A stretch of 64,000 nt of DNA, from the NCBI RefSeq assembly GCF_045037415.1, contig NZ_CP173438.1; one strand, 5' to 3'. The DNA is from Escherichia coli. GTDB lineage: Bacteria; Pseudomonadota; Gammaproteobacteria; Enterobacterales; Enterobacteriaceae. The notes beneath the pieces were generated by a model. It was given only the letters and a program-made list of their open reading frames with translations, did not search any database and was not told the DNA's origin. A program made the translations under genes and the position numbers. Positions 1-64,000 of the stretch are shown here, piece by piece. The stretch's first letter is position 1; every line of letters starts with the position of its first letter.

Positions 1-575
1 CGGACCCAATGCCCGTTAATAAAGCCCTGCAACTCATTGAGATGCTGAATGAACACCACATTCACGGTCTGATGTATGTGGATGATGCGATGGTCTATGA
101 GCACCCGACCGGACATGTCATTCGCACGTCTAACTGGGCGCAAACCCTGCCGCCGGAACAGCGTCCGACTTTCACACAAGTCGCTTCTCTGGCTGAAACG
201 GCGCAACAAGTTAACGCCGTATGGAAGTTCGCCCTGACGCACGATGACCTGCCGCAATTGCAGCATTTTGGTAAGCATGTCGAACATGAACTGGGACTGG
301 AGTGTGAATGGTCCTGGCACGATCAGGTTGATATTGCACGCGGCGGCAACAGCAAAGGTAAACGTTTGACGAAATGGGTTGAGGCGCAAGGCTGGTCGAT
401 GGAAAACGTCGTGGCGTTCGGCGATAACTTCAATGATATTAGTATGCTGGAAGCCGCTGGTACAGGCGTGGCGATGGGCAACGCCGATGACGCAGTAAAA
501 GCGCGCGCCAACATTGTGATTGGTGATAACACCACCGACAGCATTGCCCAGTTCATTTATAGCCACCTGATTTAA
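1..575 (+). CDS. ybhA: Cof-type HAD phosphatase, C-terminal part (gene starts upstream of window)
   Basis: ORF 9..575 runs in frame to the window edge; HAD/Cof-like motifs (GDNFNDISM); convergent with modC as in K-12. Confidence 0.75.
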   Translation, partial: DPMPVNKALQLIEMLNEHHIHGLMYVDDAMVYEHPTGHVIRTSNWAQTLPPEQRPTFTQVASLAETAQQVNAVWKFALTHDDLPQLQHFGKHVEHELGLECEWSWHDQVDIARGGNSKGKRLTKWVEAQGWSMENVVAFGDNFNDISMLEAAGTGVAMGNADDAVKARANIVIGDNTTDSIAQFIYSHLI

Positions 576-1634
576 TCAGGCGGTTATCGACACACTTTTA
601 ATTTGCGCATACAGCCACAGGCCAGGTTTGATCGCCAGTTCATCCCTGGCCCACGGGCTGATACGCGCCCACAGCGTTTTACAGCCGACTTCCAGCTCCA
701 CTTCCACCTGGCCGTTGTCGTCATAACTATTAACAACTTTTGCCCGCAATACGTTACGAATGCTGGTTTGCTGCGGCGGTTGTAAAACCAGTGAGACATC
801 GGAAGCCTGAATGCGGATGCGTAGCGCAGCTTGCAGCGGTTCGTCCAGCTTATTGACCCACAAATGCTGATCGCCCAGCGCCAGCGCGGTCATCGCGTAA
901 TGCGGATGATGCTCAAGTACTGTCACTTTCAGAATGCTACTTTGTTGCTCTTTCGGTAGCCACGGATTCATCACGCTACTACCCCAGACTTCTTCCAGCG
1001 CGCCAAAGGCTTTCACCTGACCGTTTTCCAGTACCATCACTCTGTCTGCCAGATGGAGGATCTCATCCAGCGAATGGCTGACATACAACATCGGAATGTT
1101 GATTTCCCGCGTCAGACGTTGCAGATAAGGCAACAGTTCGCGTTTACGCGGAATATCCAGTGATGCCAGCGGTTCATCCAGCAACAGCAATTCCGGTGCT
1201 GTCAGCAAAGCCCGACCAATCGCCACGCGCTGTTTTTCGCCTCCGGACAGGCTGCCTGGTAAACGATCAAGCAACGGTTCAATGCCTAAAAGCGCCACCA
1301 GCTTATCGAACTGATTGACCATGCTTTTCGCCATGCCGTAGCGCAAATTGCCACGCACTTTATAATGCGGAAACAGCCGCGCATCCTGAAACACATAGCC
1401 TACGCGACGCTTTTCTGGCGTCAGGCAGATACCTTTATCGGCGTCATTTAGTACCCGACCATTGAGGACAATCCGCCCTTTTTGCGGACGTGTCAGCCCA
1501 CTGATGGCGTTAATCAGCGAGGTTTTTCCGGCACCAGAGACACCAAAAATAGCGGTGATGCCATTGGCGGGCAGCGTTTCATTAATCGTCAGGCAATGGT
1601 TGCCCAACGTCTGGGAAAAATTCAGTTCCAGCAT
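576..1634 (-). CDS. modC: molybdate ABC transporter ATP-binding protein
   Basis: 352 aa; Walker [13 protein letters not shown] signature LSGGEKQR, C-terminal TOBE domain; precedes modB/modA. Confidence 0.95.
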
Positions 1635-1636
1635 GA

Positions 1637-2326
1637 TTAGCGCCCCGCCCGCTCACGGCTGATTCTGGCCAGCCATTCTGAAATCAACAGGGAGATCATC
1701 GCCAGCGCAATAGAAATAATACACAGTCTCGCCGCGCCACTTTCCCCGCCAGGGGTCTGGATCAGGGTATACATGGCAGAAGGAATGGTCCGCGTTTCAC
1801 CAGGAATGTTCGACACAAAGGTGATGGTTGCGCCAAATTCACCGAGCGAACGAGCGAATGCCAGTACCGTACCAACAATAATTCCCGGTAAGGTCAGCGG
1901 TAACGTGATAGTAAAGAAAACGCGCCAGCGCCCGGCCCCCAGTGTTCTTGCGGCCTGCTCCAGTTTGATATCAACACCTTCCAGCGCCAGACGAATCGCC
2001 CGCACCATCAGCGGAAAAGACATGACAGCGGCAGCGAGAACCGCACCACGCCAGCTAAACGCGAAAGAAAGACCAAACCAGTCATACAGACGTTCACCGA
2101 TAAATCCGCGCCGTCCCATCGAAACTAATAATAGGTAACCGACGACCACGGGCGGTAACACCAGCGGTAGATGCAGTACGCTGTCGAGCAGAGCTTTGCC
2201 CGGAAACGTGCAACGTACCAGTAACCAGGCAAAAAAGATCCCAAACGGCAGGCTAAACAGCACAGCCAGGGAAGAAACTTTCAGGCTTAATAAAACTGCC
2301 TGCCATTCTGGATCGGTCAGTATCAT
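1637..2326 (-). CDS. modB: molybdate ABC transporter permease
   Basis: 229 aa polytopic membrane protein; 1-nt overlap with modA stop, typical modABC organisation. Confidence 0.95.
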
Positions 2327-3099
2327 TACTTGGTTGTAAATCCGTAACGTTTAAAGATTTCCGCAGCCTGCGGCCCCTTCAGATAATCATAAAATGCTTT
2401 CACTGTCGCATTGTTATGCCCTTCCACAACAGCAACCGGATATTCCACTTTTTTATGTGAATCTTCCGGGAAGGTGGCAACCACTTTTACCCCTTTGCTG
2501 GCAACTGCGTCAGAACCGTAAACAATACCCAGCGGCGCTTCATTGCGTTCGACCAACGCCAGCGCGCCACGAACATCTTCCGCCGGAGCCAGTTTCGGGG
2601 AAAGCGTATCCCATGCGCCCAGTTTTTGCAGTGCTTCTTTCGCATAAATGCCAGCAGGGACATGTTCCGGATCACCAACCGCGAGGCGACCGCCATTCAG
2701 CAGCGAAGTCCAGTTGGTTTTGCTGTCGATGGTGAAATCTTTCTGCTCGCTGGCTTTCGGTGCTACAACGACCAGGCTATTGCCGAGCAGTGTCTGGCGC
2801 GAAGCCGTATCGATCGCTTTTTTATCAACCGCATAATCCATCCATTTCTGATCGGCAGAAATAAACAGATCCGCAGGCGCACCCGCTTCAATCTGACGGG
2901 CCAAAGTAGATGACGAAGCGAAAGAAGAAACCACATCCACGCCTTTCTCTTTTTTATACTGCGTAGCAATGTCCTGCATTGCGTTAGTCAGTGATGCGGC
3001 GGCGAACACCGTGATTTTCCCTTCATCTGCCAGTGCATTGCCAGCAACAGCGAAAGAGAGTGCCGCCCCGGTAAACAAGTTCAACCATTTACGAGCCAT
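2326..3099 (-). CDS. modA: molybdate periplasmic binding protein
   Basis: 257 aa with signal peptide; first gene of modABC. Confidence 0.95.
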   Translation of the reverse strand: MARKWLNLFTGAALSFAVAGNALADEGKITVFAAASLTNAMQDIATQYKKEKGVDVVSSFASSSTLARQIEAGAPADLFISADQKWMDYAVDKKAIDTASRQTLLGNSLVVVAPKASEQKDFTIDSKTNWTSLLNGGRLAVGDPEHVPAGIYAKEALQKLGAWDTLSPKLAPAEDVRGALALVERNEAPLGIVYGSDAVASKGVKVVATFPEDSHKKVEYPVAVVEGHNNATVKAFYDYLKGPQAAEIFKRYGFTTK

Positions 3100-3118
3100 T
3101 GGTAACCCCTTAATCTAA

Positions 3119-3142
3119 CGTTATGTAGGCGTCAATATAACG
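3119..3142 (-). promoter_or_regulatory. ModE operator of the modA promoter
   Basis: minus-strand sequence CGTTATATTGACGCCTACATAACG about 20 bp upstream of the modA start; matches recalled ModE site. Confidence 0.5.
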
Positions 3143-3265
3143 GCAAGTTCGGAATTTTCCCAGCAGTTATTGCTAACCTTTGTGAGGTAGATGAGAAAAA
3201 ATATCGGCAGAAAAAGCAGGAAGTTGAGAAAAAGAAAATGCCCGACTAAGCGGGCATTCAGGGAA

Positions 3266-3433
<168 letters not shown>

Positions 3434-3543
3434 TCATGAGACTATTCTAACCGCTAAGCACAGAAAAGCACTCCCCTTTTGTGCGGTCAGCTTTGCGTGG
3501 CGTTCGTTTTCCGTCACAATAAGACTTTTGCCAGGACATTGTT

Positions 3544-4332
3544 ATGCAGGCCGAAATCCTTCTCACCCTTAAGCTCCAACAAAAATTATTCGCCGACCCG
3601 CGCCGCATTTCGCTACTAAAACACATTGCGCTTTCCGGTTCCATTAGCCAGGGAGCGAAAGATGCCGGTATCAGCTATAAAAGCGCCTGGGATGCCATTA
3701 ACGAGATGAATCAGTTAAGTGAGCATATTCTGGTTGAGCGCGCAACAGGCGGTAAAGGTGGAGGCGGCGCAGTACTGACCCGCTATGGTCAGCGACTGAT
3801 TCAACTCTATGACTTACTGGCGCAAATCCAGCAAAAAGCCTTTGATGTGTTAAGTGACGATGACGCCCTGCCGCTGAACAGCCTGCTGGCCGCGATCTCA
3901 CGTTTTTCACTGCAAACCAGCGCCCGTAACCAGTGGTTCGGTACCATCACCGCTCGCGATCATGATGACGTTCAACAGCATGTTGATGTCTTACTGGCTG
4001 ATGGAAAAACACGCCTGAAAGTCGCAATTACCGCACAAAGCGGCGCGCGTCTGGGGCTGGATGAAGGCAAAGAAGTGTTGATATTGCTAAAAGCGCCGTG
4101 GGTAGGTATTACTCAGGACGAGGCGGTCGCGCAAAACGCTGACAACCAATTACCGGGTATTATTAGTCATATTGAGCGCGGCGCAGAGCAGTGCGAAGTA
4201 TTAATGGCGCTACCCGACGGGCAAACACTGTGCGCCACAGTGCCGGTAAATGAAGCGACTTCTCTTCAGCAAGGGCAGAATGTCACGGCCTACTTTAATG
4301 CCGACAGCGTGATTATCGCCACGCTGTGCTAA
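3544..4332 (+). CDS. modE: molybdate-responsive transcriptional regulator
   Basis: 262 aa; N-terminal HTH and C-terminal Mop/TOBE domains; divergent from modABC. Confidence 0.95.
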   Translation: MQAEILLTLKLQQKLFADPRRISLLKHIALSGSISQGAKDAGISYKSAWDAINEMNQLSEHILVERATGGKGGGGAVLTRYGQRLIQLYDLLAQIQQKAFDVLSDDDALPLNSLLAAISRFSLQTSARNQWFGTITARDHDDVQQHVDVLLADGKTRLKVAITAQSGARLGLDEGKEVLILLKAPWVGITQDEAVAQNADNQLPGIISHIERGAEQCEVLMALPDGQTLCATVPVNEATSLQQGQNVTAYFNADSVIIATLC

Positions 4333-4399
4333 GCGTGTTGACAATTTGTTATGAAACACGTATCCCTGTCAGTAATCGCTGCACAAAATGGGATATAAA

Positions 4400-5872
4400 A
4401 TGTCATCGTTGCAAATTTTGCAAGGCACGTTTCGTCTTGGCGACACAAAAACGCTGCAATTGCCTCGGCTAACGTTAAACGCGGGTGATAGTTGGGCGTT
4501 TGTCGGTTCGAATGGAAGCGGGAAATCGGCGCTGGCCCGCGCGCTGTCGGGGGAACTTCCGCTTTTGAAAGGTGAACGGCAAAGCCAGTTTTCCCACATC
4601 ACTCGTCTCTCCTTCGAGCAATTGCAAAAGCTCGTCAGCGACGAATGGCAGCGGAATAACACCGATATGCTTAGTCCTGGCGAAGATGACACCGGGCGTA
4701 CCACGGCTGAGATCATTCAGGATGAAGTAAAGGATACTTCGCGTTGCATGCAACTGGCGCAGCAGTTCGGTATTACCGCCCTCCTCGACCGACGCTTTAA
4801 ATACCTTTCCACTGGCGAGACGCGAAAAACCCTGCTGTGTCAGGCGCTGATGTCGGAGCCTGACTTGTTGATCCTTGATGAACCGTTTGATGGCCTGGAT
4901 GTTGCCTCACGTCAGCATCTGGCTGAGCTACTCGCCTCGTTACATCAGTCCGGTATTACTCTGGTACTGGTGCTCAATCGCTTCGATGAGATCCCGGAAT
5001 TTGTCCAGTTTGCTGGCGTGCTGGCGGATTGCACGTTAGCGGAAACTGGCGCTAAAGAAGAACTGCTCCAACAAGCACTCGTTGCGCAACTGGCGCATAG
5101 CGAACTGCTTGAAGGTGTGCAAATGCCGGAGCCGGATGAACCTTCAGCACGTCACGCCTTACCCGCCAACGAACCGCGCATTGTGCTGAACAATGGCGTG
5201 GTTTCTTATAACGAACGCCCCATCCTTAATAACCTTAGCTGGCAGGTGAATCCAGGCGAACACTGGCAAATTGTCGGGCCAAATGGCGCGGGAAAATCGA
5301 CGTTATTAAGCCTGATTACTGGCGATCATCCGCAAGGTTACAGCAACGATTTGACGCTTTTCGGACGACGTCGCGGCAGCGGCGAAACCATCTGGGATAT
5401 CAAAAAGCATATCGGTTACGTCAGCAGTAGTTTGCATCTGGATTACCGGGTCAGCACTACTGTGCGTAATGTGATTCTTTCTGGCTATTTTGATTCGATT
5501 GGCATTTATCAGGCCGTTTCGGATCGCCAGCAAAAACTGGTGCAGCAGTGGCTGGATATTCTCGGCATTGATAAACGCACGGCTGACGCTCCTTTCCATA
5601 GTCTTTCCTGGGGACAGCAGCGTCTGGCGCTGATTGTCCGCGCACTGGTGAAACATCCGACGTTGCTTATTCTCGATGAACCACTACAGGGGCTTGATCC
5701 GCTCAATCGCCAGCTTATCCGCCGTTTTGTTGATGTGCTGATTAGCGAAGGTGAAACGCAATTGTTGTTTGTTTCGCACCACGCTGAAGATGCGCCTGCC
5801 TGTATTACCCATCGTCTTGAGTTCGTGCCGGACGGTGGACTCTATCGCTATGTGCTGACAAAAATAAATTGA
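4400..5872 (+). CDS. modF: ABC-type ATPase with two nucleotide-binding domains
   Basis: two Walker A motifs (GSNGSGKS, GPNGAGKS); start set at MSSLQIL (GGGA RBS) rather than the ORF-track ATG at 4388. Confidence 0.9.
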   Translation: MSSLQILQGTFRLGDTKTLQLPRLTLNAGDSWAFVGSNGSGKSALARALSGELPLLKGERQSQFSHITRLSFEQLQKLVSDEWQRNNTDMLSPGEDDTGRTTAEIIQDEVKDTSRCMQLAQQFGITALLDRRFKYLSTGETRKTLLCQALMSEPDLLILDEPFDGLDVASRQHLAELLASLHQSGITLVLVLNRFDEIPEFVQFAGVLADCTLAETGAKEELLQQALVAQLAHSELLEGVQMPEPDEPSARHALPANEPRIVLNNGVVSYNERPILNNLSWQVNPGEHWQIVGPNGAGKSTLLSLITGDHPQGYSNDLTLFGRRRGSGETIWDIKKHIGYVSSSLHLDYRVSTTVRNVILSGYFDSIGIYQAVSDRQQKLVQQWLDILGIDKRTADAPFHSLSWGQQRLALIVRALVKHPTLLILDEPLQGLDPLNRQLIRRFVDVLISEGETQLLFVSHHAEDAPACITHRLEFVPDGGLYRYVLTKIN

Positions 5873-6040
5873 GTCGGTAATGCTGACCGTGCCGGAGGCG
5901 GCGTAAACGTGTTATCCGGCCAACGGTTTGACGCATCCAGGCATGAAACCGCGTCTTTTTTTTCAGATAAAAAGCGCAATCATTCATAAAGCCGCTGTTT
6001 TATAATCACTTAATCGCGCATAAAAAACGGCTAAATTCCT

Positions 6041-6056
6041 GTGTAAACGATTCCAC
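6041..6056 (+). promoter_or_regulatory. gal operator OE (GalR/GalS)
   Basis: GTGTAAACGATTCCAC upstream of the gal promoter region ttatgctatggttatttcataccat. Confidence 0.7.
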
Positions 6057-6134
6057 TAATTTATTCCATGTCACACTTTTCGCATCTTTGTTATGCTATG
6101 GTTATTTCATACCATAAGCCTAATGGAGCGAATT

Positions 6135-7151
6135 ATGAGAGTTCTGGTTACCGGTGGTAGCGGTTACATTGGAAGTCATACCTGTGTGCAATTACTGCAA
6201 AACGGTCATGATGTCATCATTCTTGATAACCTCTGTAACAGTAAGCGCAGCGTACTGCCTGTTATCGAGCGTTTAGGCGGCAAACATCCAACGTTTGTTG
6301 AAGGCGATATCCGTAACGAAGCGTTGATGACCGAGATCCTGCACGATCACGCTATCGACACCGTGATCCACTTCGCCGGGCTGAAAGCCGTTGGCGAATC
6401 GGTACAAAAACCGCTTGAATATTACGACAACAATGTCAACGGTACTCTGCGCCTGATTAGCGCCATGCGCGCCGCTAACGTCAAAAACTTTATCTTTAGC
6501 TCCTCCGCCACCGTTTATGGCGATCAGCCCAAAATTCCATATGTTGAAAGCTTCCCGACCGGCACACCGCAAAGTCCTTACGGCAAAAGCAAGCTGATGG
6601 TGGAACAGATCCTTACCGATCTGCAAAAAGCCCAACCGGACTGGAGCATTGCCCTGCTGCGCTACTTCAACCCGGTTGGCGCGCATCCGTCGGGTGATAT
6701 GGGCGAAGATCCGCAAGGCATTCCGAATAACCTGATGCCGTACATTGCCCAGGTTGCTGTAGGCCGTCGCGACTCACTGGCGATTTTTGGTAACGATTAT
6801 CCGACCGAAGACGGCACTGGCGTGCGCGATTACATCCACGTAATGGATCTGGCAGATGGTCACGTCGTGGCGATGGAAAAACTGGCGAACAAGCCAGGCG
6901 TACACATCTACAACCTCGGCGCAGGCGTAGGCAGCAGCGTGCTGGACGTAGTTAATGCCTTCAGTAAAGCCTGCGGCAAACCGGTTAACTATCATTTTGC
7001 ACCACGTCGCGCGGGCGACCTTCCGGCCTACTGGGCGGACGCCAGCAAAGCCGACCGTGAACTGAACTGGCGCGTAACGCGCACACTCGATGAAATGGCG
7101 CAGGACACCTGGCACTGGCAGTCACGCCATCCACAGGGATATCCCGATTAA
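6135..7151 (+). CDS. galE: UDP-glucose 4-epimerase
   Basis: 338 aa; Rossmann GGSGYIGSH and YGKSK active-site motif; start at MRVLVTGG. Confidence 0.97.
   Translation: MRVLVTGGSGYIGSHTCVQLLQNGHDVIILDNLCNSKRSVLPVIERLGGKHPTFVEGDIRNEALMTEILHDHAIDTVIHFAGLKAVGESVQKPLEYYDNNVNGTLRLISAMRAANVKNFIFSSSATVYGDQPKIPYVESFPTGTPQSPYGKSKLMVEQILTDLQKAQPDWSIALLRYFNPVGAHPSGDMGEDPQGIPNNLMPYIAQVAVGRRDSLAIFGNDYPTEDGTGVRDYIHVMDLADGHVVAMEKLANKPGVHIYNLGAGVGSSVLDVVNAFSKACGKPVNYHFAPRRAGDLPAYWADASKADRELNWRVTRTLDEMAQDTWHWQSRHPQGYPD
6154..6169 (+). promoter_or_regulatory. gal internal operator OI
   Basis: GTGGTAGCGGTTACAT inside the 5' end of galE. Confidence 0.6.
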
Positions 7152-7160
7152 GGAACGACC

Positions 7161-8207
7161 ATGACGCAATTTAATCCCGTTGATCATCCACATCGCCGCT
7201 ACAACCCGCTCACCGGGCAATGGATTCTGGTTTCACCGCACCGCGCTAAGCGCCCCTGGCAGGGGGCGCAGGAAACGCCAGCCAAACAGGTGTTACCTGC
7301 GCACGATCCAGATTGCTTCCTCTGCGCAGGTAATGTGCGGGTGACAGGCGATAAAAACCCCGATTACACCGGGACTTACGTTTTCACTAATGACTTTGCG
7401 GCCTTGATGTCTGACACGCCAGATGCGCCAGAAAGCAACGATCCTTTGATGCGTTGCCAGAGCGCGCGCGGTACCAGCCGGGTGATCTGCTTTTCACCGG
7501 ATCACAGTAAAACGCTGCCAGAACTGAGCGTTGCGGCATTGACGGAAATCGTCAAAACCTGGCAGGAGCAAACCGCAGAACTGGGGAAAACATACCCGTG
7601 GGTGCAGGTCTTTGAAAACAAAGGCGCGGCGATGGGCTGCTCTAACCCGCATCCGCACGGACAGATTTGGGCAAATAGCTTCCTGCCTAACGAAGCTGAG
7701 CGCGAAGACCGTCTGCAAAAAGAATATTTCGCCGGGCAGAAATCACCAATGCTGGTGGATTATGTTCAGCGCGAGCTGGCAGACGGTAGCCGTACCGTTG
7801 TCGAAACCGAACACTGGTTAGCCGTCGTGCCTTACTGGGCTGCCTGGCCGTTCGAAACGCTACTGCTGCCCAAAGCCCACGTTTTACGGATCACCGATTT
7901 GACCGACGCCCAGCGCAGCGATTTGGCTCTGGCGTTGAAAAAGCTGACCAGTCGTTATGACAACCTCTTCCAGTGCTCCTTCCCCTACTCTATGGGCTGG
8001 CACGGCGCGCCATTTAATGGCGAAGAGAATCAACACTGGCAGCTGCACGCGCACTTTTATCCGCCTCTGTTGCGCTCTGCCACCGTACGTAAATTTATGG
8101 TTGGTTATGAAATGCTGGCAGAAACCCAGCGAGACCTGACCGCAGAACAGGCCGCAGAGCGTTTGCGCGCAGTCAGCGATATCCATTTTCGCGAATCCGG
8201 AGTGTAA
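7161..8207 (+). CDS. galT: galactose-1-phosphate uridylyltransferase
   Basis: 348 aa; HPHGQ active-site motif. Confidence 0.97.
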
Positions 8208-8210
8208 GAA

Positions 8211-9359
8211 ATGAGTCTGAAAGAAAAAACACAATCTCTGTTTGCCAACGCATTTGGCTACCCTGCCACTCACACCATTCAGGCGCCTGGCCGCGTGAAT
8301 TTGATTGGTGAACACACCGACTACAACGACGGTTTCGTTCTGCCCTGCGCGATTGATTATCAAACCGTGATCAGCTGTGCGCCACGCGATGACCGTAAAG
8401 TTCGCGTAATGGCAGCCGATTATGAAAATCAGCTCGACGAGTTTTCCCTCGATGCGCCCATTGTCGCGCATGAAAACTATCAATGGGCGAACTACGTTCG
8501 TGGCGTGGTGAAACATCTGCAACTGCGTAACAACAGCTTCGGCGGTGTGGACATGGTGATCAGCGGCAATGTGCCGCAGGGTGCAGGGTTAAGTTCTTCC
8601 GCTTCACTGGAAGTCGCGGTCGGAACCGTATTGCAGCAGCTTTATCATCTGCCGCTGGACGGCGCACAAATCGCGCTTAACGGTCAGGAAGCAGAAAACC
8701 AGTTTGTAGGCTGTAACTGTGGAATCATGGATCAACTGATTTCCGCGCTCGGCAAGAAAGATCATGCCTTGCTGATCGATTGCCGCTCACTGGGGACCAA
8801 AGCTGTTTCCATGCCGAAAGGCGTGGCTGTCGTCATCATCAACAGTAACTTCAAACGTACCCTGGTTGGCAGCGAATACAACACCCGTCGTGAACAGTGC
8901 GAAACCGGTGCGCGTTTCTTCCAGCAGCCAGCTCTGCGCGATGTCACCATTGAAGAGTTCAACGCTGTTGCACATGAACTGGACCCGATCGTCGCGAAAC
9001 GCGTGCGTCACATCCTGACTGAAAACGCCCGCACCGTTGAAGCTGCCAGCGCGCTGGAGCAAGGCGACCTGAAACGTATGGGCGAGTTGATGGCGGAGTC
9101 TCATGCCTCTATGCGCGATGATTTCGAAATCACCGTACCGCAAATTGACACTCTGGTAGAAATCGTCAAAGCTGTGATTGGCGACAAAGGTGGCGTACGC
9201 ATGACCGGCGGCGGATTTGGTGGCTGTATCGTCGCGTTGATCCCGGAAGAACTGGTGCCTGCCGTACAGCAAGCTGTCGCTGAACAATATGAAGCAAAAA
9301 CAGGTATTAAAGAGACTTTTTACGTTTGTAAACCATCACAAGGAGCAGGACAGTGCTGA
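8211..9359 (+). CDS. galK: galactokinase
   Basis: 382 aa; GHMP kinase motifs ([11 protein letters not shown]). Confidence 0.97.
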
Positions 9360-10393
9360 ACGAAACTCCCGCACTGGCACCCGATGGTCAGCCGTACCGA
9401 CTGTTAACTTTGCGTAACAACGCAGGGATGGTAGTCACGCTGATGGACTGGGGTGCGACTTTACTTTCCGCCCGTATTCCGCTTTCCGATGGCAGCGTCC
9501 GCGAGGCGCTGCTTGGCTGCGCCAGCCCGGAATGCTATCAGGATCAGGCCGCATTTCTGGGGGCCTCTATTGGTCGTTATGCCAACCGCATCGCCAATAG
9601 CCGTTATACCTTTGACGGTGAAACCGTGACGCTTTCACCAAGTCAGGGCGTCAACCAATTGCATGGCGGCCCGGAAGGGTTCGACAAACGTCGCTGGCAG
9701 ATTGTGAACCAGAACGATCGTCAGGTGCTGTTTGCCCTGAGTTCAGATGATGGCGATCAGGGCTTCCCGGGTAATCTCGGCGCGACGGTGCAATATCGTC
9801 TGACCGACGATAACCGTATCTCCATTACTTATCGCGCCACAGTTGATAAACCTTGCCCGGTGAATATGACTAATCACGTCTATTTCAATCTTGACGGCGA
9901 GCAGTCTGACGTGCGCAATCATAAGTTGCAGATTCTGGCGGAAGAATATCTGCCGGTTGATGAAGGCGGCATTCCGCACGACGGCCTGAAATCTGTCGCC
10001 GGAACCTCTTTTGATTTCCGCAACGCCAAAATCATCGCCAGTGAGTTTCTTGCCGACGACGATCAGCGCAAAGTGAAAGGTTACGATCACGCGTTCTTGT
10101 TACAGGCCAAAGGCGATGGCAAGAAAGTGGCGGCGCATGTCTGGTCAGCAGATGAAAAATTGCAGCTGAAGGTCTACACCACCGCTCCGGCTCTGCAATT
10201 CTACTCCGGCAACTTCCTCGGCGGCACACCGTCGCGGGGAACCGAACCTTACGCTGACTGGCAAGGGCTGGCTCTGGAAAGCGAATTTCTGCCGGACAGC
10301 CCGAACCACCCTGAATGGCCGCAACCGGACTGCTTCCTGCGTCCTGGCGAAGAGTATTCCAGCCTGACGGAATATCAGTTTATTGCTCAGTAA
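9353..10393 (+). CDS. galM: aldose 1-epimerase (galactose mutarotase)
   Basis: 346 aa; last gene of galETKM, overlaps galK stop. Confidence 0.95.
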
Positions 10394-10546
10394 TGTTAAG
10401 CCCTCGTCATGAGGGCTTTATCCTCATATTGTTCAAATCACCAGCAAACACCGACATATTTGCAACTCAATATTCACAACAACCTTACACTGCGACACTA
10501 TTTTCGCTATGGTTATGCGTAAGCATTGCTGTTGCTTCGTCACGGC

Positions 10547-10570
10547 AATATAATGAGAATTATTATCATT
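10547..10570 (+). promoter_or_regulatory. candidate Fur box overlapping the gpmA -10 region
   Basis: AATATAATGAGAATTATTATCATT resembles the GATAATGATAATCATTATC consensus; gpmA is recalled as Fur-regulated. Confidence 0.35.
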
Positions 10571-10595
10571 AAAAGATGATTTGAGGAGTAAGTAT

Positions 10596-11348
10596 ATGGC
10601 TGTAACTAAGCTGGTTCTGGTTCGTCATGGCGAAAGTCAGTGGAACAAAGAAAACCGTTTCACCGGTTGGTACGACGTGGATCTGTCTGAGAAAGGCGTA
10701 AGCGAAGCAAAAGCAGCAGGTAAGCTGCTGAAAGAGGAAGGTTACAGCTTTGACTTTGCTTACACCTCTGTGCTGAAACGCGCTATTCATACCCTGTGGA
10801 ATGTGCTGGACGAACTGGATCAGGCATGGCTGCCCGTTGAGAAATCCTGGAAACTGAACGAACGTCACTACGGTGCATTGCAGGGTCTGAACAAAGCGGA
10901 AACCGCTGAAAAGTATGGCGACGAGCAGGTGAAACAGTGGCGTCGTGGTTTTGCGGTGACTCCGCCGGAACTGACTAAAGATGATGAGCGTTATCCGGGT
11001 CACGATCCGCGTTACGCGAAACTGAGCGAGAAAGAGCTGCCACTGACGGAAAGCCTGGCGCTGACCATTGACCGCGTGATCCCTTACTGGAATGAAACCA
11101 TTCTGCCGCGTATGAAGAGCGGTGAGCGCGTCATCATCGCCGCACACGGTAACTCGTTACGTGCGCTGGTGAAATATCTCGATAACATGAGCGAAGAAGA
11201 GATTCTTGAGCTGAATATCCCGACCGGCGTGCCGCTGGTTTATGAGTTTGACGAGAACTTCAAACCGCTGAAACGCTATTATCTGGGTAATGCTGACGAG
11301 ATCGCGGCGAAAGCAGCGGCGGTTGCTAACCAGGGTAAAGCGAAGTAA
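10596..11348 (+). CDS. gpmA: 2,3-bisphosphoglycerate-dependent phosphoglycerate mutase
   Basis: 250 aa; catalytic RHGESQWN motif; start at [12 protein letters not shown]. Confidence 0.97.
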
Positions 11349-11370
11349 ACGTCATTCGCTTAAAAATGAG

Positions 11371-11403
11371 AAAGCCGACTGCAAAATGAGTCGGCTTTTT
11401 TAT
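11371..11403 (+). terminator. rho-independent terminator of gpmA
   Basis: stem AGCCGACT / AGTCGGCT followed by a T-run. Confidence 0.7.
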
Positions 11404-11430
11404 TTTTCGTTGCTACCAATGGAGCGCATT

Positions 11431-11468
11431 GCCTGATGCGACGCTGCGCGTTTTATCAGGCCTACGGT
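11431..11468. repeat. REP element
   Basis: GCCTGATGCGACGCTGCGCGTTTTATCAGGCCTACGG between convergent gpmA and aroG. Confidence 0.7.
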
Positions 11469-11514
11469 GATTAATCGGATACGCCACTCTGACAGCGCAT
11501 CCGACAATTAAACT

Positions 11515-12567
11515 TTACCCGCGACGCGCTTTTACTGCATTCGCCAGTTGACGTAACAGAGCATCGGTATCATCCCAGCCAATGCAGGCATCGGTGATGC
11601 TCTTACCGTAGGCCAGCGGTTCCCCGCTCTCGAGGCTCTGATTGCCTTCCACCAGATGGCTTTCCACCATCACGCCAATAATGGCCTTTTCGCCACCGGC
11701 AATCTGCTGGCAAACGTCAGCACAAACATCCATCTGCTTTTTGAATTGTTTAGACGAGTTAGCATGGCTGAAATCGATCATCACCTGTGCTGGCAGGCCT
11801 GCTTTGTTCAGCCCTTCTTTCACTTCAGCAACGTGCTTCGCGCTGTAGTTAGGCTCTTTACCGCCGCGCAGAATGATATGGCAATCGCCGTTACCGCTGG
11901 TATTCACAATCGCCGAATGACCCCATTTGGTCACTGAAAGGAAGCAGTGCGGCGCACCGGCGGCATTAATGGCATCGATAGCCACTTTAATCGTACCATC
12001 AGTGCCATTTTTGAAGCCTACCGGGCAAGAAAGCCCTGAAGCCAGTTCGCGGTGCACCTGCGATTCCGTAGTACGTGCGCCAATTGCGCCCCAGCTCATC
12101 AGGTCAGCGAGATATTGTGGGGTGATCATATCGAGAAACTCACCCGCCGCTGGCAGACCGCTGTCGTTAATATCAAGCAACAATTTACGGGCAATACGCA
12201 GACCGTCGTTGATCTGGAAGCTGTTATCCATATGCGGATCGTTAATCAGCCCTTTCCAGCCCACCGTGGTACGCGGCTTTTCAAAATAGACGCGCATTAC
12301 GATTTCCAGCTCATCTTTCAGCTCTTCACGCAGCGCCAGCAAGCGAGTGGCATACTCTTTAGCCGCGACAGGATCATGAATTGAGCATGGGCCAATCACC
12401 ACCAACAGGCGATCATCATTACCTTTCAGGATCTTATGGATCGCTTTTCGGGCATGGGCGACCGTATTCGCGGCATTTTCAGTAGCGGGGAATTTTTCCA
12501 GCAATGCGACAGGAGGAAGTAACTCTTTGATTTCTTTGATGCGTAAATCGTCGTTCTGATAATTCAT
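11515..12567 (-). CDS. aroG: Phe-sensitive DAHP synthase
   Basis: 350 aa starting MNYQNDDLRIKEIKELLPP. Confidence 0.97.
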   Translation of the reverse strand: MNYQNDDLRIKEIKELLPPVALLEKFPATENAANTVAHARKAIHKILKGNDDRLLVVIGPCSIHDPVAAKEYATRLLALREELKDELEIVMRVYFEKPRTTVGWKGLINDPHMDNSFQINDGLRIARKLLLDINDSGLPAAGEFLDMITPQYLADLMSWGAIGARTTESQVHRELASGLSCPVGFKNGTDGTIKVAIDAINAAGAPHCFLSVTKWGHSAIVNTSGNGDCHIILRGGKEPNYSAKHVAEVKEGLNKAGLPAQVMIDFSHANSSKQFKKQMDVCADVCQQIAGGEKAIIGVMVESHLVEGNQSLESGEPLAYGKSITDACIGWDDTDALLRQLANAVKARRG

Positions 12568-12637
12568 GTCTGTTCCAGTGTTGCCATACTTATCTTAGTG
12601 AATGCAATACTTCCAATCTATATCTTCCGTCAGAATG

Positions 12638-12655
12638 TGTAAACGGGGTTTTACA
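12638..12655. promoter_or_regulatory. TyrR box in the aroG promoter
   Basis: TGTAAACGGGGTTTTACA (TGTAAA-N6-TTTACA) about 70 bp upstream of the aroG start. Confidence 0.6.
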
Positions 12656-12882
12656 CTATGAACGGATTAATCCTGGAATTAGCAAGAAAAACGCCAGATT
12701 GTCGCGAAAAACGAGATCTCTCCTACAATTTCTAACTGTAACTCCTTTGTTTGTTAATTATTTCAAGATTCTCTGCTGGGTATCTTTGCCTGGCTGAAAT
12801 CTTAAACCATTGCCTTATATTCACCTGCAAATGCACTGTTGGAAGAGGTTATCCGACATAACGACCATAACAGGAGCATCCT

Positions 12883-13263
12883 ATGAAAATGACAAAACTG
12901 GCCACACTATTTTTGACTGCCACTCTAAGCCTTGCCAGCGGTGCCGCACTGGCTGCCGATAGCGGAGCGCAAACTAATAACGGCCAGGCAAACGCCGCCG
13001 CTGATGCGGGCCAGGTAGCCCCTGATGCCCGTGAAAATGTCGCGCCAAATAACGTCGACAATAACGGGGTAAATACCGGTTCTGGCGGCACAATGCTGCA
13101 TCCGGATGGTTCTTCAATGAACAATGACGGCATGACCAAAGATGAAGAGCACAAGAACACCATGTGCAAAGATGGTCGCTGCCCGGATATCAATAAAAAA
13201 GTCCAAACCGGTGATGGCATCAACAATGATGTCGATACCAAAACCGACGGTACCACGCAGTAA
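12883..13263 (+). CDS. ybgS: small secreted Gly/Asn/Asp-rich protein
   Basis: 126 aa with signal peptide; position between aroG and zitB as in K-12. Confidence 0.85.
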
Positions 13264-13284
13264 CCCTGCGAAATAGCCAATAAT

Positions 13285-13316
13285 GGGAGAGCGTAGTCTC
13301 TCCCTTTTAATTTTTC
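13285..13316 (+). terminator. rho-independent terminator of ybgS
   Basis: GGGAGAG-cgtagt-CTCTCCC followed by TTTTAATTTTT. Confidence 0.7.
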
Positions 13317-13376
13317 CCTTCTAAAAGCAGTATGATGTCATAAAGTTAAGTGAGAATAATTAAGGGATGACTCGTC

Positions 13377-14318
13377 ATGGCGCACTCACACTCACACACT
13401 TCCTCACACCTGCCAGAAGATAATAATGCTCGTCGCTTGTTGTATGCTTTCGGCGTGACTGCCGGGTTTATGCTCGTAGAAGTCATTGGTGGTTTTCTTT
13501 CCGGTTCTCTGGCATTGCTGGCCGATGCGGGTCATATGTTGACCGATACTGCCGCCCTGCTTTTCGCCCTACTCGCAGTGCAATTTTCCCGTCGTCCTCC
13601 CACCATTCGCCACACTTTCGGTTGGCTAAGATTGACCACGCTCGCGGCGTTTGTGAATGCCATCGCCCTGGTGGTGATTACTATTTTGATTGTCTGGGAG
13701 GCGATAGAACGCTTCCGCACTCCGCGTCCGGTCGAGGGCGGCATGATGATGGCAATTGCCGTGGCTGGGCTGCTGGCAAATATACTTTCTTTCTGGTTAC
13801 TTCATCACGGCAGCGAAGAGAAAAACCTCAACGTGCGAGCAGCGGCACTGCATGTGCTCGGGGACCTGCTGGGTTCGGTTGGGGCTATTATTGCCGCGTT
13901 GATTATTATCTGGACCGGCTGGACACCTGCTGACCCCATTCTCTCAATACTGGTGTCGCTTCTGGTTCTGCGTAGCGCGTGGCGACTGTTGAAAGATAGT
14001 GTGAATGAATTACTTGAAGGTGCACCGGTATCGCTGGATATCGCTGAACTGAAGCGTCGCTTGTGCCGGGAAATCCCGGAAGTCCGCAATGTGCACCATG
14101 TGCATGTATGGATGGTAGGCGAGAAGCCGGTGATGACGCTGCATGTGCAGGTGATCCCGCCACACGATCACGATGCCTTGTTGGATCAGATCCAACACTA
14201 CCTGATGGATCACTATCAGATTGAGCACGCCACCATTCAGATGGAATATCAACCTTGTCATGGGCCAGACTGCCACCTGAATAGAGGGGTGTCTGGCCAT
14301 TCACATCATCATCATTAA
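13377..14318 (+). CDS. zitB: cation-diffusion-facilitator Zn(II) efflux transporter
   Basis: 313 aa; His-rich N and C termini; CDF transmembrane core. Confidence 0.95.
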
Positions 14319-15034
14319 TGGGACAGCGCACGTGAACCTCTTTCGCGTGCGCTTTTGATCCACATCCGGCTGCCGTTGAGGGCAATAAAGGTCAGGATGA
14401 TGTACTCCAGAGACATGGCGTAAACGCCCTGAAGTGCAAAAATAACGACGCTAATCACGTTAATAATCACCCACAACAGCCAGTTTTCCACATACTTACG
14501 TGTCATCAGAATCATTGCCACGATAGATAACACCATCATGCATGAATCCCAGAACGGGAAAGCGTCCGGCTGTAGTTCAGGCATCGCAACCTGTAATCCT
14601 AATGCTTGCATGATCATGACTGCCACGCGGGTCAAAAATGCAAACACAGGATTGATAAATACCGTCATTAGACCAATCGAAACAACGCAAACCGCCAGCC
14701 AGCTTAGCGCCTTCGGCAATGGCAACCAGCGAATTTTCAACTCCGCCTCGTTCTGACTGGTTTGTCGCGACCACGCATACCAGCCGTAAATATTCGCGGC
14801 AAAGAAAAACACCTGTAATAACAGGCTGGCATACAGCTGAATCTGAAAGAAAATAATGCCAAACAAGGTGACGTTGATCAGGCCAAAGAAGTAGTTACTG
14901 ATCTTCTCCAGACTGGCAAGGCCAATACACAGCAACCCGGCGATCGTGCCTACCGCTTCGATCCATGAGAGATCATAACCGCCTGCCCCTATTGGTATAT
15001 GTACCAGGATATTCTGCACACTAAAAAAATCCAT
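14315..15034 (-). CDS. pnuC: nicotinamide riboside transporter
   Basis: 239 aa polytopic membrane protein downstream of nadA. Confidence 0.95.
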
Positions 15035-15071
15035 CGTTCCCCCAAAGCGTAATGTGACGCCTTATTATCAA

Positions 15072-16115
15072 TTATCCACGTAGTGTAGCCGCAAAATCCA
15101 GCATACGATTGAGCGGCACCAGCGCCCTCTCTCGCAGCCTTTCATCAACATAAACCTCGTGATTGCTTCCTTCCAGTTCTAATGCCTCTGCGATGGCCTG
15201 AAGGCCATTCATGGCCATCCACGGACAATGCGCGCAGCTGCGACAGGTTGCGCCCTCACCCGCGGTTGGTGCTTCCAGTAACTCTTTATCTGGCACCGCC
15301 TGCTGCATTTTGTAGAAAATGCCCCGATCGGTTGCCACGATAAGCCGCTGATGTTGCAATGTTTTCGCAGCAGCGATCAGTTGACTGGTGGAACCGACCG
15401 CATCCGCCATCTCTACAATAGCTTGCGGTGATTCTGGATGCACCAGTATGGCAGCATCCGGGTATTCTTCTTGCAAGCGGGTTAACGCCTGAGTCTTAAA
15501 CTCATCATGCACAATGCAGGCACCCTGCCAGCATAAAATGTCTGCGCCCGTCTGTTTTTGCACGTAACGCCCCAGATGTTTGTCAGGTGCCCAGATGATT
15601 TTTTCACCCAAACTATCCAGATGATCAATAAGTTCGACGGCAATGCTTGAAGTTACCACCCAATCTGCGCGCGCTTTTACCGCAGCAGAAGTGTTGGCGT
15701 AGACGACGACAGTACGATCGGGATGGGCATCGCAAAATGCGTTAAATTCTTCAACAGGGCAGCCGAGATCCAGTGAACATTCAGCCTGAAGTGTCGGCAT
15801 CAGAATTGTTTTTTCCGGACTGAGAATTTTGGCGGTTTCTCCCATAAATCTCACCCCAGCGACTAGCAACGTAGAAGCGGGATGCTTTGCACCGAAGCGC
15901 GCCATTTCCAGAGAATCAGAAATACAGCCACCGGTTTCTTCTGCCAGTTGTTGAATTTCGGGATCGGTATAGTAGTGGGCAACCATCACCGCATTACGTT
16001 CTTTTAGTAGACGTTTTATCTTCTCGCGGTAATTCGCTTTTTCATCAATGCTTAACGGCGTCGGCTTCGGGGGGAAAGGATAAATCGCCGTGTCTGGATC
16101 AAACATCACGCTCAT
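15072..16115 (-). CDS. nadA: quinolinate synthase
   Basis: 347 aa starting [18 protein letters not shown]. Confidence 0.97.
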
Positions 16116-16187
16116 CTTACCATCTCGTTCTACAGGCTTAACGTTAAAACCGACTTAAGCGTGATATTCGCTATTATCGGCGTAATT

Positions 16188-16205
16188 TGTTTTATATACT
16201 AAACA
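16188..16205. promoter_or_regulatory. NadR box upstream of nadA
   Basis: TGTTTTATATACTAAACA, one mismatch to TGTTTA-N6-TAAACA, about 75 bp upstream of the nadA start. Confidence 0.55.
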
Positions 16206-16359
16206 AGATAGTCGAATGGTGGGGAAAAGTCACTCGAATTACGTATGAGATGCCGAATGCCACACTTTGCGTCTTATTCCTCCGACGTAGAGTTGTTTAC
16301 GCAGCAAACGCGGAGTATGTCATCAGGGTCAAGAATTGAAATTGAGAGATGCCTGAATA

Positions 16360-16392
16360 GCAAAAAAACGCCTTTAGGGCGCTTTTTTGCAT
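16360..16392 (-). terminator. terminator of the Lys/Val tRNA operon
   Basis: GC hairpin followed by a T-run on the minus strand immediately 3' of the last tRNA. Confidence 0.55.
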
Positions 16393-16468
16393 TGGTGGGT
16401 CGTGCAGGATTCGAACCTGCGACCAATTGATTAAAAGTCAACTGCTCTACCAACTGAGCTAACGACCC
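16393..16468 (-). tRNA. lysQ: tRNA-Lys(UUU)
   Basis: 76-nt exact match to recalled E. coli tRNA-Lys incl. CCA; symbol by position in operon. Confidence 0.93.
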
Positions 16469-16501
16469 CTTGCGGGATTATGCTGCTTTAATCATTCAGG
16501 A

Positions 16502-16577
16502 TGGTGGGTCGTGCAGGATTCGAACCTGCGACCAATTGATTAAAAGTCAACTGCTCTACCAACTGAGCTAACGACCC
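16502..16577 (-). tRNA. lysZ: tRNA-Lys(UUU)
   Basis: identical 76-nt tRNA-Lys copy. Confidence 0.93.
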
Positions 16578-16625
16578 ATACGGGTGTTACCTGAAAGATT
16601 TCTACTCGGAACCAATGTTTAAAAT

Positions 16626-16701
16626 TGGTGGGTCGTGCAGGATTCGAACCTGCGACCAATTGATTAAAAGTCAACTGCTCTACCAACTGAGCTAACGACC
16701 C
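16626..16701 (-). tRNA. lysY: tRNA-Lys(UUU)
   Basis: identical 76-nt tRNA-Lys copy. Confidence 0.93.
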
Positions 16702-16704
16702 GAG

Positions 16705-16780
16705 TGGTGGGTGATGACGGGATCGAACCGCCGACCCCCTCCTTGTAAGGGAGGTGCTCTCCCAGCTGAGCTAATCACCC
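16705..16780 (-). tRNA. valZ: tRNA-Val(UAC)
   Basis: 76-nt match to recalled E. coli tRNA-Val(UAC) incl. CCA; 3-nt spacer to next tRNA. Confidence 0.9.
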
Positions 16781-16831
16781 GATACTGCGCTGGATACTAC
16801 AAACTACTTCCACCGAACCCACCGTAATCAG

Positions 16832-16907
16832 TGGTGGGTCGTGCAGGATTCGAACCTGCGACCAATTGATTAAAAGTCAACTGCTCTACCAACTGAGCTA
16901 ACGACCC
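16832..16907 (-). tRNA. lysW: tRNA-Lys(UUU)
   Basis: identical 76-nt tRNA-Lys copy. Confidence 0.93.
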
Positions 16908-16909
16908 GG

Positions 16910-16985
16910 TGGTGGGTGATGACGGGATCGAACCGCCGACCCCCTCCTTGTAAGGGAGGTGCTCTCCCAGCTGAGCTAATCACCC
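16910..16985 (-). tRNA. valT: tRNA-Val(UAC)
   Basis: 76-nt tRNA-Val copy; 2-nt spacer to lysW. Confidence 0.9.
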
Positions 16986-17020
16986 GATACTACGCTGGAT
17001 ACTACAACTAACTATGTTAG

Positions 17021-17096
17021 TGGTGGGTCGTGCAGGATTCGAACCTGCGACCAATTGATTAAAAGTCAACTGCTCTACCAACTGAGCTAACGACCC
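17021..17096 (-). tRNA. lysT: tRNA-Lys(UUU)
   Basis: identical 76-nt tRNA-Lys copy; first gene of the operon. Confidence 0.93.
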
Positions 17097-17139
17097 ACTT
17101 TTTCGTTGCTTTCGGTTTGTTTGATATCCCGTGGCAACG

Positions 17140-17180
17140 GCGGCATATATTACTGATTTCAGACTTGAGCGCAACAAAAA
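17140..17180 (-). promoter_or_regulatory. putative sigma70 promoter of the tRNA operon
   Basis: minus strand: -35 TTGCGC, 16-bp spacer, -10 TAATAT, GC-rich discriminator, A/T-rich upstream tract. Confidence 0.45.
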
Positions 17181-17260
17181 TTTCGATGTAGATCACTCAA
17201 CTGCTTATGATTCGCACGACACGACCAGAAATAATGCGACTTCTGGTCGTGTGTTATGCA

Positions 17261-18052
17261 TTACATCGCGTTCAGACGTTTTTGCGCCTGTTTAGCGCCA
17301 TCAGTACCAGGGTATTTACTGATAACCTGCTGGTATACGGCTTTCGCTTTTGCGGTGTCACCTTTGTCCTGCATGATGACGCCGACTTTAAACATCGCAT
17401 CTGCAGCCTTCGGTGACTTCGGATAGTTTTTCACTACCGAAGCAAAATAATACGCCGCATCATCTTTTTTACCCTTGTTGTAGTTTAACTGACCCAGCCA
17501 ATAATTGGCGTTTGGCAGGTAAGTTGAATCAGGGTAATTTTTGATGAAATTCTGAAATGCCACCATTGCGTCATCCTGGCGGGATTTATCCTGCACCAGC
17601 GCAATAGCTGCATTGTAATCCGTGTTTGCATCACCGCTTTTCACCGGCGCGCCAGCATTCGAAGTACCAGCATCAGCTGTCGGCGTCGTTGATGCCACCA
17701 CACCGCTTTGATCGCCGCTGGTTGATTGCGCCGCTGCACCACCGCTGCTGAGGCTGTCGATCTGCAACAGGATCTGCTTTTGCCGCTCCACGACCTGATT
17801 CAGTTGATACTGATTTTCCTGAATCTGACCACGCAGGGAATCAATATCGGATTGATTATCAGAGAGTTGTTGCTGGAGTTGGGTTAAAAGCTGGCTGTGA
17901 GCATTAGAAATACGCTCAAGTTGAGTGACGCGGTCTTCGACCGAGCCTGAGCCGACACTACTGATTGGTGCCTGAGCAAAAGCGGCCCAGGGGGCCGCTA
18001 TACCAACCAGTAACGACAGACTCAATAGTTGATGTCTGAAGTTACTGCTCAT
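17261..18052 (-). CDS. cpoB: cell division coordinator CpoB (TPR periplasmic protein)
   Basis: 263 aa; signal peptide, coiled-coil, C-terminal TPR; last gene of tol-pal cluster. Confidence 0.95.
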   Translation of the reverse strand: MSSNFRHQLLSLSLLVGIAAPWAAFAQAPISSVGSGSVEDRVTQLERISNAHSQLLTQLQQQLSDNQSDIDSLRGQIQENQYQLNQVVERQKQILLQIDSLSSGGAAAQSTSGDQSGVVASTTPTADAGTSNAGAPVKSGDANTDYNAAIALVQDKSRQDDAMVAFQNFIKNYPDSTYLPNANYWLGQLNYNKGKKDDAAYYFASVVKNYPKSPKAADAMFKVGVIMQDKGDTAKAKAVYQQVISKYPGTDGAKQAQKRLNAM

Positions 18053-18061
18053 GCAATTCTC

Positions 18062-18607
<546 letters not shown>

Positions 18608-18617
18608 TTAATTATTA

Positions 18618-19910
18618 TCACAGATACGGCGACCAGGCAGGGAATTTGACCTGTCCATCAGTTGCCGGAAGACGCGCTTTGAAACGCCCATCTGTAGAAA
18701 CCAAATTCAGCACGGATCCCATCCCCTGAGAAGAGCTGTAGATTACCATAGTGCCGTTAGGTGCCAGACTTGGCGTTTCATCCAGGAACGTGGACGACAG
18801 AACTTGTACGCCTCCCGTTGCCAGATCTTGTTTGGCAATGTGCTGCTGCCCACCGTTGGAGCTGACCATTACCATAAATTTACCGTCGCTGCTGACATCC
18901 GCATCCTGGTTCTGCGAACCTTCCCAGGTAATACGTTGTGGCGCACCGCCGTTGATATTCACTTTATAAACCTGCGGACGACCGGCCTGGTCAGAAGTAA
19001 ATGCCAGGTTCTGGCTGTCCGGGAACCAGGTCGGTTCGGTATTGTTACTGCGACCATCAGTTACCTGGCGGATCTGACCAGAAGCCAAATCCATTACGTA
19101 CAGGTTCAGGCTACCGGTTTTCGACAAGGCGAATGCCAGTTTGCTGCCGTCTGGCGAGAATGCAGGTGCACCGTTGTGACGCGGGAATGAAGCCACCTGA
19201 CGTACAGCGCCATTTGCCAGCGTCTGAATAACCAGCGCGGAACGACCGCTTTCGAAGGTCACATAAGCCAGTTTAGAACCGTCTGGTGACCACGCCGGAG
19301 ACATCAGCGGTTGCGGTGAACGGTGAACGACAAACTGGTTGTAACCGTCATAGTCAGATACGCGCAGTTCATACGGGAACTGACCGCCGTTAGTCTGAAC
19401 AACGTAGGCAATACGGGTACGGAACGCACCTTTAATACCGGTCAGTTTTTCAAATACTTCGTCACTGGCGGTATGACCAGCATAACGCAGCCACTGCTTG
19501 TTCACTTTGTACGAGTTCTGAGCAAGTACAGTACCCGGTGCGCCGCCAGTGTCAACAAGTTGATAAGCAACATTGTAAGAACCATCCGGATTCGGAGTGA
19601 CCTGACCGACAACCACAGCGTCAATGCCCAGCGCGGACCATGCAGCTGGTTGTACTTCCTGCGCACTACCCGGCTGCTGTGGCAGACGAGCACGATCTAA
19701 CGGATTAAATTTACCGCTGTTACGCAAGTCAGCAGCAACGATGCCGCCAATATCTTCAGGTGCCGCACCAGGCCCCGCCCACTGGAAAGGAACAACACCA
19801 ATAGGACGACCGGAATCTACACCGCTGTCGATCACAATGCGGACTTCAGCATGCAGAACTGATGCCCACAGTATGAGAAAACCAAATGCTACTCGTAATG
19901 CCTGCTTCAT
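18618..19910 (-). CDS. tolB: Tol-Pal system periplasmic beta-propeller protein
   Basis: 430 aa; start at [12 protein letters not shown]. Confidence 0.97.
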
Positions 19911-20042
19911 CATATCTCCCTTATCTGGACCGATGGCCCACGATAATTTAGCAGAATGTTAACAAACTAAAATACACAAAACTACCAGAACCCCGTGGCA
20001 ACCGGTGCCTGATGTTGACCGTCGGAACAGTCAACATCGCGA

Positions 20043-21353
20043 TTACGGTTTGAAGTCCAATGGCGCGTTTTTGAACACTTCATATACTGCCTGGCTTGGT
20101 GGTTTCGGGATCTTCGCAAGTTTAGCTGCTGCCAACGCAGCTTGACAAAGTGCGGGATCGCCACCTTCAGGTTTGATATCCAGTAACATACCATCGGGTG
20201 CCAGTTTTATGCGCAGCGTACAGGTTTTGCCTGCATAGGACGATGCGTCATAGAACTTACTTTCGATAGCAGATTTAATCTGCCCGGCATAGTTATTGAT
20301 ATCGGCCCCTGATGCGCCATTGTTTTTAGTATTACCACTCCCGGCAGGCGAAGCATTGTTCCCTTTCGCCCCTCCCCCCGTTTTCGGTGCATTCTTACCA
20401 GAGCTTAGCTCACCGAAAATATCATCTGCCTCAGCGGCAGCTTTTGCTGCAGCGGCTTTTTCAGCTGCTGCTTTTGCCGCTGCCGCTTTTTTGTCTGCGG
20501 CGGCTTTTTCTGCCGCTGCTTTCTTATCAGCTGCTGCCTTTTCAGCAGCCGCTTTTTCTGCTGCTTTTTTGTCGGCTGCCGCTTTCTCTGCTGCCGCTTT
20601 CTTATCAGCTGCAGCCTTTTCAGCAGCCGCTTTTTCTGCTGCTTTTTTGTCGGCTGCCGCTTTCTCTGCTGCCGCTTTCTTCTCAGCTTCTGCCTTGGCT
20701 TTTTCAGCAGCTTCGGTTGCCGCTTTCTTTCTTGCTTCAGCTGCAGCTGCTTCTGCCGCTTCAGCTTTCTTCTTCAGCGCCGCAGCAGCAGCCTCGGCTT
20801 TTTTCTGCGCTTCGACTGCGGCTTTGGCGGCTTCTGCTTCTGCTTTTTTCTTCGCGTCTGCCGCCGCTTTCTTCGCTGCTTCTTCCGCAGCTTTAGCATC
20901 CGCTTCGGCCTTCGCTTTAGCATCTGCCGCCGCTTTCGCTGCCGCCTCTTCCGCTTGCTTCTGCTTTAACTCGGCCTGTTTTGCGGCTTCTTCAGCCTGC
21001 TTTTTCTGCTCCTGAGCCGCTAACCGCTCTTTCTCAAGTTGCTTCAGGCGTTCCTGTTCAGCCGCTTGTTTCTCACGCAGTTCTTCAGCAGCCTGCTGCT
21101 CTTTCATCTTGCGCTGCTCATCAGAACGCTTCGCGCTTGATTCCTGGCTTTGCATGCGTTTGTACTGCTCAACTACCGCACCTGAATCAACCATGACAGC
21201 GTCGATGGACGAACCACCGCCGCCTCCGGCTGAAGCTTCTATATTCTCATCGAACGAACTCCAGATCAGCGCCGCAAATAAGATGACATGCAGCACTGCT
21301 GAAATAATTATCGCCCGCTTGAGCTTGTCGTTTTGTTCGGTTGCCTTTGACAC
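20043..21353 (-). CDS. tolA: Tol-Pal system protein TolA
   Basis: 436 aa; N-terminal TM anchor, long Ala/Lys/Glu-rich domain II, C-terminal domain III. Confidence 0.95.
   Translation of the reverse strand: MSKATEQNDKLKRAIIISAVLHVILFAALIWSSFDENIEASAGGGGGSSIDAVMVDSGAVVEQYKRMQSQESSAKRSDEQRKMKEQQAAEELREKQAAEQERLKQLEKERLAAQEQKKQAEEAAKQAELKQKQAEEAAAKAAADAKAKAEADAKAAEEAAKKAAADAKKKAEAEAAKAAVEAQKKAEAAAAALKKKAEAAEAAAAEARKKAATEAAEKAKAEAEKKAAAEKAAADKKAAEKAAAEKAAADKKAAAEKAAADKKAAEKAAAEKAAADKKAAAEKAAADKKAAAAKAAAEKAAAAKAAAEADDIFGELSSGKNAPKTGGGAKGNNASPAGSGNTKNNGASGADINNYAGQIKSAIESKFYDASSYAGKTCTLRIKLAPDGMLLDIKPEGGDPALCQAALAAAKLAKIPKPPSQAVYEVFKNAPLDFKP
20521..20676. repeat. 78-bp tandem duplication (2 copies, 1 mismatch) inside tolA domain II
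   Basis: 20521-20598 and 20599-20676 are near-identical; in frame, each encodes a 26-aa Ala/Lys/Glu/Asp unit. Confidence 0.85.
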
Positions 21354-21417
21354 TCTCGGTTTCCAAAAACTGTTCGCCTGTTACCCGCTCTCTTTCAAGC
21401 AAGGGAAACGCAGATGT

Positions 21418-21846
21418 TTAGATAGGCTGCGTCATTAAACCAACCGATTTCACACCCGCACTATGTAACAAGTTCAGTGCTTTAATTATTTCATCGTAAG
21501 GCACATCTTTTGCGCCACCGATCAGAAAGACCGTTTTCGGGTTGGCCTTGAAACGGCTGGACACTTCCGCCACCACCTGCTCTGGTGGTAAACGCTCCAG
21601 GCGATCTTTCTCAACCACCACGGTGTACTGACCAATACCAGACACTTCAACAATCACTGGCGGATTATCGTTACTGCTCACCGCCTGTGATTCAGTAGCG
21701 TCTGGCAGATCGACCTCCACGCTCTGGGTGATGATGGGCGCTGTCGCCATAAAGATCAGCAACAGCACCAGCAGTACGTCCAGCAACGGTACAATGTTGA
21801 TTTCGGACTTGAGATCGCGACGACCTCGTCCACGCGCTCTGGCCAT
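21418..21846 (-). CDS. tolR: Tol-Pal system protein TolR
   Basis: 142 aa ExbD/TolR family. Confidence 0.97.
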   Translation of the reverse strand: MARARGRGRRDLKSEINIVPLLDVLLVLLLIFMATAPIITQSVEVDLPDATESQAVSSNDNPPVIVEVSGIGQYTVVVEKDRLERLPPEQVVAEVSSRFKANPKTVFLIGGAKDVPYDEIIKALNLLHSAGVKSVGLMTQPI

Positions 21847-21849
21847 GGC

Positions 21850-22943
<1,094 letters not shown>

Positions 22944-23041
22944 TTTACATCCCGGTAATGCAACAAAAGTTAGAGCTTTTAAACGCTGCTACTATACGCG
23001 CGCGATTGAGGTTTGGGAATGAGGGCAAGTTAAGGGAGCGT

Positions 23042-23077
23042 AAAAATTTATGGGCCTGACTCGGCCCATAAATTTTT
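23042..23077. terminator. bidirectional hairpin terminator between ybgE and ybgC
   Basis: ATTTATGGGCC-tgactc-GGCCCATAAAT flanked by A and T runs. Confidence 0.65.
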
Positions 23078-23092
23078 AAAGAGAATTCTGAT

Positions 23093-23386
23093 TTAAAAGA
23101 AGAAGAAAATCAGCCCGACAATGAGAACAATATCGGCAAGCAATGGGCAAAAAAACCCTTGCCAGAGAACCTTCTGCGGACGAAAGCCCACGCCGTGAAT
23201 CACACCAGCACAGACGGCCCACATAAGCAGTAAACCATGCCAGATTTCCAGTTCACTGGTCTTCGCGGCGAAACGTGATGGGTCCCAAAACATACATCCT
23301 GCTAACAGAAGTGCCATCACGAAGGAAAGCGCCCGCAGGGGGCGCTTGTCCATTACCGCATACAAGGTTGCGATAATCTTACTCAT
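23093..23386 (-). CDS. ybgE: cyd operon membrane protein
   Basis: 97 aa hydrophobic protein downstream of cydX. Confidence 0.9.
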   Translation of the reverse strand: MSKIIATLYAVMDKRPLRALSFVMALLLAGCMFWDPSRFAAKTSELEIWHGLLLMWAVCAGVIHGVGFRPQKVLWQGFFCPLLADIVLIVGLIFFFF

Positions 23387-23499
23387 CAGATGTCTTCTTG
23401 ACCGGCTTTGCCTGATTCGACGTGCTCAAGCGCCAGCGCGGTGATTACCCCAAACGAACAGGCAAGAAGCGTTCCCAGAATCCATGCGAAATACCACAT
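23386..23499 (-). CDS. cydX: cytochrome bd-I oxidase small subunit
   Basis: 37-aa ORF MWYFAWILGTLLACSFGVITALALEHVESGKAGQEDI translated by hand from the minus strand; stop overlaps ybgE start. Confidence 0.85.
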   Translation of the reverse strand: MWYFAWILGTLLACSFGVITALALEHVESGKAGQEDI

Positions 23500-23513
23500 T
23501 TTTAGCTCCTTAC

Positions 23514-24653
23514 TTAGTACAGAGAGTGGGTGTTACGTTCAATATCTTCTTTGGTGATACGACCGAACATTTTCCAGTAACACCAGGCGGTGTAGAGCAG
23601 AATGATCGGTACCAGAACCACCGCAACCCAGGTCATGACGTTAAGCGTCAGCTGGCTGGAAGTTGCATCCCACATTGTCAGACTTGCGTTCATCATGGTG
23701 CTGGACGGCATCACAAACGGGAACATTGCGATACCGGCAGTCAGGATGATGCAGGCCAGCGTCAGGGAGGAGAAAACAAACGCCCACGCGGCTTTATCCA
23801 TACGTGCAGTCAGGATGGTCAGCAGCGGCAGAACCACACCCAGTGCCGGAATAGCCCACAGAATTGGCGTGTTGTTGAAGTTAACCAGCCATGCGCCAGC
23901 TTCACGAACCACTTCTTTATTCAGCGGGTTAGAGGCTGCGTAATGGTCCATTGTCGATTTCACGACATAACCATCGATACCGTACATCACCCATACGCCA
24001 GCCAGTGCGAAGCAGACCAGCGTCACCAGTGCCGCCACCTGAGCCGTTGCACGGGTACGCAGGTGCAGTTCGCCCACGGTACGCATTTGCAGATAGGTTG
24101 CGCCCTGAGTAATGATCATCCCTACGCTCACCACACCTGCCAGCAGGCCGAACGGGTTAAGCAGCTGGAAGAAGTTACCGGTGTAGTACAGACGCAGATA
24201 TTCATCAACGTTGAATGGTACGCCCTGCAACAGGTTACCGAACGCTACACCAATCACCAGCGGCGGAACGAAGCTACCAATGAAGATGCCCCAGTCCCAC
24301 ATGTTACGCCAGCGGGTTTCTTCAATCTTGGAGCGGTAGTCAAAACCGACCGGACGGAAGAACAAAGACGCCAGTACGAGGATCATCGCCACATAGAAGC
24401 CGGAGAACGCAGCGGCATAGACCATCGGCCAGGCAGCAAACAGTGCACCGCCTGCGGTGATCAGCCAAACCTGGTTACCGTCCCAGTGTGGTGCGATGGA
24501 GTTAATCATAATTCGACGCTCGGTGTCGTTACGACCGAGGAAACGGGTGAGCATGCCCACCCCCATGTCGAAACCGTCAGTGACTGCAAAACCAATCAGC
24601 AGAACGCCAACCAGCAGCCACCAGATAAAACGCAATACTTCATAATCGATCAT
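23514..24653 (-). CDS. cydB: cytochrome bd-I oxidase subunit II
   Basis: 379 aa polytopic membrane protein. Confidence 0.97.
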   Translation of the reverse strand: MIDYEVLRFIWWLLVGVLLIGFAVTDGFDMGVGMLTRFLGRNDTERRIMINSIAPHWDGNQVWLITAGGALFAAWPMVYAAAFSGFYVAMILVLASLFFRPVGFDYRSKIEETRWRNMWDWGIFIGSFVPPLVIGVAFGNLLQGVPFNVDEYLRLYYTGNFFQLLNPFGLLAGVVSVGMIITQGATYLQMRTVGELHLRTRATAQVAALVTLVCFALAGVWVMYGIDGYVVKSTMDHYAASNPLNKEVVREAGAWLVNFNNTPILWAIPALGVVLPLLTILTARMDKAAWAFVFSSLTLACIILTAGIAMFPFVMPSSTMMNASLTMWDATSSQLTLNVMTWVAVVLVPIILLYTAWCYWKMFGRITKEDIERNTHSLY

Positions 24654-24668
24654 TTGACGACTCCTGTC

Positions 24669-26237
24669 TTAGCGTGCCGGCTGAGTAGTCGTGGAAGACT
24701 GCTCAAAGTGATAGCGACCGGTTTTCAGGCTGCTTGGGCCGAGGCGTGCAAACTTGAACATTAAGAACAATTCTGCCACCAGGAACAGGGTATACAGGCC
24801 GCAAATCAGCACCATTGAGAAGATGAGATCGCCTGCGGTCAGTGACGAGTTCGCCACAGCTGTCGGCAGCACTTCACCGATAGCCCACGGTTGGCGGCCA
24901 TATTCAGCCACGAACCAGCCCGCTTCTACAGCAATCCACGGCAGCGGAATACCGTACAGCGCGGCGCGCAGCAGCCATTTTTTCTCGCCAATGCGGTTGC
25001 GGATGACACTCCAGAAAGAGAGCGCAATGATTGCCAGCAGCAGGAAGCCACACGCCACCATGATACGGAACGCGAAGTACAGCGGCGCTACACGCGGAAT
25101 GGAGTCTTTGGTTGCCTGTTGAATCTGAGCTTCAGTCGCATCAGCCACGTTTGGCGTATAGCGTTTCAGCAGCAGACCGTAACCGAGATCTTTCTTCATG
25201 CTATTGAACTGGTCACGAACGGCCTGGTCAGTAGAACCAGAACGCAGTTGTTCGAGCAGAGAGTACGCCTTCATCCCGTTACGAATGCGTTCTTCATGCT
25301 GCACCATCAGTTCTTTCAGACCGATAACTGGAGTATCCACGGAACGCGTTGCAATGATGCCCAGCGCGTAAGGGATCTGGATCGCAAATTTGTTCGTCTC
25401 CTCTTCCTGATCAGGAATGCCGAACAGAGTAAAGGCAGCAGGTGCAGGTTGCGTTTCCCACTCGGCTTCAATAGCAGCCAGTTTGGTTTTCTGCACGTCG
25501 CCCATTTCGTAGCCGGATTCATCACCCAGAACAATAACAGACAGAACGGCAGCCATACCGAAGCTGGCAGCGATAGCAAAGGAGCGTTTAGCGAAGGCGA
25601 AGTCACGACCTTTCAGCATATACCATGCGCTGATACCGAGGATGAACATCGCGCCAGTCACATAACCAGAAGCTACGGTGTGAACGAATTTCACCTGAGC
25701 AACCGGGTTAAGCACCAGCTCGGAGAAGCTCACCATCTCCATACGCATAGTTTCAAAGTTGAAATCGGACGCGATTGGGTTTTGCATCCAGCCGTTTGCA
25801 ACCAGAATCCACAGTGCGGACAGGTTTGAACCGAGCGCCACCAGCCAGGTGACACACATATGCTGAACTTTACCCAGACGATCCCAACCGAAGAAGAACA
25901 GACCTACAAAGGTGGATTCGAGGAAGAAGGCCATCAGACCTTCGATTGCCAGCGGCGCACCGAAGATATCCCCTACATAGTGGGAATAGTAAGACCAGTT
26001 AGTCCCGAACTGGAACTCCATGGTCAGACCGGTAGCCACACCCAGAGCAAAGTTGATACCAAACAACTTGCCCCAGAACTTGGTCATATCTTTATAAATC
26101 TGTTTGCCGGAAAGGACGTAGACCGTTTCCATAATGGCCAGCAGGAACGCCATACCGAGCGTCAGTGGCACAAAAAGGAAGTGGTACATCGCGGTCAAGG
26201 CAAACTGTAAGCGCGACAGTTCGACTATATCTAACAT
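24669..26237 (-). CDS. cydA: cytochrome bd-I oxidase subunit I
   Basis: 522 aa starting [19 protein letters not shown]. Confidence 0.97.
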
Positions 26238-26522
26238 CATGACTCCTTGCTCATCGCATGAAGACTCCGAGAGTGAACCCCGTTAGAAAGGGTCACACGC
26301 ATGCCCCAATACAAAATTATTTGCTCGCCTCTATCGTTGCCATTTCATCAAAAGAAGAAAAGACAATGATAAAAAAGTTACAAATATGTTAATGAATAAA
26401 CCAAATTTATCCCGTAATTATATTACGCTGCAAAATCCTTACAATAAACAGGTTTTTATTGAGCAAATTTGCATTTTTCGACAGTGATCAATTTATAGCG
26501 AAATTGTCACGATCCCACCAAT

Positions 26523-26536
26523 TTGATCTACAACAA
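26523..26536. promoter_or_regulatory. FNR-like half-palindrome in cydA upstream region
   Basis: TTGATCTACAACAA, partial match to TTGAT-N4-ATCAA, about 290 bp upstream of the cydA start. Confidence 0.4.
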
Positions 26537-26574
26537 TTTATCGTGTTTTGCAGATTTTTTTCAAGAATTAAAAA

Positions 26575-26588
26575 TTGATTTATATCAA
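26575..26588. promoter_or_regulatory. FNR binding site in cydA upstream region
   Basis: TTGATTTATATCAA, perfect TTGAT-N4-ATCAA, about 340 bp upstream of the cydA start. Confidence 0.6.
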
Positions 26589-27744
26589 AATCAATCAGAT
26601 ATGTTAACCGCTCGTAAATCATGAATCATTGATGGGTTTGTTGTTAATAAATTGTAGCAAAATAACACAGTAAAACTACCCACATGGAAATATATAGATA
26701 AAAAACCAGTATTTTATTTAACAGAACCGCCTTATCGACTTTTTATAATACTAGTTAGTTAGAGTAGCTACTTTGTTGCCATTTTACATAACATATTTTT
26801 ATCAACGTTAATTGATTGTTGTCTTTATGAGCAACGTACTGTAAATCCGTCACTTATTGTTTCATTGGTAATAATCACAAGAAGAAATAGATACCTTAGG
26901 TATAGTCAGATGGAACAAGGATTTTCAAAATAAATTTATATGGTATTAATATTTCCCGATCTGTATTCAATGATTCGCTCAAAGATTGAAAATCAAGAGA
27001 AATTGTTATAGCAGTGATACGAGACAACAAAACGGAATGATTGCCAGCCGTTAGAAAACACCGGACACTCTCGTGTAAAAAGCTACCCTGTCTATGGATA
27101 TAGCGATATCGACTCATCAAGCGTGGACTGAATGATATTCAGCTCCATATGGGCGGCAACCTGGAGGATAAACATGATTTCGCCGTTGGAATCAAGGTTG
27201 TTCTGCAATATCTACCAGACTGCTTCAATTTATCTGTTTTGGAAGTGCAATAATCTTAATTTAACTATTTGAAGATGATGATATTGTCAGATGCCAGAAA
27301 TTTAGTAATCTGGAGAACCGTGTCTATGATCACTAAATATTAAAGTAATAGTCGTCAGTAACACATCGAGTGATATAACGTATTGACACCTAATCATATA
27401 AAAACAGATCGTAATTAAGCAGCATAAGAATATGTCTTATTATCATTAAAATACATTCTATTTCCATCATCCTTAAGATAATAAAACAGTGAGTGATGGA
27501 TAATTTCACCCCAAAAAAAAGCAAGCATATAAAATTAAAAAACATGACTCCACTTTCATTTTTATGAAATGGCATCGTGAAGAGGCGCCAGCCAATTATA
27601 AAGATCTTGCTCCTCAAAAAATGAAACAACTCAGCCTGAGATAATATTTTTGACCGAAGTTAACATTAAAAATGGTTAATAGTTTGCGCCTCTCACACAG
27701 GTCCAGGCAACTGCGTAACAGGCAAATCAAATTTTCGTAAACAG

Positions 27745-27770
27745 TGGGCATCATCAGATGCCCACAAAAT
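27745..27770 (-). terminator. hairpin downstream of the TPR-protein gene
   Basis: perfect 9-bp stem GTGGGCATC-tgat-GATGCCCAC just 3' of the stop; weak T tract. Confidence 0.45.
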
Positions 27771-27779
27771 ACAGCTGAT

Positions 27780-28973
27780 TTACATTTTCGTCTTTACACG
27801 TGCAATAGCTTCTTCATAAGAAGGCTTATTTTTTTCCGTATACGCCAGTTGATAATGCTGCAATGCTTCAGCATTCTGGCCCGAGGTTTCATAAATTTTG
27901 GCAATGTTATAATAGGAGTTGGCGCGCGTTGTCGCCGCATTTACCCCACTCGCTAACGAGATCGCTTTACGATTTGCCCAAATTGCTTCCGCTATGTTGC
28001 CATTTTTCTGATACGCCAGACCCAGGTTACTAAATGCCTGTCCGTAATTGCCGTCTAATTCTGTTGCCTGTTGGAAGAGTTGAATGGCTTGCTCAAGTTG
28101 ACCGGTTTTATAAACAGCTTCACCTTCGCGATTATATTTTCTTGCCAGTTGAGTATCTCCACTGTTTTGCATCGCAGGCGAAGCCGGAGCTGAAGAGTCC
28201 GTCGCAGGCATTATCACAGTGGCTAAATCCCTGACGTCTAATGTGGTGCCGTTAAAATTGGCGCTGGTAACAGAGTTGATATCTTCAAACTCGCCGTTTG
28301 GATTGAGTTTAAACACGGTCCAGATGTTCCCTCGTTTTCCTGCAGGGACACTATAACTACGTACCAGGGAGCTCCCTACATAAACAAACACTTTTGCCTT
28401 ACTGGCAGAGAGATAATTACTGTTGGGCAGCCCTTTATTGCTATAGTCCTGCACGGCATAGATGTAACTTTCACCAAAATGCTTTTTGCTGATAGTGACA
28501 GTTTCTGGTCCATAGCTATCCGTATCATCAACATCCAGATTGGCATCAGTTCCCTCTTTACTATCAAAATAGATATGTCCGCCAGGGAAGATCAAATGCG
28601 AATCAAGATCAAAAGGCTTTTCGCCCCAGCTCAAAACTACACGCATGCCATCCAGATTCGTCATCACCGGACTGATAGCATAAGTCATGCCAGCGCACGG
28701 ACATTTGACCACCAGATTGGAATACCCCTCTTTTTTGACGATTAATAGAGCATCTTTATTATCAGCAAATGAAGTCCCCAAACTAATGCTGCCCGAAGTA
28801 TTTGTGATACCAGAAACAGATTGTGCACCATTGCGTTGCAGCGTCACCGATGCCCCTTCAATGCGTTTATCTTTCACTGTCGCACTTAAAATATCAATGC
28901 TTACATCGGCGGCATAAGCACCTGCATTCATGCCCAACAGCGCGAGAGCAACTGGCAAAACAATTTTCTTCAT
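27780..28973 (-). CDS. secreted protein with C-terminal TPR repeats (accessory; not in K-12 as I recall)
   Basis: 397-aa ORF; Sec signal peptide MKKIVLPVALALLGMNAGAYA; C-terminal TPR-like repeats; AGGA RBS; visibly lower GC than flanking core genes. Confidence 0.75.
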   Translation of the reverse strand: MKKIVLPVALALLGMNAGAYAADVSIDILSATVKDKRIEGASVTLQRNGAQSVSGITNTSGSISLGTSFADNKDALLIVKKEGYSNLVVKCPCAGMTYAISPVMTNLDGMRVVLSWGEKPFDLDSHLIFPGGHIYFDSKEGTDANLDVDDTDSYGPETVTISKKHFGESYIYAVQDYSNKGLPNSNYLSASKAKVFVYVGSSLVRSYSVPAGKRGNIWTVFKLNPNGEFEDINSVTSANFNGTTLDVRDLATVIMPATDSSAPASPAMQNSGDTQLARKYNREGEAVYKTGQLEQAIQLFQQATELDGNYGQAFSNLGLAYQKNGNIAEAIWANRKAISLASGVNAATTRANSYYNIAKIYETSGQNAEALQHYQLAYTEKNKPSYEEAIARVKTKM

Positions 28974-29092
28974 GTATAAATCCTTTTTTTAATGAATGTA
29001 AGGTGGAAATTTCCCAGTTATTATTATCGTGTTAAAAGGTGAAAAAAAAGAAATAAGTACACTTTTCAGATTAACACCCACTCACCTTGAAA

Positions 29093-29116
29093 CAAAAAGG
29101 CCATCCGGAGATGACC
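29093..29116 (-). terminator. rho-independent terminator of the mngAB operon
   Basis: minus strand GGTCATC-tccg-GATGGCC followed by TTTTT, 55 nt after the mngB stop. Confidence 0.6.
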
Positions 29117-29170
29117 TGAACTTTCTGAGAAACGCTGTTTTTTCATGTGGTTTGCTTTATTACACACCAT

Positions 29171-31804
29171 TCAGACTATTCGGTAGCTAAATGTCCGCGA
29201 CTGTCCCGGTAAAAAGAGAGCTAATTCTTTTAAAACCTCATTTTTTTCTGTATTAAAGCGTTCATTCATCATGGTTTCTGTACACGTCATCACCTTCCTG
29301 CTAAACGCGACGGTCGCATCACAGCTTGTCAATTCAGCCGGATTAAACAGCCGCAATATTAATTCCTGTCTGTCTTCTGCTTTTTTTAGCGCGCTGATCA
29401 GACATCCCACTGGTGGCATTTTCAGCAAACTATAGCTTTCCGGCACATTGAATTTGGCTTTATTAAGCTTCATCGCATCCCACGGGATTTTGTTATAACA
29501 CTGAACTGGCGTCAGCCATGCGCGTGCCTGCTGGGCTACACCGGCAGTTACGGGAGTACCGATATAACTAAATAAACTCAGACGACAGGAAAATGATCCG
29601 CGTAATTGTGAATCGGACACAGGCATTTTAATTCCTGAAGGACGCCCTGGCCTTAAAAGTAAATCTTCTTTTCCCAGTAATCCCACACCACGCAACAACG
29701 TAATAGCAAAGGTTTTATTCTCTTCTCCAATGACTTCAAATTCACGTAATCCTTCGCTAAAAACGGCTATGCCGTTACGCCCTTCCTGTAAGACAGCATA
29801 GTTGAGCATATTCCATACCGGAACCGGCGCTTCTTTCCAGCCTTCTTGCTGCCAGACATTCATTGCGCAATCCTTCACTGGCCGCGTCAATGAACCAAAC
29901 TGCGTATCCGCAAGAACAACATCTGTGTTAAAAGGCGTGGGAATCAATACACGAATACGGTGATCATCGGCCTGGTTATCAAGATTAATATCCGCATCAA
30001 TGCGTCTGCTGTTATGGCTAAGAGTGATCACCGTCTCCACCCCTACCCTGCCAGAACATTGCTTTGCGCGACGCTCTGACAGATTACGCGGCACCGCTAT
30101 TTCATAGCGAATTATGGCCCTACTCTGCCAGGCTTCATGAATAATATCGTATTGCGGTTTCGCATTCGCTGAGGTAATGGCCCACTCTTCTTTTGCTGGC
30201 GAATAATCATATTCATCCCCATCATCGGAACCTTCTTCAATTTGAAACACCCGGTCATAGCGCACGCCACTATCTTTATCAACCAGACGAAGTGAACCAT
30301 CCTCATTGAGTGCAATTTGCCAGAAAGCATTTTCCAGTATTCCCTCTGTTTTACTTTTTGGCGTGACCACATTGCCAAGCTGATTCGCTTCTATATAGAG
30401 CGTGCGATACCCCATAGAAGGGACAATTTGGCTGATCTGAATATCAAACTCCATAAAGGGATCATAATTGCCGTAATGAACTATTTGCCGATCAATAAGG
30501 CCGGGATCGATCTCACGGGCATGTCGAATAAAATATGGCACAGGCTGACCGCGACCGTCTCGCAAATTAAACTGGCTACCGCGCAGTCGAACAGTTGTGT
30601 TGATAACTTCTTCACGCGGCCAGGGCATCAGGTTAAACAGGACGAGTTTGTCGGCGTCGCTCTGCGGCATGTTGTCTGCTATTTTGCGCATATAGAACCG
30701 AATTAGATTATCCGCCATGTCTTCTGCCAGTTCGAAGCGGGCGACAATCTCGCGATGAACTTTATCACTGCAGCAGCAGCCGATGCTGTCATGGGCGTGG
30801 TTTTTTAAAATTTCTTTCCACATCTTCTCCAGCAAGCCGTGGTGATAATCAAAACCTAAAGTCCAGGCCAGCGTTGCCAACGGTTCCAGCAGATTAACAA
30901 TCTTATTTTCAATGCGTGCGTGGGCAATTTTGATATCCATGCGCGTGGAACCGATGGTGCGATGCACGCGCATATATTTGCCATCGATGAATTCACCTTT
31001 CAGGATGGCCAGACTTTCACGCTGCGCTTCAATCTGCTCGAATACCTCTTCAAAGCGGCTCATCACAAACTTTCGTTGAGGATAAATTTCGCGCAGTTTC
31101 TCCATCACTTCGAAGATATTTTGCTGCAAGGGCATCTGGTCATGACCATTCGGCAATAAAATTTCTTTGGTTACTGACGCTTTTTCCAGCACGTCAAAAT
31201 AACTGTCGAGGCGTTTACGTAATCCATTTTCGTCCGCAGGTAAGTACTTACCGATGGCGTAGCCCAGCGGCAGCACCTGCGCCGTCACTTCGCTACCGTC
31301 ACTGCTTTGCCACAAAAACTCGGTTTTATCAGTACCGTGGCGCTCAGAACATCCGCGCCAGAACATGGTGCGGGTAATGCCAAATCCATTGTATATATGT
31401 GGCAGTTGCCCGGACATGCCAAAGGAATCCGGTAAATAACCTATTTTCATCGGCTCGCCAAACGCGAGGCAGTCACGCATTCCGTACATCAGATTACGGA
31501 CTATGGATTCAGCAGAAACAATCGTGGTATCGGTCTGGGTATACCAGGGACCGATAATTAATTTCCCGCCCTCGACCAACTTCTTCACACGATCTTTGTT
31601 CTCCGGTTTGACAGCGAAATAATCTTCGAGGATCGCCGTTTGCCCGTCGAGTACGTAATATTTGTATTCGTTGTCCTGTTCCAGTCTGCACAGGATCTCT
31701 TCCATATTATTGACCAGCAGAATGCGAGACTCTTCTGTGGTGAAATACCACTCCCGATCCCAGTGCATATGCGGGGTGATGTGAACGCGAGATACCGCTT
31801 TCAT
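29171..31804 (-). CDS. mngB: alpha-mannosidase (GH38)
   Basis: 877 aa; position downstream of mngA. Confidence 0.93.
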
Positions 31805-31821
31805 CGTCGTTTCCTTTTTGT

Positions 31822-33792
31822 TTATGGCATTACGCCATCAGTCAGATAGTTTCCATGCTTTACCGCATGATGCCGCCAGATCAGGAGAATTGCAGTCGAG
31901 ATTGCAGCCCCCACCAACGCCGCACCAAACCAACCAATTGCCGCCATAACACCACCCGCGCCATTATCATGAAGTAAAAAGAGCGAGAAAATGCCGGCAC
32001 CGGGTGTCGAAAGGCCGATATTCATCGCACCGACGATAGCGCCCGTTACCATAGATCCCAGCACAAACGAACCAATAACCCGCAGCGGATCTTCAATCGC
32101 CATCGGGATCGCCCCTTCGGTGATACCTGCCAATCCTAACAGCCAGGTGGATTTCCCGGTTTCAATTTCAAACTCTTTAAACAGGCGCGGTGCGAGCATC
32201 GTGGAAGCGGTTACGGTAAATGCCGAAACCATTTTGACGGAGGCGAAAATGGCATACGGGCCGTAAACGCCGTTCGCCATTGCCCCCAGACAGAATGCAT
32301 AAGCGGCTTTGTTCACTGGCCCACCAAGGTCAAAGGAACACATAAAACCGAGAATGGCGCCCAACAACAGTGCGTTATTTCCTGACAGACCGTTCAGCCA
32401 GGCGGTAAGCGAGTTATTGATCCATGCGACAGGTTCCCCTACTACAAACAGCATCAGACTACCCGCCCCCAACGTACCGAGCACCGGGTAGAGATAGAAA
32501 GTCAGGAATCCGTTGAATTTACTGCTAAGACGTAGATGATTTTTCACCCAGCGCATCAGATAACCGGCTATCAATCCGCCAACGACCGCGCCGAGAAACC
32601 CGGAACCAATCATGTTGGCGGCAAGCCCTGCCGCAAAGCCTGGCGCTAACGCCGGTTTATCAGCCAGTGAATAGGCGGTATAGGCTGCGAGCACCGGTAC
32701 CATCAAAATCCCGAGCATCCCGCCGCCCAGCTTGCGGTACATCCACAACCAGGAGTTTTCTTCATTAAACAAATCTTGTAGCCCGAAGATTTGCGACAGT
32801 AATACCGCGACCGCCAGCACCGTGCCACCCGCGACAATCAGCGGCACGGCGAAAGAGATCCCGCTCAACAGTGCCTGCTTCAGCTCCGTTTTGACACTTT
32901 TCACCGGTTGCGTATCTTGCTGTACGGTACGCGTCTCATCGCTACGCTTGAGGGTAAGCGCTTGTTGAATCAACGCTTCTGCATGGCGAATCGGCTCGGC
33001 AACAGGCACAGAAAGCGCGGGAATGCCGTTAAAACGCTCGCTCTCCTTGATAGCGACTTCCGCCGCAAAAATACAGGCGGTTGCACTATTGAGTTGCTCC
33101 GCCGTTAAACGCTCTTCAATGCCGTTAGCACCTTGCTTTTCAACGTAGATATTCACGCCGAGTTTGCGTCCGGCTTTTTCCAGATATTCCGCAGCCATGT
33201 AGGTGTGAGCAATACCCGCCGGGCAGGCCGTTACGCAGACGATAGTTGGCGCATAAGAAAAAGAGGCAGTATGTTGCGCGTCCCCCTTGTCATCCAGCGC
33301 CGAGAGCAATTCATCGGGCGTCGTTGCCGACTGAATACGCGCCCTGAGCTCATCATCCGCCAGGCGCGTGGTCAGCGCGGTAAGCAGTTTCATATGCGTA
33401 GTACCTGCTTCATTGGGAGGAATGGCCAGCAATACCACTAAATCAACCGCTTCCGGGCCATCCACGCCTTCCCACTGAAGCGGCTCGCTGAGTGTGGCGA
33501 CCGCAAACGCCGCTTCTTTTACCGCAGCAGTTTTGCCATGCGGCACGGCCAGCCCTTCACCTAAGGCGGTCGGGCCGAGGCTTTCACGGCAATACACTTC
33601 TTCCAGAAATTGCTCAGTACTGGAAATTTTCCCCAGAGCAGCAAGACGTTGAGTCAACGCGTGGATGGCCTCTTCACGGCTGGTAAAGCGCACATTCAGA
33701 CACAGCGCATCGCGGTGGGTCAGAGTCGTCAGGTTCATCATGGTTCTCACTTGATCATTTTTATAGTCGCGCAAGTGTGCCTGATAAAACAA
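31822..33792 (-). CDS. mngA: PTS 2-O-alpha-mannosyl-D-glycerate EIIABC component
   Basis: 656-aa ORF with PTS EIIA/EIIB/EIIC regions; exact start uncertain. Confidence 0.88.
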
Positions 33793-33815
33793 TACATTTA
33801 CGTGATCACTTTCAC

Positions 33816-33859
33816 TTACAAGATACTATTTGTATTAAATTTGTATTATTTACAAGATG
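33816..33859. promoter_or_regulatory. candidate operator repeats in the mngR-mngA divergent promoter
   Basis: TTACAAGAT at 33816 and 33850; TTTGTATTA at 33829 and 33840. Confidence 0.4.
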
Positions 33860-33906
33860 AATTTATCGAGCATAATGGCTAAATTCGTATTAATGAGATA
33901 CTAGAA

Positions 33907-34629
33907 ATGGGACACAAACCCTTATACCGGCAGATTGCCGATCGCATTCGTGAGCAGATTACGTGCGGCGAGCTAAAACCTGGCGATGCGTTACCCACTG
34001 AATCGGCATTACAAACAGAGTTTGGCGTCAGCCGGGTTACGGTGCGCCAGGCTTTGCGCCAGTTAGTCGAGCAGCAGATCCTCGAAAGCATCCAGGGCAG
34101 CGGGACTTACGTCAAAGAAGAGCGGGTCAATTACGATATTTTTCAGTTAACCAGTTTTGATGAAAAACTGTCGGACCGTCACGTCGAAACACATAGTGAA
34201 GTCCTGATATTTGAAGTAATTCCGGCTGACAATTTTCTTCAGCAGCAGCTGCAAATTAGCGAGCAGGATCGTGTGTGGCATGTGAAGCGCGTGCGCTATC
34301 GCAAGCAAAAGCCGGTGGCGCTGGAAGAAACCTGGATGCCGCTTGCATTATTCCCGGATCTCACCTGGCAGGTCATGGAAAATTCGAAATATCACTTTAT
34401 TGAAGAAGTGAAGAAGATGGTTATCGATCGTAGCGAACAGGAGATAATTCCCCTGATGCCCACGGAAGAGATGAGCCGTCTGCTTAATATCAGCCAGACT
34501 AAGCCGATTCTTGAAAAAGTATCGCGTGGATATTTAGTTGATGGCCAGGTGTTTGAATATAGCCGCAACGCTTTTAATACTGATGACTATAAATTTACCC
34601 TGATAGCGCAGCGAAAATCGCCGCGATAA
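33907..34629 (+). CDS. mngR: GntR/HutC-family transcriptional repressor
   Basis: 240 aa; N-terminal winged HTH, C-terminal UTRA domain. Confidence 0.93.
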   Translation: MGHKPLYRQIADRIREQITCGELKPGDALPTESALQTEFGVSRVTVRQALRQLVEQQILESIQGSGTYVKEERVNYDIFQLTSFDEKLSDRHVETHSEVLIFEVIPADNFLQQQLQISEQDRVWHVKRVRYRKQKPVALEETWMPLALFPDLTWQVMENSKYHFIEEVKKMVIDRSEQEIIPLMPTEEMSRLLNISQTKPILEKVSRGYLVDGQVFEYSRNAFNTDDYKFTLIAQRKSPR

Positions 34630-34631
34630 GC

Positions 34632-34732
34632 ATAAAAAAGGCCATCATAAGATGGCCAACCATGTCGAAACCGACAGCCCTTCGCCCTTCCTGTAGGGGG
34701 AAGCGGCGAGGGCTATTTCTTATTACAGATAT
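34632..34732 (-). ncRNA. sdhX: 3'-UTR-derived sRNA region (SdhX/RybD) with intrinsic terminator
   Basis: about 100 nt after the sucD stop ending in GGCCATC-ttat-GATGGCC plus U-run on the minus strand; matches recalled SdhX locus. Confidence 0.55.
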
Positions 34733-35602
34733 TTATTTCAGAACAGTTTTCAGTGCTTCACCGATATCAGCCAGGCTGCGAACGGTTTTCACGCCTGCGG
34801 CTTCCAGAGCAGCGAATTTCTCATCCGCAGTACCTTTACCACCGGCAATGATGGCACCCGCGTGGCCCATACGTTTGCCTTTCGGCGCAGTCACACCAGC
34901 GATGTAACCCACAACTGGCTTGGTGACGTGCTCTTTGATGTACGCAGCCGCTTCTTCTTCAGCGCTACCGCCGATCTCACCGATCATCACGATCGCTTCA
35001 GTCTGCGGATCTTTTTCGAACATTTCGAGAATATCGATAAAGTTAGAGCCAGGGATCGGGTCGCCGCCGATACCAACACAGGTCGACTGACCGAAACCGT
35101 AATCCGTGGTCTGTTTAACCGCTTCATAGGTCAGCGTACCGGAACGGGAAACGATACCCACTTTACCTGGTTTGTGAATGTGACCCGGCTGGATACCGAT
35201 TTTGCATTCCCCCGGGGTGATAACGCCTGGGCAGTTCGGGCCGATCATACGAACGCCTGCTTCATCCAGTTTCACTTTCACCGTCAGCATATCCAGCGTC
35301 GGGATGCCTTCAGTGATGGTGATAATCAGTTTGATGCCTGCATCGATAGCTTCCAGAATGGAGTCTTTGCAGAACGGTGCTGGTACGTAGATAACAGAGG
35401 CGGTAGCGCCAGTGGCAGCAACAGCTTCACGCACGGTGTTAAACACCGGCAGGCCGAGGTGGGTAGTACCGCCTTTACCTGGGGTTACGCCGCCAACCAT
35501 TTTAGTGCCGTATGCAATGGCCTGTTCAGAGTGGAAAGTCCCCTGGCTACCAGTAAAGCCCTGGCAGATAACCTTGGTGTTTTTATCAATTAAAATGGAC
35601 AT
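34733..35602 (-). CDS. sucD: succinyl-CoA synthetase alpha subunit
   Basis: 289 aa starting [24 protein letters not shown]. Confidence 0.98.
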
Positions 35603-36768
35603 TATTTCCCCTCCACTGCGGCAACAACCTGCTGAGCTGCATCCGTCAGACCTTTTGCTGCAATAATATTCAGGCCGCTGTCAGCCAGTTTCTTCGCACC
35701 GAGTTCGGCGTTGTTACCTTCCAGACGTACCACGACCGGTACGTTAACACCCACTTCTGCTACCGCGCCGATGATACCGTCAGCGATCAGGTCGCAACGA
35801 ACGATACCGCCGAAGATGTTAACCAGAACGGCTTTCACTTTGTCGTCAGAGAGGATGATTTTGAACGCTTCGGTTACACGTTCTTTGGTTGCGCCACCGC
35901 CAACGTCCAGGAAGTTAGCCGGTTCGCCGCCGTGCAGTTTAACGATGTCCATCGTACCCATCGCCAGACCTGCGCCGTTAACCATACAACCGATGTTACC
36001 GTCCAGCGCAACGTAGTTCAGTTCCCACTGTGCAGCCTGTGCTTCACGCGGATCTTCCTGCGACTGGTCACGCATTTCACGCAGATCAGGCTGGCGGAAC
36101 AGTGCGTTGCCATCAGCGCCCAGTTTGCCGTCGAGGCAAATCAGATCGCCCTGTTTGGTAATAACCAGCGGGTTGATTTCGATAAGCGCAAGGTCGCGCT
36201 CCAGGAAAATGGTCGCCAGGCCCATGAAGATTTTGGTGAACTGCTGAACCAGTTTACCTTCCAGACCCAGTTTAAACGCCAGCTCGCGTCCCTGATACGG
36301 CATCGGGCCAGTCAGCGGATCAAGCGCAACTTTGTGGATCAGGTGCGGAGTTTCTTCCGCCACTTTTTCGATTTCCACGCCGCCTTCGGTGGAGGCCATA
36401 AAGACCACGCGACGGGAACTACGGTCAACAACGGCACCGAGATACAGCTCTTTAGCGATATCGGTCGCTGCTTCAACCAGAATCTGGTTAACCGGTTGGC
36501 CATTGGCATCTGTTTGATACGTTACCAGACGCTTGCCCAGCCAGTTTTCTGCAAAAGCACGGATGTCTTCTTTGCTGTTTACAACTTTCACACCGCCCGC
36601 TTTACCGCGGCCACCAGCGTGAACCTGACATTTCACTACCCACGGACCGGCACCGATTTTTGAAGCGGCTTCTTCTGCTTCGCGTGGAGTAGTACAGGCA
36701 TAACCCACCGGTGCTGGTAAGCCATAGCGGGCAAAAAGTTGTTTTGCCTGATATTCATGTAAGTTCAT
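35602..36768 (-). CDS. sucC: succinyl-CoA synthetase beta subunit
   Basis: 388 aa starting [16 protein letters not shown]. Confidence 0.98.
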
Positions 36769-36808
36769 GTGTTCTGTCCATCCTTCAGTAATCGTTATCT
36801 TTTAAACC

Positions 36809-36839
36809 GTAGACCGACCCCCTATCCACGTCGGTCTAC
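36809..36839 (-). other. intercistronic stem-loop between sucB and sucC
   Basis: perfect 10-bp inverted repeat GTAGACCGAC-N11-GTCGGTCTAC. Confidence 0.6.
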
Positions 36840-36861
36840 AGTGCAGGTGAAGCTTAAACTA

Positions 36862-38079
36862 CTACACGTCCAGCAGCAGACGCGTCGGATCTTCCAGCAA
36901 CTCTTTGATCGTTACCAGGAAGCCCACGGATTCGCGACCATCGATCAAACGGTGATCGTAGGACAGCGCCAGGTACATCATCGGCAGGATCTCAACCTGG
37001 CCATTCACCGCCATCGGACGATCTTTGATAGCGTGCATACCCAGAATTGCGCTCTGCGGCGGGTTGATGATAGGCGTAGACATCAGGGAACCGAACACAC
37101 CACCGTTGGTGATGGTAAAGTTACCACCAGTCAGATCTTCAACCGTCAGCTTGCCGTCACGGCCTTTAACTGCCAGCTCTTTAATTTTCTTCTCGATGTC
37201 TGCCATGCCGAGGGTATCGACATCACGCAGAACCGGCGTCACCAGGCCGCGCGGCGTAGAAACCGCCATACTGACGTCGAAATAGTTGTGGTAGACCACA
37301 TCATCGCCGTCGATAGACGCATTCACTTCCGGGTAACGTTTCAGGGCTTCAACCACCGCTTTCACGTAGAAGGACATAAAGCCCAGACGGATGCCGTGGC
37401 GTTTTTCAAACGCTTCACCGTACTGCTTACGCAGATCCATAATCGGCTTCATGTTGACTTCGTTGAACGTGGTCAGCATGGCGGTGGAGTTTTTCGCTTC
37501 CAGCAGACGCTCTGCCACACGCTTACGCAGGCGAGTCATCGGCACACGTTTTTCGCTACGTGCAGCCAGGGCCGGTTGCGCCGCCGGAGCAGCCGCTGCC
37601 GGAGCAGACTCTTTCGCCGGGGCTTTCGCCAGATGTTTTTCCACATCTTCACGGGTCAGACGACCACCCACACCCGTGCCTTTAATGGCGCTGGCGTCGA
37701 GGTTATGTTCAGCCAGCAGGCGACGGATCGCCGGGCTTAACGCATCGTTGTTTTGCTCTTCCAGAGACGCCTGCTGGCGTTGCGCCGGAGTGGACGCTTT
37801 CTCTTCAGATTTGGCGCTGGTTTCTTTACCGGCGCTGTTGCCTTCACGCAGGCGACCAAGGATCTGACGAGACGTTACGGTTGTACCTTCATCTTCCAGA
37901 ACCGCATCCAGAATGCCGTCTGCTGATGCCGGTACTTCCAGTACCACTTTGTCAGTTTCGATTTCTACCAGCACTTCATCACGTACGACTACGTCGCCGG
38001 GTTTTTTATGCCAGGTTGCGACGGTGGCATCGGCTACGGATTCAGGCAGGTCAGGGACCAGAATATCTACGCTACTCAT
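36862..38079 (-). CDS. sucB: 2-oxoglutarate dehydrogenase E2 (dihydrolipoyl succinyltransferase)
   Basis: 405 aa; lipoyl domain, Ala/Pro linker, catalytic domain. Confidence 0.98.
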
Positions 38080-38093
38080 TGTGTATCCTTTAT

Positions 38094-40895
38094 TTATTCG
38101 ACGTTCAGCGCGTCATTAACCAGATCTTGTTGCTGTTTCTGGTGAACGGACATATACCCTACCGCCGGAGAGGCGGAGGCCGGGCGGCCTGCATAACGCA
38201 GAGAAGCCCCAAACGGAATCACTTCACGGAAATGATGCTGGCTGCAGTACCATGCGCCCTGGTTGAGCGGCTCTTCCTGGCACCAGACAAAATCCTTGAC
38301 GTGAGCAAACTGCTGCAACACTTCCTGCATCGCTTTATGCGGGAACGGGTAGAGTTGCTCGATACGCACAATGGCGACATCGTGTTGATTGTTCTTACGA
38401 CGTTGTTCCAGCAGATCGTAATAAACCTTACCAGAACACATCACTACGCGCTTCACGCCCTTCGGATCAAGCTCGTCGATTTCACTGATGGCTGGCAGGA
38501 AGGTGCCGTTCGCCAGTTCTTCGAGGCTGGAAACCGCCAGCGGATGACGCAGCAGGGATTTCGGCGACATCACGACCAGTGGACGACGCATCCCGCGCAA
38601 CGCCTGACGACGCAGCATGTGGTAAACCTGTGCCGGGGTAGAAGGTACGCAAACCTGCATGTTTTGCTCAGCGCAAAGTTGCAGATAACGTTCCAGACGC
38701 GCGGAGGAGTGCTCCGGCCCCTGCCCTTCGTAACCGTGCGGCAGCAACATCACCAGGCCACACATCCGGCCCCATTTCTGTTCGCCAGAGGAGATGAACT
38801 GGTCGATAACCACCTGTGCACCGTTGGCGAAGTCACCGAACTGTGCTTCCCAGATGGTCAGGGTGCGTGGTTCTGCGGTGGCATAACCGTATTCAAACGC
38901 CAGTACGGCTTCTTCAGACAGTACAGAGTCCCAGACGCGGAACGCGCCCTGGCCGTTATGGATATGTTGCAGCGGCGTGTAAGTGGAACCGTTAGACTGG
39001 TTGTGGATCACCGCGTGGCGGTGGAAGAAGGTACCGCGACCGGAGTCTTCACCCGACAGGCGAACCGGAATGCCTTCGTCAACCAACGTGGCGTAAGCGA
39101 GGTTTTCCGCGCCGCCCCAGTCGAACAGTTTCTCACCGGCTGCCATCGCCTGGCGATCGCCATAAATTTTGGCAACGCGAGACTGCATTTCAACCGCTTC
39201 CGGCACCGTGCTGATGCGTTTAGCCAGTTCCTGCAGGCGCTTCATCTCAACTTTGTTCGGGTACTCTTCGTCCCATTCGTGGTTGAGGTACGGCGACCAG
39301 GTGAAAGAGTGCATGTTCATCGGACGCCACTCTGCTACAACGCAATCGCCAGCATCCAGCGCATCGCGGTACAGGTTAACCATCTCGGTGGCATCTTCCA
39401 GCGTCGCGACTTTTTCCTGCTCCAGCTTGTCAGCGTAGATTTTGCGCGGCGTCGGATGTTTTTTGATTTTCTGATACATCAGCGGCTGGGTTGCGCTCGG
39501 CTCGTCGGCTTCGTTGTGGCCGTGACGGCGGTAGCATACCAGGTCGATGAAGACATCACGTTTAAAGGTGTTACGGAAATCGAGCGCCAGACGGGTCACA
39601 AAGGCAACGGCTTCCGGATCATCCGCATTAACGTGGAAAATCGGTGCCTGAACCATCTTACCGATATCAGTACAGTACGGCGTCGAACGGGCATCCAGCG
39701 GGTTAGAGGTGGTGAAGCCAACCTGGTTGTTGATAACGATACGTACCGTACCGCCAACTTCATAACCACGCGCTTTCGACATGTTCAGGGTTTCCTGAAC
39801 TACGCCCTGCCCGGTCACTGCGGCGTCACCATGAATGGTGATTGGCAGCACTTTGTTGCTGCTCGGCTCATCAAGTCTGTCCAGACGGGCACGAACAGAA
39901 CCGATAACGACCGGGCTTACAATCTCAAGGTGAGACGGGTTAAACGCCAGCGCCAGGTGCACCAGGCCGCCATCGGTCTGGAAGTCAGACGAGAAGCCCA
40001 TGTGGTATTTCACGTCGCCCGTGCCGAGGTGTTCTTTATGTTTACCGGCAAACTCGTCGAACAAGTCTTGCGGTTTTTTACCCAGCACGTTCACCAGCAC
40101 GTTCAGACGACCACGGTGCGCCATCCCGAGAACCACTTCGCGGGTGCCGCTGTTGCCAGCGTGGCGGATCATCTCTTTAAGCATCGGGATTAACGCGTCA
40201 CCGCCTTCCAGCGAGAAGCGTTTTGCGCCAGGGAATTTTGCGCCAAGGTAACGTTCAAGGCCTTCAGCGGCGGTCAGTTCGCTTAAGAAGCGTTTTTTCT
40301 CTTCGCTATTGAAAGTCGCGCGACCAGACTCGATACGCTGTTGGATCCAGCGTTTTTCTTCGGTGCTGGTAATGTGCATATACTCGGCACCAATCGGGCC
40401 ACAGTAGGTTTGCTTGAGGGCTTCCAGCAGCTCGCCGAGTTTCATGGTTTCTTTGCCGCTGGCAAATGAACCGACGTTGAAGGTCTCCTGGAAGTCTGCT
40501 TCGGTCAGATCGTGGAAAGACGGATCCAGATCGGCCACTTTATCTTGCTGCCACAGTCCCAGCGGATCGAGATTCGCATGCTGGTGACCACGGAAGCGGT
40601 ATGCGTTAATGAGCTGCAGGACTTTAACCTGCTTCACATTGGTGTCAGGGTCGGAGATCGTTGAAGAGTAACGTGAAGCGTCTTTCGCCAGGCGGCGGAA
40701 ATATTCACGCGTTTGAGAGTGGAATTGATCCGGTTTGACTCCCGTACCAGGTAACTGCTGGAACGTCGAACGCCAGTTAGCGTCAACCGAGTCAGGATCG
40801 GTTAAGAAGTCTTCATAGAGCTGTTCTATCCAGCTCTGGTTTGCGCCAGAGAGGTAAGAAGAGTCCAACCAGGCTTTCAAAGCGCTGTTCTGCAT
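38094..40895 (-). CDS. sucA: 2-oxoglutarate dehydrogenase E1
   Basis: 933 aa starting [15 protein letters not shown]. Confidence 0.98.
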
Positions 40896-41068
40896 CGTGA
40901 TCCCTTAAGCATCTTTTTTATGCTTACTTCGCCGTGGATACTACCACGCACATTTCATATCTGATGTGCGTGCCGGGGTTCACTTGTTGCGGACTTGTCG
41001 TGTTTTCTGCGTCCGCTAAGGAACCTTTAAAAACTGTCTTAGTGTCAGGGGCAGTTTTTAAAGATTTC

Positions 41069-41255
41069 CTGCATTTCTTTTGTAGGCCGGATAAGGCATT
41101 CACGCCGCATCCGGCGCTGTTTGCCTGATGCGACGCTTGCGCGTCTTATCAGGCCTACGGTTTCTGCATTTCTTTTGTAGGCCGGATAAGGCGTTCACGC
41201 CGCATCCGGCACTGGTTGCCTGATGCGACGCTTGTGCGTCTTATCAGGCCTACGG
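41069..41255. repeat. BIME: two tandem ~95-bp copies, each a REP pair
   Basis: 41069-41163 and 41164-41258 near-identical; each holds GCCGGATAAGGCGTTCACGCCGCATCCGGC and GCCTGATGCGACGCTTGCGCGTCTTATCAGGCCTACGG. Confidence 0.85.
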
Positions 41256-41256
41256 T

Positions 41257-41973
41257 TTACGCATTACGTTGCAACAACATCGACTTGATATGGCCGATGG
41301 CGCGCGTCGGGTTCAGCCCCTTCGGACATACACTGACGCAGTTCATGATGCTGTGACAGCGGAATACACTGAATGCATCGCTCAAACCGTCGAGGCGGCT
41401 GTCAGTCTCGGTATCACGGCTATCGATCAGGAAACGATATGCCGCTAACAAGCCTGCCGGACCGATAAACTTATCGGGATTCCACCAGAAAGACGGACAA
41501 GAGGTTGAACAACATGCGCAGAGAATACATTCATACAACCCGTCGAGTTTTTCGCGCTGCTCTGGCATCTGTAAATGCTCGCGAGCTGGCGGATTTTGTC
41601 CATTATTCAACAGGTAAGGCTTAATTTTCTCATATTGCGCATAGAATTGTCCCATGTCTACCACCAAATCGCGGATCACCGGTAAACCTGGCAGCGGACG
41701 AATCACAATCTTCTTGCCCGGCTGGTTGAGTGCCGAAATCGGGGTAATACAGGCCAGACCATTCTTACCGTTCATGTTCAGACCGTCGGAACCGCACACA
41801 CCTTCACGGCAGGAGCGGCGGAACGACAGGCTGGGATCTTTCTCTTTCAGCTGAATAAGCGCATCCAGCAGCATCATGTCGCGACCTTCTTCCGCTTCCA
41901 GGGTGTAATCCTGCATACGCGGAGCATCATCAACATCCGGGTTATAGCGATAAATTGAAAACTCGAGTCTCAT
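41257..41973 (-). CDS. sdhB: succinate dehydrogenase iron-sulfur subunit
   Basis: 238 aa with Cys clusters for 2Fe-2S, 4Fe-4S and 3Fe-4S centres. Confidence 0.98.
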   Translation of the reverse strand: MRLEFSIYRYNPDVDDAPRMQDYTLEAEEGRDMMLLDALIQLKEKDPSLSFRRSCREGVCGSDGLNMNGKNGLACITPISALNQPGKKIVIRPLPGLPVIRDLVVDMGQFYAQYEKIKPYLLNNGQNPPAREHLQMPEQREKLDGLYECILCACCSTSCPSFWWNPDKFIGPAGLLAAYRFLIDSRDTETDSRLDGLSDAFSVFRCHSIMNCVSVCPKGLNPTRAIGHIKSMLLQRNA

Positions 41974-41988
41974 TTTCCTGTCTCCGCA

Positions 41989-43755
41989 TTAGTAAGTACG
42001 AATCTTCGGCGGGAATGCCGGGCGCAGTTTCGGTTCCATGTTGACGCTTCGGCGCGTCATGGATTCCGACTCTGGCAGATACAGGGAGTGGCACAGCCAG
42101 TTTTCATCATCACGATCCGGGAAGTCGAAGCGGCTATGCGCGCCACGGCTTTCGGTACGGAAGTTGGCAGAAACAGCCGTTGCATACGCCGTTTCCATCA
42201 GGTTATCCAGTTCCAGGCACTCAACGCGCTGGGTGTTGAACTCGCTGGAAGTGTCATCCAGACGGGCATTTTTCAGACGCTCGCGGATAACTTTCAACTG
42301 CTCAAGCCCTTTCGCCATCGCATCACCTTCACGGAAGACCGAGAAGTTATGCTGCATACATTCTTGCAGTGCTTTACGGATCGCCACCGGATCTTCACCG
42401 TTACGGTTATTGTTCCAGCGGTTCAGGCGATCCAGAGACGCTTCTACATCAGACTCGCTGGCATCGCGCAGTGCGCCCTGCTCGGCGATAGACTCTTGCA
42501 GATGCAGACCTGCCGCACGACCAAATACCACCAGGTCCAGCAGCGAGTTGCCGCCCAGACGGTTAGCGCCGTGTACCGATACACAAGCGATTTCACCAAC
42601 GGCAAACAGCCCCGGAACAACCACATCTTCGCCTTTCTCATTCACCGTCAGCGCCTGACCGGTCACTTTGGTCGGAATACCGCCCATCATGTAGTGACAG
42701 GTTGGGATAACCGGAATCGGCTCTTTCACCGGATCGACGTGAGCGAAGGTACGGGAGAGTTCCAGAATACCCGGCAGACGGGATTCGAGAACTTCTTTCC
42801 CCAGATGGTCAAGTTTCAGTTTTGCGTGTGGCCCCCACGGACCATCACAGCCGCGACCTTCACGGATTTCGATCATGATGGAACGCGCCACCACGTCACG
42901 GCCCGCCAGGTCTTTGGCGTTCGGCGCATAACGCTCCATAAAGCGTTCGCCATGTTTGTTCAGCAGATAACCGCCTTCACCACGGCACCCTTCGGTGACC
43001 AGTACGCCCGCACCGGCAATACCGGTCGGGTGGAACTGCCACATTTCCATATCCTGCACCGGTACGCCTGCACGGATAGCCATGCCGACACCGTCGCCAG
43101 TGTTAATGTGGGCGTTGGTGGTGGACTGATAAATACGCCCTGCCCCGCCAGTCGCCAGCACTGTCGCGCGAGCTTTAAAGTAAACCACTTCACCAGTTTC
43201 GATGCACAGTGCGGTACAACCGACCACTGCGCCATCCTGGTTTTTCACCAGATCCAGCGCATACCACTCGGAGAAAATGGTGGTGTGGTTTTTCAGGTTC
43301 TGCTGATAAAGCGTGTGCAACAGTGCGTGACCGGTACGGTCAGCTGCCGCCGCAGTACGTGCCGCCTGCTCGCCGCCGAAGTTTTTCGACTGACCGCCAA
43401 ACGGACGTTGATAGATACGACCATCATCAAGACGCGAGAACGGCAGGCCCATATGTTCCAGTTCCAGAATCGCTTCCGGCCCGGTTTTACACATATATTC
43501 AATCGCGTCCTGGTCACCGATATAGTCCGACCCTTTTACGGTGTCGTACATATGCCATTCCCAGTTATCTTCATGGGTATTACCCAGCGCAACGGTAATA
43601 CCACCTTGCGCAGAAACGGTATGGGAACGGGTCGGGAAGACCTTAGAGAGCAGCGCACAGGTCTGGCCACTCTGGGAAATTTGCAGCGCCGCGCGCATAC
43701 CTGCGCCGCCAGCACCAATCACAACTGCATCAAATTCTCTGACTGGCAATTTCAT
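41989..43755 (-). CDS. sdhA: succinate dehydrogenase flavoprotein subunit
   Basis: 588 aa; FAD-binding GAGGAG; start at [14 protein letters not shown]. Confidence 0.98.
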
Positions 43756-44102
43756 CACACACCCCACACCACAACGAATCCATAAATCACGTAAACCACC
43801 AGTGCAACGACAATCACCAGTTGCAGCATCAGGCGCAAGGCCAGCGGTTTAACGTAGTCGGTCAACACCTGCCACATGCCGATCCAGGCATGGATCAAGA
43901 TAGAAAACAGCGCCAGCAGGGTGAACACTTTGGTGAACGCAGAGGCGAAGAAACCAATCCAGACTTCATATGTCAGCTCGCCACTGGTAGCGAAAAAACC
44001 GACCATATAAATGATGTAGAGCGTCAGGACGATAGCGGTAGCACGAACGAGGATGAAATCATGTACGCCATTGCGTCCTAATGCGGAGGCGTTGCTTACC
44101 AT
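43755..44102 (-). CDS. sdhD: succinate dehydrogenase membrane anchor subunit
   Basis: 115 aa hydrophobic protein. Confidence 0.97.
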
Positions 44103-44485
44103 ACGAGGACTCCTGCGAGAAGTGAAAGCACGACAGTAATAACAAAGGAGATTTTGGCGGAGCGTTTACCCGCTTCGAATGTTTCTTCCAGATAGCCAAA
44201 ATCCATCATCATGTGGCGAATACCTACGACGACGTGATATGCCAGAGCGGTAAGGATGCCCCACATGATAAATTTGACGAAGAAGCTGCCCATAATCGCG
44301 GAAGCTTGCTCGAAACCTTCAGGGGAAGAGAGGCTGGTACCCAGAAGCCACAGCAGGATGCCCACTGCAACAAAGGTGATCACACCGGAAACGCGATGGA
44401 GAATGGACGCTATCGCCGTGACGGGGAACCGGATGGTCTGTAGGTCCAGATTAACAGGTCTTTGTTTTTTCACATTTCTTATCAT
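44096..44485 (-). CDS. sdhC: succinate dehydrogenase cytochrome b556 subunit
   Basis: 129 aa; start at [15 protein letters not shown]. Confidence 0.97.
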
Positions 44486-45193
44486 GAATAACGCCCACAT
44501 GCTGTTCTTATTATTCCCTGGGGACTACGGGCACAGAGGTTAACTTTCTGTTACCAGGAGACGTCGGGATTTCCTTCCTCCGGTCTGCTTGCGGGTCAGA
44601 CAGCGTCCTTTCTATAACTGCGCGTCATGCAAAACACTGCTTCCAGATGCGAAAACGACACGTTACAACGCTGGGTGGCTCGGGATTGCAGGGTGTTCCG
44701 GAGACCTGGCGGCAGTATAGGCTGTTCACAAAATCATTACAATTAACCTACATATAGTTTGTCGGGTTTTATCCCGAACAGTGATCTGCGTCACGATAAC
44801 AACATTTATTTAATTTTTAATCATCTAATTTGACAATCATTCAACAAAGTTGTTACAAACATTACTAGGAAAAGCATATAATGCGTAAAAGTTATGAAGT
44901 CGGTATTTCACCTAAGATTAACTTATGTAACAGTGTGGAAGTATTGACCAATTCATTCGGGACAGTTATTAGTGGTAGACAAGTTTAATAATTCGGATTG
45001 CTAAGTACTTGATTCGCCATTTATTCGTCATCAATAGATCCTTTACCTGCAAGCGCCCAGAGCTCTGTACCCAGGTTTTCCCCTCTTTCACAGAGCGGCG
45101 AGCCAAATAACAAACGGGTAAAGCCAGGTTGATGTGCGAAGGCAAATTTAAGTTCCGGCAGTCTTACGCAATAAGGCGCTAAGGAGACCTTAA

Positions 45194-46477
45194 ATGGCTG
45201 ATACAAAAGCAAAACTCACCCTCAACGGGGACACAGCTGTTGAACTGGATGTGCTGAAAGGCACGCTGGGTCAAGATGTTATTGATATCCGTACTCTCGG
45301 TTCAAAAGGTGTGTTCACCTTTGACCCAGGCTTCACTTCAACCGCATCCTGCGAATCTAAAATTACTTTTATTGATGGTGATGAAGGTATTTTGCTGCAC
45401 CGCGGTTTCCCGATCGATCAGCTGGCGACCGATTCTAACTACCTGGAAGTTTGTTACATCCTGCTGAATGGTGAAAAACCGACTCAGGAACAGTATGACG
45501 AATTTAAAACTACGGTGACCCGTCATACCATGATCCACGAGCAGATTACCCGTCTGTTCCATGCTTTCCGTCGCGACTCGCATCCAATGGCAGTCATGTG
45601 TGGTATTACCGGCGCGCTGGCAGCGTTCTATCACGACTCGCTGGATGTTAACAATCCTCGTCATCGTGAAATTGCCGCGTTCCGCCTGCTGTCAAAAATG
45701 CCGACCATGGCCGCGATGTGTTACAAGTATTCCATTGGTCAGCCATTTGTTTACCCGCGCAACGATCTCTCCTACGCCGGTAACTTCCTGAATATGATGT
45801 TCTCCACACCGTGCGAACCGTATGAAGTTAATCCGATTCTGGAACGTGCTATGGACCGTATTCTGATCCTGCACGCTGACCATGAACAGAACGCCTCCAC
45901 CTCCACCGTGCGTACCGCTGGCTCTTCGGGTGCGAACCCGTTTGCCTGTATCGCAGCAGGTATTGCTTCACTGTGGGGACCTGCGCACGGTGGTGCTAAC
46001 GAAGCGGCGCTGAAAATGCTGGAAGAAATCAGCTCCGTTAAACACATTCCGGAATTTGTTCGTCGTGCGAAAGACAAAAATGATTCTTTCCGCCTGATGG
46101 GCTTCGGTCATCGCGTGTACAAAAACTACGACCCGCGCGCCACCGTAATGCGTGAAACCTGCCATGAAGTGCTGAAAGAGCTGGGCACCAAAGATGACCT
46201 GCTGGAAGTGGCTATGGAGCTGGAAAACATCGCGCTGAACGACCCGTACTTTATCGAGAAAAAACTGTACCCGAACGTCGATTTCTACTCTGGTATCATC
46301 CTGAAAGCGATGGGTATTCCGTCTTCTATGTTCACCGTGATCTTCGCTATGGCACGTACGGTTGGCTGGATCGCCCACTGGAGCGAAATGCACAGTGACG
46401 GTATGAAGATTGCCCGTCCGCGTCAGCTGTATACCGGCTACGCGCAGCGTGATTTTAAGTCGGATATTAAGAAGTAA
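45194..46477 (+). CDS. gltA: citrate synthase
   Basis: 427 aa starting [23 protein letters not shown]; divergent from sdhC across a 708-bp regulatory region. Confidence 0.98.
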
Positions 46478-46494
46478 AAATGACACCGACAAAA

Positions 46495-46519
46495 CCCTGC
46501 GTGGACACGCAGGGTTTTT
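46495..46519. terminator. shared hairpin terminator between convergent gltA and TRAP permease gene
   Basis: CCCTGCGT-ggac-ACGCAGGG followed by TTTTT on the plus strand and a shorter T-run on the minus strand. Confidence 0.7.
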
Positions 46520-46523
46520 AATT

Positions 46524-47834
46524 CTACACCAGCAGCAAAGATATTGCCGGAATATAGGTAATGACCAACAGAAGTAAAATAAGACTGATCAGTAATGGCA
46601 CCGCTTCACGCATAAATTGCCCGACAGAAACCTGTACGGTATTACATACCAGCAGCATCACCGTTCCGACAGGTGGTGATAACGTTCCTAACGATAAGTT
46701 GAGGATCATAATGATGCCAAAATGCACCGGATCAATGCCAAAATGAGCCACCACGGGTTTAAGTAATGGGACTAATATCAGCAGAATGGCACTACCTTCA
46801 AGGAACATGCCAAGCACCAGCAGCAATAGATTGATAATCAATAAAAAGACGTATTTATTATCGGTCAGAGAAGTTACAAACTCCGCAACCGTGATACCTG
46901 CCCGCTCAAGGGAAAATATCCAGCCCAGCGCGGCACTCGCCATAATGATTAACATGACCGATGCCGTGGAACGCGCCGTCTCAGAGAGTGCTGTAAATAC
47001 ATGGCTGATTTTCAGTTCGCGATAAATTACAAAACCAATAAACATTACCAATAATACTGCTACCGCTCCGGCTTCCGTTGGCGTAAAGATATTTGCCCGA
47101 ATACCACCGATAACCGCAACAATTAAGAACAGTGCTGGCCAGGCCTGCACCAGCGCCACTGACACTTCTTTCGGTTTTGGCCAGTGTTCGCTGGAAGGTT
47201 TTAAACCGCGACGAATAGCCACCAACCATACGGTAACGATCAACATGGCGGAGCACAGCAGACCTGGCAGGATCCCGGCCATAAACATGGAGCCGATGGA
47301 GACATCCGCCACCAGTCCGTAAAGGATCAGTGCAATACCCGGTGGAATAATTGGTGTAATCAGCGAACCACTTGCCGTTATCGCCGCCGCAAAGCCACGG
47401 GAATAACCTTTCTGTTCCATTTCCGGCACCATCATGCGCGATAACATTGCGGCATCCGCCAGATTTGAGGCACTGACACCGCCCATCATGGTACTGACCA
47501 GAATATTAGCCCCACCCAGGCCACCGCGCATTCTGCCAATCAACACGTTGGCAATTTGCAAAATACGCGCGGCAATACCGGTATAGCTCATTAACGTGCC
47601 TAATAAGATAAAAAACGGAATAGCTAACAGCGAAGGGGTTTGCGTCGTGGCAATCAAACGCTGAATTGCCACCATTAACGGCACATTTGAATAGCAAAGG
47701 AAGTAGGTCAGAATGCCGCAAAACATCGCCAGCCATACCGGCATATTGATAAATAAACAGACGAACATAAGCGGAATGATCATCAGCCAGTTATCCAGCC
47801 AGCTTCCCGCCAGTAATTCACTCAATGCTGTCAT
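46524..47834 (-). CDS. TRAP transporter large permease subunit (DctM family)
   Basis: 436-aa polytopic membrane protein; 1-nt overlap with upstream DctQ-like gene. Confidence 0.85.
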   Translation of the reverse strand: MTALSELLAGSWLDNWLMIIPLMFVCLFINMPVWLAMFCGILTYFLCYSNVPLMVAIQRLIATTQTPSLLAIPFFILLGTLMSYTGIAARILQIANVLIGRMRGGLGGANILVSTMMGGVSASNLADAAMLSRMMVPEMEQKGYSRGFAAAITASGSLITPIIPPGIALILYGLVADVSIGSMFMAGILPGLLCSAMLIVTVWLVAIRRGLKPSSEHWPKPKEVSVALVQAWPALFLIVAVIGGIRANIFTPTEAGAVAVLLVMFIGFVIYRELKISHVFTALSETARSTASVMLIIMASAALGWIFSLERAGITVAEFVTSLTDNKYVFLLIINLLLLVLGMFLEGSAILLILVPLLKPVVAHFGIDPVHFGIIMILNLSLGTLSPPVGTVMLLVCNTVQVSVGQFMREAVPLLISLILLLLVITYIPAISLLLV

Positions 47835-48295
47835 TATTCACCTTCTTTGCGTGGCGTTTTCTTGATCAGTTGTAAGGCAGTAAAACAGGCGACACCGATA
47901 GCGCCAACCGTGACGGCAATATCGATCCAAAACCAGGATATTTTTAATATTTGCGTGGTTTTAAAGGCTGTCCCGGCAGCTAATTTCCATGCTGACCAGG
48001 CCATGACCACCAGCAAAATAATAGACATCAGAGAGACTAAAAACGCTAATATACGTTGCCCGCGTGAAGTAAGTGCATCGGCTAAAAATGGAATCGATAA
48101 ATGGGTATTATCTCGTTCAGCAACAACCGCACCAAACATGACTACCCAAATCATTAATAAACCGGAAACCTCTTCTGTCCACTGTAATGGCATATGAAAA
48201 CAGTAACGCATTATTACCGCAGCAATGGTCATGATTACCAATATAAAGAGCGTTAATACCGCAGCAACTTCAATCATTTTCCCTAAAAGACGCAT
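47834..48295 (-). CDS. TRAP transporter small permease subunit (DctQ family)
   Basis: about 153 aa with 4 predicted TM helices; start set at MRLLGKM (GAGG RBS) rather than ORF-track start at 48331. Confidence 0.75.
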   Translation of the reverse strand: MRLLGKMIEVAAVLTLFILVIMTIAAVIMRYCFHMPLQWTEEVSGLLMIWVVMFGAVVAERDNTHLSIPFLADALTSRGQRILAFLVSLMSIILLVVMAWSAWKLAAGTAFKTTQILKISWFWIDIAVTVGAIGVACFTALQLIKKTPRKEGE

Positions 48296-48354
48296 AAACA
48301 CCTCTGCTCTTAACGGTCGGTGCCGAAACACCGACCAGTCCTTATGCCATGAAG

Positions 48355-49323
48355 TTATTTCAGCTGTTGCTGAATAGTGTCATACAAACCAGGGGTCCAT
48401 TCCGGGAATTGTTGATAGACTTTTAAGGCTTTTTCTTTGAAAGGGGCGACGTCAGGATAGATGATTTCCACGCCCTGCTCCTGCATGGTTTTCAACATTG
48501 TCGCATCCTGCTCAGTGGTAATTTTCTGGCTATATAAACCAGCTTCATACGCTGTCTGGTGAATAATATCTAACTGCGCAGGTGTCAGGGTACTGAAAAA
48601 CGCTTCGCCACCCAACCATAATGATGTATTGGTCAGATAGTTCACCATTGACAGATATTTCGCCTGCTCATGCAGCTTTTGCCCATAGAGAACAGAAACC
48701 GGGTTTTCCACACCATCGATCATCCCCTGAGTCAGCGCCGGATAAACATCTCCCAGCGGCATTGGTGTTGGGGTTGCGCCCATCGCTTCGATAGCTTTAA
48801 TCTGCATGACGTTATTCGGCACGCGGATCTTCATCCCTTTCAAGTCTTCAGGTGTACGAATCGGTTTTTTAGCAATGATCTGCCTGGTACCGTACAGATA
48901 GTTGCTCATGACAATATGCACACCTTTTTCCCGTAGTTTCTGTTCTTTTTGTTTAAACCAGTCACTGGCATAAATCGCAAACAGTTTCTGCGGATCTTCG
49001 GTTAAATAAGGCCCAAACAATATTCCCAAGTCTGCATCGTAGTCAGTTAAAAATCCTACATCACTGATGGTGATAATATTCATCCCCATCAACGCTTGTT
49101 CAGTAATATCTTGTTTAGAACCTAACTGTGAACTTGGGTAAAGTTCGAAAACAATATCTCCATTGCTTTTTTTCTTCACAAGTTCTGCCCAGTGCTTCAC
49201 TACTGTATCCGCTGGCTCGCCGGGGTTACTTTCATAGGCGATTTTGATAGTTACCGGTGCGGCATTCAGCATCGGACTAAATAAAGCTAAAAGAAATAAA
49301 AGTGGTGTCAGTAATTTTTTCAT
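48355..49323 (-). CDS. TRAP transporter periplasmic solute-binding protein (DctP family)
   Basis: 322 aa; signal peptide MKKLLTPLLFLLALFSPMLNA; DctP-like length and organisation. Confidence 0.85.
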   Translation of the reverse strand: MKKLLTPLLFLLALFSPMLNAAPVTIKIAYESNPGEPADTVVKHWAELVKKKSNGDIVFELYPSSQLGSKQDITEQALMGMNIITISDVGFLTDYDADLGILFGPYLTEDPQKLFAIYASDWFKQKEQKLREKGVHIVMSNYLYGTRQIIAKKPIRTPEDLKGMKIRVPNNVMQIKAIEAMGATPTPMPLGDVYPALTQGMIDGVENPVSVLYGQKLHEQAKYLSMVNYLTNTSLWLGGEAFFSTLTPAQLDIIHQTAYEAGLYSQKITTEQDATMLKTMQEQGVEIIYPDVAPFKEKALKVYQQFPEWTPGLYDTIQQQLK

Positions 49324-49350
49324 TATTATTACCTGTAAGAGCTTTATCGA

Positions 49351-50547
49351 TTAACGGGGATCTGCCCGACAGACTGCACTTTTGCTGTAATCAAATGCTT
49401 TATACGTTAAAACAAACTCCTGATGTTCCAGTCGTTCTGCGGCACAATATTGACCGTTGGCGACATGTTCAATCACCTGCATAATATCGTCTGCAATATC
49501 GTCGAGCGTTGCGCCTTCGCTAATTACACGACCGGCATTAACGTCCATATCGTCAGATAAATGCTCCCACGTCTGCGGGTTATTACACACTTTAATAATA
49601 GGAGCGATCACTGAACCAATAACTGAACCGCGACCTGTGGTAAATAACACCATATGACAGCCAGAGGCGATAAGTTCCAGTGCTTCTGAGGAATCGTTAA
49701 TATTCGGATACCCAAAACGAGGTTCACCATCAGGCACCACGTCCATCAACCAAAGCCCAGGAAAGGGCGTTTGTTGCGTCGGCAAAATAACGCCAGCAAT
49801 CAGCGCATCGCCCGACTTGGTATAAGCCCCAAGGGATTTTTCTTCCTGAGTGGTTAAGCCGCCTTCAGCATTACCGTTAGAAAAACTCCCCAGCCCCATC
49901 AAACTGTAATAACGTTCGGCTTTTGTCATTGCCACTTCGATGGCATCACGTGCCTGCGAACTAGCCGCGCGCGACATCATATGCTGCTCACAACCAAGCA
50001 ACTCACCGCTTTCTTCAAAAATACAGGTAGCCCCTTTCTCCAGCAGTTGGTCAAAGGCACGTCCTACTGCCGGGTTACCCGTGATACCACTGGTGCCATC
50101 GGAGCCACCGCAGATAGTACCAACCACCAGGTCGCTCCAGTTCAGGATACAACGCGGTGTATCCGCAAGCTGTTCCAGCATTTCAGCGACCAACTGCTTA
50201 CCCAGAGTAATGGTGTTGGTCGTGCCTTTATTTTCCTGAATGACCAGCGTATGGCACGGTCGCCCACTTTCTCGTACTTCTTGCTCCAGCCGACGGCGAT
50301 CGAAATTCTCGCACCCCAGCGAAATAATCAGTACACCACCTACGTTGCTATGAGTCGCCAGATTTTTCACCAGCCGATAGCCATAATCGCTGGGATAACA
50401 ACCTGAAAAACCAAAATACTGCACGTCGTGACAAGGAAATCCTTCGGCAATCTTTTTAGCGACATGGCTGGCACACTCCACCATAAAGATTACCTGCACA
50501 GTATTACGAATACCTGGTCGACCATTTTGCCGTACATAACCTTCCAT
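49351..50547 (-). CDS. UxaA/GarD-family sugar-acid dehydratase, large catalytic subunit
   Basis: 398 aa resembling the C-terminal catalytic domain of altronate/galactarate dehydratases; start overlaps stop of upstream SAF gene. Confidence 0.75.
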   Translation of the reverse strand: MEGYVRQNGRPGIRNTVQVIFMVECASHVAKKIAEGFPCHDVQYFGFSGCYPSDYGYRLVKNLATHSNVGGVLIISLGCENFDRRRLEQEVRESGRPCHTLVIQENKGTTNTITLGKQLVAEMLEQLADTPRCILNWSDLVVGTICGGSDGTSGITGNPAVGRAFDQLLEKGATCIFEESGELLGCEQHMMSRAASSQARDAIEVAMTKAERYYSLMGLGSFSNGNAEGGLTTQEEKSLGAYTKSGDALIAGVILPTQQTPFPGLWLMDVVPDGEPRFGYPNINDSSEALELIASGCHMVLFTTGRGSVIGSVIAPIIKVCNNPQTWEHLSDDMDVNAGRVISEGATLDDIADDIMQVIEHVANGQYCAAERLEHQEFVLTYKAFDYSKSAVCRADPR

Positions 50548-50858
50548 TATGCTTTTTCCTCTGACTGATAGCCGGCATCATCATGATGAAAAATGGCGAT
50601 GGCATTGCTGGCAAGATTATGGGAATGCACATGTTCACCCATGGCAATATCGCGAGTGGCGTGTCCGATAATGGCGCCGTATTTCAGAATCGAATCACCA
50701 TTGTTCAGCGCTTCGCAGGCCAGTTTGTGCCCCAGGGTAACGGAACTACAGGCCACCATTTCCCCCTCATCCCACCAGACAATATCGCCACTGGCGATGT
50801 CATTCAGCGCGACTACACAGTTATCTTTGGCATGTAGCTTTAACGCACGTTTGCGCAT
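50547..50858 (-). CDS. UxaA-family dehydratase small subunit (SAF domain)
   Basis: about 103 aa from MRKRALKLHAKDNCVVAL with perfect GGAGG RBS; ORF-track start at 50963 judged an over-extension. Confidence 0.7.
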   Translation of the reverse strand: MRKRALKLHAKDNCVVALNDIASGDIVWWDEGEMVACSSVTLGHKLACEALNNGDSILKYGAIIGHATRDIAMGEHVHSHNLASNAIAIFHHDDAGYQSEEKA

Positions 50859-50872
50859 AATTCCTCCGTACA

Positions 50873-51628
50873 TCAGAAGCCGATCAATGCGCCGCCATCC
50901 ACCACCAGCACCTGACCACTGACAAACGCCGCTGCGTCTGAAGCCAGATAAACCGCAGCCCAACCGATATCCTCCGGCTTGCCGAATTTTTTCATCGGGG
51001 TACGACCCAGGATTTTGTTACGGCGTTCGTCATCACCTTCAATGGCCTTACGCAACATTGGTGTATCGATCCAGCCTGGCGCAATACCATTGACGCGAAT
51101 CCCATGAACGGCAAGCTCCGTGGTCATACCGCGAATCATGCCGAGATAGGCTGACTTCGCTGCGCTGTAGCCAGTAACCAGAGGCTGCCCAAGAAATGAG
51201 GTCATCGATGCAGTAAAAAGCACACAGCCTTTACCGCGTTGTTTCATATGCGGCACCAGCGCTTTGGTTAACGCAAATGCGCCGACTACGTGAACGTCGA
51301 GTACTGACTCAAAATCACTGACGCTCATCTCTTCAATCGGTTTTTTGCAGTGATTGCCTGCGTTATTGACCAGGATATCGATAGCCCCGTGTTCGCTAAT
51401 AAGCACATCAACTTTTTCCTGCGCGGCTGCGGTATCCCCGACATCCATTTGTATCCAACTGGCCTGCGACCCCAATGTTCCGGCGGTCGCTTGCGCCAGC
51501 TCGCCGTTCAGGTCAGCAATAATGACCTTCGCCCCGCTGACTATCATGCATTTCGCCATTGCCAGCCCCAGCCCACTGGCTGCACCGGTGATCAACGCGG
51601 TTTTGTTATGTAAAGAAAAAGCATTCAT
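50873..51628 (-). CDS. short-chain dehydrogenase/reductase, KduD/IdnO-like
   Basis: 251 aa; TGAASGLG cofactor motif and YSAAK catalytic motif. Confidence 0.85.
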   Translation of the reverse strand: MNAFSLHNKTALITGAASGLGLAMAKCMIVSGAKVIIADLNGELAQATAGTLGSQASWIQMDVGDTAAAQEKVDVLISEHGAIDILVNNAGNHCKKPIEEMSVSDFESVLDVHVVGAFALTKALVPHMKQRGKGCVLFTASMTSFLGQPLVTGYSAAKSAYLGMIRGMTTELAVHGIRVNGIAPGWIDTPMLRKAIEGDDERRNKILGRTPMKKFGKPEDIGWAAVYLASDAAAFVSGQVLVVDGGALIGF

Positions 51629-51639
51629 GGTGTCGCTCC

Positions 51640-52653
51640 TTAAAGGTCAATGAGGATTTTGGTATACGCGCCGGGATCACTTGCCCAGTCGCTAAAAGCG
51701 TGATCAGCCTGTTCCAGCGGGTAGTGAGCACTCACCAGATTGCTGACCGGATAACGCCCGGACTCCATCAATGCCAGCACGGCACGAAAATCCGCCACGG
51801 TGGCATTGCGCGAACCACGGATATCCAGTTCTTTCATCAGGAACTGCGCACTCTGATAACTCACTGGCTGTTTGGCGTAACCGACATAAACCACACGACC
51901 GCTAAACGCCACCAACCCTGTAGCCTGTTCAATGGTTTGTTGATTACCCACCGCTTCAATCACCACTTCCGGGCCGCGACCGTCATTTAACAGCACCAGT
52001 TCTGCCGCCACGTCACATTGCTGCGAATTAAGAAAACGTTGCGCACCGCATTCCAGGGCAATGTTCCGCTTGCGATCATCAATATCGATAGCAATTACGC
52101 GCGCCCCCATGGCGGATGCCGCGGCGATAGCGCCAAGGCCAATTACCCCACAACCGATAACTGCGACCCATTCACCCACATTAATTTGCGCACGTCTGGC
52201 CGCATGTAGTCCCACGGCCAGCGGTTCTACCAGCGCTAACTCATCAACACTTAAGGCATTACAGACAATGACTTTATGTGCAGGCATCGTCAGTTGTTGC
52301 GCCATCCCCCCCTGACGTTGCACACCAAGAGTTTGGTTGTTTTTACAGGCGTTAGGACGACCGCTCAGACAGGAGCTGCACACGCCACACTCAGTGCAAG
52401 GCAGAACGACCACCCGGTCACCTGGCTTGATCGCCCCTGCCATATCGCCAGTTGCCAGCACCGTGCCGCCAATTTCATGCCCCGGAATACAGGGATAATT
52501 AACCAGCGGATTTAGTCCCCGCCAGGTATTGAGGTCAGAACCACACAGTCCGACACGCTCAACATTGATTAGCACTTCTCCTTTACCGCAGACAGGTTCG
52601 GGGATATCAACAAATCGCGCCTGACTTCCCTGCTCAATGGTTAATGCCTTCAT
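51640..52653 (-). CDS. Zn-dependent medium-chain polyol/sugar-acid dehydrogenase
   Basis: 337 aa; GHE catalytic-Zn motif, structural-Zn Cys cluster, GxGxxG Rossmann motif. Confidence 0.85.
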   Translation of the reverse strand: MKALTIEQGSQARFVDIPEPVCGKGEVLINVERVGLCGSDLNTWRGLNPLVNYPCIPGHEIGGTVLATGDMAGAIKPGDRVVVLPCTECGVCSSCLSGRPNACKNNQTLGVQRQGGMAQQLTMPAHKVIVCNALSVDELALVEPLAVGLHAARRAQINVGEWVAVIGCGVIGLGAIAAASAMGARVIAIDIDDRKRNIALECGAQRFLNSQQCDVAAELVLLNDGRGPEVVIEAVGNQQTIEQATGLVAFSGRVVYVGYAKQPVSYQSAQFLMKELDIRGSRNATVADFRAVLALMESGRYPVSNLVSAHYPLEQADHAFSDWASDPGAYTKILIDL

Positions 52654-52665
52654 TCATTGCTCTCC

Positions 52666-53352
52666 TTACATTACGCCGAAGGTTTCAAAGGCCTGTACCG
52701 TGCTCATGCCATCACTGATGGCTTTGCGCACTTCACTTTCAGTTGCCACTTTTTCCAGGGCCTGGGTAATAACTTCTTTCTCAACAACCTGGGGAATAAT
52801 CAGTAATCCGTCACGATCACCAAACACGATATCGCCCGGATTCACTCGCACGCCGTGAAATTCAATAGGTACGCCGAAGTCGATGACCTTGCCGCGCGGA
52901 CCTTGATCCTGTGCGTAAGTGCCATGACAAAAAGTGGGAAATTTCAATTCAAGAATTTCAGCAGAGTCACGGGCGTAACCATCGAGTACCGCACCTGCTG
53001 CTTTCAGATGCATGGCACGGGTAGACATCAACCCGCCCCACAAGGCATAGCGCAGAGAGCTGCCCGTAGTGATGTAAACATCGTTCTCTTTGAGGGCATC
53101 CAGCGCTTCAAACATGATGCCAAACGGTTTTTCGCCAATCGCCGTCTTACCCGACGTCGATTTGGTTTCGTAAACGTCCGACTCCAGCACCGGCATTGCC
53201 CGGCCTGCCACCACCGTATTCACATCCAGCGGCTTGATTGCCGGAGAAACAAACTGGTGCATATAGCCCAGCGTGTCGAGAATATCGCCAACCACGGCGG
53301 TAAATAGCCGGGTTTTCATCAAAGCAAAAAGTTCGTTATCACTCTTCCACAT
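52666..53352 (-). CDS. RraA-family protein, putative class II 4-hydroxy-2-oxoacid aldolase
   Basis: about 228 aa from MWKSDNEL (ATG with AGGA RBS); RraA-like fold inferred by recall; first gene of the operon. Confidence 0.6.
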   Translation of the reverse strand: MWKSDNELFALMKTRLFTAVVGDILDTLGYMHQFVSPAIKPLDVNTVVAGRAMPVLESDVYETKSTSGKTAIGEKPFGIMFEALDALKENDVYITTGSSLRYALWGGLMSTRAMHLKAAGAVLDGYARDSAEILELKFPTFCHGTYAQDQGPRGKVIDFGVPIEFHGVRVNPGDIVFGDRDGLLIIPQVVEKEVITQALEKVATESEVRKAISDGMSTVQAFETFGVM

Positions 53353-53361
53353 TATTTTCGT

Positions 53362-53390
53362 CCTGTAAGCCTGTTTAACAGGTTTACAGG
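53362..53390. promoter_or_regulatory. nested inverted-repeat candidate operator
   Basis: CCTGTAAGCCTGTTTAACAGGTTTACAGG: two CCTGT arms then two ACAGG arms; inner tGTttaACa fits GntR-type GT-Nx-AC; 10-38 bp upstream of the first operon gene. Confidence 0.5.
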
Positions 53391-53615
53391 GTAAGGAGAA
53401 AAAGCGCACAATACTGCGAAGGGCGTCACGAAAAAGTTGTGTATTTACTATTTCTTCGCCACTCTTTCACACAATATGTCTTTGATTCGCACTGCATGGC
53501 GGGCGCACAGGCGCAGTAGTCTATTGATAATCAAGGGTTCTGGAGGAAAATATGAAGGATACAGTCCCGGTATTCTGGATTTCACCGACCAGGAAAAAGT
53601 ACAACAGGAGTAAAA

Positions 53616-54329
53616 ATGAGTGAGAGTGCGTTATTGACCAGCGTAACGTTATCGTCACAGGTCAAAAATCATATTCTTAATCTGATCGCCGAACAAAAAT
53701 TGACACCGGGGATGCCAGTTCCCAGTGAAGTTCAGCTGATTCAGAAATTGGGTGTCAGTCGGGGTATTGTGCGTGAGGCCTATCGTTCACTTGCCGCCCT
53801 GGGGATTCTGGAAACGCACAGCGGTAAAGTGCCACGAATCAAAAAATTTGATGATGAAGTGCTGCGCGTGGTGTTTGGATTTGCCCTGGCGACCGAACAA
53901 GTGACAACAGAGCAAATTCTTCAAGTACGCCGCTGGCTGGAGTTGGGCGTTGTGGAAGCTGCTGCCCGTAATGGCGAAGAGGAAGATTTTGCTAACCTAC
54001 GGGCTGAAATGGCAAAAATCCGCGAACAGTTCAATGATGTTGAAAGCTTTATCACCCATGATATCCGCTTCCATCAGTTACTTGCCGTTGCCTCAAAAAA
54101 TCCGCTTTTTATGATGTTATTGCAGGCATTACATCAGCAGTTGCGGCAATCCATCCAGGAGGGTTTAAACGCCCAAAGCGATCAGAAAGAGTATGGCAAT
54201 CACATCATCACACTACACCAGAAAATCTGCGATGCTGTGTGTGCCAGGGATGTCGAAACGGCGACTCAAGCCATGAAATCACACTTCGACAGCCCGGTCA
54301 GTGCACTGATCAATAATTCCTCGTCATAA
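53616..54329 (+). CDS. GntR-family (FadR/FCD subfamily) transcriptional regulator
   Basis: 237 aa; N-terminal HTH (KLGVSRGIVREAYRSL), C-terminal all-helical FCD-like domain; divergent from the catabolic operon. Confidence 0.85.
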   Translation: MSESALLTSVTLSSQVKNHILNLIAEQKLTPGMPVPSEVQLIQKLGVSRGIVREAYRSLAALGILETHSGKVPRIKKFDDEVLRVVFGFALATEQVTTEQILQVRRWLELGVVEAAARNGEEEDFANLRAEMAKIREQFNDVESFITHDIRFHQLLAVASKNPLFMMLLQALHQQLRQSIQEGLNAQSDQKEYGNHIITLHQKICDAVCARDVETATQAMKSHFDSPVSALINNSSS

Positions 54330-54508
54330 GACTTATCTCAGTTCAATCGTTTACTCTTCCCTCTTTTACAAACGAGAGGGAGACAACGGTACTTAATACG
54401 CCCTTTAGCCAAAATCTGTCTTTTTCTTGATTACCGCTATTTTTTCGTTGAGGCGCATTCTTTATGCTGTATCGATACACCAAAGGTAAGTTAAACAGGG
54501 AGTGACGG

Positions 54509-55555
54509 ATGCCAGTGCTACAGTGGGGAATGTTATGTGTTCTGTCACTTCTCCTTTCTATTGGCTTCCTCGCTTTACATCTCCCGGCGGCACTCCTGCT
54601 TGGCCCGATGATCGCGGGGATCATCTTCAGTATGCACGGAGTCACTCTGCAACTTCCCCGCTCCGCTTTTCTCGCTGCCCAAGCCATTCTTGGCTGCATG
54701 ATTGCACAAAACCTCACTGGTTCGATTCTCACCACGCTGGCCGTCAACTGGCCGATCGTGCTTGCGATTTTACTGGTGACGCTGCTTTCCAGCGCCATCG
54801 TGGGTTGGTTATTGGTGCGCTATAGCTCACTGCCTGGGAATACCGGGGCCTGGGGTTCTTCTCCTGGCGGCGCGGCGGCAATGGTCGCAATGGCGCAAGA
54901 TTACGGCGCAGATATTCGCCTGGTGGCGTTTATGCAATATCTGCGAGTGCTGTTCGTCGCAGGAGCCGCTGTTCTGGTCACCCGCATGATGCTGGGCGAT
55001 AACGCTGAAGCGGTTAACCAGCAGATCGTCTGGTTCCCGCCAGTGAGCATTAATCTCCTGCTTACGATTTTGCTCGCGGTCGTTGCCGGTACGGCGGGAT
55101 GCTTGCTACGTCTTCCTTCCGGCACGATGCTCATCCCGATGCTGGCGGGCGCAGTGCTCCAGTCTGGTCAGCTCATCACGATTGAACTCCCGGAATGGCT
55201 GCTGGCGATGGCATATATGGCAATTGGCTGGCGGATTGGTCTTGGTTTCGATAAGCAAATATTACTGCGGGCATTGCGCCCGCTACCGCAAATCCTGCTG
55301 TCGATTTTTGCTCTGCTGGCTATTTGTGCGGGCATGGCGTGGGGGCTGACCCGGTTTATGCATATTGATTTTATGACCGCCTACCTCGCCACCAGCCCCG
55401 GCGGGCTTGATACCGTGGCGGTCATCGCCGCAGGGAGCAATGCCGATATGGCGCTCATCATTGCGATGCAAACCCTGCGCCTGTTCAGTATTTTGCTGAC
55501 GGGGCCTGCCATCGCACGGTTTATTTCAACCTATGCGCCGAAGCGTTCGGCCTAG
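54509..55555 (+). CDS. abrB: AbrB-family membrane protein
   Basis: 348-aa polytopic membrane protein; position next to nei as in K-12. Confidence 0.9.
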
Positions 55556-56343
55556 TGCTGGCAGCCTGGGCACCAGTAAAACGGGCGCGATGACAGCGTG
55601 GTTTTCTCAATGATGCCGCCACAGCGTTCGCAAGGTTCGCCATCACGATGAAAAACCTTAAAGCGAAACAGCGCCCCATGATATTTGTTTTCATCCACCT
55701 GCCCCCGCGTAGCGTAAGAAAGTCGCGGAATATCCAGTAACGCGTGTGCGAGTGCATCCAGTTGCGGCGCATTGAGATCTTTCGCTTTATGATTTCCGGT
55801 CAACCCAACCTGCCAGAGGATCTCCACCCGCAAATAATTGCCAAGTCCTGCCAGAAACGCCTGATCGAGCAGTAATCCAGCAAACTGACGGTTACGAAAG
55901 CGCGGCGACAATAATCGTTCCTTTACCACCTCCGGCGTCAGATTCGGATCCAGCACATCGGGACCAACGCGTTGTAAAAACGGATGCGTGGTCAGTTGTT
56001 CCGGAGTCAACATCTCAATATCCGAGGCGCTATAAAGCAGAATGGTTTTGTCAGCCGTTTGCAGTTTTACCCGCAATACTCGCGTGGTCTGCGGCTCTTC
56101 GCCGGTATCAACCACGCGCCAGACGCCGTAAAGCTGATTATGGCTGTAGAGCGTTAAGTCGTTGGAAAAATGAGTTAACAACGCCTTACCACGCGTTTCC
56201 ACATGGGTAACGTGTTGACCGATAAGTCGTGATTGATAAGATTTTAACTGCGGGAAGGCAAACCAGACATCAGTTAGTGGTTTGCCTTTGATCGCCGCCT
56301 CCAGGTTATCCGCTGCACGGCGGATCTCCGGGCCTTCAGGCAT
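55552..56343 (-). CDS. nei: endonuclease VIII
   Basis: 263 aa starting [14 protein letters not shown]; C-terminal zinc finger CPGCQ. Confidence 0.97.
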
Positions 56344-56378
56344 GGTGATATCCTTTTTTCATTCTTTATTAAGCGGGG

Positions 56379-57113
56379 TTATGCTGCGACAACAATCCCC
56401 TTTTCAGCAAATGTAGCTCGTAATCGGCGGGCGAACGCCAGTGCGTGCTCGCCATCGCCATGTAGGCAGACCGTTTGCGCCGTGACCATTGCCCATTCGC
56501 CGGTGATACTTTTGACTCTGCCGTGTTGCACCATCTCCAACGTTTGCGCCAGCGCCTGTTCTTCGTTTTCAATCAACGCGCCTGGCTGGCTTCGCGGCAC
56601 CAGCGAACCGTCTGCCTGATAACCACGATCGGCAAACACTTCCTCGCGCGTTACCAGGCCATATCGTTCGCCTGCACGAATCAGCTCGCTTCCTGCCAGC
56701 CCGACGAGAATCAATGCCGGATCGCAAGCGTATACCGCTCTGGCGATAGCGTCTGCCAGTTGTGCCTCTTTCGCCGCCTGGTTGTATAACATGCCGTGCG
56801 GTTTGACATGACACATTACGCCGCCTTGCGCACGGGTAATCGCTGCCAGCGCGCCAATTTGATACAGCGTCTGGGCGAAAATGGTTTCTGGCGGCAGCTG
56901 CATGGCGCTGCGACCAAAATTTTCCCTGTCGGGAAAACTCGGGTGAGCGCCAATCGCGACACCATTTTTTATTGCTTCACGCACGCAAGCCTGCATGGTT
57001 TGCGCATCTCCTGCATGAAATCCACAGGCAATATTGGCAGAGGAAACCAGCGTTAATAGCTCTGCGTCGCTGGCGCAGCCTTCGCCCAGATCGGCGTTCA
57101 GGTCAATTTTCAT
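56379..57113 (-). CDS. pxpA: 5-oxoprolinase subunit A (LamB/YcsF family)
   Basis: 244 aa; third gene of pxpBCA. Confidence 0.93.
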
Positions 57114-58035
57114 TGTGCAGCCGCCACGCTAATTGTTCGAAATAACGTTGCTGATCTTGCCGCGCTTTCAGTGCCTCTTCCAGTGAACACTGGACAAAAT
57201 GAATCGGCTGACCGAGCGGAATTTGCGCCAGATGGTACATATCAGCCTCAATGATACAGGCAATACGCGGGTAACCACCGGTGGTCTGTGCGTCGTTCAT
57301 CAATACAATCGGCTGGCCGTTATGCGGCACCTGCACCACGCCCGGCAACAAACCGTGAGATAACAGTTCGCGATCGGTGGTGCGTTTTAAAATTTGCCCC
57401 TGTAAGCGATAGCCCATGCGGTTACTTTGCGGGCTAAGCTGCCAGGGCGAACGCCAGAATGCATCCTGCGAGGCGCGATCGAACTCATGATATTCCGGCC
57501 CCGGCAAGGCGCGAATGCGGTTGCCCCAGAGCAGCTGTTTAACGCCCTGCGCTTCCATAAAATCACGCTTCGCTTTGCCAATCGGGAGTCGGTCACCATC
57601 CCTCAGTAAACGGCCTTCCAGCCCGCCAATCCCCACTTTGAGATCGGTGCTGCATGATCCCATTACCGGCGGAACATCAATACCACCCGCGACCGCCAGA
57701 TAACTGCGCATCCCGTGCTGCGGGCGTTTAAGCGTTAAACGCTGGCCTGCTTTCATCGGCAATCGCCAGCCGGTCCAGACGGCATTATCATCCAGCCGCG
57801 CTTCGCAACCGGCACCCGTCAGAGCAAACCACCCATCAGTTTCGAACTCAACCGTTAACTGACCGAGCGTGATCTCCAGCGCGGGGGCATTGGCGTCATT
57901 ACCCACCAGCAGGTTAGCAATGCGTAACGCAGGCATATCCAGTGCGCCACAGTGGCTGATACCAGACTGACGAAAGCCGTGACGGCCGCCATCCTGCACG
58001 GTGGTGTACATGCCCGCACGAATAATCTTCAGCAT
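57103..58035 (-). CDS. pxpC: 5-oxoprolinase subunit C
   Basis: 310 aa; overlaps pxpA and pxpB. Confidence 0.93.
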
Positions 58036-58685
58036 ACTCCCTCCTTCTGCGGTACAAAGCGCACGCTGTCTCCCGGACGTAATAAGATGGGTTCGTCACA
58101 CGCCGGATCAAACAGGCTGAGTGAGGTATGACCAATCAACTGCCAGCCACCCGGCGTTGCCAGCGGATAAACACCGGTCTGCGGCCCGCCGATCCCGACA
58201 GAACCTGCCGGAACGTGCAAGCGCGGTTCAGCGCGCCGTGGCGTGTGTAGTTGTTCCGGCAAACTCCCGAGATACGGGAAGCCCGGTTGAAAACCTAAAA
58301 ACCAGACCACGTATTCCACGGAGGAGTGCAATTCAACAACCTGTTTTTCGCTCAATCCACAATGCGCCGCGACCACCGCCAAATCCGGTCCGGCTGCGCC
58401 ACCGTAAACTACCGGAATTTCAATAAAGCGAGACTCCGGCTCCAGCGCCTCACTCTCCTCCCACCAGCGTTGCAAACGCTCTATGGCATCCAGCGCCAGC
58501 GACTCAGGATTACGCAAAATCACTGTGATATTGTTCATGCCAGGAATGGCTTCAACCACATTCGGCATATCCACCAGACGCTGTGCCAGTCGCCAGATCC
58601 GTTTCTGGCTAGCCAGCGTCACCGGCGGTTCCAGTTCCAGTACTACCGCCGTTTCACCTATCAGATAACAACGCGCTCGTTGCAC
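58029..58685 (-). CDS. pxpB: 5-oxoprolinase subunit B
   Basis: 218 aa. Confidence 0.93.
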
Positions 58686-58707
58686 TTTCGATCCCTCTGA
58701 TTATTCG

Positions 58708-59451
58708 TTATGCAGGATTAGGAATATCAATAAAGGTCACATCAAGATCGGTATTTTCATTCAGCCACTCGCTCAATGCGCGAATACCACCGCGTTCAGT
58801 GGCATGGTGACCCGCAGCATAAAAATGCAATCCCTGCTCGCGGGCTGAATGAATGGTCTGTTCAGAAACTTCGCCAGTAATAAAAGCATCCACGCCAAAA
58901 CGCGCGGCGCTATCGATAAAACTTTGCCCACCCCCCGTGCACCAGGCGACGCGCTGGACCACCTCAGGTCCGGTATCGCCACACCATAACGGCTTACGTC
59001 CCAGACGCGCTTCAATCCAGGAGGCCAGTTCCAGTCCCGGCACAGGCATGGTCAGTTCGCCCCACGGCACCAACGGCTCAATTTCGCCCATGACCGTGAT
59101 CCCCAGTAACGCCGCCAGCTGTGCGTTATTACCCAGCTCCGGATGCGCGTCCAGGGGCAGATGCCAGCCATACAGGTTGATATCATTCGCCAGCAACGTT
59201 TTTAAACGGTTACGCTTCATTCCGCGAATGACCGGAGATTCACCTTTCCAGAAGTAGCCATGATGCACAATGACCGCATCCGCGCCCAGACGCACTGCCT
59301 CATCGAGCAAAGCCTGGCTGGCAGTTACACCGGTAACAATTTTTTGCACCATCTCTTTGCCTTCCACCTGCAAACCATTCGGCGCGTAATCACTAATCGC
59401 CGCGCTGTTCAGTTTTTCGTTAATCAGTTGTTCCAGTTCGGTGTTTTTCAT
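58708..59451 (-). CDS. ybgI: Nif3-family metal-binding protein
   Basis: 247 aa NIF3/YbgI family. Confidence 0.93.
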   Translation of the reverse strand: MKNTELEQLINEKLNSAAISDYAPNGLQVEGKEMVQKIVTGVTASQALLDEAVRLGADAVIVHHGYFWKGESPVIRGMKRNRLKTLLANDINLYGWHLPLDAHPELGNNAQLAALLGITVMGEIEPLVPWGELTMPVPGLELASWIEARLGRKPLWCGDTGPEVVQRVAWCTGGGQSFIDSAARFGVDAFITGEVSEQTIHSAREQGLHFYAAGHHATERGGIRALSEWLNENTDLDVTFIDIPNPA

Positions 59452-59538
59452 CTTCGCGCCTTCCGTATTCTGATAGCTACACCGTTAACATAGCGTTACC
59501 TCGCCTGTTCGTCGATAGCCAATCTTTTGACATATTAA

Positions 59539-61203
<1,665 letters not shown>

Positions 61204-61217
61204 TAAGCCAGCACCAT

Positions 61218-61250
61218 GCCTGATAAAACGCTCGCTGCGTTTTATCAGGC
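61218..61250. repeat. REP-like perfect palindrome between convergent dtpD and phr
   Basis: 14-bp arms GCCTGATAAAACGC / GCGTTTTATCAGGC with 5-nt loop; overlaps the last codons of phr. Confidence 0.7.
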
Positions 61251-62663
61251 TCCTTTCCTCGCTTCTTCGTACGCTGCCAGCGTTCGCAGCCTTGCCTCTT
61301 TGTGATCGACTATCGGTTGCGGATAATCCAACGTCACACCTGTTTTCTCTGCCCACTTCCACGGCTCATGCACCGCTTTCCCCGGTACATCGCGCAGCTC
61401 CGGTAGCCACTGGCGGATAAATTCGCCTTCGCGGTCAAATTTCTCGCCCTGAGTTGTCGGGTTGAAAATACGAAAATACGGCGCTGCATCAGTACCCGTA
61501 GAAGCGGCCCACTGCCAGCCACCGTTATTAGCTGCCAAATCACCATCAATCAGCTGCGACATGAAATATCGCTCGCCTTCGCGCCAGTCGATCAACAAAT
61601 CTTTCACCAGAAAACTGGCTGTAATCATCCGTAGCCGGTTATGCATCCAGCCAGTGCTGTTAAGCTGACGCATGGCAGCATCGACAATCGGGTATCCCGT
61701 TTTGCCTTCCTGCCAGGCCTTTAAATGGGCGGGATTACTTTGCCACTGTACACGATCCGTCCAGGCAATAAACGGACGATGTTTACACAGCGAAGGATAA
61801 TACGTCATCAAATGGCGGTAGAACTCGCGCCAGATCAGCTCACTAAGCCAGACACTACCGGCTCCACCGTCCAGCGCCTGCGGCTGTTCCGCCAACAAGC
61901 GATGCAAACACTGGCGAGGCGATAACCCGCCCGTTGCCAGGCTGGCGGACAAACGACTGGTGCCTTCTACTGCCGGAAAATCTCGTTGTTGCTCATACTC
62001 TCCGGCACCGTTCTGGCAAAACTGGCGTAATTGCGCAATCGCCGCTTTTTCTTCCACCGGGAAATGCGCAGTATCGAAAGACTGACGAGGATAATTCAGC
62101 GTAATGGATGGCGCGGGATCTATCGCTCCACTACTACGTACTTTTGGCGCAGCGACGCACTCCGGCATCCCTTCCCGCAGCCGTTTCAGCCAGGCATTCT
62201 TAAAAGGCGTAAAGACTTTGTACATCTCATGATTGCCAGTCATCACCGCCCCCGGCGGCAGGATCACGCTGTCATCAAATCCTTCACACACCACGTTACG
62301 CAGCGCTCTTTCAACTTCCACATCCCGCGCCCGCTCATTTACCTCATACTGATAGTTATAAAAAAGATGAGTAACGCGGTTTTCCGCGCACACCTGTTTA
62401 ACTATTTCGACGCTGGCGGCAAAGTCATCCACTTCACGGAACAATAAAGGAATACCTTTTTCCGCCAGCGCGTTTTGCAGCGCATTAAGTTGTGTATTGA
62501 TAAGTTCAGCCTGACGCGGCGACACATTATGCGCCGCCCACTGGCGTGGGGTAGCGATATACAACGCCAGCACGCGTGCAGACGAATTGCGGCAGGCGGC
62601 AGCCAGTGCGAGATTATCGTGCAGACGTAAATCCTGGCGAAACCAGACCAGATGGGTAGTCAT
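61245..62663 (-). CDS. phr: deoxyribodipyrimidine photolyase
   Basis: 472 aa starting MTTHLVWFRQDLRLHDNLALAAAC. Confidence 0.97.
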   Translation of the reverse strand: MTTHLVWFRQDLRLHDNLALAAACRNSSARVLALYIATPRQWAAHNVSPRQAELINTQLNALQNALAEKGIPLLFREVDDFAASVEIVKQVCAENRVTHLFYNYQYEVNERARDVEVERALRNVVCEGFDDSVILPPGAVMTGNHEMYKVFTPFKNAWLKRLREGMPECVAAPKVRSSGAIDPAPSITLNYPRQSFDTAHFPVEEKAAIAQLRQFCQNGAGEYEQQRDFPAVEGTSRLSASLATGGLSPRQCLHRLLAEQPQALDGGAGSVWLSELIWREFYRHLMTYYPSLCKHRPFIAWTDRVQWQSNPAHLKAWQEGKTGYPIVDAAMRQLNSTGWMHNRLRMITASFLVKDLLIDWREGERYFMSQLIDGDLAANNGGWQWAASTGTDAAPYFRIFNPTTQGEKFDREGEFIRQWLPELRDVPGKAVHEPWKWAEKTGVTLDYPQPIVDHKEARLRTLAAYEEARKGA

Positions 62664-63169
62664 AAAACTCCTGCATGGCGCAAGTTAATCACACGCGGCC
62701 AAAGTTCGAAATAACGCTGCCCTGAAAGCCAGGCGTCAGGATAAAGCGCCATATAGTGTTTGATACGCATCAGCGGCGCAAGAAGCGATTGCTCGCCACG
62801 GCGATAACTGTCGATAAGCGCCGCCAGCTGCTGGCGTTCTGTGGAATCAATATGTGGGCGAAAATATCCCTGAACGTGCATCAAAACGTTAGTATGATCA
62901 CGCCGGTTGGCAGGGTGAGAAAGCAAAACAATCACGCGTTGGCGGTACTGGTTGTAATAGTCATCCAGACTTTGCCACCGGTGAATATCAGCCACAAACG
63001 GGCCAAGTTTGCGGTACTCCGGCTGAGAATGCGCCAGAAAGACGAGTTTATAGCGGCTGTGATAATCGAGAAGCGCCCCGCGCGTTAGTCCTCGATCTTT
63101 GAGATTGTGTAACTCATGCAAAGCAAAAATGCGGATAAGGGTGCTGTCATCAAAAAGTTGTTGATTCAT
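62660..63169 (-). CDS. ybgA: DUF1722-family protein
   Basis: 169 aa; stop-start overlap with phr. Confidence 0.93.
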   Translation of the reverse strand: MNQQLFDDSTLIRIFALHELHNLKDRGLTRGALLDYHSRYKLVFLAHSQPEYRKLGPFVADIHRWQSLDDYYNQYRQRVIVLLSHPANRRDHTNVLMHVQGYFRPHIDSTERQQLAALIDSYRRGEQSLLAPLMRIKHYMALYPDAWLSGQRYFELWPRVINLRHAGVL

Positions 63170-63210
63170 TACTGCTCCTGAACGGTTTACAGGAGTAAGT
63201 GTAGACGCCG

Positions 63211-63246
63211 AAAAAAGAAAACCGCCAGCGTTTCCACCGGCGGTTT
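63211..63246 (-). terminator. rho-independent terminator of ybfA
   Basis: AAACCGCC-N12-GGCGGTTT followed by a T-run on the minus strand, between ybfA and ybgA. Confidence 0.65.
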
Positions 63247-63269
63247 TCTTTAAACGTCATGTTTGGCAA

Positions 63270-63476
63270 TCAGTAAAAATCACCGGTTGCCTTTTCGGCC
63301 TGATCCATCCACACCGGTTTATCGCTGGTTTTCGACCAGACGCGGTGCAGGTAGCTATAAAAGCGGGCGCGGTCTTTCCAGAAAAGCATGAAAGGCAGCG
63401 CCAGAACGCCCGCTGCAACCGCACAAGTACGGCGTAAAAAGATAAGCCATGCAGGATATTCTTTGTAGAGTTCCAT
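63270..63476 (-). CDS. ybfA: DUF2517-family small membrane protein
   Basis: 68 aa [16 protein letters not shown]...; adjacent to kdp promoter as in K-12. Confidence 0.9.
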
Positions 63477-63689
63477 ACTTTTCTCCCCCTTTTGTATCTA
63501 CCCGGTGAATAGCACCGGAAAAATGAATTCGTTTATCTGATGAAAATAGTACCGCTGTTTGTGTAATTTTACTACTCATCCGACCACTTATTTTTGCTTA
63601 TTGATGGTTTATTTATATTCACCGTGTAATTAAGTTACATAAAAGTTAAATTAATACTAAACATTAGTTAAATCATTGCTTTTGCCATT

Positions 63690-63706
63690 TTTATACTTTT
63701 TTTACA
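63690..63706 (+). promoter_or_regulatory. KdpE binding site in the kdpFABC promoter
   Basis: TTTATACTTTTTTTACA (TTTATA-N5-TTTACA direct repeat) about 85 bp upstream of kdpF. Confidence 0.65.
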
Positions 63707-63788
63707 CCACGCCCGCAGATTTTTGCGAAATCTTTGCAGCCAGAACTCTACCCTTCCGGTATCACTTTTAGGCCACTGGAGGTGCACT

Positions 63789-63878
63789 GTGAGTGCAGGC
63801 GTGATAACCGGCGTGTTGCTGGTGTTTTTATTACTGGGTTATCTGGTTTATGCCCTGATCAATGCGGAGGCATTCTGA
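63789..63878 (+). CDS. kdpF: K+-transporting ATPase subunit F
   Basis: 29-aa ORF from [32 protein letters not shown], translated by hand; stop overlaps kdpA start. Confidence 0.85.
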
Positions 63879-64000
63879 TGGCTGCGCAAGGGTTCTTACT
63901 GATTGCCACGTTTTTACTGGTATTAATGGTGCTGGCGCGTCCCTTAGGTAGCGGGCTGGCGCGGCTGATTAATGATATTCCTCTTCCTGGTACGACGGGC
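63878..64000 (+). CDS. kdpA: K+-transporting ATPase subunit A, N-terminal part (continues past window)
   Basis: ATG at 63878; [41 protein letters not shown]. Confidence 0.9.

Follow-up and report, generated by a model that had tools for sequence, protein, structure and literature searches.

In Escherichia coli K-12 MG1655, an intergenic distance of 9,660 bp separates the genes ybfA and ybgA, and rhsC, ybfB, ybfO, ybfC, ybfQ, ybfL and ybfD are annotated between them. In the 64,000-nt stretch of E. coli DNA analysed here (contig NZ_CP173438.1 of assembly GCF_045037415.1; hereafter the window), the same two genes are separated by exactly 100 bp (63170-63269). The question raised by this locus is whether such a short interval was never entered by the RhsC element, was vacated by it, or was reacquired in its empty form from another lineage. 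A preliminary description of the window had placed RhsC between ybfA and ybgA in K-12, had put the two genes about 100 bp apart and had called the interval an unoccupied Rhs site, and all three statements agree with the results presented below. The interval is very probably an intact, never-interrupted empty allele of the RhsC site (kdpA...phr), in a window that comes from a B2-type lineage.

The site corresponds to "locus 5" (kdpA…phr) of a previous survey, in which kdpA was given as the left boundary (Table 3 in Jackson et al. 2009, BMC Genomics 10:584, PMC2935791). In the window, orthologues of kdpA and ybfA lie on one side of the spacer and those of ybgA and phr on the other. Based on the list of open reading frames and on the K-12 and CFT073 annotations, the left flank of the Rhs site is ybfA (DUF2517/YbfA family; 63270-63476, minus strand) and the right flank is ybgA (DUF1722/YbgA family; 62660-63169, minus strand). 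The latter is followed by phr (phrB), the gene of deoxyribodipyrimidine photolyase (61245-62663, minus strand), for which tblastn was also used, and phr and ybgA look like an operon because they overlap by 4 nt. Beyond ybfA, kdpF (63789-63878, plus strand) and the start of kdpA (63878 onward, plus strand, cut by the window end at 64000) were located by K-12 annotation and tblastn. At the other end of phr, about 108 bp of the K-12 phr-dtpD interval (NC_000913 740919-741026) are absent at 61250-61252, and the missing segment is possibly an intergenic element of the REP type.

Compared with the K-12 RhsC element (b0700-b0706), the window has the same chromosomal site and the same flanking genes and lacks the whole island, i.e., rhsC, the immunity and tip genes, and the H-repeats; it is therefore the empty allele and the exact target of the K-12 island. 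No homology to rhs, H-repeat or tip sequences was detected by tblastn anywhere in the 64-kb window with RhsC, YbfB, YbfC and YbfD as queries. The K-12 insert, delimited by local alignment and inspection, extends from about 729403 to 738962 of NC_000913 (9,560 bp). The left match between K-12 and the window ends, and the right match starts, within window positions 63207-63218, and in thousands of occupied genomes the match of a 140-nt probe runs up to window position 63207 exactly and no further. The point of insertion was accordingly placed by alignment at 63207/63208, just past the ybfA terminator, with an ambiguity of at most about 10 nt toward 63218. In the alignments of this junction to K-12 and to other E. 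coli genomes, homology breaks exactly at the ends of the island. At the left junction, K-12 keeps the terminator and a short T-rich spacer, reading …GGCGGTTTTTTGTATCAGG up to the junction and AAGATGTTCAG… after it, and at the right junction …CATTTCTCAA is followed by CGTCTACAC, where the chromosomal sequence resumes. Neither a target-site duplication nor terminal inverted repeats were found flanking the island (left end AAGATGTTCAG, right end ...CATTTCTCAA).

In the direction of transcription, the spacer consists of 22 nt after the ybfA stop codon, a terminator hairpin, UUUUCUUUUUU, three bases, CGTCTACACTTA, a small hairpin and the ybgA ATG. The predicted intrinsic terminator of ybfA (63211-63251, minus strand) has a 17-bp stem and a GAAA loop (63214-63251), and its 3' arm runs into UUUUCUUUUUU, with the U-tract reaching 63211. 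The folding energy calculated for the 106-nt spacer RNA is -44.1 kcal/mol (z = -5.8), a stability attained by none of 200 shuffled sequences. The hairpin is kept across four genera, with a consensus stem of 15 pairs in 11 sequences and compensatory changes in two of the pairs. By its G+C-rich hairpin, its U-tract and its conservation, the structure is a rho-independent terminator, termination itself being predicted, and the "clean ybfA terminator" of the preliminary description is in agreement with this. A simple promoter and terminator scan did not call the hairpin, probably because base pairing between the A-tract and the U-tract extends the stem. An Rfam scan of 62900-64000 gave only sub-threshold chance matches, which fell on the same hairpin.

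Directly right of the insertion point lies the motif CGTCTACACTTA (63196-63207, minus strand). Escherichia and Citrobacter share this motif, and Enterobacter and Trabulsiella have slightly altered forms of it. A -10-like promoter element is one possible role, the beginning of the leader another; in a consensus promoter scan, nothing resembling a sigma-70 promoter was called in the spacer from the ybfA terminator to ybgA. Folding also gave a small leader hairpin, CUCCUG...CAGGAG (63175-63195, minus strand), over the Shine-Dalgarno sequence of ybgA (AGGAG), and in Citrobacter a hairpin of different sequence occupies the same position. This hairpin was considered as a conserved regulatory structure and rejected, because the individual sequences fold only weakly (z from -0.6 to -3.4) and the hairpin is absent from the consensus fold. 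The empty spacer would carry only what its flanking genes need, i.e., the ybfA terminator, the CGTCTACACTTA motif, and the leader of ybgA together with the ribosome-binding site. A Rhs polymorphic-toxin island of 6.6-9.6 kb, composed of an rhs core gene, immunity and orphan-tip genes and an ISAs1/H-repeat, is inserted in K-12-type E. coli between the terminator U-tract and the CGTCTACACTTA motif, and it is because this island is absent from the window that ybfA and ybgA are only 100 bp apart. Occupied alleles retain the ybfA terminator on the ybfA side of the island. Since the island sits between this terminator and the ybgA-phr leader, occupied strains differ from empty ones in the sequence upstream of the photolyase operon.

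The adjacency of ybfA and ybgA could have been the universal state of the species, as the preliminary description itself had considered, but it was found in only 1,297-1,310 of about 5,425 genomes. In 5,424 complete E. coli genomes compared with a 1-kb probe, the empty junction was unbroken in 1,310 and split in all others; with the 140-nt probe, which is unable to bridge an inserted IS, it was contiguous in 1,297 of 5,426, and 1,075 of all matching genomes had at least 99% identity to this probe. NZ_AP018784.2 (strain SK1144) matches the 1-kb probe at 100% identity. The island is carried at exactly this spot by K-12 and about three quarters of E. coli. The RhsC core was without any megablast match in 1,523 of the 5,426 genomes, a count compatible with the empty-site genomes lacking the whole Rhs family, the two sets having been counted separately.

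CFT073, one of the Rhs-free B2 strains, has ybfA and ybgA separated by a 100-bp spacer that is identical to that of the window at every base, and over the 27 kb shared with CFT073 the window has 98.6-99.3% identity to that strain, compared with 93-97.4% to K-12. Judged by this spacer identity and by the overall level of similarity, the window is therefore assigned to a B2-type lineage of E. coli. The spacer of strain Nissle is also identical, and clean empty sites with other spacer alleles are present in IAI39, CE-O153H30, CUVET19-970 and JNE12-007. These results are consistent with previous work, in which B2 genomes were reported without any Rhs core genes, no rhs genes were tabulated for 536, APEC O1, CFT073 and E2348/69, and one group of pathogenic strains was without the clade-I rhs expansion (Jackson et al. 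2009, PMC2935791).

The window and CFT073 represent different B2 sublineages: the window has an 8-kb TRAP/sugar-acid island that CFT073 lacks. This island (46480-54410) lies between abrB and gltA, in place of the ybgO-ybgP-ybgQ-ybgD fimbrial operon of K-12, and the abrB-gltA interval of CFT073 contains a fimbrial pseudogene only. It encodes a TRAP transporter (DctP/Q/M), a split UxaA-type sugar-acid dehydratase, an SDR, a Zn-dependent dehydrogenase, an RraA-like aldolase and a GntR/FCD regulator, and its presence in 660 of 5,426 complete genomes makes it a sublineage marker. Several other differences were observed along the window. Between mngB and cydA (26600-29160), there are about 2 kb of extra DNA relative to K-12, in which an open reading frame (27780-28973, minus strand) encodes a tetratricopeptide-repeat protein of 397 amino acids that was found near full length in 1,104 of 5,426 genomes. 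The tRNA-Lys/tRNA-Val array at 16357-17100 (lysT-valT-lysW-valZ-lysY-lysZ-lysQ in K-12) aligns to K-12 off-register, which suggests that the number or order of the repeat units differs from K-12. Overlapping off-register blast matches were also obtained in the sdhB-sucA intergenic region (41066-41265), where tandem units of about 95-105 bp appear to differ in copy number from both CFT073 and K-12.

An empty site can be either a site that was never entered or one from which the element was lost, and the comparison with other genera bears directly on this distinction. The gene order kdpA(-)-ybfA-ybgA-phr was recovered in six Citrobacter species, Enterobacter sp. JUb54 and Trabulsiella, plus E69 and SCPM-O-B-8794, two divergent genomes labelled E. 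coli, by a peptide-pattern scan that covered one genome per species and did not recover Salmonella, E. fergusonii or K-12-type E. coli. In all of these outgroups and in E69 and SCPM-O-B-8794, the ybfA stop codon and the ybgA ATG lie 100-107 nt apart, and all these spacers have the same order of parts as the window, i.e., terminator, CTACACTTA motif (in the form (C/T)TACACTTA), leader and ATG. The shared adjacency and order indicate that the empty arrangement is the deep ancestral one. No scar and no remnant of the island termini (AAGAYGTTCAG... or ...CACAAATATCATTTCTCAA) was found in the window spacer. Because it lacks a scar and is collinear at base level with the spacers of Citrobacter, Enterobacter and Trabulsiella, the allele is better explained as never occupied than as the product of a deletion, and we infer that the lineage of the window's allele never carried the island. 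The view in the preliminary description that the site would help in reconstructing the ancestral locus stands at the level of the Enterobacteriaceae; within Escherichia it needs qualification, because the occupied state there is also old and of single origin.

Rhs repertoires are often gained and lost (Jackson et al. 2009, PMC2935791), and the island could in principle have been removed in situ from an ancestor of this lineage by a precise excision or deletion that restored the original spacer exactly. This is very improbable. The island is without target-site duplication or terminal inverted repeats, so that no mechanism for a base-perfect excision is evident, and the spacer agrees with the outgroups in both architecture and length. 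The single deletion allele that was observed is visibly scarred. In DETEC-S586 (L002, 3452-4329), IS1 stands in place of the island, about 57 nt of foreign (non-K-12) sequence follow the ybfA terminator, and ybgA has lost its 5' end, since homology to K-12 begins again 24 nt into the gene. This allele also brings ybfA and ybgA close together without an rhs gene; it is a genuine secondary loss, unlike the window, which has no IS1, none of the foreign 57 nt and no other scar.

A technical origin of the gap, by which a repeat-rich Rhs island would have collapsed out of the assembly, deserves mention since draft contigs do break at the island: in E. albertii, E. sp. MOD1-EC7003 and E. sp. E1V33, the contig terminates immediately upstream of ybgA. 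Such an artefact is scarcely conceivable here, as more than 1,000 independent complete genomes, CFT073 and Nissle among them, have the identical 140-nt junction, and a collapse would not regenerate a spacer like that of the outgroups.

If the window carries the never-occupied allele, the history of the occupied alleles has to be considered as well. The content of the site varies among occupied strains. The island is 9.05 kb long in strain 08-00022 and 6.6 kb long in 1424KP, where the rhs gene and the tips are different ones; both versions have the K-12 left end AAGAYGTTCAG and an ISAs1/H-repeat at the end. In Escherichia whittamii (L010, 1-8944, upstream of ybgA), the site contains a T6SS effector island with a DUF4123 adaptor, a C-terminal fragment of VgrG, an N-acetylmuramidase and an intact ISAs1 transposase. 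This island shares with the RhsC island the right junction (… followed by CGTCTACAC) and the ISAs1/H-repeat at the right end, and differs in having DUF4123/VgrG/muramidase cargo and no rhs core, whereas the window has no cargo at all.

The foreign DNA ends at the same base before CGTCTACAC in K-12, E. albertii, E. whittamii, E. sp. MOD1-EC7003 and E. sp. E1V33. A possible reason for this could be that the shared junction is merely the terminal repeat of the ISAs1/H-repeat. This explanation was rejected, since no terminal inverted repeat was found and, in comparison with the independent H-repeats yhhI and ydcC, the IS homology extends only to …CTTGCCCTG, which leaves about 37 nt up to the junction. 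These last 37 nt or so, CTACAACAGGATTAACTTCACAAATATCATTTCTCAA, are specific to the locus and common to K-12, MOD1-EC7003 and E1V33; E. whittamii has CTACAACAGGATTAACTTCACAAATATCATTTCTCAA after an extra segment of about 65 nt, and E. albertii shares the last 22 nt or so. The shared right junction and the locus-specific terminal 22-37 nt therefore point to one original insertion, followed by turnover of the cargo to the left of it, and this insertion may be older than the species E. coli.

This leaves two accounts of how the B2-type strains came to have an allele that was never interrupted, as it could have been either kept vertically or regained by homologous recombination. Under the second account, the E. 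coli ancestor was occupied and the B2/F-type lineages imported the empty allele by recombination across the kdp/ybfA and ybgA/phr flanks, so that the allele is virgin and the history of the lineage is nevertheless one of loss. The insertion of single origin common to E. albertii, E. whittamii and two other Escherichia species agrees with such a replacement (PMC2935791). E. albertii has a complete rhs at locus 5, and ancestral E. coli was inferred to be occupied (Jackson et al. 2009, PMC2935791); if this inference is correct, the B2 lineage once had the island and later lost it, and its present allele would even so descend from an empty one. Recombination does occur at the site: the 22 nt beside ybfA form two main haplotype families, one with three sub-variants, and these haplotypes have been shuffled between the two states, CUVET19-970 and JNE12-007 being empty with the K-12-type haplotype and 1424KP occupied with the IAI39-type. 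The identity between CFT073 and K-12 also falls to 91-95% across ybfA-ybgA-phr, compared with 96-98% nearby.

On the other hand, similar divergence peaks are present elsewhere, one of them in the speF upstream region some 9 kb to the left and others at +8 kb and +14 kb, and no donor lineage was found. Furthermore, in a neighbour-joining analysis of ybgA and phr, the empty alleles of E. coli formed one clade within E. coli, apart from the occupied alleles, with E69 and SCPM-O-B-8794 outside. This clade fits vertical inheritance in early-branching (basal) phylogroups, and an old replacement would be compatible with it too. Replacement is a serious candidate to which we give a little less than an even chance. 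The divergence around the site was also considered as a unique peak marking an ancient balanced polymorphism, an idea that was not retained, being suggestive only, because comparable peaks occur in the speF upstream region, at abrB and elsewhere. The strongest peak of the region lies 8-10 kb to the left of the Rhs site, outside the window, where about 2 kb of CFT073 (L026, about 20100-22100; speF upstream, on the kdpE side) are only 82-88% identical to K-12, with a TonB-receptor fragment in CFT073 as against speFL in K-12.

Under the account of vertical retention, the RhsC site would be a presence/absence polymorphism of single origin that is older than E. coli: the island would have entered once, at one position, in early Escherichia, and the virgin allele would have persisted alongside it in several Escherichia species, accompanied by turnover of the cargo (Rhs in E. 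coli, VgrG/DUF4123/muramidase in E. whittamii) and by recombination, with the empty allele of B2/F strains representing an unbroken ancestral lineage. This full scenario is offered tentatively, and we consider it more doubtful than not. The never-interrupted state of the window's own allele, on which both accounts agree, is the much firmer part.

The polymorphism of the locus and the rhs-free state of B2 strains are already published, and in this respect the finding is ordinary and known. An ECOR-based survey by Hill et al. in 1995 is said to bear on the Rhs-free strains of phylogroup B2 as well. The only mildly new element is the base-level evidence for one insertion event common to the occupied Escherichia alleles and for an empty allele persisting. 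In practice, the junction is a clean marker of single-PCR size that distinguishes B2/F-type E. coli (about 24% of complete genomes) from the lineages with the RhsC island. Its value is modest: the usefulness for strain typing proposed in the preliminary description holds insofar as lineages are separated, while the resolution is only about that of the phylogroup (B2, IAI39-like and a few others) and the polymorphism was known before. The empty junction also supplies the exact target sequence of the RhsC island. The current understanding of Rhs biology is unchanged by the finding; the reading of the B2/F allele as an unbroken lineage, if true, would call for a revision of the published view that locus 5 was occupied by rhs in ancestral E. 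coli.
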